Positions 1 through 64,000 of a DNA stretch of 64,000 nt are shown here, piece after piece. The notes below the pieces were generated by a model. It saw nothing but the letters and a program-made list of their open reading frames with translations, was not told the DNA's origin and ran no database searches. This DNA comes from Squalus acanthias (lineage: Eukaryota), in assembly GCA_030390025.1 (NCBI GenBank), contig CM059432.1:14634001-14698000 (forward strand). The letters run 5' to 3'. Made by a program: the position numbers and the translations under genes. The first letter of the stretch is position 1, and each line of letters opens with the position of its first letter.

Positions 1-1787
1 AGAAGGCTCTGGAGAGAGAGAGAGAAGGCAAAGTGCTGTTCTAGTTGCTATCTTGTATCTTTGTTTCCAGATATTATTAAATACACCCTGTTTTATATAC
101 ATAACTGTGTTCAGAACTTTATCTGGAAGAAGTTAAAGAAGGCGGGGGGTGGGGACGGGTGCAGATTTTCCTCTTCAGAGTCTGAGCTTGAGGGCAGAAC
201 CATTTATTGCAAAGCCAGGCACAGACTGCTCATGGTTTTCTGTCCATTATGTGTGGGATTTCACAGTATGAATACTTAATGTGCTTTTAAAAGATCCCTC
301 TCTCCACTATTTTAGAAGGTGTTAACCCATTAGTGTTCATATCACTCAGTAATATTTGAACTACAGTAACTTCAAAACGGTGAGTCTGACTTTGGCGTGA
401 AGTTGTCTATTTGGAAGATCAGGAGTTTTGAAATTGATGGGATCAGGAAAACTTGTAAATATGCAGAATGGTCACTCCATGTCTGCAAATTTCTGCTCTG
501 AATAGTAATACTGTCCAATCTACATAGCTGTTTTATGAGATACATTTCAAAATTCTCTGGCTCTTAAGTGCTTTGGGACATCGTGAGGATGTGAAAAATG
601 TGCTATGTAAATGCAAGTTCCTTCTTCAGACTTCTTGTTCACAATCTCATTTATTCCCATGTGTAACAATGGTTCAATGGTTCAATGCCACACTCTGCCC
701 ATTAGACCATATCCTTATTTCCATTTCACAATGCTATTCACATTATCATCTCTGTGTACATTTATCTCTTTGGCCTCCTGGTATAGTTGGAGTGAAATTG
801 GTCTTCACCAGTAGCGTGAAACGGGTTCCTAGTGAATTGGCAGATTGGAAAAGAAAATCGGGGGGGTGGTGAATATCGGGCTCCCAGTTTGGTATGAGCC
901 AGTTTCCTGGCATTGACCAATATCCACCCCCCGCCCCCCCCAGCCCACTGACTTATGTCGCCTTATCTCCTAAGTTAAAGTTTCCACTGTACACCCCAGA
1001 TCATTTATATATAAAGTAAATATGAACACAGCTGCCTTACTTAACTCATGTTTCTCTAATTGCTTAATACTTTTATCACATAATATAGACTCTAGAGCTG
1101 AGAGCTTCCACTCAGCCTTTATGTCAGCAGAAGCGTGCCCTGACTCCGGCTGATTTTGGTTTGTGGCCACATATAACTTTGGTGGTGATTCTGCTTTTGG
1201 AGGGCTTTGGGTGGGTGTGGAGGTTGGCTAGGGCAGGCCTTCAAAGCATGTGGTAGGAGCCCCATGTGCTGCAGTTGAAGATGAATTTAAAAAAAAATTT
1301 ATATTAAAAAAAATGCAAAAATATGACTTTGTAATTGATCACACTGCCATTCAAATTTTAAAGGGCCCTCTGTCACCCACAGCATCACTGGACACCAGGG
1401 GCAAGTAAATGTCCCTTGCGCCCCAGCGCAGGTCTGGTGCAAATGATGGAAAAAAATTTCTGAGTATCTTACTTTTATAGGAGTAGACTCACACTGCCCT
1501 AATTCTAATTGTATGACAGTGTAATCCACGTGGAACAATAGCATCCCTTTGTGATCTGGACCAAATTCCCGTCTTTTGTATAGTTATTTCTTCAATCTCT
1601 CTGTAAGTGGACTGAATTAACACTAGATGAGGTGATGCGTTGTTTGAATCATTAAGCTACTTTATTCCACAGTACAGGTGAATATACAGAGCAACAGTTA
1701 TGATCAGATTCACTTAGTTCAATCGGTAAAACGTACCTTTGTGTAATCATATAAAAACAATGAACACAGTAATTATATAAAAACAAT

Positions 1788-2491
1788 GGCCCAAAATTCA
1801 CGACCGGAGGCTTCCCACGGGGGGTGGCCTCCGACCTGTACGCATTTACCTGGCGGCCCGGGAGATACGGAGGCTTGCGATCCTGGGCCTCTCCGGGTAC
1901 CCGCTGGCAGAGGCCCGCTTATCCCAGGGGCGCATGCGGTTCACAAGCGCCCCTGGGATCACGTGGGCTGGCCCAACCAATAAAAGAAGGGAATCCCCAT
2001 TCATACTTATGGGAGTTCTGTACGTACAGAAATCCTATAAGTATGAATGGGGATCACTTGAAAAATACACAAACACATGAATTTTTTTTTAAATTACATA
2101 TTTAAAATTAATTAAAATGCCATTTAATTAAATATTTCAAACAAAAATTTAATTTTTTGAAAAAAATGTTATAGGTTTTAACAGGGCTAAAAATAAACTT
2201 ACCTTATTGGACAGGGTTTTTAATGTATAAATGAGTGATAAAATTTTATTTTTCTATTTTTTAAAACTCTTATGCTGGTAAAAGCAGGCCTGACACCTGC
2301 TTTTACCAGGCGTATGAATTTCATCGGCGTTCAGCGGGCGGAGGTTGGGCAAATAGCGCAACGCTCCACCCGCAGAGGCCCTTCTCCCGGGGATGCAGAG
2401 GATCGGTCAAGAAGATGCGTGACAGATCGCAAGTGCTGGGTTTTAGCGCGTGTGCTTCGTATGCACCGGTAGGGGTCGCAAAATACGGCCC
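1788..2491. mobile_element. MITE, PIF/Harbinger-type (family A)
   Basis: Imperfect 18-bp TIRs (GGCCCAAAATTCACGACC / GGTCGCAAAATACGGCCC), 3-bp TSD AAT, GC-rich arms with an AT-rich core; related to 46581-47346. Confidence 0.75.
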
Positions 2492-3199
2492 AATGAACAC
2501 AGTACACTTTAGTGGGTGGTCCTCCTTAACTTAAAGAGAATAGCTCCTCTGCACTCTGCCTTACAGCCCAGGGAAGAGCCTCCTCTCCCTGCAGTCTCCT
2601 GTCTTTTCCGCTTGCTTGCAGCACTATGCTACCTGGCTGCTTTTGCAGCTCTCTGTTTCTTTTCAAAAGTTTGTCTCCAGTGTAAAATGTTCACTCTCAC
2701 TTTAAAATCATAGTGTGTGTCAGTGCAGCTACTATCACTACAACGTTATATATCAATGATAAATAAATAGAAAAAGAATAATAAATACAATATTTTGAAA
2801 TATTTTCAATGCCACCGCAGCACTCGACGAATAAGGGTGATAGTGTACGAATAATTAAAAAAATGCTGTTGTAGAAATTAGACTTTATCACAATCTGTGT
2901 TCTAAAATTAGGTTGCTATTTTTTCTATAGATAAGGTACTAGCTGCAGACTGCGTAAGAATCTGCCACCCGAAGGATCCTTCACAGGGTTGTACCTGGAA
3001 TGGGGCTGCCTCTACCACAGAAAAATTAGATACTGGCTCCAATGTTCCTACAAAATGGCTTTTGGATGACTTAAGGGAACTCTGAATGGCAACATACAAT
3101 TACATAGAATGCACAGCACAGAAACAGGCCATTCAGTCCAACTGGCCCATGCCGGTGTTTATGCGCCACATGAGTCGCCTCCCACCACTCTTCCTCTAA

Positions 3200-6100
3200 C
3201 TCCAGGGACTTGAGCACATAAATCTAGGCTGACACTCCAGTGCAGTGCTGAGGGAGCGCCGCACTGTCATAGAGTCATAGAGTTATACAGCACAGAAAGA
3301 GGCCCTTCGGCCCATCGTGTCCACGCCGGCCATCAAGCCCTGTCTATTCTCATCCCATTTTCCAGCACTTGGTCCGTAGCCTTGTATGCTATGGCGTTTC
3401 AAGTGCTCATCTAAATGCTTCTTGAATGTTGTGAGGGTTCCTGCCTCTACCACCCTTTCAGGCAGTGAGTTCCAGATTCCAACCACCCTCTGGGTGAAAA
3501 TGTTTTTCCTCAAATCCCCTCTAAACCTCCTGCCCCTTACCTTGAAACTATGTCCCCTGGTTATTGGCCCCTCTACTAAGGGGAAAAGTCCATTTCTATC
3601 TACCCTATCTATGCCCCTCATAATTTTGTACACCTCAATCAGGTCCCCCCTCAGCCTTCTCTGCTCTAAGGAAAACAACCCCAGCTTGTTCAGTCTCTCT
3701 TCATAGCTGAAGCGCTCCAGCCCAGGTAACATCCTGGTGAATCTCCTCTACACCCTCTCCAATGCAATCACATCCTTCCAATAGTGTGACGACCAGAACT
3801 GCACACAGTATTCCAGCTGTGGCCTAACTAGCGTTTTGTACAGCTCCAACATAACCTCCCTGCTCTTATATTCTATGCCTCGGCTAATGAAGGCAAGTAT
3901 CCCATATGCCTTTTTAACCACCTTATCTACCTGTCCTGCTGCCTTCAGGGATCTATGTACATGCACACCAAGGTCCCTCTGATCCTCTGTCCTTCCTAGG
4001 ATCCTACCATTCATTGTGTATTCCCTTGCATTGTTAGTCCTCCCAAAATGCATCACCTCACACTTTTCAGGGTTAAATTCCATTTGTCACTGTTCTGCCC
4101 ATCTGACCAACCCGTCTATATCGTCCTGTAGCCTAAGGCTTCCCTCCTCGCTATTTACCACTCCACCAATTTTCGTGTCATCTGCGAACTTACTGATCAT
4201 ACCTCCTACATTCATATCTAAATCATTAATGTACACTACAAACAGCAAAGAACCCAGCACCGATCCCTGCGGTACACCACTGGACACAGGCTTCCAGTCA
4301 CAAAAACATCCTTCGACCATCACCCTCTGCCTCTTGCCACGAAGCCAATTTTGGATCCAATGTGCCAAATTGCCCTGGATCCCATGGGCTCTTACCTTCT
4401 TGACCAGTCTCCCATGCGGGACTTTGTCAAAAGCCTTACTGAAGTCCATGTAGACTACATCAACTGCACTACCCTCATCCACACACCTAGTCACCCCCTC
4501 AAAAAATTCAATCAAATTGGTTAGACATGATCTCCCCCTGACAAATCCATGATGACTATCCTTGATTAATCCTTGCCTCTCCAAGTGGAGACTAATTCTG
4601 TCCCTCAGAATTTTTTCCAATAATTTCCCTACCACTGATGTTAGGCTCACTGGCCTGTAATTCCCTGGTTTATCCCTACTACCCTTCTTGAATAATGGTA
4701 CTACGTTAGCTGTCCTCCAGGCCTCTGGCACCTCCCCTGTGGCCAGAGAGGTTCTGAAAATTTGTGTCAGAGCCCCTGCAATCTCCTCCCTTGCCTCACA
4801 CAACAGCCTGGGATACATCTCGCCTGGGCCTGGGGATTTATCCACTTTTAAGCCCGCTTAAACCGCTAGTACCTCCTCCCTCTCAATACTAATTTGTTCA
4901 AGTATATCACAATCCCCCTGCCTGATTTCTATGCCTACATCGTCCTTTTCCATAGTGAACACAGATGCAAAATATTCATTTAAAACCTCACCCACATCTT
5001 CCGGCTCTACACACAGATTGCCACTTTGGTCCCTAATGGGCCCTACTCTTTCCCTGGTTATCCTCTTGCCCTTAATATATTTATAAAACACCTTGGGATT
5101 TTCCTTTATTTTGCCCGCCAATGGTTTTTCATGCCCCCTCTTCGCTCTCCTAATTTCTTTTTTAAGTACCCCCTGCACGTTCTATACTCCTCTAGGGCTT
5201 CCACTGTTTTTAGTCCTTTGTATCTGCCAAAAGCCTCCCTTTTTTTCCTAATCCATTCTTGTATATCCCTTGAAATCCAGGGTTCCCTGGGCTTGTTGGT
5301 CCCACCCTTGACCTTTACGGGAACATGTTGGCATTGTACTCTATTTCCTTTCTGAAAGACTCCCACTGCTCTGATGTGGATTTTCCTACAAGTAGCTGAT
5401 CCCAATCCACTTTGGCCCAATCCTGCCTTATCATATTAAAATCGGCCTTCCCCCAATTTAGAACCTTTATTTCCAGTCCATCTTTGTCCTTTTCCATGAC
5501 TACCTTAAATCTCACCGAATTATGGTCACTGTCACCAAAATGCTCTCCTACTGACACTTCTACCACTTGCCCGGCTACATTCCCTAGAATTAGGTCCAGT
5601 ACTGCCCCCTCTCTTGTAGGACTTTCTACATGCTGGCTCAAAAAGCTCTCCGGGATGCACTTTAAGAATTCTGCACCCTCTAAGCCTTTCACACTCTGAC
5701 TATCCCAGTTAATATTGGGGAAGTTGAAATCCCCTACTATTATTACCCTATTATTTCTACACTTCTCTGAGATTTGCCTACATATCTGTTCCTCTATCTC
5801 CCCCTGACTGTTTGGGGGCCTATAGTACACTCCCAGCAAAGTGCTTGCCCCCTTTTTGTTTTTAAGTTCTACCCATATGGCCTCATTAGAGGAACCTGCT
5901 AAGATATCATCCCTCCTTACAGCAGTAATTGACTCCTTGATTAATATTGCGACACCCCCTCCTCTTTTACAGCTCCCTCTGTCTCACCTGAAGATTCTAT
6001 ACCCCGGAATATTGAGCTGCCAGTCCTGCTCCTCCCTCAACCATGTCTCTGTGATAGCAACAATATCATACTCCCATGTGTTCATCAACACCTTCAATTC

Positions 6101-7895
6101 ATCTGCCTTACTCGCAAGACTCCTTGCATTAAAATAAATGCCATCCAGCCTTGCCATACTCCCTTGTGCCATTACATATTTGCTCTGCCTTCCAGGCTGA
6201 CTTGATTTTTCCTCTATATTTGGCTGTGCATTACCCCCTACTATAGCTCCACTCCGTATCCCATCCCCCTGCCAAGTTAGTTTAAACCCCCCCCAACAGT
6301 ACTAGCAAACCTCCCCGCAAGGATGTTGGTCCCGTTCCGGTTCAGGTGCAACCCGTCCGACTTGTACAGGTCCCACCTTCCCCAGAAGCAGACCCAGTGA
6401 TCCAGGAAACTAAAGCCCTCCCTCCTGCTCCAACTCTTTAGCCACGCATTCATCTGCTCTATCCTCCTATTCCTATACTCACTAGCACGTGGCACCGGGA
6501 GTAATCCAGAGATTACAACCTTTGAGGTCCTGCTTTTTAATCTGCTACCTAGCTCCCTAAATTCTTGTTGCAGGATCTCATCCCTCTTTCTACCTATGTC
6601 GTTGGTATCAATGTGAACCACGGCCTCTGACTGTTCGCCCTCCCCCTTCCCAATGCCTTGCAGCCGTTCAGTGACATCTTTGACCCTGGCACCAGGGAGG
6701 CAACATACCATCCTGGAGTCACGTCTGCGGCCACAGAAACGTCTATCTGTTCCCCTTACGATAGAATCCCCTATCACTATTGCTCTCCCACTCTTTTTCC
6801 TCCCCTCCTGTGCAGCTGAGTCACTCGTAGTGCCATGGACTCGGCTCTTGCTGCATTCCCCTGAGAAACCATCTCCCCCAGCTGTGTCCAAAACGGAAAA
6901 TCTGTTGGAGAGGGAGATGGACGCATGGGACTCCTTTTATGCTGTCTGGCGGTCACCCATTCCCTGTCTGCCTGTGCACTCTTTACCTGCGGTGTGACCA
7001 CCTCGGTAAACATGTTATCCACGAAGATCACAGCTTCGCGGATGCTCCACAGTGACTCCAGCCGCAGCTCCAGCTCCGAAACGCGGATTTCGAGTAGCTG
7101 TAGCTGGAGACACTTCCTGCACATGTGTTCGCCCTGGACACCGAAAGTGTCCCTGACTTCCCACATAGCACAGGAGGGGCACTCCACGCTGCTGAGTTGC
7201 CCTGCCATGTCCTACCCTTCATTTATTTCCTTTACTTCCTTTAAATTAAAGAATATTAAATACACTAGGGACCTTACTTCCCTTTAAACACTACTTACTC
7301 TAAACTAGAGACCTTACTTTCACTTCAACGACTGGACTGAAGAAATAATCACCAGGTCCTACTTACCAATCAGCTCCTTCCCTGGTTGTGACATCACTTT
7401 AGCGGTTTCGCAGTTGTTGTTGTTTGACTGCTCCCGCTCTTGCACTCTACCCAACTCGCAGCACTCAGGTGTCGGGCCTCGTCTGCCGCACTCCTTTATG
7501 GCCGCTCTGCCTTCTCTCAGGTCCTGCTGCTGCTCCCACACAGGTCCGCCTCCTCCGGTGTCGGAGGTGCCGTCTTTTGGATGAGACATTATACCGAGGC
7601 CCCGTCTGCTCTCTCAGGTGGATGTAAAAGATCCCACGGCCACTATTTCGAAGAAAAGTAAGGGAGTTCTCCCCGGTGTCCTGGCCAATATTTATCCCTC
7701 AACCAACATAACAAAGACAGTTTATCTGGTCATTATCACATTGCTGTTTGTGGGAGCTTGCTGGGCGCAAATTGGCTGCCGCGTTTCCCACATTACAACA
7801 GTGACTACACTTCAAAAGTACTTCATTGGCTGTAAAGCGCTTTGAGATGTCCGGTGGTCGTGAAAGACGCTATATAAATGCAAGTCTTTATTTCT
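3200..7895 (+). mobile_element. DeuSINE (SacSINE1-like) split in two (3200-3268 and 7559-7895) by a CR1 insertion
   Basis: The halves rejoin as ...gcactgtc|ggaggtgccgtc..., matching intact copies at 26249 and 37197; Deu-like core and ...cgctatataaatgcaagt tail. Confidence 0.85.
3269..7558 (-). mobile_element. Near-full-length CR1 LINE (ORF1 zinc finger/leucine zipper + SGNH esterase; ORF2 APE + RT), disrupted
   Basis: ORF1 pieces 7208-6277 (CPSC..CRKC, heptad leucines, GDSIVRG, DGLHLN); ORF2 pieces 6172-3283 (YFNARS, VAITETW, YRPP, GDFN, GVPQGSVLG, KFADD); 3' tail (GACTCTAT)n; TGTC at both junctions. Confidence 0.95.
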
Positions 7896-8160
7896 GTCTT
7901 AACCCAATATTCTGGAGGAGTGTGATGATTTTGCACCATTGAATACGAAGGCAAGCTGTTGCTCCAACTGTGCACAGCTCCATTGTTTGCAAAGAGTCAA
8001 TGTCAGTGTATATCTTAGTGTTATCAGACAAAACGCTGACTTGGATTTTGTCAATGGCCTGATGAAGCAGATGTATACATTTCTCCAGCAGAGTCTGAAT
8101 AATGGTGGGAGTACAAAGAGCCATCTTATGTCGCTTTTGTACTCCTAAATCTATTGTTGC

Positions 8161-8790
8161 AGACAACAACAATGACAATTTGCATTTATATAGTGCCTTT
8201 AACATAATAAAAAGTCCCAAGGTGCTTCACAGGACAAACAAAATTTGACACAATGAGATATTAGGGCAGGTGACTAAAGTTTGTTCAAAGAGGTAGGTTT
8301 TAAGGAGTGTCTTAAAGGAGGAGAGAGAGGTAGAGAGGCGGAGAGGTTTAAGGAGGGAATTCCAGAGCTTAGGGCCCAGGTAGCTGAAGGCACGGCCGCC
8401 ATTGAAAGAGCTATTACATTTGGGGATGTGCAAGAGGCCAGAATTGGAGGAGCGCAGGGCTGGAGAAGGTTACTGAGATAGGAAAGGGCGAGGCCATGGA
8501 GGAATTTGCAAACAAGGATGAGAATTTTAAAATCGGTGCGTTGCCTGACTGGGAGCCAATGCAGGTCAGCGAGCACTGGGGTCATGGGTGAACGAGACTT
8601 GGTGCGAGTTAGGATACAGGCATCAGAGTTTGGATGAGCTCAAGTGGAAGATGGGAGGCCGGCCAGGAGAGCATTGGAATAGTCAAGCCTAGAAGTAACA
8701 AAGGCATTGATGAGAGTTTCAGCATCAAATTAGCTGAGGTGGGGGCGGAGTCGGGCGATGTTACAGAGGTGGAAGTAGACAGTCTTGATG
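8161..8790 (-). mobile_element. L2 LINE 3' fragment
   Basis: TPVLADLHWLPV..FKIL and RAFSYLGPKLWNSL motifs; tail ...ctatataaatgcaa..(TTG)n. Confidence 0.85.
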
Positions 8791-8944
8791 ATCGGGGATC
8801 TCCCCCTCCAGCTTATACCATGTACCTAGAGAGAGTTCTGCGCTTTAACCAATGACAGATGAAGAATATCCCTGCTGCTAAGATGCACATCATAGAAAGA
8901 GTTCAGTGGTTGGCATATCTTTGATAGACAACTTTTGAGCCCAC

Positions 8945-9225
8945 TTAATCAGAGCATCTGACCAGATAATCTGTTTTAGTGATGATGATTGAGAGATAAA
9001 TATATGCCAAGACACACATGAGAACGCCCCTGCTCTTTTTGAAATAGTGCCATGGGATCTTTTACATCCACCTGAGAGAGCAGACTGGGCTTCGGTTTAA
9101 TGTCTTATCAGAAAGACAGCTCCTCAGTACTGCACTGATGTGTCATCTTAGATTATCTGCTGAAGTCGCTGGAGTGGGACTTGAACACACAACCTTCTGA
9201 CTCAGAGGCGAGAGTGTTGCCACCA
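8945..9225 (-). mobile_element. Old DeuSINE copy
   Basis: Diverged reverse complement of the SINE head and core (ctcagtactgcact, gggatcttttacatccacctgagag, ttctgactcagaggcgagagtg). Confidence 0.7.
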
Positions 9226-10048
9226 AGCTTGAAGTGTTTGGCAATCATGAGCTATGGTCAGTGAATTATCTTTTTGATGCTTCATGACTTCTTTGCTTTA
9301 ACATGGACTAATGCTTATTGCAATCAACTTTCCTTTCTACCAACTGTTTTGCTACAGCAATCCAGTGTACTTCTTAGAAGTGTAGAAACGTTGTTTCGAC
9401 ATGCTGCCATTGTCCAAACCTTCCTGTGTCCTTCTATTAACATCTTTATATGCAATAATTGCTTGACGAGAATTAGCAATCGATTGGATAACACTTTGAT
9501 TTTGCTTTCCATTTTCCACACCAAATGTCTAAATGTCCAAAAATAACTCCAATACAACTAAAATCAAACTGTGTTTATATTATTTCTTAATTAAAAAAAA
9601 CACACACTGTACCATACATAAGAAAAGGTTTTGTAAGTTGCTGTACCTTGTAAATACGCTCCACTGACCACCTTCACTGTCCGGTTCAGGTTGTTTGGAC
9701 TCAGAGACTGGATGAAGGAGTGCCAGAACTGTACTTGCTGTTCACGGCAGAGATCCATTTTGTTTCTTTTTCACATGTACTGAACTGCCACCTGATTGGA
9801 AACATGCAAGTCTGAATACATTTAAGGAGGCAAGGTGGCTTTTGTTCCTGATCCTCTGAGCAAAGGTCGATAAAGTCAAGAAACTCTAAAAACTGGTTAA
9901 TTGCAAAACTACTGTAGTTAATGATTGCCTACTGCATATCAATCATGCACAATGCTTGTAATTTCTCTCAAGTATGTGGTTTTGGGCTGGTTCCAATGCT
10001 TTATTCAGACCACACAGTACTTTTGTTATCTTAGATGTATGTGAATTG

Positions 10049-10545
10049 TGTTAGAGTAAAAATTATAGGGCTTAAAGAATGTAATGTAAAAGGTAAATTC
10101 GTAAATACAGAATGGTTTCGCTGACACAGTGCGATGAGTAATGTCTGTGGTCAACATGCATATGTGCGAGGCCCACTAAGATAATAATAGTACAACGGTT
10201 ACACTTAAGAACCAATCACCGCATGACCAGCCGGTCCGACTAGACAGAGGTGACACAACATTCCGATGTTTATAGTTTCGGTAGGGAAGTAAAATTTTTT
10301 GCTTAAAGTGCAGTTTATAATTAGGAGTCTGTTGCTGGGGGAATGTGATTGGGTGAAGACATTTGTATGTAATGAATTGCGCATCTGACCCTATAATGTA
10401 TAAAAGAAGTTCCGATACCACTGTAAGGTCGAGAAGTGGATCACTAGACCGCGGGGTCTATGGCTCTTCTCCCAGTGCGCTCTGTTAAATAAACTGTGAC
10501 CTTCTGCTTTGAGACAGACTCGAGTGAATTCATTTTTCACCAACA
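10049..10545 (+). mobile_element. Solo LTR (ERV/Gypsy type), 497 bp
   Basis: TGTT...AACA ends, 4-bp TSD ATTG, CCAAT about 10212, TATAAAA 10399-10405, AATAAA 10488-10493. Confidence 0.8.
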
Positions 10546-10624
10546 ATTGGAACTGATGCTATATGCAATTTGAATGGGACTCATTTTTGCATCTTTGCCA
10601 CTTTGACTATGAAAACCTAGATAC

Positions 10625-11511
10625 TGTAGGATCGATTCCTCCCCCCCAACGGTAAAAATATTGGACTATGAAATATAAAAACCCAGAAGTGCACAGCCCA
10701 CAAAAAGAGCTGGGCAATAAAGGGTTAATTCAGACATTGCGGCCGAATTGCCATATGAAGGTTTTCTGTCTCGGGAAGATACAAGAACATTCGCATATTC
10801 ATGTACCTTAAGGGGTTACATTGTCCACCTTAGACCATGGCCCCCGAATAACCACTTTCAGTGCAGGCCTAGACAATGGGCTGGGCCTCGAACCTTTTGA
10901 ATACGAATGCTAACAGAAACCAACAACTTCGCACATGCAGTCACTTTGGGAGGGTTGCATTGTCAAAAAGATATCTCAAATCAATGGACAATACCAGGAA
11001 GAATTCATACATTTTGATATGGCCATCACATGCTCAGAGGGGGCCAGGAAATACTGAAGGTTGGTTTTGGTTTAAAGTAAGATCACTTCGAAGACAGCGT
11101 GGGTGGAAGCCGACAGCAGAACAGCGAACAGAAAGATTCGGGCCTACAATCAACTCCAGAGACAGCCGATCGGGAGTGGTGATTGTATGTTTCAGTCAAA
11201 TCAAACAGGGGGCTTTTGTGATTGAGTCTGAGTAACTTTATATGTAACAGTCAAATCGCGGACGGGTTTAACTGTGTCATATTGTGTCGATGCAAATGAC
11301 CCTTGCGTAGGGGTTTGTATTTTGGGGTTGTTAGCCTGATATAAATCATAGGGATTTATACTGGGGAAGTAATTGTGTGTGTGTGTGTTCAATAAACGAA
11401 CGAATCAAAGGTTGAGCCAAAACCCTGTGCCGTGTGTATTTTGTTCATATAAATCCTGACGTCCAAGAACTGTGTGTAACGGGGGACCAGTATCGGAGAA
11501 AACCCCTTACA
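10625..11511 (+). mobile_element. Solo LTR, 887 bp, different family
   Basis: TGTAGG...CCTTACA ends, near-perfect 4-bp TSD (ATAC/GTAC), AATAAA at 11391. Confidence 0.65.
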
Positions 11512-11599
11512 GTACTATGACAACTATTCACATTTACCAAGAACTAAATGTGTAATTAATGATTCAAAGTTCCTTAAGCACAGCTCATAAGTAAAACAA

Positions 11600-12095
11600 T
11601 TACTGAATGATAGTAAGGAGGGATATTAAAATTAGAGAAAGGGTACAGCAAAGATCCCATGGATTGAGAAGTTATAGTTATTAAGATAGGCTTGAAAGAT
11701 TGAGGCTTTGTCACTGGAATGGAAAAGAATAAGGAGGAATCAAGGTTTTCAAGCTTATGAAAGGCCTTGCGAAGGTAACTTATTATAGTTTCCATTGGTT
11801 GGTGAATCAGTAACAAAAGGACAGGCGCTCAGGATTATCACTAGAGGAACAAAGCAGGAAATTAGAATAATTATTTTTCACACAGGGGGCTATTATAACA
11901 TTACCACTAGTGACTATTGAGGCAGAGACTGTAACATCTTTCAGAAAGGGAATTGGACAGTATTTGAAAAGGAAGAATATACAAAGATATTGAGAAAAGG
12001 CAGGGAACTGGGATAAAAATAGATAGCTCCAGTTGAAGAGCTAGCACCAGCACAAGCACGGTGGGCTGAATGACTTCCTCCTATGCTAAAAGGTC
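11600..12095 (+). mobile_element. Ancient CR1 3' fragment
   Basis: Highly diverged CR1 3' end (tttttcacacagggggc, gggaattggacagtatttgaaaagg, gggctgaatgacttcctcctatgct). Confidence 0.55.
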
Positions 12096-12875
12096 TGTGA
12101 TTTTTGCATGTTGCTATGAAGAGAATCTTACCGTTTTCATACCAGCCACTTACCTTCAATGAACCTTTCACAATTACCAAGTAGTCTGAGCACCTGGACA
12201 CTGTCTCCAGCTCCTCTATTCCATCTTTCAGTTCTTCCATTAGTACCAAGTATTGCAACGAAGCATCTACATGATTGTGATTGTTGAATTTTTTTTACAG
12301 TATACGCTGATCATTGCCCTCAGTTCCCTTTCCATTTCTTATGCAGTTTAGCCTTAACCTATAACTTCATTAGATTAATAGCATTCAATGAATCATAATA
12401 TAAAATCTTTAACTATTCAATATACTAATGAGGTTAGTGTGGGGAATGGAACACTTACCATTCATTCACCCAGTGTCAACATCAGGCACTCATTGGTCAG
12501 ATATAGCATAGCTGGACTCAGTTTAAAGCTCCATCTACTCTGCCTCAACAACGTGCCTCAGTCCCAACCTCAGGGGAGCATTTCCTACTGCACCATTTTT
12601 CCACTTCTGACTACAGTGATCCTGAGGTCTATGAGTGGCATTGTCAATTGGTGGTGAGTTAGGGACTGTCTTGTGCTCCAGGCCAATGCCCAATAGAGAC
12701 TGGACTGAGACTGTCCAAAGTCATTTCACGCACAACCTTTACAGCCAGCAGGCAAAGAACTTTCACCCCATCAGCCTAGGCTGGATCTGAACCCACATCC
12801 GAGAGGTGAAATGGCCGTGTCCAATCTACTGTGCTATCCATTTTCCAGAGTTCTGAATCTAATGAAGGCTCAATA

Positions 12876-15037
12876 CAGTAATCCCTCCCCAACCGCGGGG
12901 GATACGTCCCTGAAAACCCCCGTGGTTGGTAAAACCGCGGTTGGCAAATATAAGACCCTATGGGAAAAATGGGGTTAGGGAGAACGACGACCGCATTTAC
13001 ACTCGTCAGTGCCTATGTAAGTTGCTTGTTCTTTTAATTAACACAAATAAAATACACAATAACCTAACAAAAACAATAAATGTTCAAATAACACAATAAA
13101 AAAGATCAACTGGGTGGTTTCTTAAAGAATTCTGCGATGGATGGTTGACTCATTTTTTTCTGAATATCTTTCTGGACCTGCTTGTCTGGTCTCATTAAAT
13201 CCTCCAAACCTCGCTTCAATTTTAAACTACGCTCCAAGAATGGGTCAATCTCCATAAAGAGGTCCGAGAGATTATTGGCAAGGAGCATTGCCTTGCTAAG
13301 GTTGGCACTTGTCATCTTCGACCTCTCCACCATACCTTCGTCTTCGTCCTCATCCTCTGCCTCACTGGAATGCTGTATCAGCTCATCAAGGTCCTCCTCC
13401 GTCAACTCCTCGCCGTGCAACTCAAGTAGCTCCTCGATGTCATCAGGCTGTATGTCGGCCAGCCCCTCGCCTCCCAAACGTCGCGCAACCTTCACAATGC
13501 GCTCAACTTCATCGTCAACTGTAGGGAAGCCTCGGAAGTCATCGGAAGTTTACCCCAGCAGGCATTGATTGTCGTCCTCTTCAGTTCATCCATCGATTCT
13601 TTTATGTTGGTGACGCAGTCAGCGATGGTGTAATCCTTCCAACAAGTTTTCACCGTCAGTGTTGCGTCATCCTCCATAGCCTCCATCATGCGGTCAAAGC
13701 TGCGTTGTATCTAGTATGCCTTGAAGGTGGCCATCACACCTTGGTCCATGGGTTGAAGGAGTGAAGTCGTGTTGGGAGGCAGGAAGACGACTTCAATATT
13801 AGGGTGGGCGAATTGGAGTGCCGGCGGGTGGCCGGGGGCATTGTCGAGGATGAGTAGGACCTTGAAGGCCAGATTTTCTCTCGCAAGGTACCGCTCCACG
13901 TCATGCACAAAACAGTTATGAAACCAGTCCATGAAGACTGCAGCAGTAACCCACGCCTTGCGGTTAGAACACCAAAAGACAGGTAGATAGTTTTTGTTTT
14001 TGCCCTCAGAGCGCGGGGATTCAGAGAGCGGTAGAGTAGCATCGGCTTCACTAAACAGTCTCCCTCGGCGTTAGCACAAAGGAGAAGGGTCACCCTATCC
14101 GTAGCCACCTTGAATCCTGAAGCATGCTTCTCAGCCTTCGCGATGAAAGTTCGGGAAGGCATCCACTTCCAGAAGAGACCAGTCTCATCCGCATTAAATA
14201 CCTGCTCTGGCAGGTAACCCTTCTCGGCGATCAACTTCTTCGGCTCCTCTGGGAACATGGCAGCGGCCTCGTGATCGGCTGAGGCCGATTCCCCCACAAC
14301 CTTGAGGTTAGTCAAGGCGACCTCTCTTAAAATTTTCCAACCAGCCCTTACTCGCTTGAAACTTTATGTCATCTACACTTTCCCCGGCAGCCACAGTAAG
14401 ATGCTTGTAGAAACTAAGGGCCTTCTTATGTACCCATGTGGAACTAACATTCGCTTTTTTCTGGTTCTGGTCTTCCAACCAGATATTAAGTGCCTTCTCC
14501 ATTTTTTCAAGCTTATGGTCCCGTGGCATAAACGACACTTTAGCACTTTTTGAAGAGCCACCCGCAATACTAGTCCTTATCGACACCTCACTTTTTTTTA
14601 TGGTTCTAATGGTGAACTCGTTAACCCCCATTAGTCGTCCAACCGACGCTGTACTTTCACCACGAGCAAGTCTATTAACGACATCTAATTTCCTATCTAA
14701 GGTTAGTACATTCCTTGCCCTTTTCGCTATTGATTCACCTTTACCACTGAGATTATGCTTAGGGGCCATGATTAAGGGCTAAACGTTCACACACACACAG
14801 TACAGGTACAGTATACCCACGAGTGGAGCGAGACCACGTGTGGTAGTAATTATGCTGAAAAGAGCGGCGCAGATGAATGCAGTCTCGTGTTTGGAAGTGC
14901 GACCCGTGAAACTTGAAAATTAGAAACCGCGTATACGCAAAATTCGCTGCCGCGGTTGGCAAAAATTGTCGCAGAGAGGAAACCGTGTATACGTGAAATC
15001 CGCGTGTGGCAAAACCGCGGTTGGGGCGGGATTCCTA
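12876..15037 (-). mobile_element. Tigger/pogo (Tc1-mariner superfamily) DNA transposon, full length
   Basis: TIRs CAGTAATCCCTCCCCAACCGCGG / CCGCGGTTGGGGCGGGATTCCTA, TA TSD, subterminal AACCGCG repeats, transposase inside. Confidence 0.93.
13106..14769 (-). pseudogene. Tigger transposase, disrupted by frameshifts and a stop
   Basis: HTH_psq-like start (LTLDRKLDVVNRLARGES), CENP-B-like FQASKGWLENFK, DDE motifs VFNADETGLFW, LLILDNAPGH, FLPPNTTSLLQPMDQG, acidic C-terminus, spread over 5 ORF pieces. Confidence 0.9.
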
Positions 15038-15701
15038 TATGTAGATCGCGCAATAAAAGTGTAAGGGAAAAGTCCACGTGTTCAATCTTTACTCCTCCAC
15101 GGAATTATTCAATGTATGACGTGTTTTGAAATGGCGAAAGGCTGCTGTAGACGTGGGAGAGAAATTAGCCTAGAAACTGAGCTCAGCATAAAGGAAGTGT
15201 GCAATACAAGCCAGCAAATTCCAGTCTTCATGCATCGCATAAGTGATTCTGCAAGGAAACCGCTGTTTTGCTGAGTTTCTGTTGACAGGAGGTTCGCTAC
15301 AGTGGGGATTGCTGTCTGCCCTCCTCTGGCATCTGACATAGCAGAGGGGGATGAGCAGGAGCAGAGACGTGCCACCAGAACAGCTTTGCTAGCACTGCAT
15401 CGATAAGTCCATAGTTACTTGGCAATGACTAAAGAGCACTGTCCCTGAGGTGTGGCAGCGGTGAAAGAGTTGTGCCGTCTGCTTCAGGAAGATCTGCCAA
15501 CAACTCCACACTTTGGGCCAGCAATCATCAAGGAAACCACAGCCCACATTTTTTATACCTCCAAATTCATCCAGAGGTCCTAACCATGGAAGAGGAAGAG
15601 GTCCAAACCATGGAAATGCCAGAGCAGGAGGCAGGAACTGACCGTGAGAATGTATCTCCTGAAACAACAGTGTAGCCAGAGGCTGAGATACATATGACTA
15701 A

Positions 15702-15959
15702 GGGGGGAATTTTCCCAGCCCTGGGGAGGCGGGACTGCCAGGAAACGCTGTCAAACGCTGACAATTCATCCATCAAAATTTTTTCAACAGATGAAATGTC
15801 ATACGCTGAAGTCCTCTGTCACCGGCTTTCACTTAATTCGCCAGTAAGGTCAATCAAGGGAAAATAGCGTGGGGTGGTCAGACGTCGCTGGGGGCGGGAC
15901 TGAAACCCGACAACCAGCAGTCTCGCCCCCAACGTGCCCCCATTGAGAAAATCCAGCCC
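15702..15959. mobile_element. Harbinger-type MITE (family B), internally deleted copy
   Basis: Ends GGGGGGAATTTTCCCAG / GAGAAAATCCAGCCC; shares both ends with 22272-23065. Confidence 0.7.
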
Positions 15960-17212
15960 ATAGTGTCTGCGCTGCCCCCTTCAGGAATTCCCTTGGCCAC
16001 ATGTAAAGCGCCTCTACTTTGTGTGATGTGTGAATGATGTCCTCTTCGTGCTGGTATATTGTGTGTAACTCCATATTCTACAACTTAATCTACAGGATTC
16101 CTTTATGGAAGGTGTAAATGTGTTAGGCTGCGGGGTTCCCCAACAGTCTGTTGGGATTCTGGAGACCCAGAATTCACTGAATTTTGTGTTTTAAAGGCCC
16201 AGAAGTGTGGTGGACTGACTAGTGCTATCTGCTTTTAGTCATCTCCTCCAAAGCCTAGTGTGTCCTGGAAGGCCTATAAAGCTGAATCTCCTCACTGCAA
16301 TGCTCAATCCCTTCTTGATTTTGCTGAGTGGGCTGCTTTTCCAAGCACTGCTTCAGATGCTTAGCTTCCTTCTAATTGTTCTTCACAGATGATTAAGAAG
16401 ATTGGTGCTTCTCCTTTCTTACTGACTGGCCTGTTGTGCGGGAGATACAGCCCATATTTTAGCCCACAGACTTAAATAGCAAAATTAGGTGTACAGCCAT
16501 AGATGTAAATTATCCCCAAGCTTTTCAGTAATCCAGTTAACTCCCAAATAGAAATGTGAAGAGGGGGCGGGGGATAATTGTAACCTAACTCACCCGGCCG
16601 GAAACGGAAGGGATCAGATCGGCCGCCCGTTTTGCACGCCGCCCGATTTTACTCTTTATTGATTGAAATGTAAAGTAAAATTGGGCAGTGTGTAAATCGG
16701 GCGGCTGCTCTGGTCCCCTCAGTTTCCTTTCGTGTGGGCTGTGGTATTCATTCCTGCAACTTTTACGGTCAGACACTACTTTCTGCATATTCCCATTTCT
16801 GCCCTATCGGCAATGTTGGTTAACAAAGTTCATGTGATTCATTAATGGTTGCGGCAGTGATGGAATGACAGAGTTTGAACAATCTTACCATTGGATGGCC
16901 TGATTTACGACAAGCATTGAATTACCTTGAGGGAATATAGGAAATGTGACTCTTGCGGCTCTGTGATTAATTCTTGCAGTTTGCACTCATTTACTGCTGA
17001 AAGTTTCTTTACACCGCCCATGAGAAAAGTTCCCTTGGCTCTCCCTCATGCTTTGTTTCTAGTCTTATAGAATACATTTCAAACATCAGTATGTAAAAGT
17101 TAAATCACATATCATCCTTCCTTTCATGTGTTCTTTGCTCAAACATTCATTTTTCTCTCTTTTAGTTTCTGCAGTATTTTTCATATCCTCTGCCCAAATT
17201 TCTGATCAGATT

Positions 17213-18559
17213 TATTAAGGAAGTGGTAACAGGGCACTTGAGAAAATCATAACATGATTAGGCAGAGTCAACATGGTTTTATGAAAGAGAAATCATGTTT
17301 GACAAATTTATTAGGGTTTTTTGAGGATGTATCTAGCAGGGTAGATAAAGGGGAACCAGTGGATGTAGTATATTTAGATTTCCAAAAGGCATTCAATAAG
17401 GTACCACATAAAAGGTTGTTACACAAAATAAGAGCTCATGGGATTGGAGGTAATGCATTAGCATGGATAGAGGATTGGTTAATGGACAGAAAGCAGAGAG
17501 TTGGGATAAACAGGTCATTTTCAGATTGGTAGGCTGTAACTACTGGGGTGCTGCAAGGATAAGTGGTTGGGTCTCAGCTATTTACAATCTATATTAATAA
17601 CTTAGATGAAGGGACAGAGTGTAATGCATCCAAGTTTGCTGATGATACAAAGCTAGGTGGGAAAGTAAGCTGTGAAGAGGACACAAAGAGCCTGCAAAAG
17701 GATACAGACAGGTTAGTGAGTGGGCAATAAGGTGGCAGATGGAATAGAATGTGGGGAAATGTGAGGTTATTCACTTTGGTAGGAAGAAGAGAAAAACAGA
17801 ATATTTTTAAAATGGTGAGAAACTATTAAATTTTGATGTTCAGAGAGATTAAGGTGCCCTCGTACAGGAAACACAGAGTTAGCATGCAGGTACAGCAAGA
17901 AATTAGGAAGGCAAATGGCATGTTGGCCTTTATTACTAGGGGGTTAGAGTACAAGAGTAAGGAAGTCTTGCTACAATTGTACAGGGCTTTGATTAGACCA
18001 AACCTGGAGTACTGTGTACAGTTTTGGTCTCCTTATCTAAGGAAGGATATACTTGCCTTAGAGGCGGTTCAACGAAGGTTCACTAGACTAATCCCTGGGA
18101 TGAGAGGGTCGTACTAGGAGGGGAGATTGAGTAGATTCAGCCTATACTCTTTGGAATTTAGAAGAATGAGAGGAGATCTCATTGAAACATATAAAATTCT
18201 GAGGGGGATTGACAGGGTAAATGCTGAGAGATTGTTTCCCAGAGAGTCCAGAACTAGGGGGCATCGTCTCAGGATAAGGGGTCGGCCTTTTAAGACTGAG
18301 ACGAGGAGGAACTTCTTCACTCAGAGGGTGGTGAATCTTTGGAATTCTCTGCTCCGAAGGGCTGTGGATGCTCAATCGTTGAGTATATTCAAGGCTGAGA
18401 TAGATAGATTTTTGATCTCTAGGGGAATCAAGGGACATGGGGATCGGGCAGGAAAGTGGAGTTGAGGTCGTAGATCAGCTATGATCTTACTGAATGGCGG
18501 AGCAGGGTTCGAGGGGCCGTATGGCCTACTCCTGCTCCAAATTCTTATGTTCTTATGTT
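17213..18559 (+). mobile_element. CR1 LINE 3' fragment (RT)
   Basis: QHGFMK.KSCLTNL, YLDFQKAF, KFADDTK, LEYCVQFWSP; (TTCTTATG)n tail. Confidence 0.92.
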
Positions 18560-19579
18560 AATTACAAATAAAGCCCAGAGTAATGGGGTGAACATCTCCT
18601 TTGTCTGTTGGCTGTAAGAAGACTATATGAAATGAGTTTGAGGAATCTCAGCTGAGCTCTGAGTGGCTGTGAATCCAGTGCACAAACATTGCCTATCATT
18701 TGGAACATTTGGCATTAAAATTGGTCGCATTAATCAGCAAGGGCACAGGATGGCTGGGATAGGAATTAGAGAAGTCACATTAATTGTTCACACCATTTCT
18801 CCAGAAATTCCATCCACCTTCTGGCGAAGTTATGGTGGGAGATCAGGGAACCCATTAATAACAGCGCATGTCATTAACACGCCATTATGCAAGGAGGCTT
18901 CAAGGGGATATAGACAGGCTAAGTGAGGCAGGCAAGAACATGGCAAATGGAATATAATGTGGAGAAATGTGAAGTTATCCACTTTGGTAGGAAAAATAGA
19001 GCATTTTTTAAATGGTGAGAAATTGGGAAATGTTGGTGTTCAGAGAGACCTGGGTGTCCTTGTACACGAATCACTGAAAGTTAACATGCAGGCACAGCAA
19101 GCAATTAGGAAAGCAAATGGTATGTTGGCCTTTATTACAAGAGGATTTGAGTATAAGAGTAAAGACGTCTTACTGCAATTATATAAGGCCCTGGTGAGAC
19201 CACATCTGGAGTATTGTGTACAGTTTTGGTCTCCTTACCTAAGGAAGGATATACTTGCCATAGAGGGAGTGCAACGAAGGTTCACCAGACTGGTTCCTGG
19301 GATGGGGGGATTGTCCTATGAGGACAAATTGAGTAGACTAGGCCTATATTCTCTAGAGTTCAGAAGAATGAGAGGTGATCTCGTTGAAACATACAAAATT
19401 CTTACAGGGTAGATGCAGGGAGGATGTTTTCCCCTGGCTAGGGAGCCTAGAACAAGGGGTCACAGTCTCAGAATAAGGGGTCGGCCATTTAGGACTGAGA
19501 TGAGGAGAAATTTCTTCACTCAGAAGGTGGTGAATCTTTGGAATTCTCTACCCCAGAGGGCTGTGGAGGCTCAGTCGTT

Positions 19580-21577
19580 CAGCAACCGAAGAAGAAAGAG
19601 TCAAATTGGACCCCTCCGGAGGGTCGCTGCCCTAAGCTTGACATGTATGCTCAAGCTGTCAGGAAATGCATCAACGCCAGATTCATCAGCCGCACTCACA
19701 AGACAGTCCAGAATGTCACCCGAGCACAACGCAACGCCATCCATGCTCTCAAGACCAACCGCAACATCGTCATCAAACCAGCGGACAAAGGAGGAGCCAT
19801 CGTCATACAGAACAGAATGGACTATTGCAAAGAAGCATACCGACAACTGGACAACCAGGAACACTACAGACAGCTACCCGCAGATCCGACCAAAGAACAC
19901 ACCCGCCAACTCAATAGACTGATCAAGACCTTCGATCCAGATCTTCAAAACATCCTACGCGCTCTCATCCCACGTACTCCCCGCATAGGAGACTTCTACT
20001 GCCTCCCAAAGATACACAAAGCCAACACACCCGGACGTCCTATCGTATCAGGCAACGGAACCCTGTGTGAGAACCTCTCTGGGTACGTCGAGGGCATCCT
20101 GAAACCCATCGTACAGGGAACCCCCAGCTTCTGTCACGACACTACAGACTTCTTGCAGAAACTCAGCACCCATGGACCAGTTGAACCAGGAACACTCCTC
20201 GCCACGATGGACGTATCGGCACTCTACACCAATATCCCCCACGATGACGGCATCGCTGCGACAGCCTCAGTACTCAACACCAACAACAGCCAATCTCCAG
20301 ACGCCATCCTACAACTCATCCGTTTCATTGTTGACCACAATGTCTTCACCTTCGACAACCAGTTTTTTACCCAAACACACGGAACAGCCATGGGGACCAA
20401 ATTCGCACCCCAATACGCCAACATCTTCATGCACAAGTTCGAGCAAGACTTCTTTGCTGCACAGGACCTCCAACCAACGCTGTACACCAGATACATCGAC
20501 GACATCTTCTTCCTTTGGACCCACGGCGAAGGATCACTGAAAGGACTACACGATAACATCAACAGGTTCCATCCCACCATCAAACTCACCATGGACTACT
20601 CCTCAGAATCGGTTTCATTCTTGGACACACGAATCTCCATCAAAGACGGACACCTCAGCACTTCACTCTACCGCAAGCCCACGGACAACCTCACGATGCT
20701 CCACTTCTCCAGCTTCCACCCTAACCACGTTAAAGAAGCCATCCCCTATGGACAAGCCCTGCAACTACACAGGATCTGCTCAGACGAGGAGGAACGCGAT
20801 GGACACCTACGGACACTGAAAGACGCCCTCGTAAGAACGGGATATGACGCTCGACTCGTCGATCGACAGTTCCGACGGGCCACAGCGAAAAACCGCATAG
20901 ACCTCCTCAGAAGGCGAACACGGGACACAACCAACAGAGTACCCTACGTCGTCCAGTACTTCCCCGGAGTGGAGAAACTACGCCATGTTCTTCGCAACCT
21001 TCAACATGTCATCGATGACGACGAACACCTTACTAAGGCCATCCCCACGCCTCCACTACTTGCCTTCAAGCAGCCGCCTAACCTCAAAAGTACCATCGTT
21101 CGCAGCAAATTACCCAGCTGTCAGGAGAACAGTGACCACGACACCACACAACCCTGCCACGGCAACCTCTGCAAGACATGCCAGATCATCAACACAGATA
21201 CCATCATCACACGAGAGGACACTACCCATCAGGTACATGGTACATACTCATGTGACTCGGCCAATGTTGTCTACCTCATACGTTGCAGGAAAGGATGCCC
21301 CGGAGCATGGTACATCGGCGAGTCCATGCAGACACTGAGACAACGTATGAACGGACACCGCGCAACAATCGCCAGGCAGGATTGTTACCTTCCAGTCGGG
21401 GAACACTTCAGCAGTCAAGGACATTCAGCCTCGGATCTGCGGGTTAGCGTTCTCCAAGGCGGCCTTCGAGACACACGACAACGCAAAATCATCGAGCAGA
21501 AACTGATAGCCAAGTTCCGCACCCATGAGGACGGCCTCAATAGGGATCTCGGGTTCATGTCACGCTACAGAACGTGA
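19580..21577 (+). CDS. PLE reverse transcriptase / GIY-YIG endonuclease (N-terminally truncated, 665 codons)
   Basis: IKPADKGG, LPKIHK, GRPIVS, TMDVSALYTNIP, GTAMGTKFAPQYANIFM, RYIDD, FLD; Cys-rich linker CHGNLCKTC; VVYLIRC...WYIGES...RMNGHR. Confidence 0.92.
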   Translation, partial: QQPKKKESNWTPPEGRCPKLDMYAQAVRKCINARFISRTHKTVQNVTRAQRNAIHALKTNRNIVIKPADKGGAIVIQNRMDYCKEAYRQLDNQEHYRQLPADPTKEHTRQLNRLIKTFDPDLQNILRALIPRTPRIGDFYCLPKIHKANTPGRPIVSGNGTLCENLSGYVEGILKPIVQGTPSFCHDTTDFLQKLSTHGPVEPGTLLATMDVSALYTNIPHDDGIAATASVLNTNNSQSPDAILQLIRFIVDHNVFTFDNQFFTQTHGTAMGTKFAPQYANIFMHKFEQDFFAAQDLQPTLYTRYIDDIFFLWTHGEGSLKGLHDNINRFHPTIKLTMDYSSESVSFLDTRISIKDGHLSTSLYRKPTDNLTMLHFSSFHPNHVKEAIPYGQALQLHRICSDEEERDGHLRTLKDALVRTGYDARLVDRQFRRATAKNRIDLLRRRTRDTTNRVPYVVQYFPGVEKLRHVLRNLQHVIDDDEHLTKAIPTPPLLAFKQPPNLKSTIVRSKLPSCQENSDHDTTQPCHGNLCKTCQIINTDTIITREDTTHQVHGTYSCDSANVVYLIRCRKGCPGAWYIGESMQTLRQRMNGHRATIARQDCYLPVGEHFSSQGHSASDLRVSVLQGGLRDTRQRKIIEQKLIAKFRTHEDGLNRDLGFMSRYRT

Positions 21578-21845
21578 CTCGACATCGTTGTCTGTCTTTC
21601 CAGTTTTAAAAAAGAACACGAAAAAAAAACAAACAAAAAAAAACCAACCAAAAAAAAAGGTTAAAAGCTCAACTGCAGACGGCAACATTTGACACGTTGG
21701 ACCCCCTGTGACCCACCTCATTGTCTTAGCTGTACTCTGAGGTGTCTTTGATGTAATGCCTTCCTAACAGATTGTATCTCTGCAGACAAATTGCTCTCTG
21801 TGTATATATACTGTGTAATCGATTTGTATTCCCTCACTGTACCTG

Positions 21846-21880
21846 TACCTGAAGAAGGAGCAGAGCTCCGAAAGCTCGTA
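21846..21880 (+). ncRNA. Minimal type I hammerhead ribozyme motif
   Basis: UAC-CUGAAGA-A-GGAGC(AGA)GCUCC-GAA-AGCU-C-GUA: core, 5-bp stem II, palindromic AGCU in place of stem III, 3-bp stem I. Confidence 0.7.
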
Positions 21881-22271
21881 ATTTTAAATAAAACTGTTGG
21901 ACTATAACCTGGTGTTGTGCGACTTCTCATTATATTCAAGACAGGGATCGATAGATTTTTGAATATTAAGGGAATCAAGGGATATGGGGATAGTGCAGGA
22001 AAATGGAGATGAGGTAGAAGATCAGCCATGATCTTAGTGAATGGCGGAGCAGGCTCAAAGGGCCAAATGGCCGACTCCTGCTCCTATTTCTTATGTTCTT
22101 ATTATTTTTCCAGCAAGATTTGGCCCATCCACTTTTATCTCATTCAGCTGTGAACCCTTGCACCTTGTAAACCTGCTGTGTTATACTCACTGAGTACTGC
22201 CTTCTTAATGTGCAGCAATCAAGAGACAATTCTGCTGCAGAACAATTACTTATATATTATATATCTACATA

Positions 22272-23065
22272 GGGCGCGATCTCGCCAGCCCTGGGGAGGC
22301 GGGTATGGAGGCGGGACTGCCGGGAAAATGGCAGAATTTGGGGGCGGGTGCCCAACCTGCCTCCATGCTGTCTTCCCAGGAGGCGGGTAGCCGTCCTGCG
22401 CCGGGTCCCATTTCCTTGGAGGCGGGAAGGGATTAAAGCCTAAAATAGGATTTTTGCCCACACAAGTGCGGGCTTCCCGAAGGCTCCGAATCCCGCCAGG
22501 TCAGCAAGGCGAGTAGTGGGTCTGCGGGGGTCGGGGGGGGGTGCAAAAGTGTGCTGTGGAGGTGAGTGATGGGTGCAAGTGTGGAGAGCTGAGTATCTGA
22601 GGTAAGTGCAAAGTGTTGGAAAAAGTGTACTTACCTTTGTTTCTTCCTGTAGGCTTCAGTCGGTGGGTATGCGGAGTGTCTCGCACCTCCACGTTGGAGA
22701 TGACAGATGGACGTTGCATTCTCCAATGCAACAACCATCTAATTTCTGCAAAAGAAAGATGTTTGATGAGGTCTTGAATTCAAGACCTCAACAAACTACA
22801 GAGAATGTCACTGTTTGACAGCTTCACAGAGCTGTCAAACGATGACAATTCATCTGTCAAAGATTTTTGACAGATGAAACGTTATACGTTGACGTCGTCT
22901 GCAACTGGCTTTCTCTTAATTGGCCTGCTAAGCCCGCTGGGCGGGCTTAACAAGGTCAATCAAGGGAAAATAGTGTGGGTTGGCCAGAAGTTGTTGGAGG
23001 CGGGACTGAAACCCGACAAGTGGGAGTCCCGCCTCCAAAAGCTCCCCATTGGCAAAATCACCCCC
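22272..23065. mobile_element. Harbinger-type MITE (family B)
   Basis: TIRs GGGCGCGATCTCGCCA / TGGCAAAATCACCCCC, 3-bp TSD ATA. Confidence 0.75.
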
Positions 23066-24627
23066 ATATTGACTGGAACTAAATGCAGTAACCAGAGTTC
23101 AACGTGCTGGCCTCAGACTTACTAATTTAGCAGTTCAGTTCAGCTTTATTGATTGCTGCTCTAAAATGACTTAAAATGAATCCATAATCTAATCAATCAA
23201 TTTTATTACCTCTTCAAAGAATCCCATAAAACCTTTGTTTCTAAATCCTTGCAGATTATTCCAAATATCTGCTGAGATCTTTAGATGAATGAAGATAGCA
23301 TCCCGTCAAATGTTCATGAGAATTTTTATCACCAGTGATCAATTATTCTCAAGCTCATGTCACAATACTGTTTTGATATTTGGGATAACATTCACTGGCC
23401 TTCAATCCTTACCTGTAGCACCTGATGCAATTAAATCTTGCAACACAGCGCTGCTTCAAGAGGTGTACAAGCTACGGGTTAAATGGGGTGAGTTATGCTT
23501 TCAAGGCCAGATTCAATTCATGGAGCAGATGTATGGCTATCTTAATTAACTGAGGCTTTTTTCCCTCAGCTCTTAGAACTCATTGAAGATAAAATGGGTG
23601 TTGTACACAATAATTAAATAAATTAGTTCTGGCTTCTTTATGGTTTTCAGCTGGATAAGCATGGGATTTACATGCCCACAGGGGGAGAATCATTTCCAGT
23701 TCCTCGGCAGATAGTGTCTACTGGGAGAATTCCAATTATGCTGTCTTGACATAATAGGCAATCCAGAAACTATCAGTAGAAGGGAATCTATAAACAAGTA
23801 TTTGTGGAAATATGTGAATATATGGGAGTGGATCTACTGTCCACAAAGGAAGGAACATGATTAATTTGCAATGAAAATGTGAACTCAAGGATTTGTGGCT
23901 TATATTCAGCAAAGATCTGAATAGGGCAGCAGAGAGAGAGAATATTGGCAGAGTACACTCCAGTGAAAAGACCAAAAGACAGAAGGATCATCTAGCTCAA
24001 GGAGTCTACCATCTTGGTGAAAAATGCTCCGTTAACTGTACCATTGAAGTATTTTTCCTTCAATGATTACTATTGCACAAACATGTACTTCAGAGAATAA
24101 CAAGCAAAGACTGCAACTCGATCAGTAAATGCATTAGTATCTCTCACAGGAAAAGTGTTGAACTTTTAGCTTATAAAGAGCAGATTTGATGACAGATTGG
24201 AAAACAAATGGATTGCCCTGCCAGAAAGCTTGTTATTAGATAATAATGCTTGTTTCGGAAGGGAAGAGGAAGTGCGGCATAAGTAAGATGAAGGAATGCC
24301 AAAACAGGGTGAGCAGATGTGACTGAATCTGCAGACTATGACGTGACAGGAAACTGCTAACATTATTCCATTTGACTTGTTCTCGACAGGAAGCAACTTG
24401 ATGACTATGAATTGTCTTGGGATACGAGAGTGTAAATGGGGGAGGAGTGAAAAGCAGCAAGGGAAAAAGAAAGTCTCCTAGGAAGAAGCCACGAGTGACC
24501 CATGAACTTGGCAGGGGCTGCCTTCTCACAAGTTGTCATGATGCGGAGATACCGGTGTTGGACTGGGGTGGACAAAAATGAGAAGTCGCACAACACCAGG
24601 TTATAGTCCAACAGTTTTATTTGAAAT

Positions 24628-24662
24628 TACGAGCTTTCGGAGCTCTGCTCCTTCTTCAGGTA
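24628..24662 (-). ncRNA. Minimal hammerhead ribozyme motif (left arm)
   Basis: Reverse complement is identical to the motif at 21846-21880. Confidence 0.68.
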
Positions 24663-24689
24663 CAGGTACAGTGAGCCTCACTGTACCTA

Positions 24690-24724
24690 TACCTGAAGAA
24701 GGAGCAGAGCTCTGAAAGCTCGTA
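24690..24724 (+). ncRNA. Minimal hammerhead ribozyme motif (right arm)
   Basis: Same motif with C>T at the base of stem II (G-U pair). Confidence 0.6.
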
Positions 24725-26248
24725 ATTTCAAATAAAACTGTTGGACTATAACCTGGTGTTGTGCGACTTCTCATTTTTCTCACAAGTTGAAATGGCATGA
24801 AGCAAATCAGAATCTTGTTGAGAATGGTTGATTGGAAGTTCAGAAAGCTGCAATAGAATGTGACAGACATGCTTTTTGGTGCAAAATGCTGAAACTCTGA
24901 AGGACAATGATTATTTATTTTTCTACATTGTTTAAGCTCACCTATGTCGTGGCTGCGCTGCGCGGCTTGTCATCCTTACCATGCATCTTGACCATTACCA
25001 TGCAGGATCTTGTACTTATTATTTAATGTCTAGAAAACAGAAGTAGTTGGATGGAGATCTATCAGGTGATTTTACACATAGCTGACTGGAATGCAAACAT
25101 TAGTGTCCATTTTACAAGACCCTGCGCTGCCGCTGGGACCTCACGTGTAGCTGGTGAGGATCATCCATGAGCCTCTTTCCATTGATTTCGATGGGTGGAA
25201 AAGCAGAGGCAGTACATCCCTGATTTTGCATTCCCACCTGTGTATAAGGTGCCACTGGGGGTGTCAGAACTCAAAAAATGGATCCCTATATATCCAAGGT
25301 TATTACTACTAATTCTGTGCTGTACTCGCTTTATTTCACCCATTAGGTGCGCATCAAGTGTATGTGTACTGTACAGGAAAATGAAGGACGTTCCTTTTTA
25401 GGCTATTTTTATATCAACTCACGCCCGCATACATCACCTGCAGCTCGAGCAGTGAGAAACCTAATTACAGACCTCCATCATTCTATAAACCTGACTACAG
25501 AGACATTTCAATTTAATTTTGCTGCTAAGGTTGAACAATGTATTCCACGACACACAGTTTTTTTCCTGGTAATCAACCGTGCAGAATGATTGGATGAGCA
25601 CATAGGTCACACTGTAATAGTTAATCCTCACTGTGGATGTCGTAAGTTCGTTACATGGAGCTCACAGGCACTAATGCTCATCTCCAGCAACAAATCCACA
25701 CCTCCAAATTAGAATAATGGCCCATCTCCCTCCAAACAATCTTATACCGTTGTTCCGATAGCCATCATAAATTACTTGATTTTTCATCAAATCATTTGCC
25801 ATCTGATGGACCCTCACATCCTGCAATATTTAAACTGCACATGAACAATGATATTTTAATTTTTCAGAGAAAAGTTGAACATTCTTAGTTCTCCTGTTCA
25901 GTAGAAACAGAAATAAGGAGCAAAGGTTGACAGTGGCTCTTAAAATGTGAAGCTTTCACTTCCTGATTAGTTAGGCTGTTTTTAAAAATCAAATCCAGCG
26001 GAAAGGATTAATTTAAATAGTAAAATACATGTTTTAACTTTTCGTGTTGTATACTAAACTCAATGTCTATCCTATTGCTACAATCACCTCAGTCAATGTG
26101 TTTAAACAAAACACAATTAATAGTCTGGGGCAATTTGAAATAACCTCGATTGGATTGAGAAATGATGAATTGATTTTGTTAATTCTTGTTTGTCACTTTA
26201 AACTGCTCTCCACTGATTTGCTCTCATTTTTACTTTCTTTCCTTCTTG

Positions 26249-26687
26249 TGTTAGCCGTGGCTCAGTTGGTAGCACACTCGCCTCTGAGTCAGAAGGTTAT
26301 CGGTTCAATTCCCACTCCAGAGACTTGAGCACAAAAATCTAGGCTGACACTCCAGTGCAGTACTGAGGGAGTGCTGCACTGTCGGAGATGCCACCTTTCA
26401 GATGAGACGTCAAACCGAGGACCCCGTCTGTCCTTTCGGATGGACGTAAAAGACCCTGTGATACTATTTCGAAGAAGAGCAGGGGAGTTATCCCTGGTGT
26501 CGTGGCCAATATTTATCCCTCAATCAACATCACTAAAGCAGATTATCGCATTGCTGTTTGTGGGCGCTTGCTGTGCACAGATTGGCTGCTGCAATTCCTA
26601 CATTACAACAGTGGCTACACTTCAAAAATACTTAATTGATTGTAAAGTGCTTTGGGATGTCCTGAGGCCGTGAAAGGCGCTTTATGA
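26249..26687 (+). mobile_element. Full-length tRNA-headed DeuSINE (SacSINE1-like)
   Basis: Pol III A box TGGCTCAGTTGG and B box GGTTCAATTCC, Deu-like core, L2-like tail. Confidence 0.85.
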
Positions 26688-27790
26688 ATAAGAACATAAG
26701 GAGCAGGAGTGGGCCATACGGCCCTTCGAGCCTGCTCCGCCATTCAATAAGATCATGGCTGATTTTTGACCTCAACTCCACTTTCCCATCCAATCCCCAT
26801 ATCATTTGATTCCCCTAGAGTCCAATTTGTTGCTGGCCGCCTGCCAGCACCTGCCCCCGTTGCTGTCCCCGGCCCCCGTGAAGCCCCCCCACCGTGAAGT
26901 GCCGGCTGCGCTCCAAGAGCCCGGCACTTCTCTTGAGTGCCGGGCTCTTTTGCCGGCACTCCCGATCCCTGGGGGCCCAGCTGGGCCCCGGTTCGCGCTG
27001 CGCAGGGTCCCTCCCCTTTAAGAAGGGGAGGAAGGCCTGCAATACCGCGGCGCGACGTGCCGCAGCGCGTGGCGCTGCGGCACGTAGCGCCAGGATATTC
27101 ACTCGCAGCGCCCCAAGAGGGATGCGGGGTGCTTCCAGTGGCGCCCCGCTTCCCTCTTGGGGCGCAACCACTGAAGTTCCGGCGCGGGGCCGCTAATTTT
27201 TTCGGGACGCTAAAAGTCGCGCCCCGGCGAGGTTAGCGCCCCAAGTGGGGCGCGACTCAATTTTTACCCCCAAAAATCTATCTATCTCAGCCCTGAATAT
27301 ACTCAGCGACTCAGCATCCACAGCCCTTTTGGGTAGAGAATTCCAAAGATTCACAACCCTCTGAGTGAAGAAGTTCCTCCTCATCTCAGTCTTTAATGGC
27401 TGACCCTTATCCTGAGACTATGGCCCCTAGTTCTAGACTCTCCAGCCAGGGGAAACAACCTCTCAGCATCTACCCTGTCAATCCCCCTCAGAATCTTATA
27501 TGTTTCAATGAGATCACCTCTCATTCTTCTAAATTCCAGAGAGTATAGGCTCAATCTCTCCTCATAGGACAACCCTCTCATCCCAAGGATCAATCTAGTG
27601 AACCGTTGTTGCACCGCCTCGAAGGCATGCATGTCCTTTCTCAGATAAGGAGACCAAAACTGTGCCCAGTACTCCAGGTGTGGTCTCACCAAAGCCCTGT
27701 ACAATTGTAGCAAGACTTCCTTACTCTTGTTCTCCAACCCCCTTGCAATAAAGGCCAACATGCCATTTGCCTTCCTAATTGCTTGCTGTA
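26688..27790 (-). mobile_element. CR1 LINE 3' fragment interrupted by a GC-rich insertion
   Basis: KANGMLAFIARG...LEYWAQFWSP...RRNFFTQRVVNLWNSLP; tail at 26688. Confidence 0.9.
26826..27270. mobile_element. GC-rich Harbinger-type element remnant (one end retained)
   Basis: Interrupts CR1 at gagtccaa|...|caaaaatc (CAA duplicated); right end CAATTTTTACCCC resembles the other MITE termini. Confidence 0.6.
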
Positions 27791-29945
27791 TGATCCGGAG
27801 TGTTTGTGTATTTCTCAGCCTTGCCCTGGGACACTGAGGCATGCCCACATTGTCAGAGTTGAGACCAGAGATCACACTTGGGATTTTCCTGGCCTGTATT
27901 GGTTAATGCTCCACCAGTCAGTGCATTTACCCAATAAGGCACCTGAAGGGAGCTGGGAAGATATGTTTTGAACAGTTACGGATTCTGATACGTCAACCAA
28001 AAGTTAGTCTGGGGACGTACTTGGAGGAAGAATGAAAAAAAAACCCTGCAGCATTCTGTAAAGAATCTATGTCAGACTCCAAATTTGATAAATGGCTCCA
28101 TGATTGTAACAGAAATTTCACCACAAATTTATCTAGTAGAATTATATCCTAATCATCATCTTCTCAAATTCAACCCATTAATGCAGAACGTTGTGGTATT
28201 TGAAAGCATTGTGAACTATTGATTACTAAACTCATTTTGGATGAGATATGAACATTTTGGCCCATGATACATTTCTTGAGGAAATGGACCATGGCTTTGA
28301 ATTATATATTTTCATTAACAATGTCACAGCAGGAAGACAACAGAAGAGGGAAGATACAGCAGGAGCGATTGACATCCAGAATGCTAGTCTGATAATTCTT
28401 TATTGAACAATCAACTACTGTAATACAAGATAAACGAAAAGTTGACAATATCATTCTGTGGACAATACTAAGGTTTCCGGAAAAATGATTGTCACTGTGC
28501 TTCACAAAAGGAGTTTTCTTCATGAATAAATAATCAGATGATTCATAAATATTTACAATATAAACAAATGAAGAAAAAAAAAAGCTTTGGCTCATTCATT
28601 TAGGGTCGGACTAACTTCTGGCTTTTGTTGTTGTTGTAGCTGCACTCAGCGATAAGTCTAAGTTGACAAGCAGGTGAAACGATAAGGGTAACAATCACAA
28701 CAGAACAAAAGGAACAGAAAACTTTACACTTATCAATGGTCCGTTAAGTCTATATCAGCCACGTACACTAAATGTTATTTTTTTTTGAATATAAGGATTA
28801 TAAAGGTAACCAAGAACTGTATTCTCCACAAAATGGAAATGTATACTGTGCCTCGAACAGAGATGTGTTCAGTGACCCAGCACCACAAGCAATCTAATTC
28901 ATCGTGAGAAGTTGACTAACACCAGAGCTAACTGATAATACTGATACAAATAAAGCCTCATCAGGGGCTAATACTGAGATATTGGTCTCCGCTTGAATCT
29001 ATTTACATAAAGCCAGTGGACCAGTGTCATCCAGTAAGTTGTGTTGAGGAACTGGAGCTTTACAATTTATTTATCATTTAAAAAAAAAACCCACAGCTTT
29101 TAACATGTTTGGCTTCTCAGTCATCTCCTCAGACAATTGGTTACTTTTACTTCAAAATGGTTCAGAGTCTTTCCTTTTTGATCCAATAGCAAAAGAACTG
29201 GAGAGCAGGAAAACAGCAAATGCTGATAATTTCAGAAGAATGTGAGAAAGGATGAAATGAGAAAAGTTTGTTTGTCCAGTCAAAATCCATCCTTTCCACA
29301 GAGATGTACAATCTACTTCATGGATTCTACTTCCTGGCGGCGCTATCTTCCTCCGGTAGTAGTACAGATAAAGAAGAGAGGGTTTGATGGAACAGCATTG
29401 GTGGTGGAAGCTTAAGTGCACATACTAGAGAATCCTAGTGCCAATACAGGAACTCTCAGCAGCAGTTTGAAGGAATTGGGCTTTAATATTGGTATGGAAG
29501 GGTGACTTGACACTACTTTTCGGTACTGCACAAGGATGTCATTGGGTATGAGTAGATACAAAGAAGAGAATAAGCATGTTTATGGGACATTGAATACGTA
29601 AAATATAACGGGAGGCCCAGAGAACTTAAGGTACAGGCCATAGTGAATAAGGGCCATCAGTCGCAACCTTAAAGTAGTAGTTCTAACTGTGGGTACAGTT
29701 CCAGTTTAAATTATTTATTTTTAAGCGTTTCTCTTCCATTTAATTCTTTTCCAACTTAGGACTCCATGTCAGGCCTCAGGTGTATTTGCCACAGTCCAGG
29801 AATAACAATGCCTTTCACTGGATTCATCTCCATGGACAGAATAGAGTAAAGGACACTAGGGGGCTGATAATATGAGCCCTATGGAGCACTCTGCGTGTTT
29901 ACATATGAAAGAGCTGACCTTGCTGGTTAATGCGAGATCAACTCA

Positions 29946-32188
29946 TTTACAACAACAACGTGCATTTATATAGCGCCTTTAACGTAGTAAAACATTCCGA
30001 GACGCTAGGCGTAATCATACAAAAAAAAAATTGACACTGAGCCCATTAGGACAGGTGACCAAAACCTTGGTCAAACAGGTAGGTCTTAAGGAGGAGAGAG
30101 AGGTGGAGGGTCAGCGAACACAGGGGTGATGGGTGAATATGACTTGGTTTGAGTTAAGAGTTTTGGATGACTCAGGTGGAAGATCAGAGGCCGGCCAGGA
30201 GAGCATTTGAACAGTGGAGTCTGGAGGCAACAAAAGCATGGCAGAGACTCTGAACAAATATTTTGTATCTGTCTTCACTGTAGAAGACATTAACAACATC
30301 CCAATAATGGATAATCAAGGGGCCACAGGGAGGGGGGAACTAAAGACAATCACTATCACTAAGGGAAATAGTACTTGGTAAAATAATGGGACTAAAAGAC
30401 GACAAGTCCCCTGGACCAGATGGCCTGCATCCCAGGGTCTTAAAAGTGACTGCAGAGATAGTGGATGCATTGGTTGCAATATACCAAAATTCCCTGGACT
30501 CTGGAGAGGTCCCAGTGGATTGGAAAACCGCAAATGTAACAACCCTATTTAAGAAAGGAGGGAGACAGAAAGCAGGAAACTATAGACCAGTTAGCCTAAC
30601 ATCTGTCGTTGGGAAAATGCTGGAGTCCTTCATTAAGGAAGCAGTGGCAGGGCATTTGGAAAATCATAATGCAGTCAAGCAGAGTCAGCATGGTTTTATG
30701 AAAGGGAAATCATGTTTAACAAACTTGCTAGAGTTCTTTGAGGAGGTAACGAGCAGGGTGGACAAAGGTGAACCAGTGGATGTGGTGTATTTGGATTTCC
30801 AGAAGGCATTCGATAAGGTGCCACATAAAAGGTTACTGCATAAGATAAGAGCTCACGGAATTGGGGGTAATATATTAGCATGGATAGAGAATTGGCTAAC
30901 TAACAGAAAGCAGAGAGTCGGGATAAATGGGTCATTTTCCGGTTGGCAAACGGTAACGAGTGGGGTGCCACAGGGATCGGTGCTGGGGCCTCAACTATTT
31001 ACAATCTACATTAATGACTTGGATGAAGGGACCGAGTATAATGTAAACAAGTTTGCGGATGATACAAAGATGGGTGGGAAAGCAAGTTGTGCAGAGGACT
31101 CAAAGAACTTGCAAAGGGATATAGACAGGCTAAGTGAGTGGGCAAACATTTGGCAGATGGAGTATAATGTGGGAAAGTGCGAGGTTATACACTTTGGCAG
31201 GAAAATTAAAAAAGCAAATTATTATTTAAATGGAGAGATTTTACAAAATGCTACACTTCAGAGGGACTTGGGGGTCCTTGTGCATGAAACACAAAAAGTT
31301 AGCATGCAGGTACAGCAAGTAATGAAAAAGGCAAATGGAATGTTGGCCTTTATTTCAAAGGGGTTGGAGTATAAAAACAGGGAAGTCCTGCTACAACTGT
31401 ACAGGGTAATGGTGAGACCACACCTTGAGTACTGCGTACAGTTTTGGTCTCCTTATTTAAGGAAGGATATACTTGCATTGGAGGCAGTTCAGAGACGATT
31501 CACTAGGTTAATTCCAGAGATGAGGGGGTTGAGTTATGAAGAAAGGTTGAGCAGGCTGGGCCTATACTCATTGGAATTTAGAAGAATGAGAGGTGATCTT
31601 ATTGAAACATATGATACTGAGGGGACTCGACAGGGTAGATGCAGAGAGGATGTTTCCCCTCGTGGGGAAATCTAGAACGCGGGGTCCCAGTTTTAGAATA
31701 AAGGGTCGCCCTTTTAGAACTGAGATGAGGAGGAATTTCTTCTCTCAGAGGGTCGTAAATCTGTGGAATTCTCTGCCCCAGAGAGCCGTGGAGGCTGGGT
31801 CATTAAATACATTTAAGGTGGAGATAGACAAATTTTTGCAAGATTAGGGAGTGAAGGGTTATGGGGAGCGGGCGGGGAAGTGGATTTGAGCCCAAGATCA
31901 GCCATGATCTTATTGAATGGCGGAGCAGGCTTGAGGGGCCAAGTGGCCTATTCCTGCTCCTATTTCTTATGTTCTTATGGATGAGGGTTTCAGCAGCAGA
32001 TGGGCGGAGGCAGGTGTGAAGACGGGCGTTATTACAGAGGTGGAAGTAGGCGGTTTTGCTGATGGAGAGGATCTGGGGTCGGAAGCTCAGCTCAGGGTCA
32101 AATAGGGCACCGAGCTTGCGAACAGTCTGGCTCAGCCTGAGACAGTGGCCAGGGAAGGGGCTGGAATTGATGCCGAGGGAACGGAGTT
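29946..32188 (-). mobile_element. L2 fragment split (29946-30237, 31979-32188) by a CR1
   Basis: L2 tail at 29946; sequence aaagcatgg|atgagggtttcagc rejoins across the CR1. Confidence 0.75.
30238..31978 (+). mobile_element. CR1 LINE 3' part with a 429-aa open RT frame
   Basis: KSPGPDG, NYRPVSLTS, GVPQGSVLGP, KFADDTK; (TTCTTATG) tail. Confidence 0.93.
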
Positions 32189-32344
32189 AACTATTTGCAT
32201 AAATTCCAAGTGTTCCAGTAGCATTGCTTACAATTTGCCAGGATCACCATAACCAGAATTTCAAGCACCAGCATCCAGTGGAGGGCTGCTCATTGCCCGT
32301 TCAGCACCAGCTGGGACTGCTGGCAGAATCATTCCCCCTTCCAG

Positions 32345-33036
32345 CATTCAAAAAGTCTAATGGAATGTTTGTCTTTATCTCAAGGGGGTTGGAATACCAA
32401 AGTGAGGAAGTGATGCTTCAGTTGTACAGAGCCTTGGTCAGACCCCATCTGGTGTACCTACATTCAGTTTTGGGCACCAAACCTCAAAAAAAGATATATT
32501 GGCAGATTCTCCAAACTAATACCAGGGCTTAAAGGGTTAAATTATGAGGCCACGCTGCATAAACATGGTTTATAGTCCTTTTGAGTTTAAAATCTTGAGG
32601 GGTGGTCTAATTGAGATCTTCAAAATAATGAAGAGATTTGATAGGATAGAATGATACAGCAGAGAAGGAGGCCATTCGGCCCATCGTGCCTGTGCCGAGT
32701 AGATACAGAGAAACTATTTCCTCTGGTGGGGGAATCCCGAAAAAGAGGGCATAATCTTAAATTTAGAGCCAGGCCATTTAGGAGTGAAATCAAGGTGCAC
32801 TTTTTCCACACAAAGGGTAGTGGAGATCTGAAGCTCGCTCTCCCAAAAGACAGTCGCTGCTGAGTCAATTGAAATTTTTCAGACTGAGATTGATAGGTTT
32901 TTGTTCGGTAAGAGTATCAAGAGCTGTGGAGCAAAGGTGGGTAAATGGAGTTGAGGTACAGATCAGCCATGGTCTAATTGAATGGCAGAAGAATGCTTGA
33001 GTGGTTGAATGACCTTCTCCTCTTCCTATGTTCCTA
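32345..33036 (+). mobile_element. Older CR1 3' fragment
   Basis: KKSNGMFVFISRGLEY..MLQLYRALVRPHL; cctatgttccta tail. Confidence 0.8.
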
Positions 33037-33499
33037 CAACAACAACAACTTGCACTAATATAGCGCCTTTAATGCAGGAAAAAAATTCCAAAAGTGCTTC
33101 ACAGAGACGTCGTCAGAAAATATGAAGGTAGGTGGAGGTTGGAGGGAGGAAGAAAGAACGTTGAAGTGTGTAAATTGGAACTAAAAGGAAACAACCAGAA
33201 ATGGTGATTGTGAAGGAATTGTGGCTTCAGGTCTCAACTTGGAATTGTTCATGTACAGAATAAAATGGCATCAAGTGCACTGGCTGCAGAATATTTGAGA
33301 TTCATTTTACATGGGAAAAAATGGAAAGGTTCCTGATCAGGGAGTGAGAGTGGGGGAGGATACAGTCTCAGTGTTGGCGGAAAGATTATAGCTTGAAATT
33401 GCACTTAGAGCCAAGAAAACAGGTCGGATGGGGGTCAACTCCTAATTTTCACTCTTGGTATTAGTCAACTCCTCTGGACTGCCAGTAAAATATTTCGCA

Positions 33500-33859
33500 T
33501 TTAAAAAAAAAATTGTGCTCTTTAATTACACCAGCTAACTAACAATGCTCTGAATAATGTGTATACATTTAGTATGAATACCGATTTCATTTTAAATATC
33601 GAACAGCTGCAGTATAGAGAGCTGCTGGATTAAAGTAATTGTTTGGCAGTGCAAGCAGATTTTTACAGTCTCTCTCTGTGAGCTCCCAGAAGGGACCCAG
33701 TTTGTGGAATAAAAACAAAGAGAAGCCTTGGCTTGTACAACTGATGGCCGTTGATTCGAAGGTCTCTTGTCACAGTTTTTACCAGGAGTCGGGGAGTTTG
33801 TTTTCCGGATGTGGACGAGATGGGACTCTTCAGCTGCCACGGAATCTGCTGAGTCTGGA
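33500..33859 (-). other. PTPRM: PTPRM proximal 3' UTR (end point uncertain)
   Basis: Non-repetitive sequence after the stop; candidate ATTAAA at 33526-33521 followed by a T-rich tract on the minus strand. Confidence 0.5.
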
Positions 33860-33913
33860 TCAACCGGAATTCAAACACTCAATCGCCACCTCGTAGCAGA
33901 ACTTATACTGATC
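33860..33913 (-). CDS. PTPRM: PTPRM last coding exon with stop codon
   Basis: tttcag|GAT CAG TAT AAG TTC TGC TAC GAG GTG GCG ATT GAG TGT TTG AAT TCC GGT TGA = DQYKFCYEVAIECLNSG*; all ten exon phases join in frame. Confidence 0.95.
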   Translation of the reverse strand, partial: DQYKFCYEVAIECLNSG

Positions 33914-34957
33914 CTGAAAGACAAACGCAGTTAAAAATTGACAGAACCCGTTTCCTCATTTGATATTTGATCCCTCTTTCAACCTTTCAATGCCGCGGGC
34001 CATTGCTGGGTCAAGAGGGCAAGTAATAGGCGAATTATACGACACAGTTTACACCAGTGTAAGGTGATTTCACTTAATGAGGGGAAATTCTGTGAGGTAA
34101 AGGCTCCGGATACTGATCGCAAAATTGGGCATGAAGGTGAACGGCGATTATCCGGTGAGCGTCACTCCATGCCGAAGCCCAGCCTTGCAAAATATACTCT
34201 ATGATGGTGTTAGTGCTATCAGAGGGCTGACGGGGTGACTGTTTCCGTTCAAACATTAAATGGTAAGCAACATTCAGATTCTGGTGAGAGAAGATCTGCT
34301 CACGGGTGCTCGCTCAACTCCAATTGTTCCCAGGGAAGCGGGAGGTTGTGTGGTATCTTCCTGAGCATCCACCCGCACATGTTCGATCACGATGTGCTGA
34401 GGGATCTATTCTCAGTCGGGGTCAGCGATTCTCGTGAGTGTGGACAGTGAGTGAGTGTCGGCAGCTTTTTTTTTTGACCATGTGGGCATCACAGATGTGC
34501 TCACCTCCTGGCCACACATGTGGACATTTCTAGCGGATTGCCATTAGGACTGCGACCACTAGCTGATTTTTTTCCCCCTTTCCCAAGCTTGGTATTTGTT
34601 TCTATTGCAAATTAAAAAGACAGTACTGTGAAAATGCTAAGTTTATTGGCATTCAAAATTTGAAGTACTATAAAAGTCTGGGAATTATAGTAACCTCCCT
34701 ACCAGAAAGCATGTGTGCGTGGACATAAGGGAGTTGACATTCCTCTTGTGCTATTTTTAGTGCACTGACGAATGTGTCAAATGTCTATTTGTACAAAGGA
34801 ATTTTAATCCCCAAGTAAGACCAGAATCAGGTTAACCCGTGATGTTTCACATGGTTGAGTAGATTACCAGCATAATGGCTAGACTCACATTTGAAGAATA
34901 TGAGCAATGTCTGGAGAACAGGCCCGTGGAATCACATCTAGCATGAGTTATTGACTT

Positions 34958-36290
34958 CAACAACAACAATAATAATAACATACAACACCTTTAACGTAAT
35001 AAAACGTCCCAAGGCGCTTCACAGGAGTGTTATAAAACAAAATTTGACACAGAGCCACATAAGGAGATATTAGGGCAGATGATCAAAAGCTTGGTCAAAG
35101 AGCTTTAAGGAGCGTCTTAAAGGAGGAAAGAGAGGCAGAGAGGTTTAGGGAGGGAATTCCAGAGCTTAGGGCCTAGGCAGCTGAAGGCACGGCTGCCAAT
35201 GGTGGAGCAATTAAAATCGGGGATACTCAAGGGGCCAGAATTAGAGGAGCGCAGATATCTCAGAGAGTTGTGGGGCTGGAGGAGATTACAGAGATACGGA
35301 GGGGCGAGGCCATGCAGGGATTTGAAAACAAGGATGGGAATTTTGAAATTGAAGCGTTGCTTAACTGGGAGCCAATGTAGGTCAGCGAGCACAGGGGTGA
35401 TGGGCGAATGGGACATGGTGCGAATTAGGATACGGGCAGCCGAGTTTTGGATGAGCTCAAGTCTACGGAGGGTAGAACGTGGGAGGCCAGCCAGGAGTGC
35501 GTTGGAATAGTCTAGAGGTAACAAAGGCATGGATGAGGGTTTCAGCGCCAGATGAGCGGAGGCAGGGGCTGAGTCGAGCGATATTCCGGAGGTGGAAATA
35601 AGCGGTCTTAGAGATGGCGCGGATATGTGGTCGGATACACATCTCAGGGTCAAATATGACACCAAGGTTGCGAACAGTCTGGTTCAGCCTCAGACAGTTG
35701 CCAGGGAGAGAGATAGAGTCGGTGGCTAGGGAACGGAGTTTGTGACGAGGACCGAAGACAATGGCTTTGGTCTTCCCAATATTTAGTTGGAGGAAATTTC
35801 TACTCGTCCAGTATTGACAAACAGTCTGACAATTTAGAGACAGTGGAGGAGTCAAGAGAGATGGTGGTGAGGTAGAGCTGGGTGTCATCAGTGTACATGT
35901 GGAAACGGACGCTGTGTTTTCGGATGATTTCACCGAGGGAGAGCATGTAGATGAGAAATAGGAGGGGGCCAATGATAGATCTTTGCGGGACACCAGAGGT
36001 AACGATGCGGGAGCGGGGAGAGAAGCCGTTGCAGGTGATTCTCTGGCTACGATTAGATTGATAAGAATGGAACCGGGCGAGTACAGTCCCACCCAGCTGG
36101 ACGACGGTGGAGAGGCGTTGGAGAAGGATGGAGCGGTCAACCGTGTCAAAGGCTGCGGACAGGTCGAGAAGGAATAGTTTACCATGGTCACAGTCACATA
36201 GGATGTCATTTGTGACTTTGATAAGAGCTGTTTCGATACGGTGGCAGGGGCGGAAATCTGATTGGAGGGATTCAAACATGGCGTTCCGGA
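34958..36290 (-). mobile_element. L2 LINE 3' fragment including RT
   Basis: [41 protein letters not shown]; (TTG)-type tail. Confidence 0.9.
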
Positions 36291-36469
36291 AAAGATGGAC
36301 AAGGGAAAAAATGGGATGGGAACAAATTGTTAGATAGTAACCTACTCTTTTTATGGTAATTATTATAATGGATGAGAGAAGAATTTTGACTGACACACAA
36401 AATCCCCAAATCCCAGCTGTCCCAAAGTGAGATATAAAGAAAACACATTTTCTGATAAAGAAATTTCCG

Positions 36470-36501
36470 TGGGGGGGGGGGGGGGGGGGGGGGGCGGGGG
36501 G
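36470..36501 (+). repeat. Poly-G tract
   Basis: About 31 G with one C. Confidence 0.9.
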
Positions 36502-36711
36502 TTCTCTCGTTTTCCTTCTGTGACGTTGGGCTTTCCACTGATCTTCCACCAAAGTTACGGCGGGAGATTGGGGAGCCCCCACAGAAGTTCTAGCCCACTG
36601 TGTAATTATGGTAGCCAAGAGGCCTGCGGATGAAAGGTACACGCTTGTTATCTGAGAAGAGTAATTAAAGACTGCAGGGATTCATCTGCGGAAAGAAGAG
36701 CTCGCACTTAC

Positions 36712-36847
36712 CAGCAGGTCAACCATATTGGGCTTGTTGTTTCTCAGTGTCTTCACTGCATGGAACACATCGACCGCCCGCTGGTGTCGAAGCATCTCAC
36801 ACACGATACTGATGGCACAGAAGGCCCCACTGCGCCCACCACCATTC
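36712..36847 (-). CDS. PTPRM: PTPRM penultimate coding exon (D2)
   Basis: 136 bp, atgcag|GAAT ... CTG|gtaag; (L)[45 protein letters not shown]. Confidence 0.95.
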
Positions 36848-37196
36848 CTGCATTTGTGTCAAAGTTTGAACATTATTTAGTGCTCAGGTCATTATTATAT
36901 AACGAGCCAGATCTCAGTGCACACAAAGCTCGGAAGTTAATTCATCCTTCATTAATCTACAAAGTGAAGAGATTGTCAAATGGTATCCATTGTTGCATTA
37001 ACGCACAATCTATCTCACACAAAGCAGCAGCAGCCATAGTTTCAAAGCTCACAAGAAACGTGAGCAACACTGAGCGCAAAACACTTCAAGTGTCAGTCTA
37101 ACTCTGTTCAGTTCCTTATCCGAGCTGTGCCGAGTTGAGACTGTCATACTTTCCTGTCGGAAGGAGGTGAGGTTGGAGGTTGATCATGTCTGGGCC

Positions 37197-37680
37197 GTGT
37201 CAGCCGTGGCTCAGTTGGTAGCACTCTCGCTTCTGAGTCAGAAGGTTGGGGGTTCAATCCCTGCTCCAGAGACTTGAGCACAGAATCTAGACCGATACTC
37301 CAGTGCAAGTACTGAGGGAGTGCTGCACTGTCGGAGGTGCCGTCTTTCAGATGAGACGTTAAACTAAGGCCCCCTCTGCCCTCTCAGGTGGACGGAAAAG
37401 ATGTCCACTACGGGCGTTTAATGGCACTATTTTGAAGAAGTGCAGGATAGTTCTCCCCGGTGTCCTGGACAATGTTTATCCCTCAACCAAAATCACTAAA
37501 ACAAATTATCTGGTCATTATCACATTGCTGTTTGTGGGAGCTTGCTGTGCGCAAATTAACTGCTGCGTTTCCTACATTACAACAGCGACGAGACTTCGTT
37601 TTGCTTTATTGGCTGTAAAGCGCTTTGGGACGTGCTGAGGTTGTGAAAGGTGCTATATAAATCCAAATCTTTCCTTCTTT
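37197..37680 (+). mobile_element. Full-length DeuSINE
   Basis: A box TGGCTCAGTTGG, B box GGTTCAATCCC, Deu-like core, ggtgctatataaat tail. Confidence 0.85.
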
Positions 37681-37919
37681 CAATCCCATCAGCCACCTAT
37701 GGGAAGGACTTTCCCAGGCCATGGGCATGAGGAAAAAATGTCAAGAAAGTAAGGGGGACATTTTTAAAAAGCACTGATTAAAACACTGGCTCCATGAACA
37801 TTTATTGTACATTCAGATCACATCACTCAGTGGGATTGGCTGAGAAGCAGGCACCAGTGAGTAAACACGGTCGTTATAATTTGTGTCTACTAAATGAATG
37901 GTGTAGAAATAGCTACGGA

Positions 37920-38428
37920 TGAAGTTGAAGGAGTCCTGGGTGTCTAAGTAGACTCAACGCTAAATATGTTCAACCAACGAAGAGCTGCAATCAACAAAGC
38001 CAACAGAATGGTGAAAAAGCAGAATACAGGATGACGTAAAGTACGCACCAAGCTGTACAAAGCTCTGGTCACCCTCTATCCTCGAGTCCTGTGTCCAGTT
38101 CTGGCTTCCAAGAAACAAGGGAGATATTCAAGCTTGGAGGCAGTGCAGAAAAGAGGCGCCAGGCTGACTCCTCGTGTCAGGGGGTCAAGTTATGAGGAAA
38201 GACCCGAGAGACTTGAGCTTTCCAACAATCAAGGGAATGAAATTAGGCATGCCCTATAATCAATGGGTGCCAGGTTACTGCCCAGACGGCAAAGTTAAAC
38301 ATTTCCTCCAAGCTGTCAGCAATGTGCTGTTATAGAGATTATATAAGATAATAAATGGTATAGAAGGTTTCATCTGGAATGCAACTTTAAATTAAACAAT
38401 AGGAGTGGGACAAGAAGACATATTAACA
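37920..38428 (+). mobile_element. Old CR1 fragment
   Basis: Diverged aaagccaacagaatg / ctgtgtccagttctgg / gcagtgcagaaaag motifs. Confidence 0.6.
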
Positions 38429-39086
38429 GGGGTGGATTACAGAGGCAGCGTTTCGAACAGGAACCCCGCATGCTGTGGAGTTTTAACTCCACAGTGTGTG
38501 TCTTTTGTCCTTGACAGGTTCCCTGTCCGGAAGTCAGCCTGATTGACAGACTTGGCTTCCAGTTGAGCGGGCAGGACTCCAGAGCAGCCCGGAGGACCAG
38601 GTAGGTCCAATCCACGACCCCGGCGCGGGTGTCCGTTCCGGGGCTGTGGGGGATTCTCGACCCTGGAGGGGGTGTCCGATCTCGGGGTTGGTCCGATCCC
38701 TGATCCCAGGGGTCTTTGTATGGGAGGAGGAGCTTGGGGCACTGGGAGGAAGCACTCCTGCTCCTCCTGGCCCACAAGCAGTGCTGTAAAGACACTTACC
38801 TTCTCCTCAAAGCTGTCCTCGCCTCCCTTCAGCTGTTTGGTTTCCCGAGGCCTGGGAAACCTGGCAGGTCACAGTTAAACCTGTAAAACAGGTTGTATGA
38901 GAGGCTGCCAGCCTCATTAAATATTTAAATTGCCAACTTGCCTGCTGGGAGCGGGTTGGCTGCCCATCCCTTATTCTGCCTCTGTTAAACCCGGAAGTGG
39001 GCGGGTTGGGGTCGGGTTTGAGATTTAAAATTTTTTAACCTCTGACCCGAACCCAACCACCCATGTTTGGGTGCTAAAATCAGTCC
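38429..39086. mobile_element. Harbinger-type MITE (family C)
   Basis: Ends GGGGTGGATT / AAAATCAGTCC, flanks ACA/ATA, GC-rich interior. Confidence 0.55.
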
Positions 39087-39099
39087 ATAGGTTTAAACT

Positions 39100-39810
39100 A
39101 CAGCATTACCATCGTCAAATCCCCCACCATCAATATCCTGGGGGTCACAATTGACCAGAAACTTAACTGGACCAGCCACATAAATACTGTGGCAACAAGA
39201 GCAGGTCAGAGGCTGGATATTCTGCGGCGAGTGTCTCACCTCCTGACTCCCCAAATCTTTTCCACCATCTACAAGGCACAAGTAAGGAGTGTGATGGAAT
39301 ACTCTCCACTTGCCTGGTGAGTGCAGCTCCAACAACACTCAAGAAGCTCGACGCCATCCAGGATAAAGCAGCCCGCTTGATTGGCACTCCATCCACCACC
39401 TTAAACATTCCCTCCCTCCACCACCGTGTACCGTGGCTGCAGTGTGTACCATCTATAAGATGGACTGCAGCAACTCGCCAAGGCTTCTTCGGCAGCACCT
39501 CCCAAACCCGCGACCTCTACCACCTAGAAGGACAAGGGCAGCAGGTGCAATGGGAACACCACCACCTGCAAGTTCCCCTCCAAGTTACACACCATCCTGA
39601 CTTGGAAGTATATCGCCGATCCTTCATCGTCGCTGGGTCAAAATCCTGGAACTCCCTACCTAACAGCACTGTGGGAGTACCTTCACCACACGGACTGCAG
39701 CAGTTCAAGAAGGCGACTCACCACCACCTTCTCAAGGGCAACTAGGGATGGGCAATAACTGCTGGCCTTGCCAGCGACGCCCACATCCCATAAACGAATA
39801 TTAAAAAAAT
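39100..39810 (+). mobile_element. 3' end of a second CR1-group LINE family
   Basis: ILGVTIDQKLNWTSHI, IYKAQVRSVMEYS, LDAIQDKAARLI, WNSLPN; A-rich tail. Confidence 0.8.
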
Positions 39811-40399
39811 ATGCAATTTAACCTCCACTCTGCCACAATGTCAAGGATTCCACTCCCACTCTTATCAAGTTCATCTTGATATTCTCTGAAAAGACTTCAT
39901 ACAATTCAATCCAGTCGGTGGGTTAATGTTGTATTTTATACTTTCAAAGTTGCTGGTACAACAACAGCAGTGAAAGTGGCTGGAATATTCTGGAAAGCTA
40001 TTCCGGCTCCTGACCATCGCCACGCAAGTGGTCTCCGCTGGTGCCAGGCTCTCTGTGTAATTGTCAGTCAGCTGTTCAAGAAAATGGACATCAAATATAG
40101 CCGACTACTGGAGGCAAACCCATGGATGAAGAGTTGGAGGTCAACAGGAAATGGGATTCTGGGATTTGGAGCAGTCTCAGTGATTTCAGAAAAGTAATAA
40201 ATAAAACAGATTATACGAGAAAGGGAAAGTAAGAGTAAGAGTAGAAGCAGGATAAAGCTCCTGCTACACTGGTCCAAGTTGTACTGTAACCCAGCCTCAG
40301 AAAGATCAACTTCTTCAATGTGACAGGTCCCTTTCCTACATGATGTGTTGCTTGAGTGAGGCTGATTATGTCGTGCTAAATTGTGACAAATTTATGAGC

Positions 40400-41370
40400 A
40401 TAAGAACATAAGAAATATGGGCAGGAGTAGGCTATTCGGCCCCTCGAGCCTGCATTCAATAAGATCATGGCTGATCTTCTACCTCATCTCCACTTTCCTG
40501 CACTATCCCCATATCCCTTGATTCCCTTAATATTCAAAAATCTATCGATCCCTGTCTTGAATATACTCAACGACTGAGCCTCCACAGCCCTCTGGGGTAG
40601 AGAATTCCAAAGATTCACCACCCTCTGAGTGAAGAAATTTCTCCTCATCTCAGTCCTAAATGGCCGACCCCTTATCCTGCGACTGTGACCTCCTGGTTCT
40701 AGACTCCCCAGCCAGGGGAAACATCCTCCCTGCATCTACCCTGTCAAACTCTCTATGGTAAGTACATCCTTCTTTAGGTAAGGAGACCAAAACTGTACAC
40801 AATATTCCAGGTGTGGTCTCACCAGCAAGAACAACAACAACAACAACTTGTATTTATATAGCGCCTTTAACGTAGTAAAATGTCCCAAGGCGCTGTACAG
40901 GAGTATTTTAAGACAAAAAAATTGACACCGATCTACATAAGGATAAATTAGGGCAGGTGACCAAAAGCTTGGTCAAAGAGGTTGGTTTTAAGGAGCATCT
41001 TAAAGGAGGAAAGAGAGGTAGCGAGGAGGACAGGTTTCAGCAGGGAATTCCAGAGCTTAGGGCCTAGGCAACAGAAGGCACGGTCACCAAAGGTTGAACG
41101 ATTATAATCAGGGATCCTCAAGGGGGCAGAATTAGAGGAGCGCAGATATCGTGGAGGGGTCGAGAAAACAAGTAGTGAGGTAGAGCTGGGTGTCATCAGT
41201 GTACATGTGGAAACTGACGCTGTGTTTTTGGATGATGTCGCCAAGGGGCAACATGTAGATGAGAAATAGGAGTGGGCCAAGGATCGATCCAGGGCCCTAT
41301 ATAATTGCAGTAAGACGTCTTTACTCTTGTAATAAAGGCCAACATACCATTTGCTTTCCTAATTGCTTGT
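40400..41370 (-). mobile_element. CR1 3' fragment with a nested L2 fragment (about 40826-41290)
   Basis: CR1 tail at 40400; L2 (AAC)n tail at about 40830; CR1 resumes at about 41292 (KANGMLAFITR). Confidence 0.8.
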
Positions 41371-42277
41371 GCTGATGACTCACTGCCACTAGGATTGAGG
41401 CAGCCCAATTAATTGCATGTAGTCAGCAGGGAGAGAGGAGACTTCCAGCACATCAGTCTAGGCTGGAGTCAAACCTAGGCCACAGAGGTGAACAGTAGGG
41501 ATCATTCTGTGCTCCTGCACTTCCAGTGGTAAAACTGTGCTTGCAAGGAGCACGGGTGGGAAATGAGTTTCCCCAATTCTCGGACTCACAATCCCTTGTG
41601 AGCGTGGTTCCCAGCTGGAAGTGGGGAATCATGGAATCAGCCCTTGTATCCAAACCTATAATGCTATCCATGTCCTCAAAGCTCATTAATTTTAACTCTT
41701 ATACAAACTCAAAGGACTTTTCCCCAGTAGCTTATGGTGCAAGCCTATCACACTTTGTGTGGAGTAATTTGATCTGCCTTCTCTTCTTAGTGGTAGCTTT
41801 CCTGCCTGTGAGTCAGAAAGTCTGAGCCCCACTCCAGACAGTCCCAACAACTGGAGACCAGAGCTCTGGCTCTGAATTCTGGGTTGACATCCAACGGGTA
41901 ACTTGAGTCTGGTGGATGCAATGTTCGCCCCCTCATATGGGAGCCCATAAAAACCTCCTGCCGTACAGGTCTAACCACTCTATCAGCTGGTATAAGGATG
42001 GTTATGGCCATGGATGGAGCGTCCCCATGTTAAGACTATTAATCAGCCTGTGAATCCTTTCACTTCGAGGGTAACGATATAACAACAACCATAGTAAACA
42101 ATTAGCCCAGATCAGCTTCATCAATCCCTCTTTGTACCCCACTCATACATCCACCTTTACCATAACATCAAAATCAGGTGCACAAAACGGGATCCCATTT
42201 GTTTGATACAATTTTCATAATTTAATCAAAATATAAATAAAATGAAAGTCATAACAGAGAACAGAGAGTGCACTTAC

Positions 42278-42441
42278 AGACAGTGTACAACAGTGCGGCC
42301 CTCTCCACCGTCATACTCCTCCTGCCACTTCTCCACCTGTCTGATGAGTTTCAGGAAGGAACGTTTCGATATGGGATTGTCTCGGTACATGGGCCAGCCC
42401 AGAAACTGGAACTGCTGGACCATCCGATAGCCATCCTGAGG
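42278..42441 (-). CDS. PTPRM: PTPRM coding exon (D2)
   Basis: 164 bp, acgcag|CCT ... GTCT|gtaag; [54 protein letters not shown]. Confidence 0.96.
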
Positions 42442-42743
42442 CTGCGTGGGCACATGCCCATCCGAAGATAGGAAGACATAAAGGGAAATAAATGTCACTA
42501 AATAACCTTGCTAAGAATGCTCAACCTTACTGTCCCCTCTGCAGTTTTCATCCATTTAGTCAACCGGCTCCCTCCCATTGTTTAATGGGGGAACTTCAAA
42601 AAAGTGCCTTTCCCAGCATGCCTTGGAAACCAATCAAATTTGTGAACAACTACAATTTTTTTTAAGCAAATCTTCTAAAGCAAGGGTTCAACAACAGAGT
42701 CCTTTACTTTCCACAGCTCTGAATCATGGGTCAGTTAGAAACA

Positions 42744-42980
42744 TCAACAACAACAACAACTTTAAAGTAGTAAAACGTCGTAAGACGCTTCACAGGAGCG
42801 TCATAAAACAAAATTTGACACCGAGCCACATAAGGTGATATTTGGGCAGATGGCCAAAAGCTTGGTCAAAGAGGTAGGTTTTTAAGGAGCGTCTTAAAGG
42901 AGGAAAGAGAGGTAGAGAGGTGGAGAGGTTTAGGCAGGGAATTCCAGAGCTTAGGGATTTGGCAGCTGAAGGCACGGCCA
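42744..42980 (-). mobile_element. L2 3' end
   Basis: (AAC)n tail plus aaagcttggtcaaagaggtagg...gaattccagagcttagg. Confidence 0.8.
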
Positions 42981-44137
42981 CTCATGTTCTCCCCATATTA
43001 TATGGTCGAGTTTCACATCGAAGAGGAGATTTTGATGGGGAGTGGGACCGGTGGGGGAGAGCCGAGGTGGGAGGCATCCTTGGAGCAAGGCCTGGCTGCT
43101 TGTAACAACCGGGCCTAATAATATGACTGACAGGCTGGCAGACCAATCACGCCGGCAGCAATCAATGATCTTTCATCATAATTTTGAAAACTTAGTCAAA
43201 CTTTCCCAAAGTGATCAAGCCTAACTTTCCTGATAATATAAACTTCTGATTCCCAGAATCTTCCTGTTCTCCCCACCAGCACCCTGCCCCCAGAACTGCT
43301 GCTGGCGCTCCAGTATATCTTGTTTTAAACTCCGTTCTATCCCTCTGCCAATTTAATGCAGCATTTAATTTACCCTTTTTTTTTCACTGCAGCCAATCAC
43401 TAGGCTGATGGATTTACAAGTTGATAATCATGAAGTTGCTCTTTCACTTAAAAATATTGTTAAAATGCGCCAGTTAAATGCCATTGAATAAATAATGTTC
43501 AAACTAAAATTAAAGGGGGGGGGGGGAAGAGAGCGATGTGGGTTAGATCCACCTGTTCAACCCTTAACACATCAATGATGGTGAAGAGGTTAAAAATATA
43601 TCCTGCACTACTCTAATTTGGATTCTTCCTTTATTAAACTGTCACCGCGCCATCTACAACAGCAGAACATTTCTTCACTGTTACGCCCTGCCTAAATTTA
43701 TGCTCAGTCTAAACATTTTAATAAATAAGTGTTAACATAAATGTATTCAATGTCGATAACAATCCTGTGGCAAAATGTTAGCACTACACGAAAAACATTT
43801 TTAACCTTTTTAATGGAATTTTTAATACATCCTTCAATTTATAGCTACCGATTAAAATATGATTACTTTTTAAAATTGGATAATTTTCAGTATTTAAGTG
43901 CTATTCAGTAATGCTGTTAAGATGTGTGGATTCACAGGACTGAATGCGATGTCAAGATTGCCATTCTTTTTCACATTAATACATAGAGATCCGGCGTAAT
44001 GTCCTTTACGAGCCACCGTCAAGTGCTTGTGAGGAAACAAAAGCCCCATATTTAGATATGGTGAGTTGACTTTGAAAGGGCTTGTGAGGATTTTAATAGA
44101 TTGATTGCCGTCAGTGTGGCACAAAACAGGTCCTTAC

Positions 44138-44263
44138 CCTGGCTGCATTGTAAATTCGGAATATTCTGCTGATAATGTCTTCCTCAAGGTCAGCTGATAC
44201 AAACTCCACCTGGAGGGGCCCGTGCCGATGGACACCATTTTCTGGCCAGTACTGGGGGCACAG
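44138..44263 (-). CDS. PTPRM: PTPRM coding exon (D2)
   Basis: 126 bp, aactag|CTG ... AGG|gtaag; [42 protein letters not shown]; not in the ORF track. Confidence 0.95.
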
Positions 44264-44530
44264 CTAGTTTGAGAAAAGATAACAGACATTTATATCCACT
44301 GAACACTTACTACTATGAGGCATTTGTATGGAAAAACTTGCATTTGTATCATGCCCGATCACTGCTCCCAGGAACATCTCAACGTGCTTCACATACAATG
44401 AATTGCTTTGAAATGTAGTTTACCTGTGGTTATGTAGGCAAGTGCAGCAATTGCTTTACACACAAGATCCAACAAATAATTACAAGCTGAATGGCCATTA
44501 AACTGTTTTTTGTGGTGGCCGTTGAGGGAG

Positions 44531-44976
44531 GTATGAGGAGAGATTGAGTAGCCTAGGCCTATATTCTCTGGAGTTTAGAAGAATGAGGGGTGATCTCATT
44601 GAAACATACAAAATTCTTACAGGGCTTGACAGGGCAGATGCAGGGAGGATGTTTCCCCCGGCTGGGGAGTCTAGAACCAAGGGTCACAGTCTCAGAATAA
44701 GGGTCAGCCATTTAGGACTGAGATGAGGAGAAATTTCTTCACTCAGAGGGTGGTGAATCTTTGGAATTCTCTACCCCAGAGGGCTGTGGAGGCTCAGTCG
44801 TCAAGTATATTCAAGACAGATATCGATAGATTTTTGAATATTAAGGGAATTAAGGGATATGGGGATAGTGCAGGAAAGTGGAGATGAGGTAGAAGATCAG
44901 CCATGATCTTATTGAATGGCGGAGCAGGTTCGAGGGGCCGAATGGCCAACTCCTGCTCTTATTTCTTATGTTCTTA
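44531..44976 (+). mobile_element. CR1 3' fragment
   Basis: LGLYSLEFRRMRGDLIETYKIL; TTCTTATG tail. Confidence 0.9.
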
Positions 44977-45229
44977 CATTTATGTATGTTGGACACAACA
45001 TCGGGAGATGTCCCTGCTTTTCTTTAAGTAGTGCCATGGAGACCTGAACCTCAGTTTAACACATTCAAAGGATGATATCACTGATAATGCAGCACTGACC
45101 TTGGCACAAAGCTTGGGGTGAGGTGGGGTGTGTGAATAAGCTGAATATAATAATTGAGTTACTGATAGTACAATGAATATTATGCTGTACTAAACATTCC
45201 TGCTTTGGTCCCTATGCCGCACCTGTCCT

Positions 45230-45445
45230 ATGTCCTGGCCAATAGTTATCTCTCAATCAACAATGACAAAAACAGATTATCTGGTCATTATCTCTTTGTG
45301 GGAGCTTGCTGTGTGCAAATTGGCTGCCGCGTTTCCCACATTACAACAGTGACTACACTCAAAAGTGCTTCATTTCTGTAAAGCGCTTTGAGGCATCCAG
45401 TGGTCGTGAAAGGCGCTATATAAATGCAAGTCTTTCTTTTTTCTT
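45230..45445 (+). mobile_element. DeuSINE 3' half
   Basis: tgtcctggccaat...cagattatctggtcatta...ggcgctatataaatgcaagt. Confidence 0.8.
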
Positions 45446-46580
45446 TTAAGCCTCTCCTTTACTGCTGCATTTGCATAACAGGGTTGCCACTGAAGGCTGC
45501 CCGAACTTTGACAGTAGTGTTCGAACATGAGTGAGCCAATGTTGGTGCCCGCCCCCGCCCCCGCCCCCCCCCCCCCCACCTAAAGAGGCAGCTGAGAGAA
45601 GCACAGCGTCACCAGAATTAAACGTAGCCAGCCACCTCTGGTGACAAGCTACCATTTACTGGGGTCATGGGCGTACTGACACTCACTCATATGTACAAAC
45701 CAGGAATGTTGTTCTTGCCTTGCTGGCTGGTGAGGACTTGCCCCTGACTTTAGCGAAGACCCCTGGGTGAAAGGCTAAAGTCATAAAAGTGACTGCACAC
45801 ATGCAAACTTAGACATTCACAGCTGTTTTTGTGTTTCTGCCAGTGCTCTATACTCCAGTGTGAATGACACAGATTCCAGAGCATTGGAATCCCCAGTGTA
45901 TTGCTTCCATTAGAAGTGGTTCAGCAATATGAACTAGCCATATGTTGCGCGAGTGGATATTTCCTCCTTCACACACACAGTCTTCCCAGAGCTGCCGAAT
46001 TAAGGGTCGTTTGTAATGTGTACTTAATTAGCTAGCCCCCATTGTGCAGTGGACTCGCACTCTTTCTAGTTAAAATCCCCGACAGCTGCTGCACTTAGAC
46101 AGGAGTACTTTGTCCCATCTGTCTGGAACTAATTCAAAGCTCAGTCCCTGAAATAAGAGGCCAGTATTCCAACACACTGAACTCCCATTGCAAAGATGTG
46201 GCCTAATGATAACGACGGGGAAAAAAGACAATGGTTAGCTGTGACCTTAGCTGTTGGTAGGAGGAAAATTGTTGTCATTCGTTCACAGTTCTGGTTCCAA
46301 CCTGATTAATGTCCTGAGGTCATGAACCGTTTTACTCCATCGCATTCCCAGTCGAACACTTCCTCACAAATCCACTAGAGTTCAGTAGTACTATTTCTAG
46401 AGCTGGAATTTCAGTAACATCAGGCACGGCATAAATAATGTCACTAATGGTCACAAAGTGCGACAGTGGAGGTGGGTTGGAAATATTATGCTTCATGCTT
46501 GGCGCCAACCCAAAATGGCTGATAACCTGAGCCTGCCCAAAGATTTGTAACTCGGCAGAACGATGACTTTTAGAGTTAAT

Positions 46581-47346
46581 GGCCCAAAAATTTGGCCCTT
46601 CCCACATGAGTACACACTGTGTACTCACCCGTATTGATTCCCGAAGTGCCGGTTTCCTGCATGCACTGCGCATGCGCGGGAAACCGGAACTTCCGGTATG
46701 GTGAAGGGGGCGGTTCTTAGGTGAACCGCGTGCGCGGTAGAGGCTGCGCGCACGCAGCACACTTAGATTTTTTTTTCAGGTTTCAACGCGAGGGTAAGTA
46801 TTGAAGATACTACGCTAATAAAAAGGAGGCGTAAGACCCCTTTTGAACAAGGTAAGTGGTTAATTAAGTATAATTTTAAATTTTTTTCAACAGGTTTATC
46901 TTTTTTAGATACTTTAAAGAAAGGTAAGTTTATTTTTATAACTTTTCAAAAGTATTTTAATTTTTTCAAAAATTAAAATTTTTGTTTAAAGTGGTTAATT
47001 TATTTAACTATAGTTATTTTATAAATGTGATGGTTTTTAAAAAAAAATTATTTTAAGTTTAGCTGTTCTTTTGGGGCCGATTTCAATTCACAGATTTGAC
47101 AGGTCTCCTGTCAAATCTATGAATGAAAGATGGTCTGCTGCCATTGGCTCTCCATGGCCCACGTGATCCCAGGGGTCGCATCGCACTAACTGCGCCCCTG
47201 GAACACGCAAGCACTGCGCGCCGGCTCTTGGGAGAGGCCCAGGACCCGAAGTTCCCGTGGGCCCAAAACACAACGGCAGGCGCGGTGGGTAAGAGCGCGC
47301 GCGATCCTTACCCCCGCAGCAAGCCGGCCACGCGAATTTCTGGGCC
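46581..47346. mobile_element. Harbinger-type MITE (family A), opposite orientation to 1788-2491
   Basis: TIRs GGCCCAAAAATT / AATTTCTGGGCC, TSD AAT; shares cccctgggatcacgtggg and an AT-rich core. Confidence 0.75.
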
Positions 47347-49424
47347 AATATTGTGTTTATTAGCAACAGGTCCAGTCATCATGTTCAAAAGAGTTCAAAG
47401 CGTAGTTTTGCAGATGAATAAGTTAATGGTCCAAAAAATCATTTGTTCTACTTCATTTTTAGGCGAGCTTAAGTAAGTAAGTACAGTCTATACAGAGTGA
47501 TAAAGAGGAAATTTATGGACGGCTCATGAATCAACATTTAAAATCATCTTTATATTACAGTGCAAAATCTGGCCTCTTTTAGATCATTTCAGTTAGCTCT
47601 GCAACTAATTGAGGAACACGTAGTATTTTCCTTGATGTTTACTGCCTGTTGAAATCTGTTCTTTTATCTGTCCCTCACATTTCTCCAGCAGTTAGCTTCC
47701 CAGTAATAGATCAGTCAAATCGCCATTCACGGCGCTCCCTGGGGGATTCTTTCAATCTCCTGCCGTAATGTTGGCGGAAGATGAGTGGCGACCCTGAAGT
47801 AACGGATTGGAACAACTCCTGAAGAAACGTTACCCCAACGTTTTTAATGCAAGGTCAAGGTGTCTTTGCGGGGGAGGTCGGTCAGAATTTCTGATATGTG
47901 CTTCTGGCAAGCGGAGCTTTGTGTCAGGAGAGCAGGTTACCCCTGTATTGCGAGAATTCTTTCCCCACGACAGTAAGAGCTTCCAGAAGGGCACTGCAGT
48001 GCACACAACAGAATGTTCAAAGTCATAATAATCACAGGCACATATATTAGGCCAGCATCTTATTGACCCGCATGCCAAACCTAATGATATTTATAAATCA
48101 ACTGAAGCAAAGAAGAGGGACGTTGGAAAAAAAAAATGAAGAATTCAATGACTTTGAGTAGAAACAAGGATACAAGGTTAATTATTTTTAATCCCTCCAT
48201 AAATAACAAAGAGAGAACAGAATAATAAATATTCTGAGGAAAAAGCAACAACCTGAAACGTTAACTCTGTTTCTCTCTCCACAGAGGCTGCCTGCCCTGC
48301 TGAGTATTTCCAGCATTTTTTTGTTTTTATGATAAATATACTGTTCAGCAGCCAACGACTGTTGTGCAATAGCAGTTCTCAATCACAATAGTAGCTTCAC
48401 ACTAGACAAAGTATTGATTACATCATGGAGAAAAATACAAACCCCCAAACTCCTTTGTTTGCTTCGCAGGGTCGGTGGGTTGATGGCCCGCTACTTTATA
48501 TTCAGTCAGGAAGGGAGAGCAAGGACTTGTTCATCTCTCTGAAAATCCAATTCTCAGACCTGACAACACCAGTCAGCAACCAACGAACAGAGTTCTTGTA
48601 AAATGGCTAAACTGTCAGTAAATCCGCCACTTCATTTTACCCGAGGCACTTTGTCTCGCCTATTCTGCTTATCCCCGCCTCCCACCTCACTCACCACCAT
48701 TCACTGCCATCAGCAGGCAGGCGGCATCATTAAGGAGCACAGCATGACGAGCTTTTAATGGAAAATCGAACTCTCCGAATTCCTGCGAGTTTAACCTGTT
48801 AAACTCGGGTGTAATTATGATATTTCTTGCTTTTAAAACCCTTACCCATTCAGACCTGACAATCTGAATGCCTGGACCTCATTTCAGTAACTGAATGCCC
48901 AGGCCAAAAGCATTTTCGATAAAAGGGTTTAAGCAAAGTGCCCTTAAGAAGGCCCATTATAGTTCTTCAGTTGCTGAGCTCAATTTTTTTTTAAATCTTA
49001 TTGACAACCTTGCAGAAGGCTATATAGTGATAACTTTCATTTCCTTTCAAGAAAGAAAATGTCAATAGGTGTTGGAAATTATTCCTTTTCTCCACTACTT
49101 TCCAGAAGAGTTTGGAGGAATTAAATATCCTTCCAAGGCCCTCTTTGGTTGCAGTGGTTGAGCGAGTTTATGGAGGACAGCTCTGTAGAGTGGGTATATT
49201 AGAAGAAAAATGAGGAGGCTCTACCGTAATGTCCACCCATCATTCCTGTGTGCCACACACCTCCATACTGCCAGCCTGGAAAGCTAACAAAAGCTGACCA
49301 TGAGCTTCAAGAAAGCTAACAACTCAAAAAGTCACCAAATATTGGCTTATGACATGTACTTCCACCAAATGTACAGTGGGGCACAGGCCTTTATAACTAA
49401 AGCTGGAGGTATAAGCAACATTCC

Positions 49425-50451
49425 ATTACTAGCAACCGACTCCATCCCTCTCTCTAGCATCAGTCTGAGGCTGAACCAGATGGTTTGCAACCTTGGTGTC
49501 ATATTTGACCCTGAAATGAGCTTCCGACCACATATCCGCATCTTAACTAAGACCGCCTATTTCCACCTCCTTAACATCGCTCGTCTCTGCTCCTGCTTCA
49601 GCTCACCTGCTACTGAAGCCCTCATCCATGCCTTTGTTACCTCTAGACTTGACTATTCTAACACACTCCTGGCTGGCCTCCCATGTTCTTCCCTACATAA
49701 ACTTGAGGCCATCCAAAACTCGGCTGCCCGTGTCCTAACTCGCACCAAGACCCGTTCACCCATCACCCCTGTGCGCACAGACCTACATTGGCATCTGATT
49801 AAGCAATGGCTTGATTTAAAAATTCTCATCCTTGTTTTCAAATCCCGCCATGACCTCGCCCCACCCTATCTCTGTAGTCTCCTCCAGCCCCACAACCCCC
49901 CGAGATATCTGTGCTCCTCAAATTCTGGCCTCTTGAGCAGCCATGATTTGAATCGCTCAACCATTGGTGGCCGTGCCTTCAGCTGCTTAGATCCTAAGCT
50001 CTCGAATTCCGTCCCTAAACCTCTCTACCTCTCTTTCCTCCTTTAAGACGCTCCTTAATAGAGTCATAGATAGAGTTATACAGCACAGAAAGAGGCCTTC
50101 GGCCCATCGTGTCCACGCCGGCCATCAAGCCCTATCTATTCTAATCCCATTTTCCAGCACTTGGTCCGTAGCCTTGTATGCTATGGCGTTTCAAGTGCTC
50201 ATCTAAATGCTTCTTGAATGTTGTGAGGGTTCCTGCCTCTACCACCCTTTCAGGCAGTGAGTTCCAGATTCCAACCACCCTCTGGGTGAAAAAGTTTTCC
50301 CTCAAATCTCCTCGAAAGCTTTTGGTCATCTGCCCTAATTTCTCCTTATGTGGTTTGGTGTCAAATTTTTTGTCTTATAACACTCCTGTGAAGCGCGTTG
50401 GGATGTTTTACTATGCTAAAGGCGCTATATAAATACAAGTTGTTGTTGTTA
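49425..50451 (+). mobile_element. L2 3' fragment with a nested CR1 tail (50058-50314, minus)
   Basis: NLGVIFDPEMSF, LIHAFVTSRLDYSN, DLHWHL; (TTG)n tail at 50440; nested piece near-identical to the end of the CR1 at 3269. Confidence 0.88.
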
Positions 50452-50614
50452 CTAGTATAATGGAAAATTGGGGCAGGAATTTCCCCTAATTTCTTGCAGA
50501 ATAGCTTCAGATTATTATGGATATGTATCGGTATTCTCTGTTGCTAAATTGTTTAATTTCTTTATACCGTTATCAATGACAAGGATGTACACTTTGCACC
50601 CCACTTCATTAGGA

Positions 50615-51000
50615 CCCTTCTCCCATCCCCAGTTCATACTGACAGGCTTCTCTCCATCCCAGTTCATGTTGGTGCTCCTATCCCTTTCTCCCCTTCAATT
50701 CAAACTGACACTCTTCCCTCTTCCCACTCCAGTTCATAGACACTTACCCCCTGCTCCCTCTCAATTCAAGTTGGCTGTAATCCCCTTTCCCCCAGTTCAT
50801 GCTGGCACTCTTCTCATTCTTCAGCCCGAGCTCATGCTGGCATTCTTCATGTTCCTCAGTCCCAGCTCATGCTGGAGCTCCCCCCGCTCCCCTCCCCTCA
50901 TCCTCAGTTTAAGCTGGTACTTCCTTCTCTCCATCCCAGTTCATGCTCACACTGATCCTCTTCCTCCAGCCTTAGTTCATGCTGGCACTCTCCTTACCTG
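50615..51000. repeat. Degenerate pyrimidine-rich minisatellite, about 30-35 bp period
   Basis: Recurring CCCAGTTCATGCTGGC core, about 11 copies. Confidence 0.7.
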
Positions 51001-51619
51001 CCCCTACAGCTCTCCTCTTCCCTCGTTTCCCTCGCCCCCACCAGCTCCGATTTCCTGCTGCTACAGCAGATTGAATTCTGCAAAGATTCCTACCTGCAGT
51101 GCCTTTCAATTCCATGGAGCAGTAATTGGAGACAGCAGCGAAGCAAAGAGCCAGCGCCACAATGGGGTCTGTTTGCTAATGAAGAAAATGGGAACACTGC
51201 ATTTCTTGGTTAATGGGACAGATTATATAGAACCTGCAGATAAAGTCATTGAAGATTTTCACAGTTGGGAAGCACTATTAGCTGCTGCGTTTCTTACATT
51301 ACAACAGCGACTACACTTCAAAAGTACTTCATTGGCTGTAAAATTCTTTGGGACGTCCTGAGGTTGTGAAAGGCACTATATAAATGCAAGTCTTTTTTCA
51401 AGCTAAGCTTCCTAGCTTTGATCCTATCAATACATAGTGCGACCCAACTGTGTAAAACCTTCCATGTATTTATCTACAGGTTCCATGTAATCTGTACCGT
51501 TAACCAAGAAAGCAGATAAATTTTACAAGCCAGTATAAACTTGATGTAAAAAAAAAACCCTGCCACTTTCTCCCGACAAAACACCTGGCACTGAATCAAC
51601 CATGTTTACACATTGGAAC

Positions 51620-51770
51620 CAATGTTCCCTGTAAGCTGGGCTTTGTTCTGTGCAGCTTGTTTCTTTTAGTGCGCGGTCCCTTTAAATCTCCGCGCATGCG
51701 CGGTATTTACAACGGGGAAGCCGGTGAGCGGCCTGTGCGGGACCTTTCCCGTAGCTTAGAGGGAACATTG
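51620..51770. mobile_element. hAT-type MITE, 151 bp
   Basis: TIRs CAATGTTCCCTGTAAGCT / AGCTTAGAGGGAACATTG; 8-bp TSD ATTGGAAC/ATTGGAAG. Confidence 0.85.
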
Positions 51771-51880
51771 ATTGGAAGGGTCATCGACCTGAAATGTTAA
51801 CTCGTGTTTCTCTCTCTCTCTCCACAGATGCTGCCTGACCTGCTGAGTGTTTTCTGCTTTTATTCCATGTTTACACGTAC

Positions 51881-52012
51881 CTGTGCAGGATCCACATCAT
51901 TGAGCATGACGATTGATGTACAGTGATAGTCCAACACAAGTCTCCAGAAGTCCTTCACGGTATTTGGTAAGGGATGTTGGGTAACAATGAAGGCCGAAGG
52001 TTGCTTATAACT
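51881..52012 (-). CDS. PTPRM: PTPRM coding exon (D2)
   Basis: 132 bp, tttcag|AGT ... CAG|gtacg; [44 protein letters not shown]. Confidence 0.96.
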
Positions 52013-52455
52013 CTGAAAACATGAACCAAGAGTTAGGCTGACACAAAGGTAGATATTCCCAGTCCTCAACTACTGGCAGCACATATTGGAAAAGCGACAG
52101 TCAGCATGACTCCAACATTCTAATACTTGCTGGCAGCCGGGCAAGGCCTCAGAAAATCTATGCCAACATTTAAATGTTTTCATTCTTCAGCACTGCTAAA
52201 AAAAGAACTCCTGAACCTTCCCAAATGGCTCAGTGGGTGAATGACTCATGCGGTGTGGCACTGAGCCACCCAAACCAGGAAGGTTCCAGCTTTGTTCCTA
52301 GGCTCTGTTGTGTTTGTTAATCCCAGCTGGGTCACTAGTTGGGATGTCATAATTGGCTCAGTCCTGGGTTAGCAACGATCCAAACATTTCCTGATCCCAA
52401 TCCAGTGGCACCTACTGGGAATTATGCGTATGCCTGAGCGTGTCTGTGATCGTGC

Positions 52456-53222
52456 GTATGTGTGTGTGTGTGTGTGTGAAGGTACGTACATGGGTATGTG
52501 TGTGTACGTGTTGTGAAGGTGCGTACATGGGTATGTGTGTGTGTGTGTGAAGGTGCGTACATGGGTATGTGTGTGTGTGTGTGTGTGAAGGTACGTACAT
52601 GGGTATGTGTGTGTACGTGTTGTGAAGGTGCGTACATGGGTATGTGTGTGTGTGTGTGTGAAGGTGCGTACATGGGTATGTGTGTGTGTGTGAAGGTACG
52701 TACATGGGTATGTGTGTGTACGTGTTGTGAAGGTGCGTACATGGGTATGTGTGTGTGTGTGTGTGAAGGTGCGTACATGGGTATGTGTGTGTGTGTGAAG
52801 GTACGTACATGGGTATGTGTGTGTACGTGTTGTGAAGGTGCGTACATGGGTATGTGTGTGTGTGTGTGTGAAGGTGCGTACATGGGTATGTGTGTGTGTG
52901 TGTGAAGGTGCGTACATGGGTATGTGTGTGTACGTGTTGTGAAGGTGCGTACATGGGTATGTGTGTGTGTGTGTGTGTGTGTGAAGGTGCGTACATGGGT
53001 ATGTGTGTGTGTGTGTGTGAAGGTACGTACATGGGTATGTGTGTGTACGTGTTGTGAAGGTGCGTACATGGGTATGTGTGTGTGTGTGTGTGTGTGAAGG
53101 TGCGTACATGGGTATGTGTGTGTGTGTGTGAAGGTGCGTACATGGGTATGTGTGTGTGTGTGTGAAGGTGCGTACATGGGTATGTGTGTGTGTGTGTGTG
53201 AAGGTGCGTACATGTGTGTGTA
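52456..53222. repeat. Compound minisatellite: GAAGGTRCGTACATGGGTAT + (GT)n
   Basis: About 21 units of 32-42 bp with variable GT length. Confidence 0.95.
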
Positions 53223-55088
53223 CATCAAGTGAAGACAGTATCAGGCTTGGCTGGGCAGGAGGCATTATTTGAATGGTCCTCCGCATTTTTCAATGATTTT
53301 TCCCTGCTTGTTTTTTTTTAGCTTCACACAAATTATGTTTTATACCCAGGCCAAGAGGTGGGGCAGACTCTGAGGTCTCTACCAACTGAACACTGCACTT
53401 TCTAAGTGTGTGAGATCAGCACGAGTTGACCCCCTCCTCTGATTTCCCATTTGCCTCTCCCTTCCTGTAGGGAAGTGGCAGGCCTTCGTTTGGTGCCCAT
53501 CCCTGATGTCCTGCTCAAGATTGGCAACTTGCTATGTGGTGAAGCATAATCATGAACTTATGTCATACTGCTGCAGGCAATGGCGTGCTAGTATATAACC
53601 CAGCCAGCCACTGGGCTAGTGCAAGCACCTTGAGTCGATAATTATCTGCGTCCTCCCTCTTTGCAAAGATGCGATGCCCAGTTTCCACAAGGCTATCTAT
53701 CCCATGCAAAGGACTGGTCAAACCAACTGAACCACGTTCCATTCTCGGGCTCAACATGCAGGTGCGTAATAGATTGCTTGAGCTATTATGTAATTGTTTT
53801 ATTACATTTTCCCTCAGGATGCAGACGATGCTGGTAAGGCCACATTTACTGGCCATCGTAGTTGCCCTTTTTGTGAAACAATTATTTTTGCAACTGGTTG
53901 CTTGCTAGGCCAATTCAGAGGAGCCCAGAAAGGGGGCATTAAGAGTCAACCACGTAATGTAGGAGTGGAGTCATGTGTAGGCCAGCCCAAGAATGGATGG
54001 CATGTTCCTGTCTCTGAATCATAATAGTGAACCATCATAGTATTTTCTTGGTACTAGTTTGAAATTCCAAATTTATTTTAACACAATACATTAGCCTAAT
54101 TGGGAATCCAGATGTGGCTAACTGCATTTCTGATTAGTAAATAAAAAACGACACCGTTGTTGGGCAAGTGATCCCAATACTCATTTGCATGGTGTATGCA
54201 TGTGTACTTTAACCTTTTTGTGCATATGTTGATAAAATAGTACGACCAAAAGCAGAGTGTGTGAGTGTTTTGATCGTTGTGTGTGCTTTACTTCCTTAGT
54301 TCCTGCTTATTGGTTATCTGCTAAAATGTTGTGTAACACGGGTGAAAACTCCGGACTTCACAACTGCCGACTTGCCATGGAAACACCAGTAGCATTGAAT
54401 GGAGAGGGGAGCGGTCACTGTGGTCAGCTCGACCAATCGGAATAACCGCTCCAGGCCAGCAGGAGGAATCAGCCCAACCAATAACGAGCAGCTCCAACAG
54501 GGCTCGCCATGGCAACGGACAAGCAGCATCCAACCGTGGTCTGGACGGAGAGCAGGGATGGGCCTGGTGGGTCTCACTGTGCGCGTTAACATTCTCAGCA
54601 AGCACTCTGATGAAGTCAAAGTACCGCTCGCCACTGCTGGAGAAAAAGCGAGAAACCGCACTGAGATGTGCTGGCTCTGATAAATTCATGCCCCAAATCC
54701 AAACTTTGGTGAAAGAGAAAGACGGCAAGTTTCACACTGAATGCTGGTAGATGTTTGTGAAATGCATTTACCTGTATTGCGTGCAAGGCGTTTTCTACTA
54801 CAATCAGTACATGTGGCGAAAATGGCATTGCTGTAGCCACGCCAGTGGTTAATCAGAAATTTCTATTGGACAACATTGTTTTAACAACATGGGATTTTAA
54901 CTCATGACCTCTGGATTTCTACTCCAGTATTATAACCACTGCGCTACTGTACGTAACGAGTAATGAGAACAATTTAACATTTTACCAATCAATCAAACAT
55001 TTAATGAAAAATCAAATAGAAAATGCACCGTAACGCTGTCTTGAGGCTTCTTATAAGTCTCATTACTGAAGTATCAATAGCTACTCAC

Positions 55089-55262
55089 ATCCATTAGGGC
55101 AGCGTTGATGTAATTGCTACTTTCGCCATCTATTGTGATCAGGAATGGGAGACACCTGTCTGGTGGAAGGACATCCATACACCGATTCTTCTCATGGTTT
55201 CGGGGCAGCAGTGCTATACTGCAGTCCTCCACTCGTAGGGTTGGGGTCACCATGTTAAGAGT
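55089..55262 (-). CDS. PTPRM: PTPRM coding exon (D2)
   Basis: 174 bp, tttcag|ACT ... GAT|gtgag; [58 protein letters not shown]. Confidence 0.96.
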
Positions 55263-56599
55263 CTGAAAGAGAAAGATGACAAAGGCTGTTCCTAATTTTA
55301 CGTAACAACATGAGAACGTATGGACCAAGAAGAGCTCATATGATCCTTTAATCCTGTTGCTTTTGTTAGTAATTTGTCTCGTCATGGACTCTATCCAACT
55401 GACTCAATCTCTTAAGGCAAGCAACCACCCAAAGGTAAAGCCTCTTGTGTCAGGGCATTGAATTACTCATTATCAAAATTATTATCGCAGGATGCTTCAC
55501 AAATGTGGCATATAAACGGTGCGTTCATTCAGGCCCTCACACTTCAGGCTCTACAACTGCGTACAGATAACTTCTCCAGCGCTGCCATAGATTTAGCTCT
55601 TTGTTTTGAAAATTGCTTTATTATTTTTCCTTCCACTTTTCTGCCTTGAAGTTTCCCGCCATCATCCATTTCCATCACCAATAACTGTTCACTGGGAGAA
55701 TGGTCCAGGATTACTGACCCTTCCCCCCCTCCCCCCACCCCCCCAATTTTCCATCCATGACTGATCTTAACCAAGTGAACAGACCCTCATGTTCTTCCTG
55801 TTTCAATCTCTATGGCTCAACAGATGGCTCAGCAGGTCACGTACCTCTGTCACGTAGAAGGTGGGCAAATAACCTACACCAAAGCCTCCGCCAACGCCCC
55901 CTTTGTCAGACTACTAAGAGACATGAGCCAGCGATTCAGCGATCATATTTCCAATTTGATAAAGTTATTCTCTACTGGACGGAGATACCCGCCTTCACCC
56001 TCCCCTCTTTGCATACCACACTCCGATCGGGAGCGGAGCAGAGCGAGGGAGGGAGGGGGTAGAACATGCATCCGCTCATAACATGGCATTGCTTGTTGGT
56101 GTCCAGGATATGCCACCACCCTGCTTCCTTTGCCATTGGTGGCAGAATGAGATTGCGATTCACTGCGCGCAGACTTGGAATGAGACTGACCCATTTTGGT
56201 CCGAAAAGTGTGAGCTGTGCTGATGCATCAGATTCTAATAAATAACCCCAGCTTCACCTTTAACTGGGTTTGTGATCTGCCTCCTAACAAGGACAAATGT
56301 ATCTTTTTCGGGCTGGGTGATGAGTATGTAAGTATACTCCTTCTGTATAGAAACTGAGATTGAGGAGCAGCAACGATATCTCACCTGTTCGGCCCCCCCC
56401 CAAAACGAAGGTCTACCCCGCCCCCCTCGACCCACACAACGGCTTTTAAATATTGAAGCAAGTTCAACAATCGTTGAAGATCTGGAATTTTTCCGATCAG
56501 ATTTGAACTTCAGCCCATGTTCAGCTAGTAAATTGCCTTTCACAGAAAACCCCTTTTATACTGTTAGAAACGTGTGTGCTGGAAAGTGCTTTTGCTTAC

Positions 56600-56749
56600 C
56601 CTGTACTCCTCCTTTATCTGAGAAGAGTTTGTTTGTGGCTCCAGCTTATTCATCTCATAATATGCGGACCTGAGCTGAGAGGCTGGAATCGCTGTGTCTC
56701 CACACAAACAGGCCTCCAGTATGGCGTCATGGATGAACACATACTGTTC
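56600..56749 (-). CDS. PTPRM: PTPRM coding exon (D1 end / D1-D2 linker)
   Basis: 150 bp, caacag|GAAC ... CAGG|gtaag; [50 protein letters not shown]. Confidence 0.95.
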
Positions 56750-58481
56750 CTGTTGAGTTAGAGAGAGAAGCCAATTTTCAATCAAAGTGGAATCATTTTA
56801 TGTGCAGGAATTAATGATTCAAAAGCTCTTCACAGCTGCATTTCTGAACATGAGGTTTAATGATTTGTTGCTGAGTAAGATGTAATTCATATCACAGCAA
56901 ATGATCTGGAAAGGTTTCAGTGTACATAAAGAATAAACCACTGCACAACAATATCCTCAAACATACCGTGTCTGATTTTTATTATCCATTCACTGCAATA
57001 CCAATTTCAAACTCTTTAACTGTTTGACTGCCGATTAATTATTGTTTCAGACGCAGGTTACAAGTGAGCAAAACTTGCCCTCCTCCTTTATGCTCAAGAA
57101 ACAGTTATCATTCCTCAGCTGAAGTGTCATGTCGGTGAACTTTACTCATGCCGCTCTATAACCGGATAATGAGGAGGTGTTTGACAGCAACCCAGGTTGC
57201 CTCATTCTATCTGTTGAGCAAGCATCTCAACTTTACTTAACACCTTGCTGTGTTAACCACCAGTCCCCCTAGCTGCCAGAGCTCTTAGAGAACTACGGAT
57301 TCAAGAACGCTCCACCTGAACTATCCCTCCCCAATACACCAGCAGTCCTGGCCATCCTTAAAACCATCATCTTCACAACCACCATCCGATTGCCTTCCTG
57401 CATTCCAGCTTCATGGGGGCTTGGCCTCACTTGACTACAATTACTAACACCGCCACCGAAGACAGAACAAAAAACTTTACTCCAACAACTCAATTCATAT
57501 TTGTATAACAGTTAACTTGCCGAGTTAAGAATCGCCCTTGTGCAAACTCTTGGTGCCCATCTTGTGTGCTCATTTGCCTATCCTAGTACTCCTACAAAGT
57601 GTATCCCCAGTGGCTACAGCTTGGGACGTGGACTGGAAGGCTGCTGAGCTTCCATTGAGGACACTTCAAATGGCCGTGATGGGCGACCTCGAGCAGCTCT
57701 GGCCTTGAGGGCGAATCGGGGGCGCCACCTCACATGCCTGATTTTATACCCCACATCTGCTACTAACAAGGCTCCATGCAAGGCCTACCCTCGATTATCG
57801 CAACACTGACAATTGCATTCAGAGAGGGTGCCCGGACACTTGTGTATATACGCTATCCTCTGGTCACTGACTTGAGTGATAAAGTTGCTGTGAATATAAA
57901 GTGGGTTTCCTCATTTTATACTCTCACCAGCTTTTTCACTCATGTTAGTGACAGAGGAAAATGTACCTACTGGTGAGAGAAATGGAGTAAATACATACAA
58001 TGCAGTAGAATGGCTCTTCTGAGATTGAGACTACGGTACATTGTTGACACAGAACGAAGGGAGCTTTACTTTGCAGGTGCAGTATACTTGATCTGACACT
58101 GAGTGGCAAAGTAGGAAAAGTGTTCCAGTCATTAGCACTGACATACTCAACTTAACGAGAGCGCAGTTTACTCAATGTATTTATTTTTTTTAAAGTTGAG
58201 CGACTGTGTGCGGTGTGGAGAAGGGGACACTGAGTGAGCCCAACCATTTCCCTCCACCCTCACCTCTACTCAGTGCAACTGTCAGGTGGAGGAGGGCAGG
58301 CAATATCCTGCATCCAACCACTCCATTGCGGAGATAACAGGCATTGCGCCACCTGTACACTTGGCTTTCGCGAGGGGCTTTGGTTAAAATTCTGCATGGC
58401 TTTTTGTTGTCTTCCTAGACCCATAGAGAAACATTGGAATAAAGAGTGACCACTGTTTAAAGGAGCATTTGGACTCAGTAC

Positions 58482-58617
58482 CTCCGTCTGGACCATGTTG
58501 ACCCTGCGCGAACGTAGTTCTCTGACACAGTTGTAGATATCTACCACTCCTTCCCTCTCTGCCATATCCAACATGATGTCAATAACCATGAAACAGCCTG
58601 TTCTTCCTGCTCCGGCA
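58482..58617 (-). CDS. PTPRM: PTPRM coding exon (D1 catalytic loop and Q-loop)
   Basis: 136 bp, tttcag|TGCC ... GGAG|gtact; (S)[45 protein letters not shown], completing [10 protein letters not shown] across the intron. Confidence 0.96.
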
Positions 58618-58910
58618 CTGAAAGACAGAGAAAGAAAATCAATATTATCTCACTGACTGCCCACGAGCTGCCAGAAACACTCAATATTCTAAATGTAATA
58701 GTATTTTCAGTTTTTACTCCTTTTTAGATACCCATGAAGCTGAATACAGTTTATGACAAACTAAATCACCCTGGATCTGTTAATGGTCTCCATTAATTTG
58801 GATATTGTCAGATAGGCAGAATTTATCATTGTAATACTCTCCTCTCATCTCATGATGTTTCTTGGGAAAATTAAATCTGTGTGATCACCTCAAATCAATC
58901 ACATAAAAGA

Positions 58911-60590
58911 AATAAAGTCTTGCATTTATATAGTGCCTTTCACGACCTCAGGACATCCCAAAGTGCTTTACAGCCAATGAAGTACTTTTGAAGTGTAGCC
59001 ATAATGTAGGAAACGTGGCAGCCAATTTGCGCACAGCAAGGTCCCACAAACAGCAATGAGGTATATGGCCAGATAATCTGTTTAGTAATGTCAGTTGCAG
59101 GATATATATCTGGTCACTGGGAGAACTCCCCTGCTCTTCTTCAATAAGTGTCATGGAATCTTTTACATCCATCTGAAAGGACACATTGGGCCTATACTCT
59201 CTGGAGTTTAGAAGAATGAGAGGTGATCTCATTGAAACATATGAGGGGGATTGAAAGGGTAGATGCTAAGAGGTTGTTTCCCTTGGCTGGAGAGTCTAGA
59301 ACTAGGGGGCATAGTCTCAACAATGAGAGGTCGGACATTTAAGACTGAGATGAGGAGGAATTTCTTCACTCAGAGGGTTGTGAATCTTTGGAATTCTCTA
59401 CCACAAAGGGCTGAGGATACTGAATCGTTGAATATATTCAAGGCTGAAATAGACAGATTTTTGGACTCTCGGGGAATCAAGGGATATGGAGATTGGGCGG
59501 GAAAGTGGAGTTGAGGTCGAAGATCAGCCATGATCTTATTGAATGGTGGAGCAAGCTCGAGGGGCCATATGGTCTACTTCTGCTCCTAATTCTTATGTTC
59601 TTATAGGGCCTCGGTTTAATGACTTCCTCGGTACTGCACTGAAGGCCGGGATCTTACCTGAAGAGGCGCGTTGGGGTGGGACTGCTGCCTTTCGGGTTCT
59701 AGCCCCGCCTCCAGCGACGTCCGACGCATAGACGCTATTTTGCGTCAATTGACCTTGTTAAGCCGCCCTGTGGGCTTGCCGGCCAATTAAGAGAAAGCCG
59801 GTGTCAGATGACGTCAGTTGATGACGTGTTATCTGCTGGTTTTCTTAAAGGGGCCACCACCATTTCTTTTTGACAGATGATTTTTCAGTGTTTGACAGCA
59901 TTGAGGTGTTGCAAGCACTGACAATCACTGTACAAAGGTGAGCCCTTGCACCCAGACTCTCCAGTGACTCTCTCCTTAGGCTAAAACAGATGGCAGCTGC
60001 AGGTGAGGTTACAGAAGCGATCTGTCACTGGTGAGAAAGGTTATCCCAATGAAGTGGGACTACACAAACACTTCAACGTTTATCACCTACAGAAAATTCT
60101 AAACACATTAAAAATTACTTTCCCAACATTTTCTTACCTCTGCAACTCGCCAGTGTCCCAATGGATCCTTCACACCACTTCTGCAGCTGTCATCTACACA
60201 CAAACATTGCAGTAGACCCACAGCACGCCTCACTTACCCTGGCGGGGTTTCCCGACGTCGGGAAGCCTGCAGTAGAAGTGTCAAAATTGGAAAAAGCCTC
60301 TTAACTGCCTGTGAACAAGCAGTTAAGTGGCTATAATCCTCTTCCCGCCGCTAGGAGTTGGGTCCCTGCGCAAATCGGGAAGATTGATTGGAGGCGGGTT
60401 CGGGACCCGCTGCCAATCTTTTTGATTTTGCCAGCAGTTCCGCCTCCAAACCCGACCCCTGAGCGCCGGCAAAATCCCCCCCGAAGTGTCAGCCTAGCTT
60501 CTGTGCTCAAGTCTCTGGGAGTGGGGCTTGAACGCATGACCTTCTGTCTCAGAGGCTAGAGTGCTATGACTAAGCCAAGGCTGACACCTT
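58911..60590 (-). mobile_element. DeuSINE broken by a CR1 3' fragment (59181-59604, +) and a MITE (59644-60482)
   Basis: SINE tail at 58911, middle at 59605-59643, head at 60483-60590; gtactgcactgaa|gtgtcagcctag rejoins. Confidence 0.75.
59644..60482. mobile_element. Harbinger-type MITE (family B), inverted relative to 22272-23065
   Basis: Ends GGCCGGGATCTTACC / GGCAAAATCCCCCCC, TSD GAA. Confidence 0.7.
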
Positions 60591-60844
60591 CAGAGAGTGG
60601 CAAAGAAGTTTAGACCAATTCATAAAGTGACAAAGCGAGTTCAAGAGTAAGATTCTTAACTTGCTGCCTGGATGTAGAATTGATGTTATAGAATCAAAGG
60701 AAATAAAAACAGAATGGTTTCTATAATAGCTAGCTGATGCAAAATTCCAGTTTTATGCCCAGGCATCAAGTTGAAACTCTAAACCCAAGATACTCCAGGC
60801 TGTCCTGATAGGAAAGTGATCAAATTATTGCAATTCTTATTGAG

Positions 60845-60998
60845 AATTTCAAAACTGAGATCGATAGATTTTTGTTAGGTAAGGATATTAAGGGATATGG
60901 CACCAAAGGAGGTGAAATACAGATCAGCCATGATCTAATTGAATGGCGGAAAAGGCTCGTGGGGCTGAATGGCCAACCCCTGTCCCTATGTTCCTATG
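60845..60998 (+). mobile_element. CR1 3' tail
   Basis: ttcaaaactgagatcgatagatttttg...cctatgttcctatg. Confidence 0.75.
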
Positions 60999-61015
60999 AA
61001 AGAGATTCCACCTAC

Positions 61016-61170
61016 CTGCAATGTACCACTATAGGCCCAGCACCCGCTGGATTCTTTGTCTTTACCCGCCTTACAAAGCCCAGCAGCCCTGTAGCATGGT
61101 AGGGAACACCATGGTCCGGCCAGCCAGTGAAGTGGAGCTGTCTGATCTCTCGGATCTCATGAGCACCTCT
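61016..61170 (-). CDS. PTPRM: PTPRM coding exon (D1, WPD loop and start of the catalytic motif)
   Basis: 155 bp, ttaacag|AGAGGT ... TGCAG|gtagg; [51 protein letters not shown]; not captured by the ORF track. Confidence 0.95.
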
Positions 61171-61995
61171 CTGTTAAAAAGAGGAGAAGAAGGGAAAGTC
61201 GCATTTGTCTCCTTGAGAACCACATAGTTACAGGTGGAAAGCAATCACTTGTATGATGAGGTGCAACATAAACATAGAAGATAAAGATGAGCAGCCTTCA
61301 TTACTGTAAAGCAAATTTCACATCATCCGAAAAGTTCTTTAAAATGAAGTCAAATTATAATTAGCCCCTGGTATAAGAAACGTTGCATTTACAAGATAGA
61401 AGTTCACATAGAGATGGCAGAATTAAGATAGCAGGAATTTGCATTGAGGTGGCAAGAATTCACATAGAGATACCATTGCGATAACAGAAATTCACATTGA
61501 GATAACAGGAATTGAAATAGGAATTCACATCATGTGCAAACCATGTATATGTGGTAACCCTGCTTTGTGTTTCTAAGGCCCCATTTTCTAGAAATGTGCT
61601 CGCTAATAAAAAGGAGGAAAAATTCCATTTGTTTCCTTGAGAACCACAAACATACAGGTGGAAAGAAATAACTTGTATGATAAGGTGCTAAATGCACCAT
61701 GGATTCAAACTCTGCTCTGACAACCAGCAATGCACACCCACTCCCACTCACATCTTGATTACATCAGCAAAAACTTGTATACCTTTGCCCTTCAAATTAT
61801 CATGTAATTACCTGATCATTTTCAATCCATTGCTTCGAAACAATGGAGTTGCCCAAACATAATGCTTCCGACATGCACTCAGGCAGAAAATAAGCTGATG
61901 GCCAATATTGGCCGTGATAGGTTTCACCAACATGAGACGGCCACAGGTTTAAGGGTCTTTTAATTATGATTACAGACATAAAAAGGTTTCCTTAC

Positions 61996-62112
61996 CTTCT
62001 CTACTGCAAATGTTCTTATGACATATTCAGCCAACAGTTCTGTCTCAATGAGAGTAACTTTAATGTCTCTGTAGATTTCAGTGTCATCTGGCCAATACTT
62101 GCAGCACTTCAC
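61996..62112 (-). CDS. PTPRM: PTPRM coding exon (PTP D1), first exon visible in window; gene continues beyond 64000
   Basis: 117 bp, AG/GT flanked (ccaacag|GTGAAG ... GAGAAG|gtaag); encodes [39 protein letters not shown], matching the PTPmu D1 sequence. Confidence 0.95.
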
Positions 62113-62548
62113 CTGTTGGCATAGAGCAATATTAAGATAATCAGCAATTGCAGTTTTTTTTCTTTTTATATTTTTGACATTAAAAGACATATGCATGGGC
62201 TAGAAATTCGTTATAGCCAAGGACTGGGCAGTGTTTAGACTAAAAATGGTTAAGTAGCGCCAGGTGAAAATTGTCTAGTGTGCACGCAAAATTCATCCTC
62301 ACTCCTCATTAAAATGATTGCAGTCATGATTCTAGTCTAAAAACCCAAGCTTATTGGCGTTACAGTGAAAAGATGGATCAATATTGGGTATAGTCTAAAC
62401 TCAAGTAATGATTGCCACGGGGTTTTTCACTACTTAAAGGGGCGGTTCATTGATGCTGCAGCACCCCATTCTCAGCACTGTTGGGTGTGCAGCTGTCTCA
62501 ACAACCATAAGAAGGACAAGGAGAAGGAATACTTATTTACAAATCCTG

Positions 62549-62790
62549 ATGGCAGATCGCCGCCCCAGGGAAAGAGCCTGGAGATTTTTCGATTAAGCTT
62601 TGGAGGCATTGGTTTTAGTGGTGAAGAGAAGGCAGGTGGCCCTGTACCAACTGGCAGGAGGCTCTCGCCACAAGTCTGACAGACTATGTGGAGGGAGGTG
62701 GCACACCACGTCATGGGAGCACTGTGCTCTCCAGGTCCTACACCCAGTGCAGGAGGAAGTTTAACAAGCTCACATGAATGATCAGGGTGA
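62549..62790 (+). pseudogene. Decayed Harbinger Myb/SANT-like ORF1 exon
   Basis: MADRRPRERAWRFFD*ALEALV...WREVA...RSYTQCRRKFNKLT then agg|gtgagt; downstream of a GGGCTAGAAATT terminus at about 62197. Confidence 0.6.
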
Positions 62791-62974
62791 GTGAAAGCTT
62801 CAACAAATGCTACATACCACCATCTGTACCACAAACTTCACACACTGCTCAATGCACCGCACCCCCAGCAATCTCTACCGAGCAACACTCACACCCACAT
62901 CTCACACCTTGCACACAATGACAGCTATTCAACTATGGCAGGCACAGGGGTCATTAGTTATTAGAATTCATGTG

Positions 62975-63715
62975 AACAGCCTGACATAGTCATACGCACA
63001 GAATCATACCTTTCAGCTAATGTCCCAAACTCCTCCATCACCATCCCTGGGTATGTCCTGTCCCACCGGCAGGGGTGGTGGCACAGTGGTATACAGTCGG
63101 GAAGGAGTGGCCCTGGGAGTCCTCAACATTGACTCCGGACCCCATGAAGTCTCATGGCTTCAGGTCAAGCATGGGCAAGGAAACCTCCTGCTGATTACCA
63201 CCTACCGCCCTCCCTCAGCTGATGAATCAGTACTCCTCCATGTTGAACACCATTTGGAAGAAGCACTGAGAGGAGCAAGGGCACAGAATGTACTCTGGGT
63301 GGGGGACTTCAATGTCCATCACCAAGAGTGGCTCGGTAGCACCACTACTGACCGAGCTGGCCGAGTCCTGAAGGACATGACTGCCAGTCTGGGCCTGCGA
63401 CAGGTGGTGAGTGAACCAACATGAGGGAAAAACCTACTTGACCTTGTCCTCACCAATCTACCTGTCGCAGATGCATCTGTCCATGACAGTATTGGCAGCA
63501 GTAACCACCACACAGTCATTGTGGAGACGAAGTCCCGACTTCACACTGAGGACACCCTCCATCGTGTTGTGTGGCACTACCACCGTGCTAAATGGTATAG
63601 ATTCAGAACAGATCTAGCAGCTCAAAACTGGCCATCCATGAGGCGCTGTGGGCCATCAGCAGCAGCAGAATTGTATTCCACCACAATCTGTAACCTCATG
63701 GCCCGGCATATCCCT
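62975..63715 (+). mobile_element. LINE fragment with APE endonuclease (CR1 group, probably the same family as 39100-39810)
   Basis: PDIVI.TESYL, GGGTVVYS, TTYRPPS, WVGDFNVHH, LDLVLTN. Confidence 0.85.
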
Positions 63716-64000
63716 GTAAGGTTTCCAAAATTTACAGATCCCCAAAACCTAAGGAAAAAGGACTTTGGAACTACCTCAGAGTGATAATATTGTATTTGAG
63801 CCTAACCTAAGAGACTGTAAGACCAAAAACCAAGTTTTGGCATTTTAAATCTATGTCTGGGCCTGTAAAGGAACAAGAGGTGGGTTCAACCTCTGTAAAA
63901 GCAGTTTTGGGTATTGCAGTTAATTGCAATGTCTGGGGAACTGGGATGATCCTCACTCAAAGCCCCAGCAGGCATTAACATTTTGACAATAGACGCTAGG

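Follow-up and report, generated by a model that had tools for sequence, protein, structure and literature searches.

A 241-bp palindromic insert in a shark genome as a minimal Penelope-like element insertion, likely built de novo at its site

The 241-bp unit at positions 24536..24776 of the window (the whole stretch of 64,000 nucleotides analysed here) is the smallest form of a known insertion architecture of Penelope-like elements (PLEs), made of an inverted pLTR, a tail and a TSD. We consider it likely that the unit is a minimal EN+ PLE insertion, built de novo at the site by copying of the leader from primers on both target strands. It consists of two head-to-head copies of a pLTR, or predicted mRNA leader, of about 100 nt, one of them with a 38-nt tail, inside a 13-bp TSD. 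An earlier note on this DNA had derived the unit from a PLE, and this derivation holds: the insertion is a true one with a TSD, its inverted terminus is of the PLE type and each arm contains a minimal hammerhead motif.

The insert and its bordering 13-bp direct repeat were recovered as first described. Exact copies of TTCTCACAAGTTG flank the unit at 24523..24535 and at 24777..24789 (repeat search), neither being assigned a strand. An exact 13-bp repeat lying precisely where the 241-bp unit starts and stops is not a chance match, and other loci with this type of unit have different repeats of about 10-14 bp. The uninterrupted pre-insertion site would read ...CCTTCTCACAAGTTGAAATGG.... The inverted arms were also found as claimed, at 24571-24675 and 24677-24781, 105 nt long, 97% complementary and separated by 1 nt; their length is also given as about 102 nt. 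The first 38 bases of the insert (24536-24573) have no inverted partner inside the unit. They form the PLE tail, antisense on the minus strand, which is found at the left end of the insert and is missing at its right end. In sense orientation this tail is AC-rich and its 3' end is CATCATGA, whose ATG is the start of the PLE ORF in a tandem copy. The left arm (24574..24675, minus strand) is an antisense pLTR copy, and the right arm (24677..24776, plus strand) is a sense pLTR copy ending at start site A (CTCATTT) without a tail. Between them lies the junction base C at 24676, unassigned to a strand, which is readable as base 1 of the right arm (CCTCACTG), so that the arms abut with no spacer. 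The two arm-arm mismatches both belong to the right arm, at 24689 (A, G in the family) and 24713 (T, C in the family). The pLTR is predicted to correspond to the mRNA leader, which would run from an Inr-like CTCACTG as far as reverse-transcription start site A.

The arms were said to copy the end of a PLE lying 2.6 kb upstream, and the alignments agree: 21833-21931 matches the left arm in inverse orientation over 99 nt with 99% identity, and 21832-21938 matches the right arm directly. The corresponding PLE copy (19583..21931, plus strand) is a 5'-truncated member of the same family, with an RT and a GIY-YIG-like C-terminus. Its ORF (19499-21577) matches RVT_1 in Pfam with an E-value of 5e-9. 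The nearest Atlas clusters of the PLE protein (score 0.98) are animal RT/GIY-YIG proteins, and GIY-YIG is present in 52-77% of the members of the two nearest clusters. No match to Pfam GIY-YIG was obtained with the whole ORF (E<=0.01) or with its last 142 aa (E<=10); by eye, the C-terminus reads ...VVYLIRC...WYIGES...R...NGH. This copy sits inside another repeat, with no TSD and with an empty-site homologue at 40566/40565. As a 5'-truncated dead copy inside another repeat it is unlikely to be the parent; it serves as a reference for the arms and is probably not their source.

The PLE copy contains a TATA-like TATATATA at 21803-21810 and an Inr-like TCACT at 21834-21838, with its A at 21836, both on the plus strand, which together make up the predicted pLTR core promoter. 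The arms of the 241-bp unit start at the equivalents of 21832/21833, that is 3-4 nt 5' of the A in the conserved Inr-like motif, a motif that lies about 30 nt downstream of the TATA-like box. Among 40 long copies from several subfamilies, the TATA-like box was found in 36, TCA[CT][TA]G in 31 and both in 29, and the A of TCA[CT][TA]G was located at -13 from CUGA in 26 long copies.

The origin of the tail was identified from a tandem copy (L087), in which a sense pLTR is followed by the tail and then by the ATG. There the 38-nt tail immediately precedes the ORF and takes in its ATG. The L087 ORF is open over at least 526 aa, shares 96% identity over 303 aa with the PLE protein of the window and supplies the N-terminal 223 aa lying upstream of the start of the window's PLE copy. 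The 38-bp extension, described beforehand as typical of PLEs, is indeed the known PLE tail and is derived from element sequence. An all-against-all comparison of 100 upstream flanks yielded true tandem junctions at only two loci, L087 and L148. Continuation of the tail into element sequence at most loci was considered and rejected, the flanks shared among loci being mostly other repeats. Across 28 aligned loci the tail is conserved at one end only and the TSDs are all different.

Genome-wide, the 23-mer spanning the tail and the arm gave 8984+8962 exact matches, its reversed control giving 0. Set against these roughly 17,900 exact tail junctions, the exact centre of the unit occurs at 4 loci, which contradicts the fixed inversion point proposed by the earlier note. 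The count of shared centres had been chosen beforehand as a refutation test, and its outcome is that inversion points vary. We characterized the first 100 tail ends on contig C1 (first 15.6 Mb), a sample that favours young copies because an exact 23-mer was required: 44 are palindromes, in 15 the arms are unequal or spaced apart, and 41 have no inverted partner within 1.6 kb. Over the 44 palindromes, mean arm lengths, accurate to about +/-3 nt, run from 40 to 475 nt, with 9 below 83 nt, 23 between 83 and 108 nt, 0 between 109 and 151 nt and 12 of at least 152 nt. Bare pLTR pairs account in this way for about a quarter of the sampled tail-bearing ends (23/100). Within the 83-108-nt group, the majority of arms end 1-9 nt 5' of CUGA and do not reach the Inr-like A (-13), and a few extend past it, to -14 to -20. 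A separate sample of 30 loci had left arms of 41 to more than 1588 nt, often unequal to their partners.

The unit can be placed among characterized PLE insertions. General PLE features include an inverted 5'-truncated copy and a tail of 30-40 bp at one end (passages of PMC8557442). In Adineta vaga, an inverted pLTR lies head-to-head with a direct pLTR, together with a 31-bp tail and a TSD (passages of PMC3846280). As described there, the Pen2a_Av pLTR resembles that of the shark in having TATATATA followed by an Inr-like TCACT, and a hammerhead motif; the tail, present at one end only in both, measures 31 bp in Pen2a_Av and 38 bp in the shark unit, and the TSD 9 bp and 13 bp, respectively. Unlike Pen2a_Av as presented in those passages, the shark unit has nothing between or beyond its two pLTRs, no ORF and no second direct pLTR. 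It amounts to the bare 5' junction of the usual EN+ PLE structure. In a limited full-text literature search covering main texts, no paper was found to single out bare head-to-head pairs of pLTRs as an abundant class, and the passages of PMC3846280 and PMC8557442 concerned with PLEs give no frequency of a quarter of the ends for such pairs.

A route to this architecture is suggested by analogy with the Anolis PLE protein, which cleaves and extends both strands and starts reverse transcription at two internal sites, the tail being the sequence between them (PMC11167929). By the same token, the shark PLE protein would nick both target strands and prime reverse transcription on each, starting at two internal sites just 5' of the ORF. 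Both cDNAs would run off the nearby RNA 5' end, the Inr-like site being in that case the true transcription start, and the two cDNA ends may then be joined by host repair or template switching. The Poseidon PLE of Anolis carolinensis (PAc) is like the shark element in having a tail between reverse-transcription starts near the ORF start, an AC-rich start region, AT-rich targets and a hammerhead just 5' of the start sites, and cleavage and extension of both strands by PAc would give exactly such a head-to-head product (PMC11167929). In PAc the two starts fall 111-118 nt within the ORF (PMC11167929), whereas the shark tail ends at the ATG. The unit would not be able to move a second time, since the RNA 3' of the tail, on which the Anolis enzyme depends, is missing from it.

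The proposed route resembles two known processes. In LINE-1 twin priming, cDNA synthesis is primed from the two ends of a staggered break and an inversion results, and retroviral minus-strand strong-stop DNA is a short cDNA that runs off the RNA 5' end. The resemblance lies in the two primed ends and in the run-off. With L1, the segments inverted by twin priming come from different parts of a single RNA, whereas the shark cDNAs would copy the same leader from an internal start defined by structure. The predicted fold of the sense leader RNA contains a stem pairing GUUGGACU with AGUCCAAC around start site A, and this fold is no better than those of shuffled sequences (z -0.95).

Run-off does not account for every end. 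Since arm stops vary around the Inr-like A, one sharp RNA 5' end cannot explain all of them. The long equal-armed palindromes (mean arms of 152-475 nt, 12/44) are also left unexplained by run-off and require copy-back or a switch at a palindromic microhomology.

Copy-back is the core of the best-placed alternative, self-priming (or snap-back), in which the 3' end of a leader cDNA would fold and copy itself, the hairpin being then sealed into the target. We judge it unlikely. It is in keeping with many palindromes of any length whose equal arms are separated by 0-7 nt, some of them centred on small palindromes such as GAATTC (L066), GGAGCTCC (L079) and GGTACC (L105), and with the abutting arms of one type at 24536-24776. 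It has also been put forward for the head-to-head repeats of Adineta vaga PLEs, from palindromes at inverted junctions (passages of PMC3846280). It conflicts, however, with the composition of the arms: 8 of the 15 mini-palindromes in which both hammerhead loops are readable have arms with loop types of different common subfamilies, and one cDNA copied back cannot yield them. The same pair of loop types is seen in both orientations, and the last 55 nt of the arms differ at only 0-5 positions. Different subfamily loops in the two arms imply two templates and not one copied palindrome, so that the idea of a copied palindrome fails in these 8 cases. Moreover, copy-back of a tailed arm should place a tail at the opposite end as well, but none of the 28 aligned loci has a complete tail at each end. 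The locus studied here cannot by itself separate two-strand priming from self-priming, its arms being of the same subfamily with 2 differences and at most 1 nt between them.

The hammerhead motifs bear on another alternative. A whole hammerhead motif had been attributed to each arm; it stands as a set of sequence boxes but is scored by no Rfam model. Rfam detected no hammerhead at the gathering threshold in the whole window nor at E<=10 in 21700-24900, and no family at all passed the gathering threshold in the whole window. Matches of the hairpin to Rfam miRNA precursors at E<=10 were below threshold (e.g. mir-1597, with 48 bits where the gathering score is 93) and were rejected, because any long hairpin gives such matches.

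In the PLE copy the motif spans 21845..21881 on the plus strand: GTAC of helix I, CTGAAGA (21849-55), A (21856), GGAGC-AGA-GCTCC (21857-69), GAAA (21870-73) and GCTC (21874-77), with a hammerhead cut predicted after 21877. In the right arm it spans 24689-24725 on the plus strand, with CTGAAGA (24693-24699), A (24700), GGAGC/AGA/GCTCT (24701-24713), GAAA (24714-17) and GCTC (24718-21). The private changes of this arm fall within it, G>A at 24689 in helix I and C>T at 24713, which places a U at position 11.1. The left arm mirrors these boxes on the minus strand at about 24627-24663. Both arms and the PLE copy thereby carry the CUGANGA ... GAAA ... UH boxes published for minimal hammerheads (passages of PMC4209133), and the motif further has the extra A (9/10.1), the GGAGC...GCUCC stem and AGCU. 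N7 of CUGANGA is A, C, G or T depending on the copy. Stem changes are only wobble-compatible and the loop measures 3 to 9 nt over 117 distinct instances, a set collected by a regular expression with fixed boxes and which says nothing of box conservation. Metazoan PLE minimal hammerheads, as covered by passages of PMC4209133, share with the shark motif the CUGANGA and GAAA boxes, the unpaired base between 9 and 10.1, the G10.1-C11.1 pair, the palindromic 15.2-16.2 (AGCU) and the lack of helix III. They differ in that the candidate shark motif has a helix I of about 3 bp, and a helix II of 5 bp against 7-8 bp in the Schistosoma families. The same passages report dual hammerhead motifs on opposite strands in Schistosoma, about 100-700 bp apart, and poor cleavage of minimal hammerheads, occurring only as dimers; cleavage has been described with the PLE protein present (PMC11167929). 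We rejected hammerhead cleavage as the cause of the arm ends, as a cut at the predicted position should leave arms of about 53-58 nt and no cluster is found there; 1 of the 44 palindromes (L093) comes near it, its arms starting 1 nt short of the cut. The hammerhead motifs would be passengers of the leader, unneeded for making the 241-bp product.

The earlier note had proposed a coding-free palindromic mini-retroelement, transcribed as a unit, mobilised in trans, keeping its inversion point and resembling a retrozyme or viroid. We find this very improbable: no inversion point common to the copies was seen, mean arms varying from 40 to 475 nt, and 8 of the 15 readable mini-palindromes have arms of mixed subfamily type. 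About 40 loci do match the whole 241 bp, extension included, with 88-98% identity, but they were picked by similarity to the full query. Also in its favour, both arms end within about 1 nt of CTCAC in 9 of 26 aligned loci, and a few differences between the arms are found at more than one locus (C/A at position 32 in 4 loci; two shared by L014 and L023). Against this, besides the 4 loci sharing the exact centre, centres vary within and between subfamilies, the mini-palindromes come from at least three subfamilies, and arm combinations occur in both orientations. Both outer ends coincide with reverse-transcription start sites, as two priming events predict, and a 5'-truncating copy of the unit would not put both ends there. 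Also missing from the unit is what lies 3' of the tail, a stretch that the template must contain for the Anolis enzyme (PMC11167929).

The likeness to retrozymes or viroids does not hold either. Retrozymes are direct or tandem repeats giving small circular RNAs by double self-cleavage. The shark unit has instead just one pair of arms, inverted, and each strand contains a single sense motif; no retrozyme-type direct repeat of the hammerhead motif was found within it. Its transcript is predicted to be a perfect hairpin of about 100 bp (-187 kcal/mol), burying both motifs. What it has in common with metazoan retrozymes is to be non-coding and hammerhead-bearing, with a thought dependence on PLE-type machinery (passages of PMC7229834).

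Finally, a MITE-like DNA transposon with TIRs of about 100 bp merely resembling a PLE end, or an assembly fold-back artefact, would fit the long terminal inverted repeats and the TSD but can practically be dismissed, since the arms match the terminus of an RT-encoding element with 99% identity, the asymmetric 38-nt tail at one end is the PLE ORF leader, TSDs range in length from about 10 to 14 bp among loci, and thousands of loci on many contigs with their own TSDs exclude an artefact.

Returning to two-strand-primed leader copying, the mini-palindromes may be read together as an in vivo record of PLE integration. Inner ends would mark the mRNA 5' end at the TATA/Inr promoter of the pLTR and outer ends the two reverse-transcription starts flanking the tail; each event would use two RNAs, one per target strand, in a dimeric RNP; and the 5'-proximal start would be used about as readily as the 3' one, strong-stop-like dead products being a major output. 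As a joint claim this is tentative, and we place it slightly below even chances.

Taken alone, the locus is nothing out of the ordinary, a dead by-product of a retroelement present in very high numbers and not a new class of element; it calls for masking or annotation. The population of mini-palindromes has some value, as little is yet understood of how PLEs integrate. The sharp limit that arm lengths reach at the conserved TATA/Inr-like site, the mapping of the tail to the 38 nt before the ATG and the mixed arms offer testable in vivo support for both-strand priming, for internal initiation of reverse transcription, as with the lizard element in vitro, and for two RNA templates per event. Present in thousands of copies, perfect hairpins of about 100 bp may also be potential sources of dsRNA and of trouble in assembly or replication.

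The 241-bp insertion at 24536-24776 is the known insertion architecture of Penelope-like elements (PLEs), consisting of an inverted pLTR (the mRNA leader from an Inr-like site to the reverse transcription (RT) start), a tail and a flanking direct repeat (TSD), here cut down to its two pLTRs. The repeat copies and the repeat finder confirmed the earlier description of an insertion made of an extension and inverted arms. The 13-bp TSD copies, TTCTCACAAGTTG, lie at 24523-24535 and 24777-24789, the unpaired extension of 38 bases at 24536-24573, and the inverted arms at 24571-24675 and 24677-24781 (105 nt, 97% complementary, 1 nt apart). The derivation of the arms from a PLE terminus was likewise upheld: the repeat finder aligned the left arm with 21833-21931 in the opposite orientation (99 nt, 99%) and the right arm with 21832-21938 in the same orientation. 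The two arm-arm mismatches, 24689 G>A and 24713 C>T, are both private to the right arm.

PLE insertion units can carry a tail of 30-40 bp at one of their ends (PMC8557442; PMC3846280). In an Anolis element, this tail corresponds to the sequence between two internal reverse-transcription start sites, and the enzyme acts on both target strands, cleaving and extending each (PMC11167929). The 38-bp extension is such a PLE tail, kept in 28 of 28 aligned loci and at one end only. At a tandem junction elsewhere in the genome (locus L087, G000:C1:5496415-5499637, sense strand), the pLTR is followed in sense by the tail and then the ATG, which makes the tail the final 38 nt of the leader in PLE mRNA. 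The ATG that begins an ORF of at least 526 aa falls in the last tail bases there, CATCATGA; over 303 aa this ORF is 96% identical to the protein of the window's PLE copy. This locus adds the N-terminal 223 aa absent from the window's truncated copy. L148 shares this junction, with a frame ending after 29 aa. The arm end CTCATTT(TT) is the other RT start site, and the right ends of some other loci extend a few bases into tail sequence (CATTTTTGTCC...), which fits a scattered start site.

Each arm is a pLTR, with a promoter-like site at one end and the RT start at the other. The window's PLE copy has a TATA-like box, TATATATA, at 21803-21810 and an Inr-like TCACT at 21834-21838; the part of PMC3846280 on the rotifer pLTR gives the same motif pair, TATATATA, about 20 bp, TCACT. 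In the coordinates of the window's PLE copy, the arms of the unit start at 21832/21833, or 3-4 nt upstream of the A predicted as +1. Across 40 long PLE copies of at least three subfamilies, a TATA-like box was found 37-48 nt 5' of the CUGANGA box in 36, TCA[CT][TA]G in 31 (26 of them with A at -13) and both together in 29. In L092, L129 and other loci of several subfamilies, the antisense of the hammerhead 5' box and helix I (GTCAG/GTAAGT) resembles the consensus 5' splice donor CAG/GTAAGT; this may be chance, or be tied to the PLE antisense transcription discussed in a passage of PMC3846280.

The inversion point was examined genome-wide. A search with the whole 241 bp yielded 893 initial candidates; scoring covered 40, a set selected for likeness to the query, and gave about 40 full-length matches of 88-98% identity. 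Across the 3.7-Gb genome, 4 loci have the exact 23-nt centre, against 8984+8962 exact occurrences of the tail/arm junction 23-mer (reversed control, 0), and the arms are variable; the test proposed in the earlier note, whether many loci share one inversion point, thus goes against its reading. The roughly 17,900 junction occurrences place this PLE group among the major repeats of the genome. The first 100 junction places listed on one contig (C1) comprised 44 palindromes, 15 loci with unequal arms or a spacer, and 41 without an inverted partner within 1.6 kb. Mean arm length in the 44 palindromes was below 83 nt in 9, 83-108 nt in 23, 109-151 nt in none and 152 to about 475 nt in 12. In a second sample (30 loci, found by the tail plus 27 nt), left arms ranged from 41 to more than 1588 nt and were often unequal to the right ones. 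Centres vary in detail even between close relatives of the window's unit. At L085 (G000:C1:5190074-5193464), one mini is inserted in the TATA region of another PLE copy, and two tail-bearing ends are separated by 168 bp.

We compared the arm types of 22 minis of the sample, the helix II/loop strings of both arms being readable in 15. The two strings agreed in 7 minis and differed in 8; in these 8 mixed minis the arms belong to different common subfamily types, with the same pair in both orientations, and their last 55 nt differ at only 0-5 positions. Among 26 close relatives of the window's unit, 52 arm-arm differences were counted, few of them recurrent, the commonest (position 32 C/A, 4 loci) being a subfamily marker. 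Mixed arms are compatible with one cDNA primed per target strand and speak against both pure snap-back and a copied palindromic master. Snap-back, or self-priming of one product, may nevertheless have formed the window's unit, whose arms are both of one type, but as a general route it is opposed by the differing subfamily types in 8 of the 15 readable minis. The long equal-armed palindromes and the centres on small palindromes (GAATTC, GGAGCTCC, GGTACC) point to copy-back, or to switching at palindromic microhomology, as a further route. A few palindromes, such as L079 and L143, have their centre precisely at the helix II hairpin (GGAGC-loop-GCTCC) and arms of about 70 nt; they may reflect either a later loss of the middle of a longer palindrome or a switch at the inverted repeat of this hairpin. 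The unit is not a self-propagating palindrome, given the 4 exact centres, the variable arms and the mixed-subfamily arms. The retrozyme-like architecture suggested earlier is dismissed, the unit having no direct repeats.

The hammerhead motif runs CUGAAGA, A, GGAGC-AGA-GCUCC, GAAA, GCUC; cleavage is predicted just before GUAA. It has all four features beyond the boxes that Cervera and de la Pena (PMC4209133) describe for PLE minimal hammerheads: an extra base separating positions 9 and 10.1, pairing of G10.1 with C11.1, a palindrome at 15.2-16.2 and the absence of helix III. No Rfam model scores the motif. Over 117 distinct instances the helix II stem shows only wobble-compatible changes, the loop has 3-9 nt and N7 is any of the four bases. 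Minimal hammerheads of this kind cleave poorly, and only as dimers (PMC4209133) or with the PLE protein (PMC11167929). The whole-unit transcript is predicted to fold into a hairpin of about 100 bp (-187 kcal/mol, z -28), and both hammerhead motifs would be buried in it. Among the 44 palindromes of the positional sample, no cluster of arm ends was found at the predicted cleavage site.

The window's PLE copy (19583-21931, plus strand), 2.6 kb upstream, is probably not the parent of the unit; its closeness to the arms is no evidence of parentage, because the genome holds many thousands of relatives. The open frame 19499-21577 carries an RVT_1 domain (Pfam) and a C-terminus that is GIY-YIG-like by eye, GIY-YIG not being scored by Pfam in this frame; the Atlas clusters nearest to the protein are animal RT/GIY-YIG proteins. 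The copy starts at 19583 within another, unnamed repeat (repeat X), whose copy at 40566/40565 provides the empty site, and it has lost its 5' part and has no TSD, tail or inverted partner; 3 bp (GAG) of the host repeat were lost. Copies of repeat X lie at 17211-18557, 18890-19582 plus 21931-22102, 27271-27790, 30629-31979, 40399-40747, 44532-44976 and 59190-59604. Contig depth in the stretch examined peaks by a wide margin over 21985-22101, and part of repeat X is therefore extremely abundant. PLEs are inserted at the AT-rich repeat X site corresponding to window 19582/21931 in L089, L090, L103, L104, L123 and L139 (flank ...GTTGAGTATAT / TCAAGATG...), independently of each other, and another repeat X site is common to L061, L125, L141, L150 and L151. 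This looks like a preferred target, or target/tail-start microhomology.

In 23 of the 100 sampled tail-bearing ends, the minis have arms ending 0-20 nt 5' of the hammerhead core, and none are slightly longer. The upper edge of this cluster falls at the conserved Inr-like motif, 14-20 nt 5' of CUGA in L111, L085 and L066 and 16-17 nt in the window's unit. RT may also initiate at start sites within the 5' leader of the PLE mRNA and would then run off the nearby mRNA 5' end, giving a strong-stop-like product. Most clustered arms end slightly short of the Inr-like motif, for which run-off would need end trimming or dispersed starts. By analogy with the Anolis enzyme, which requires RNA 3' of the tail (PMC11167929), the window's unit was likely dead on arrival because it lacks that sequence. 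As a record of PLE integration, the mini population is of moderate value, the single locus being of low interest.
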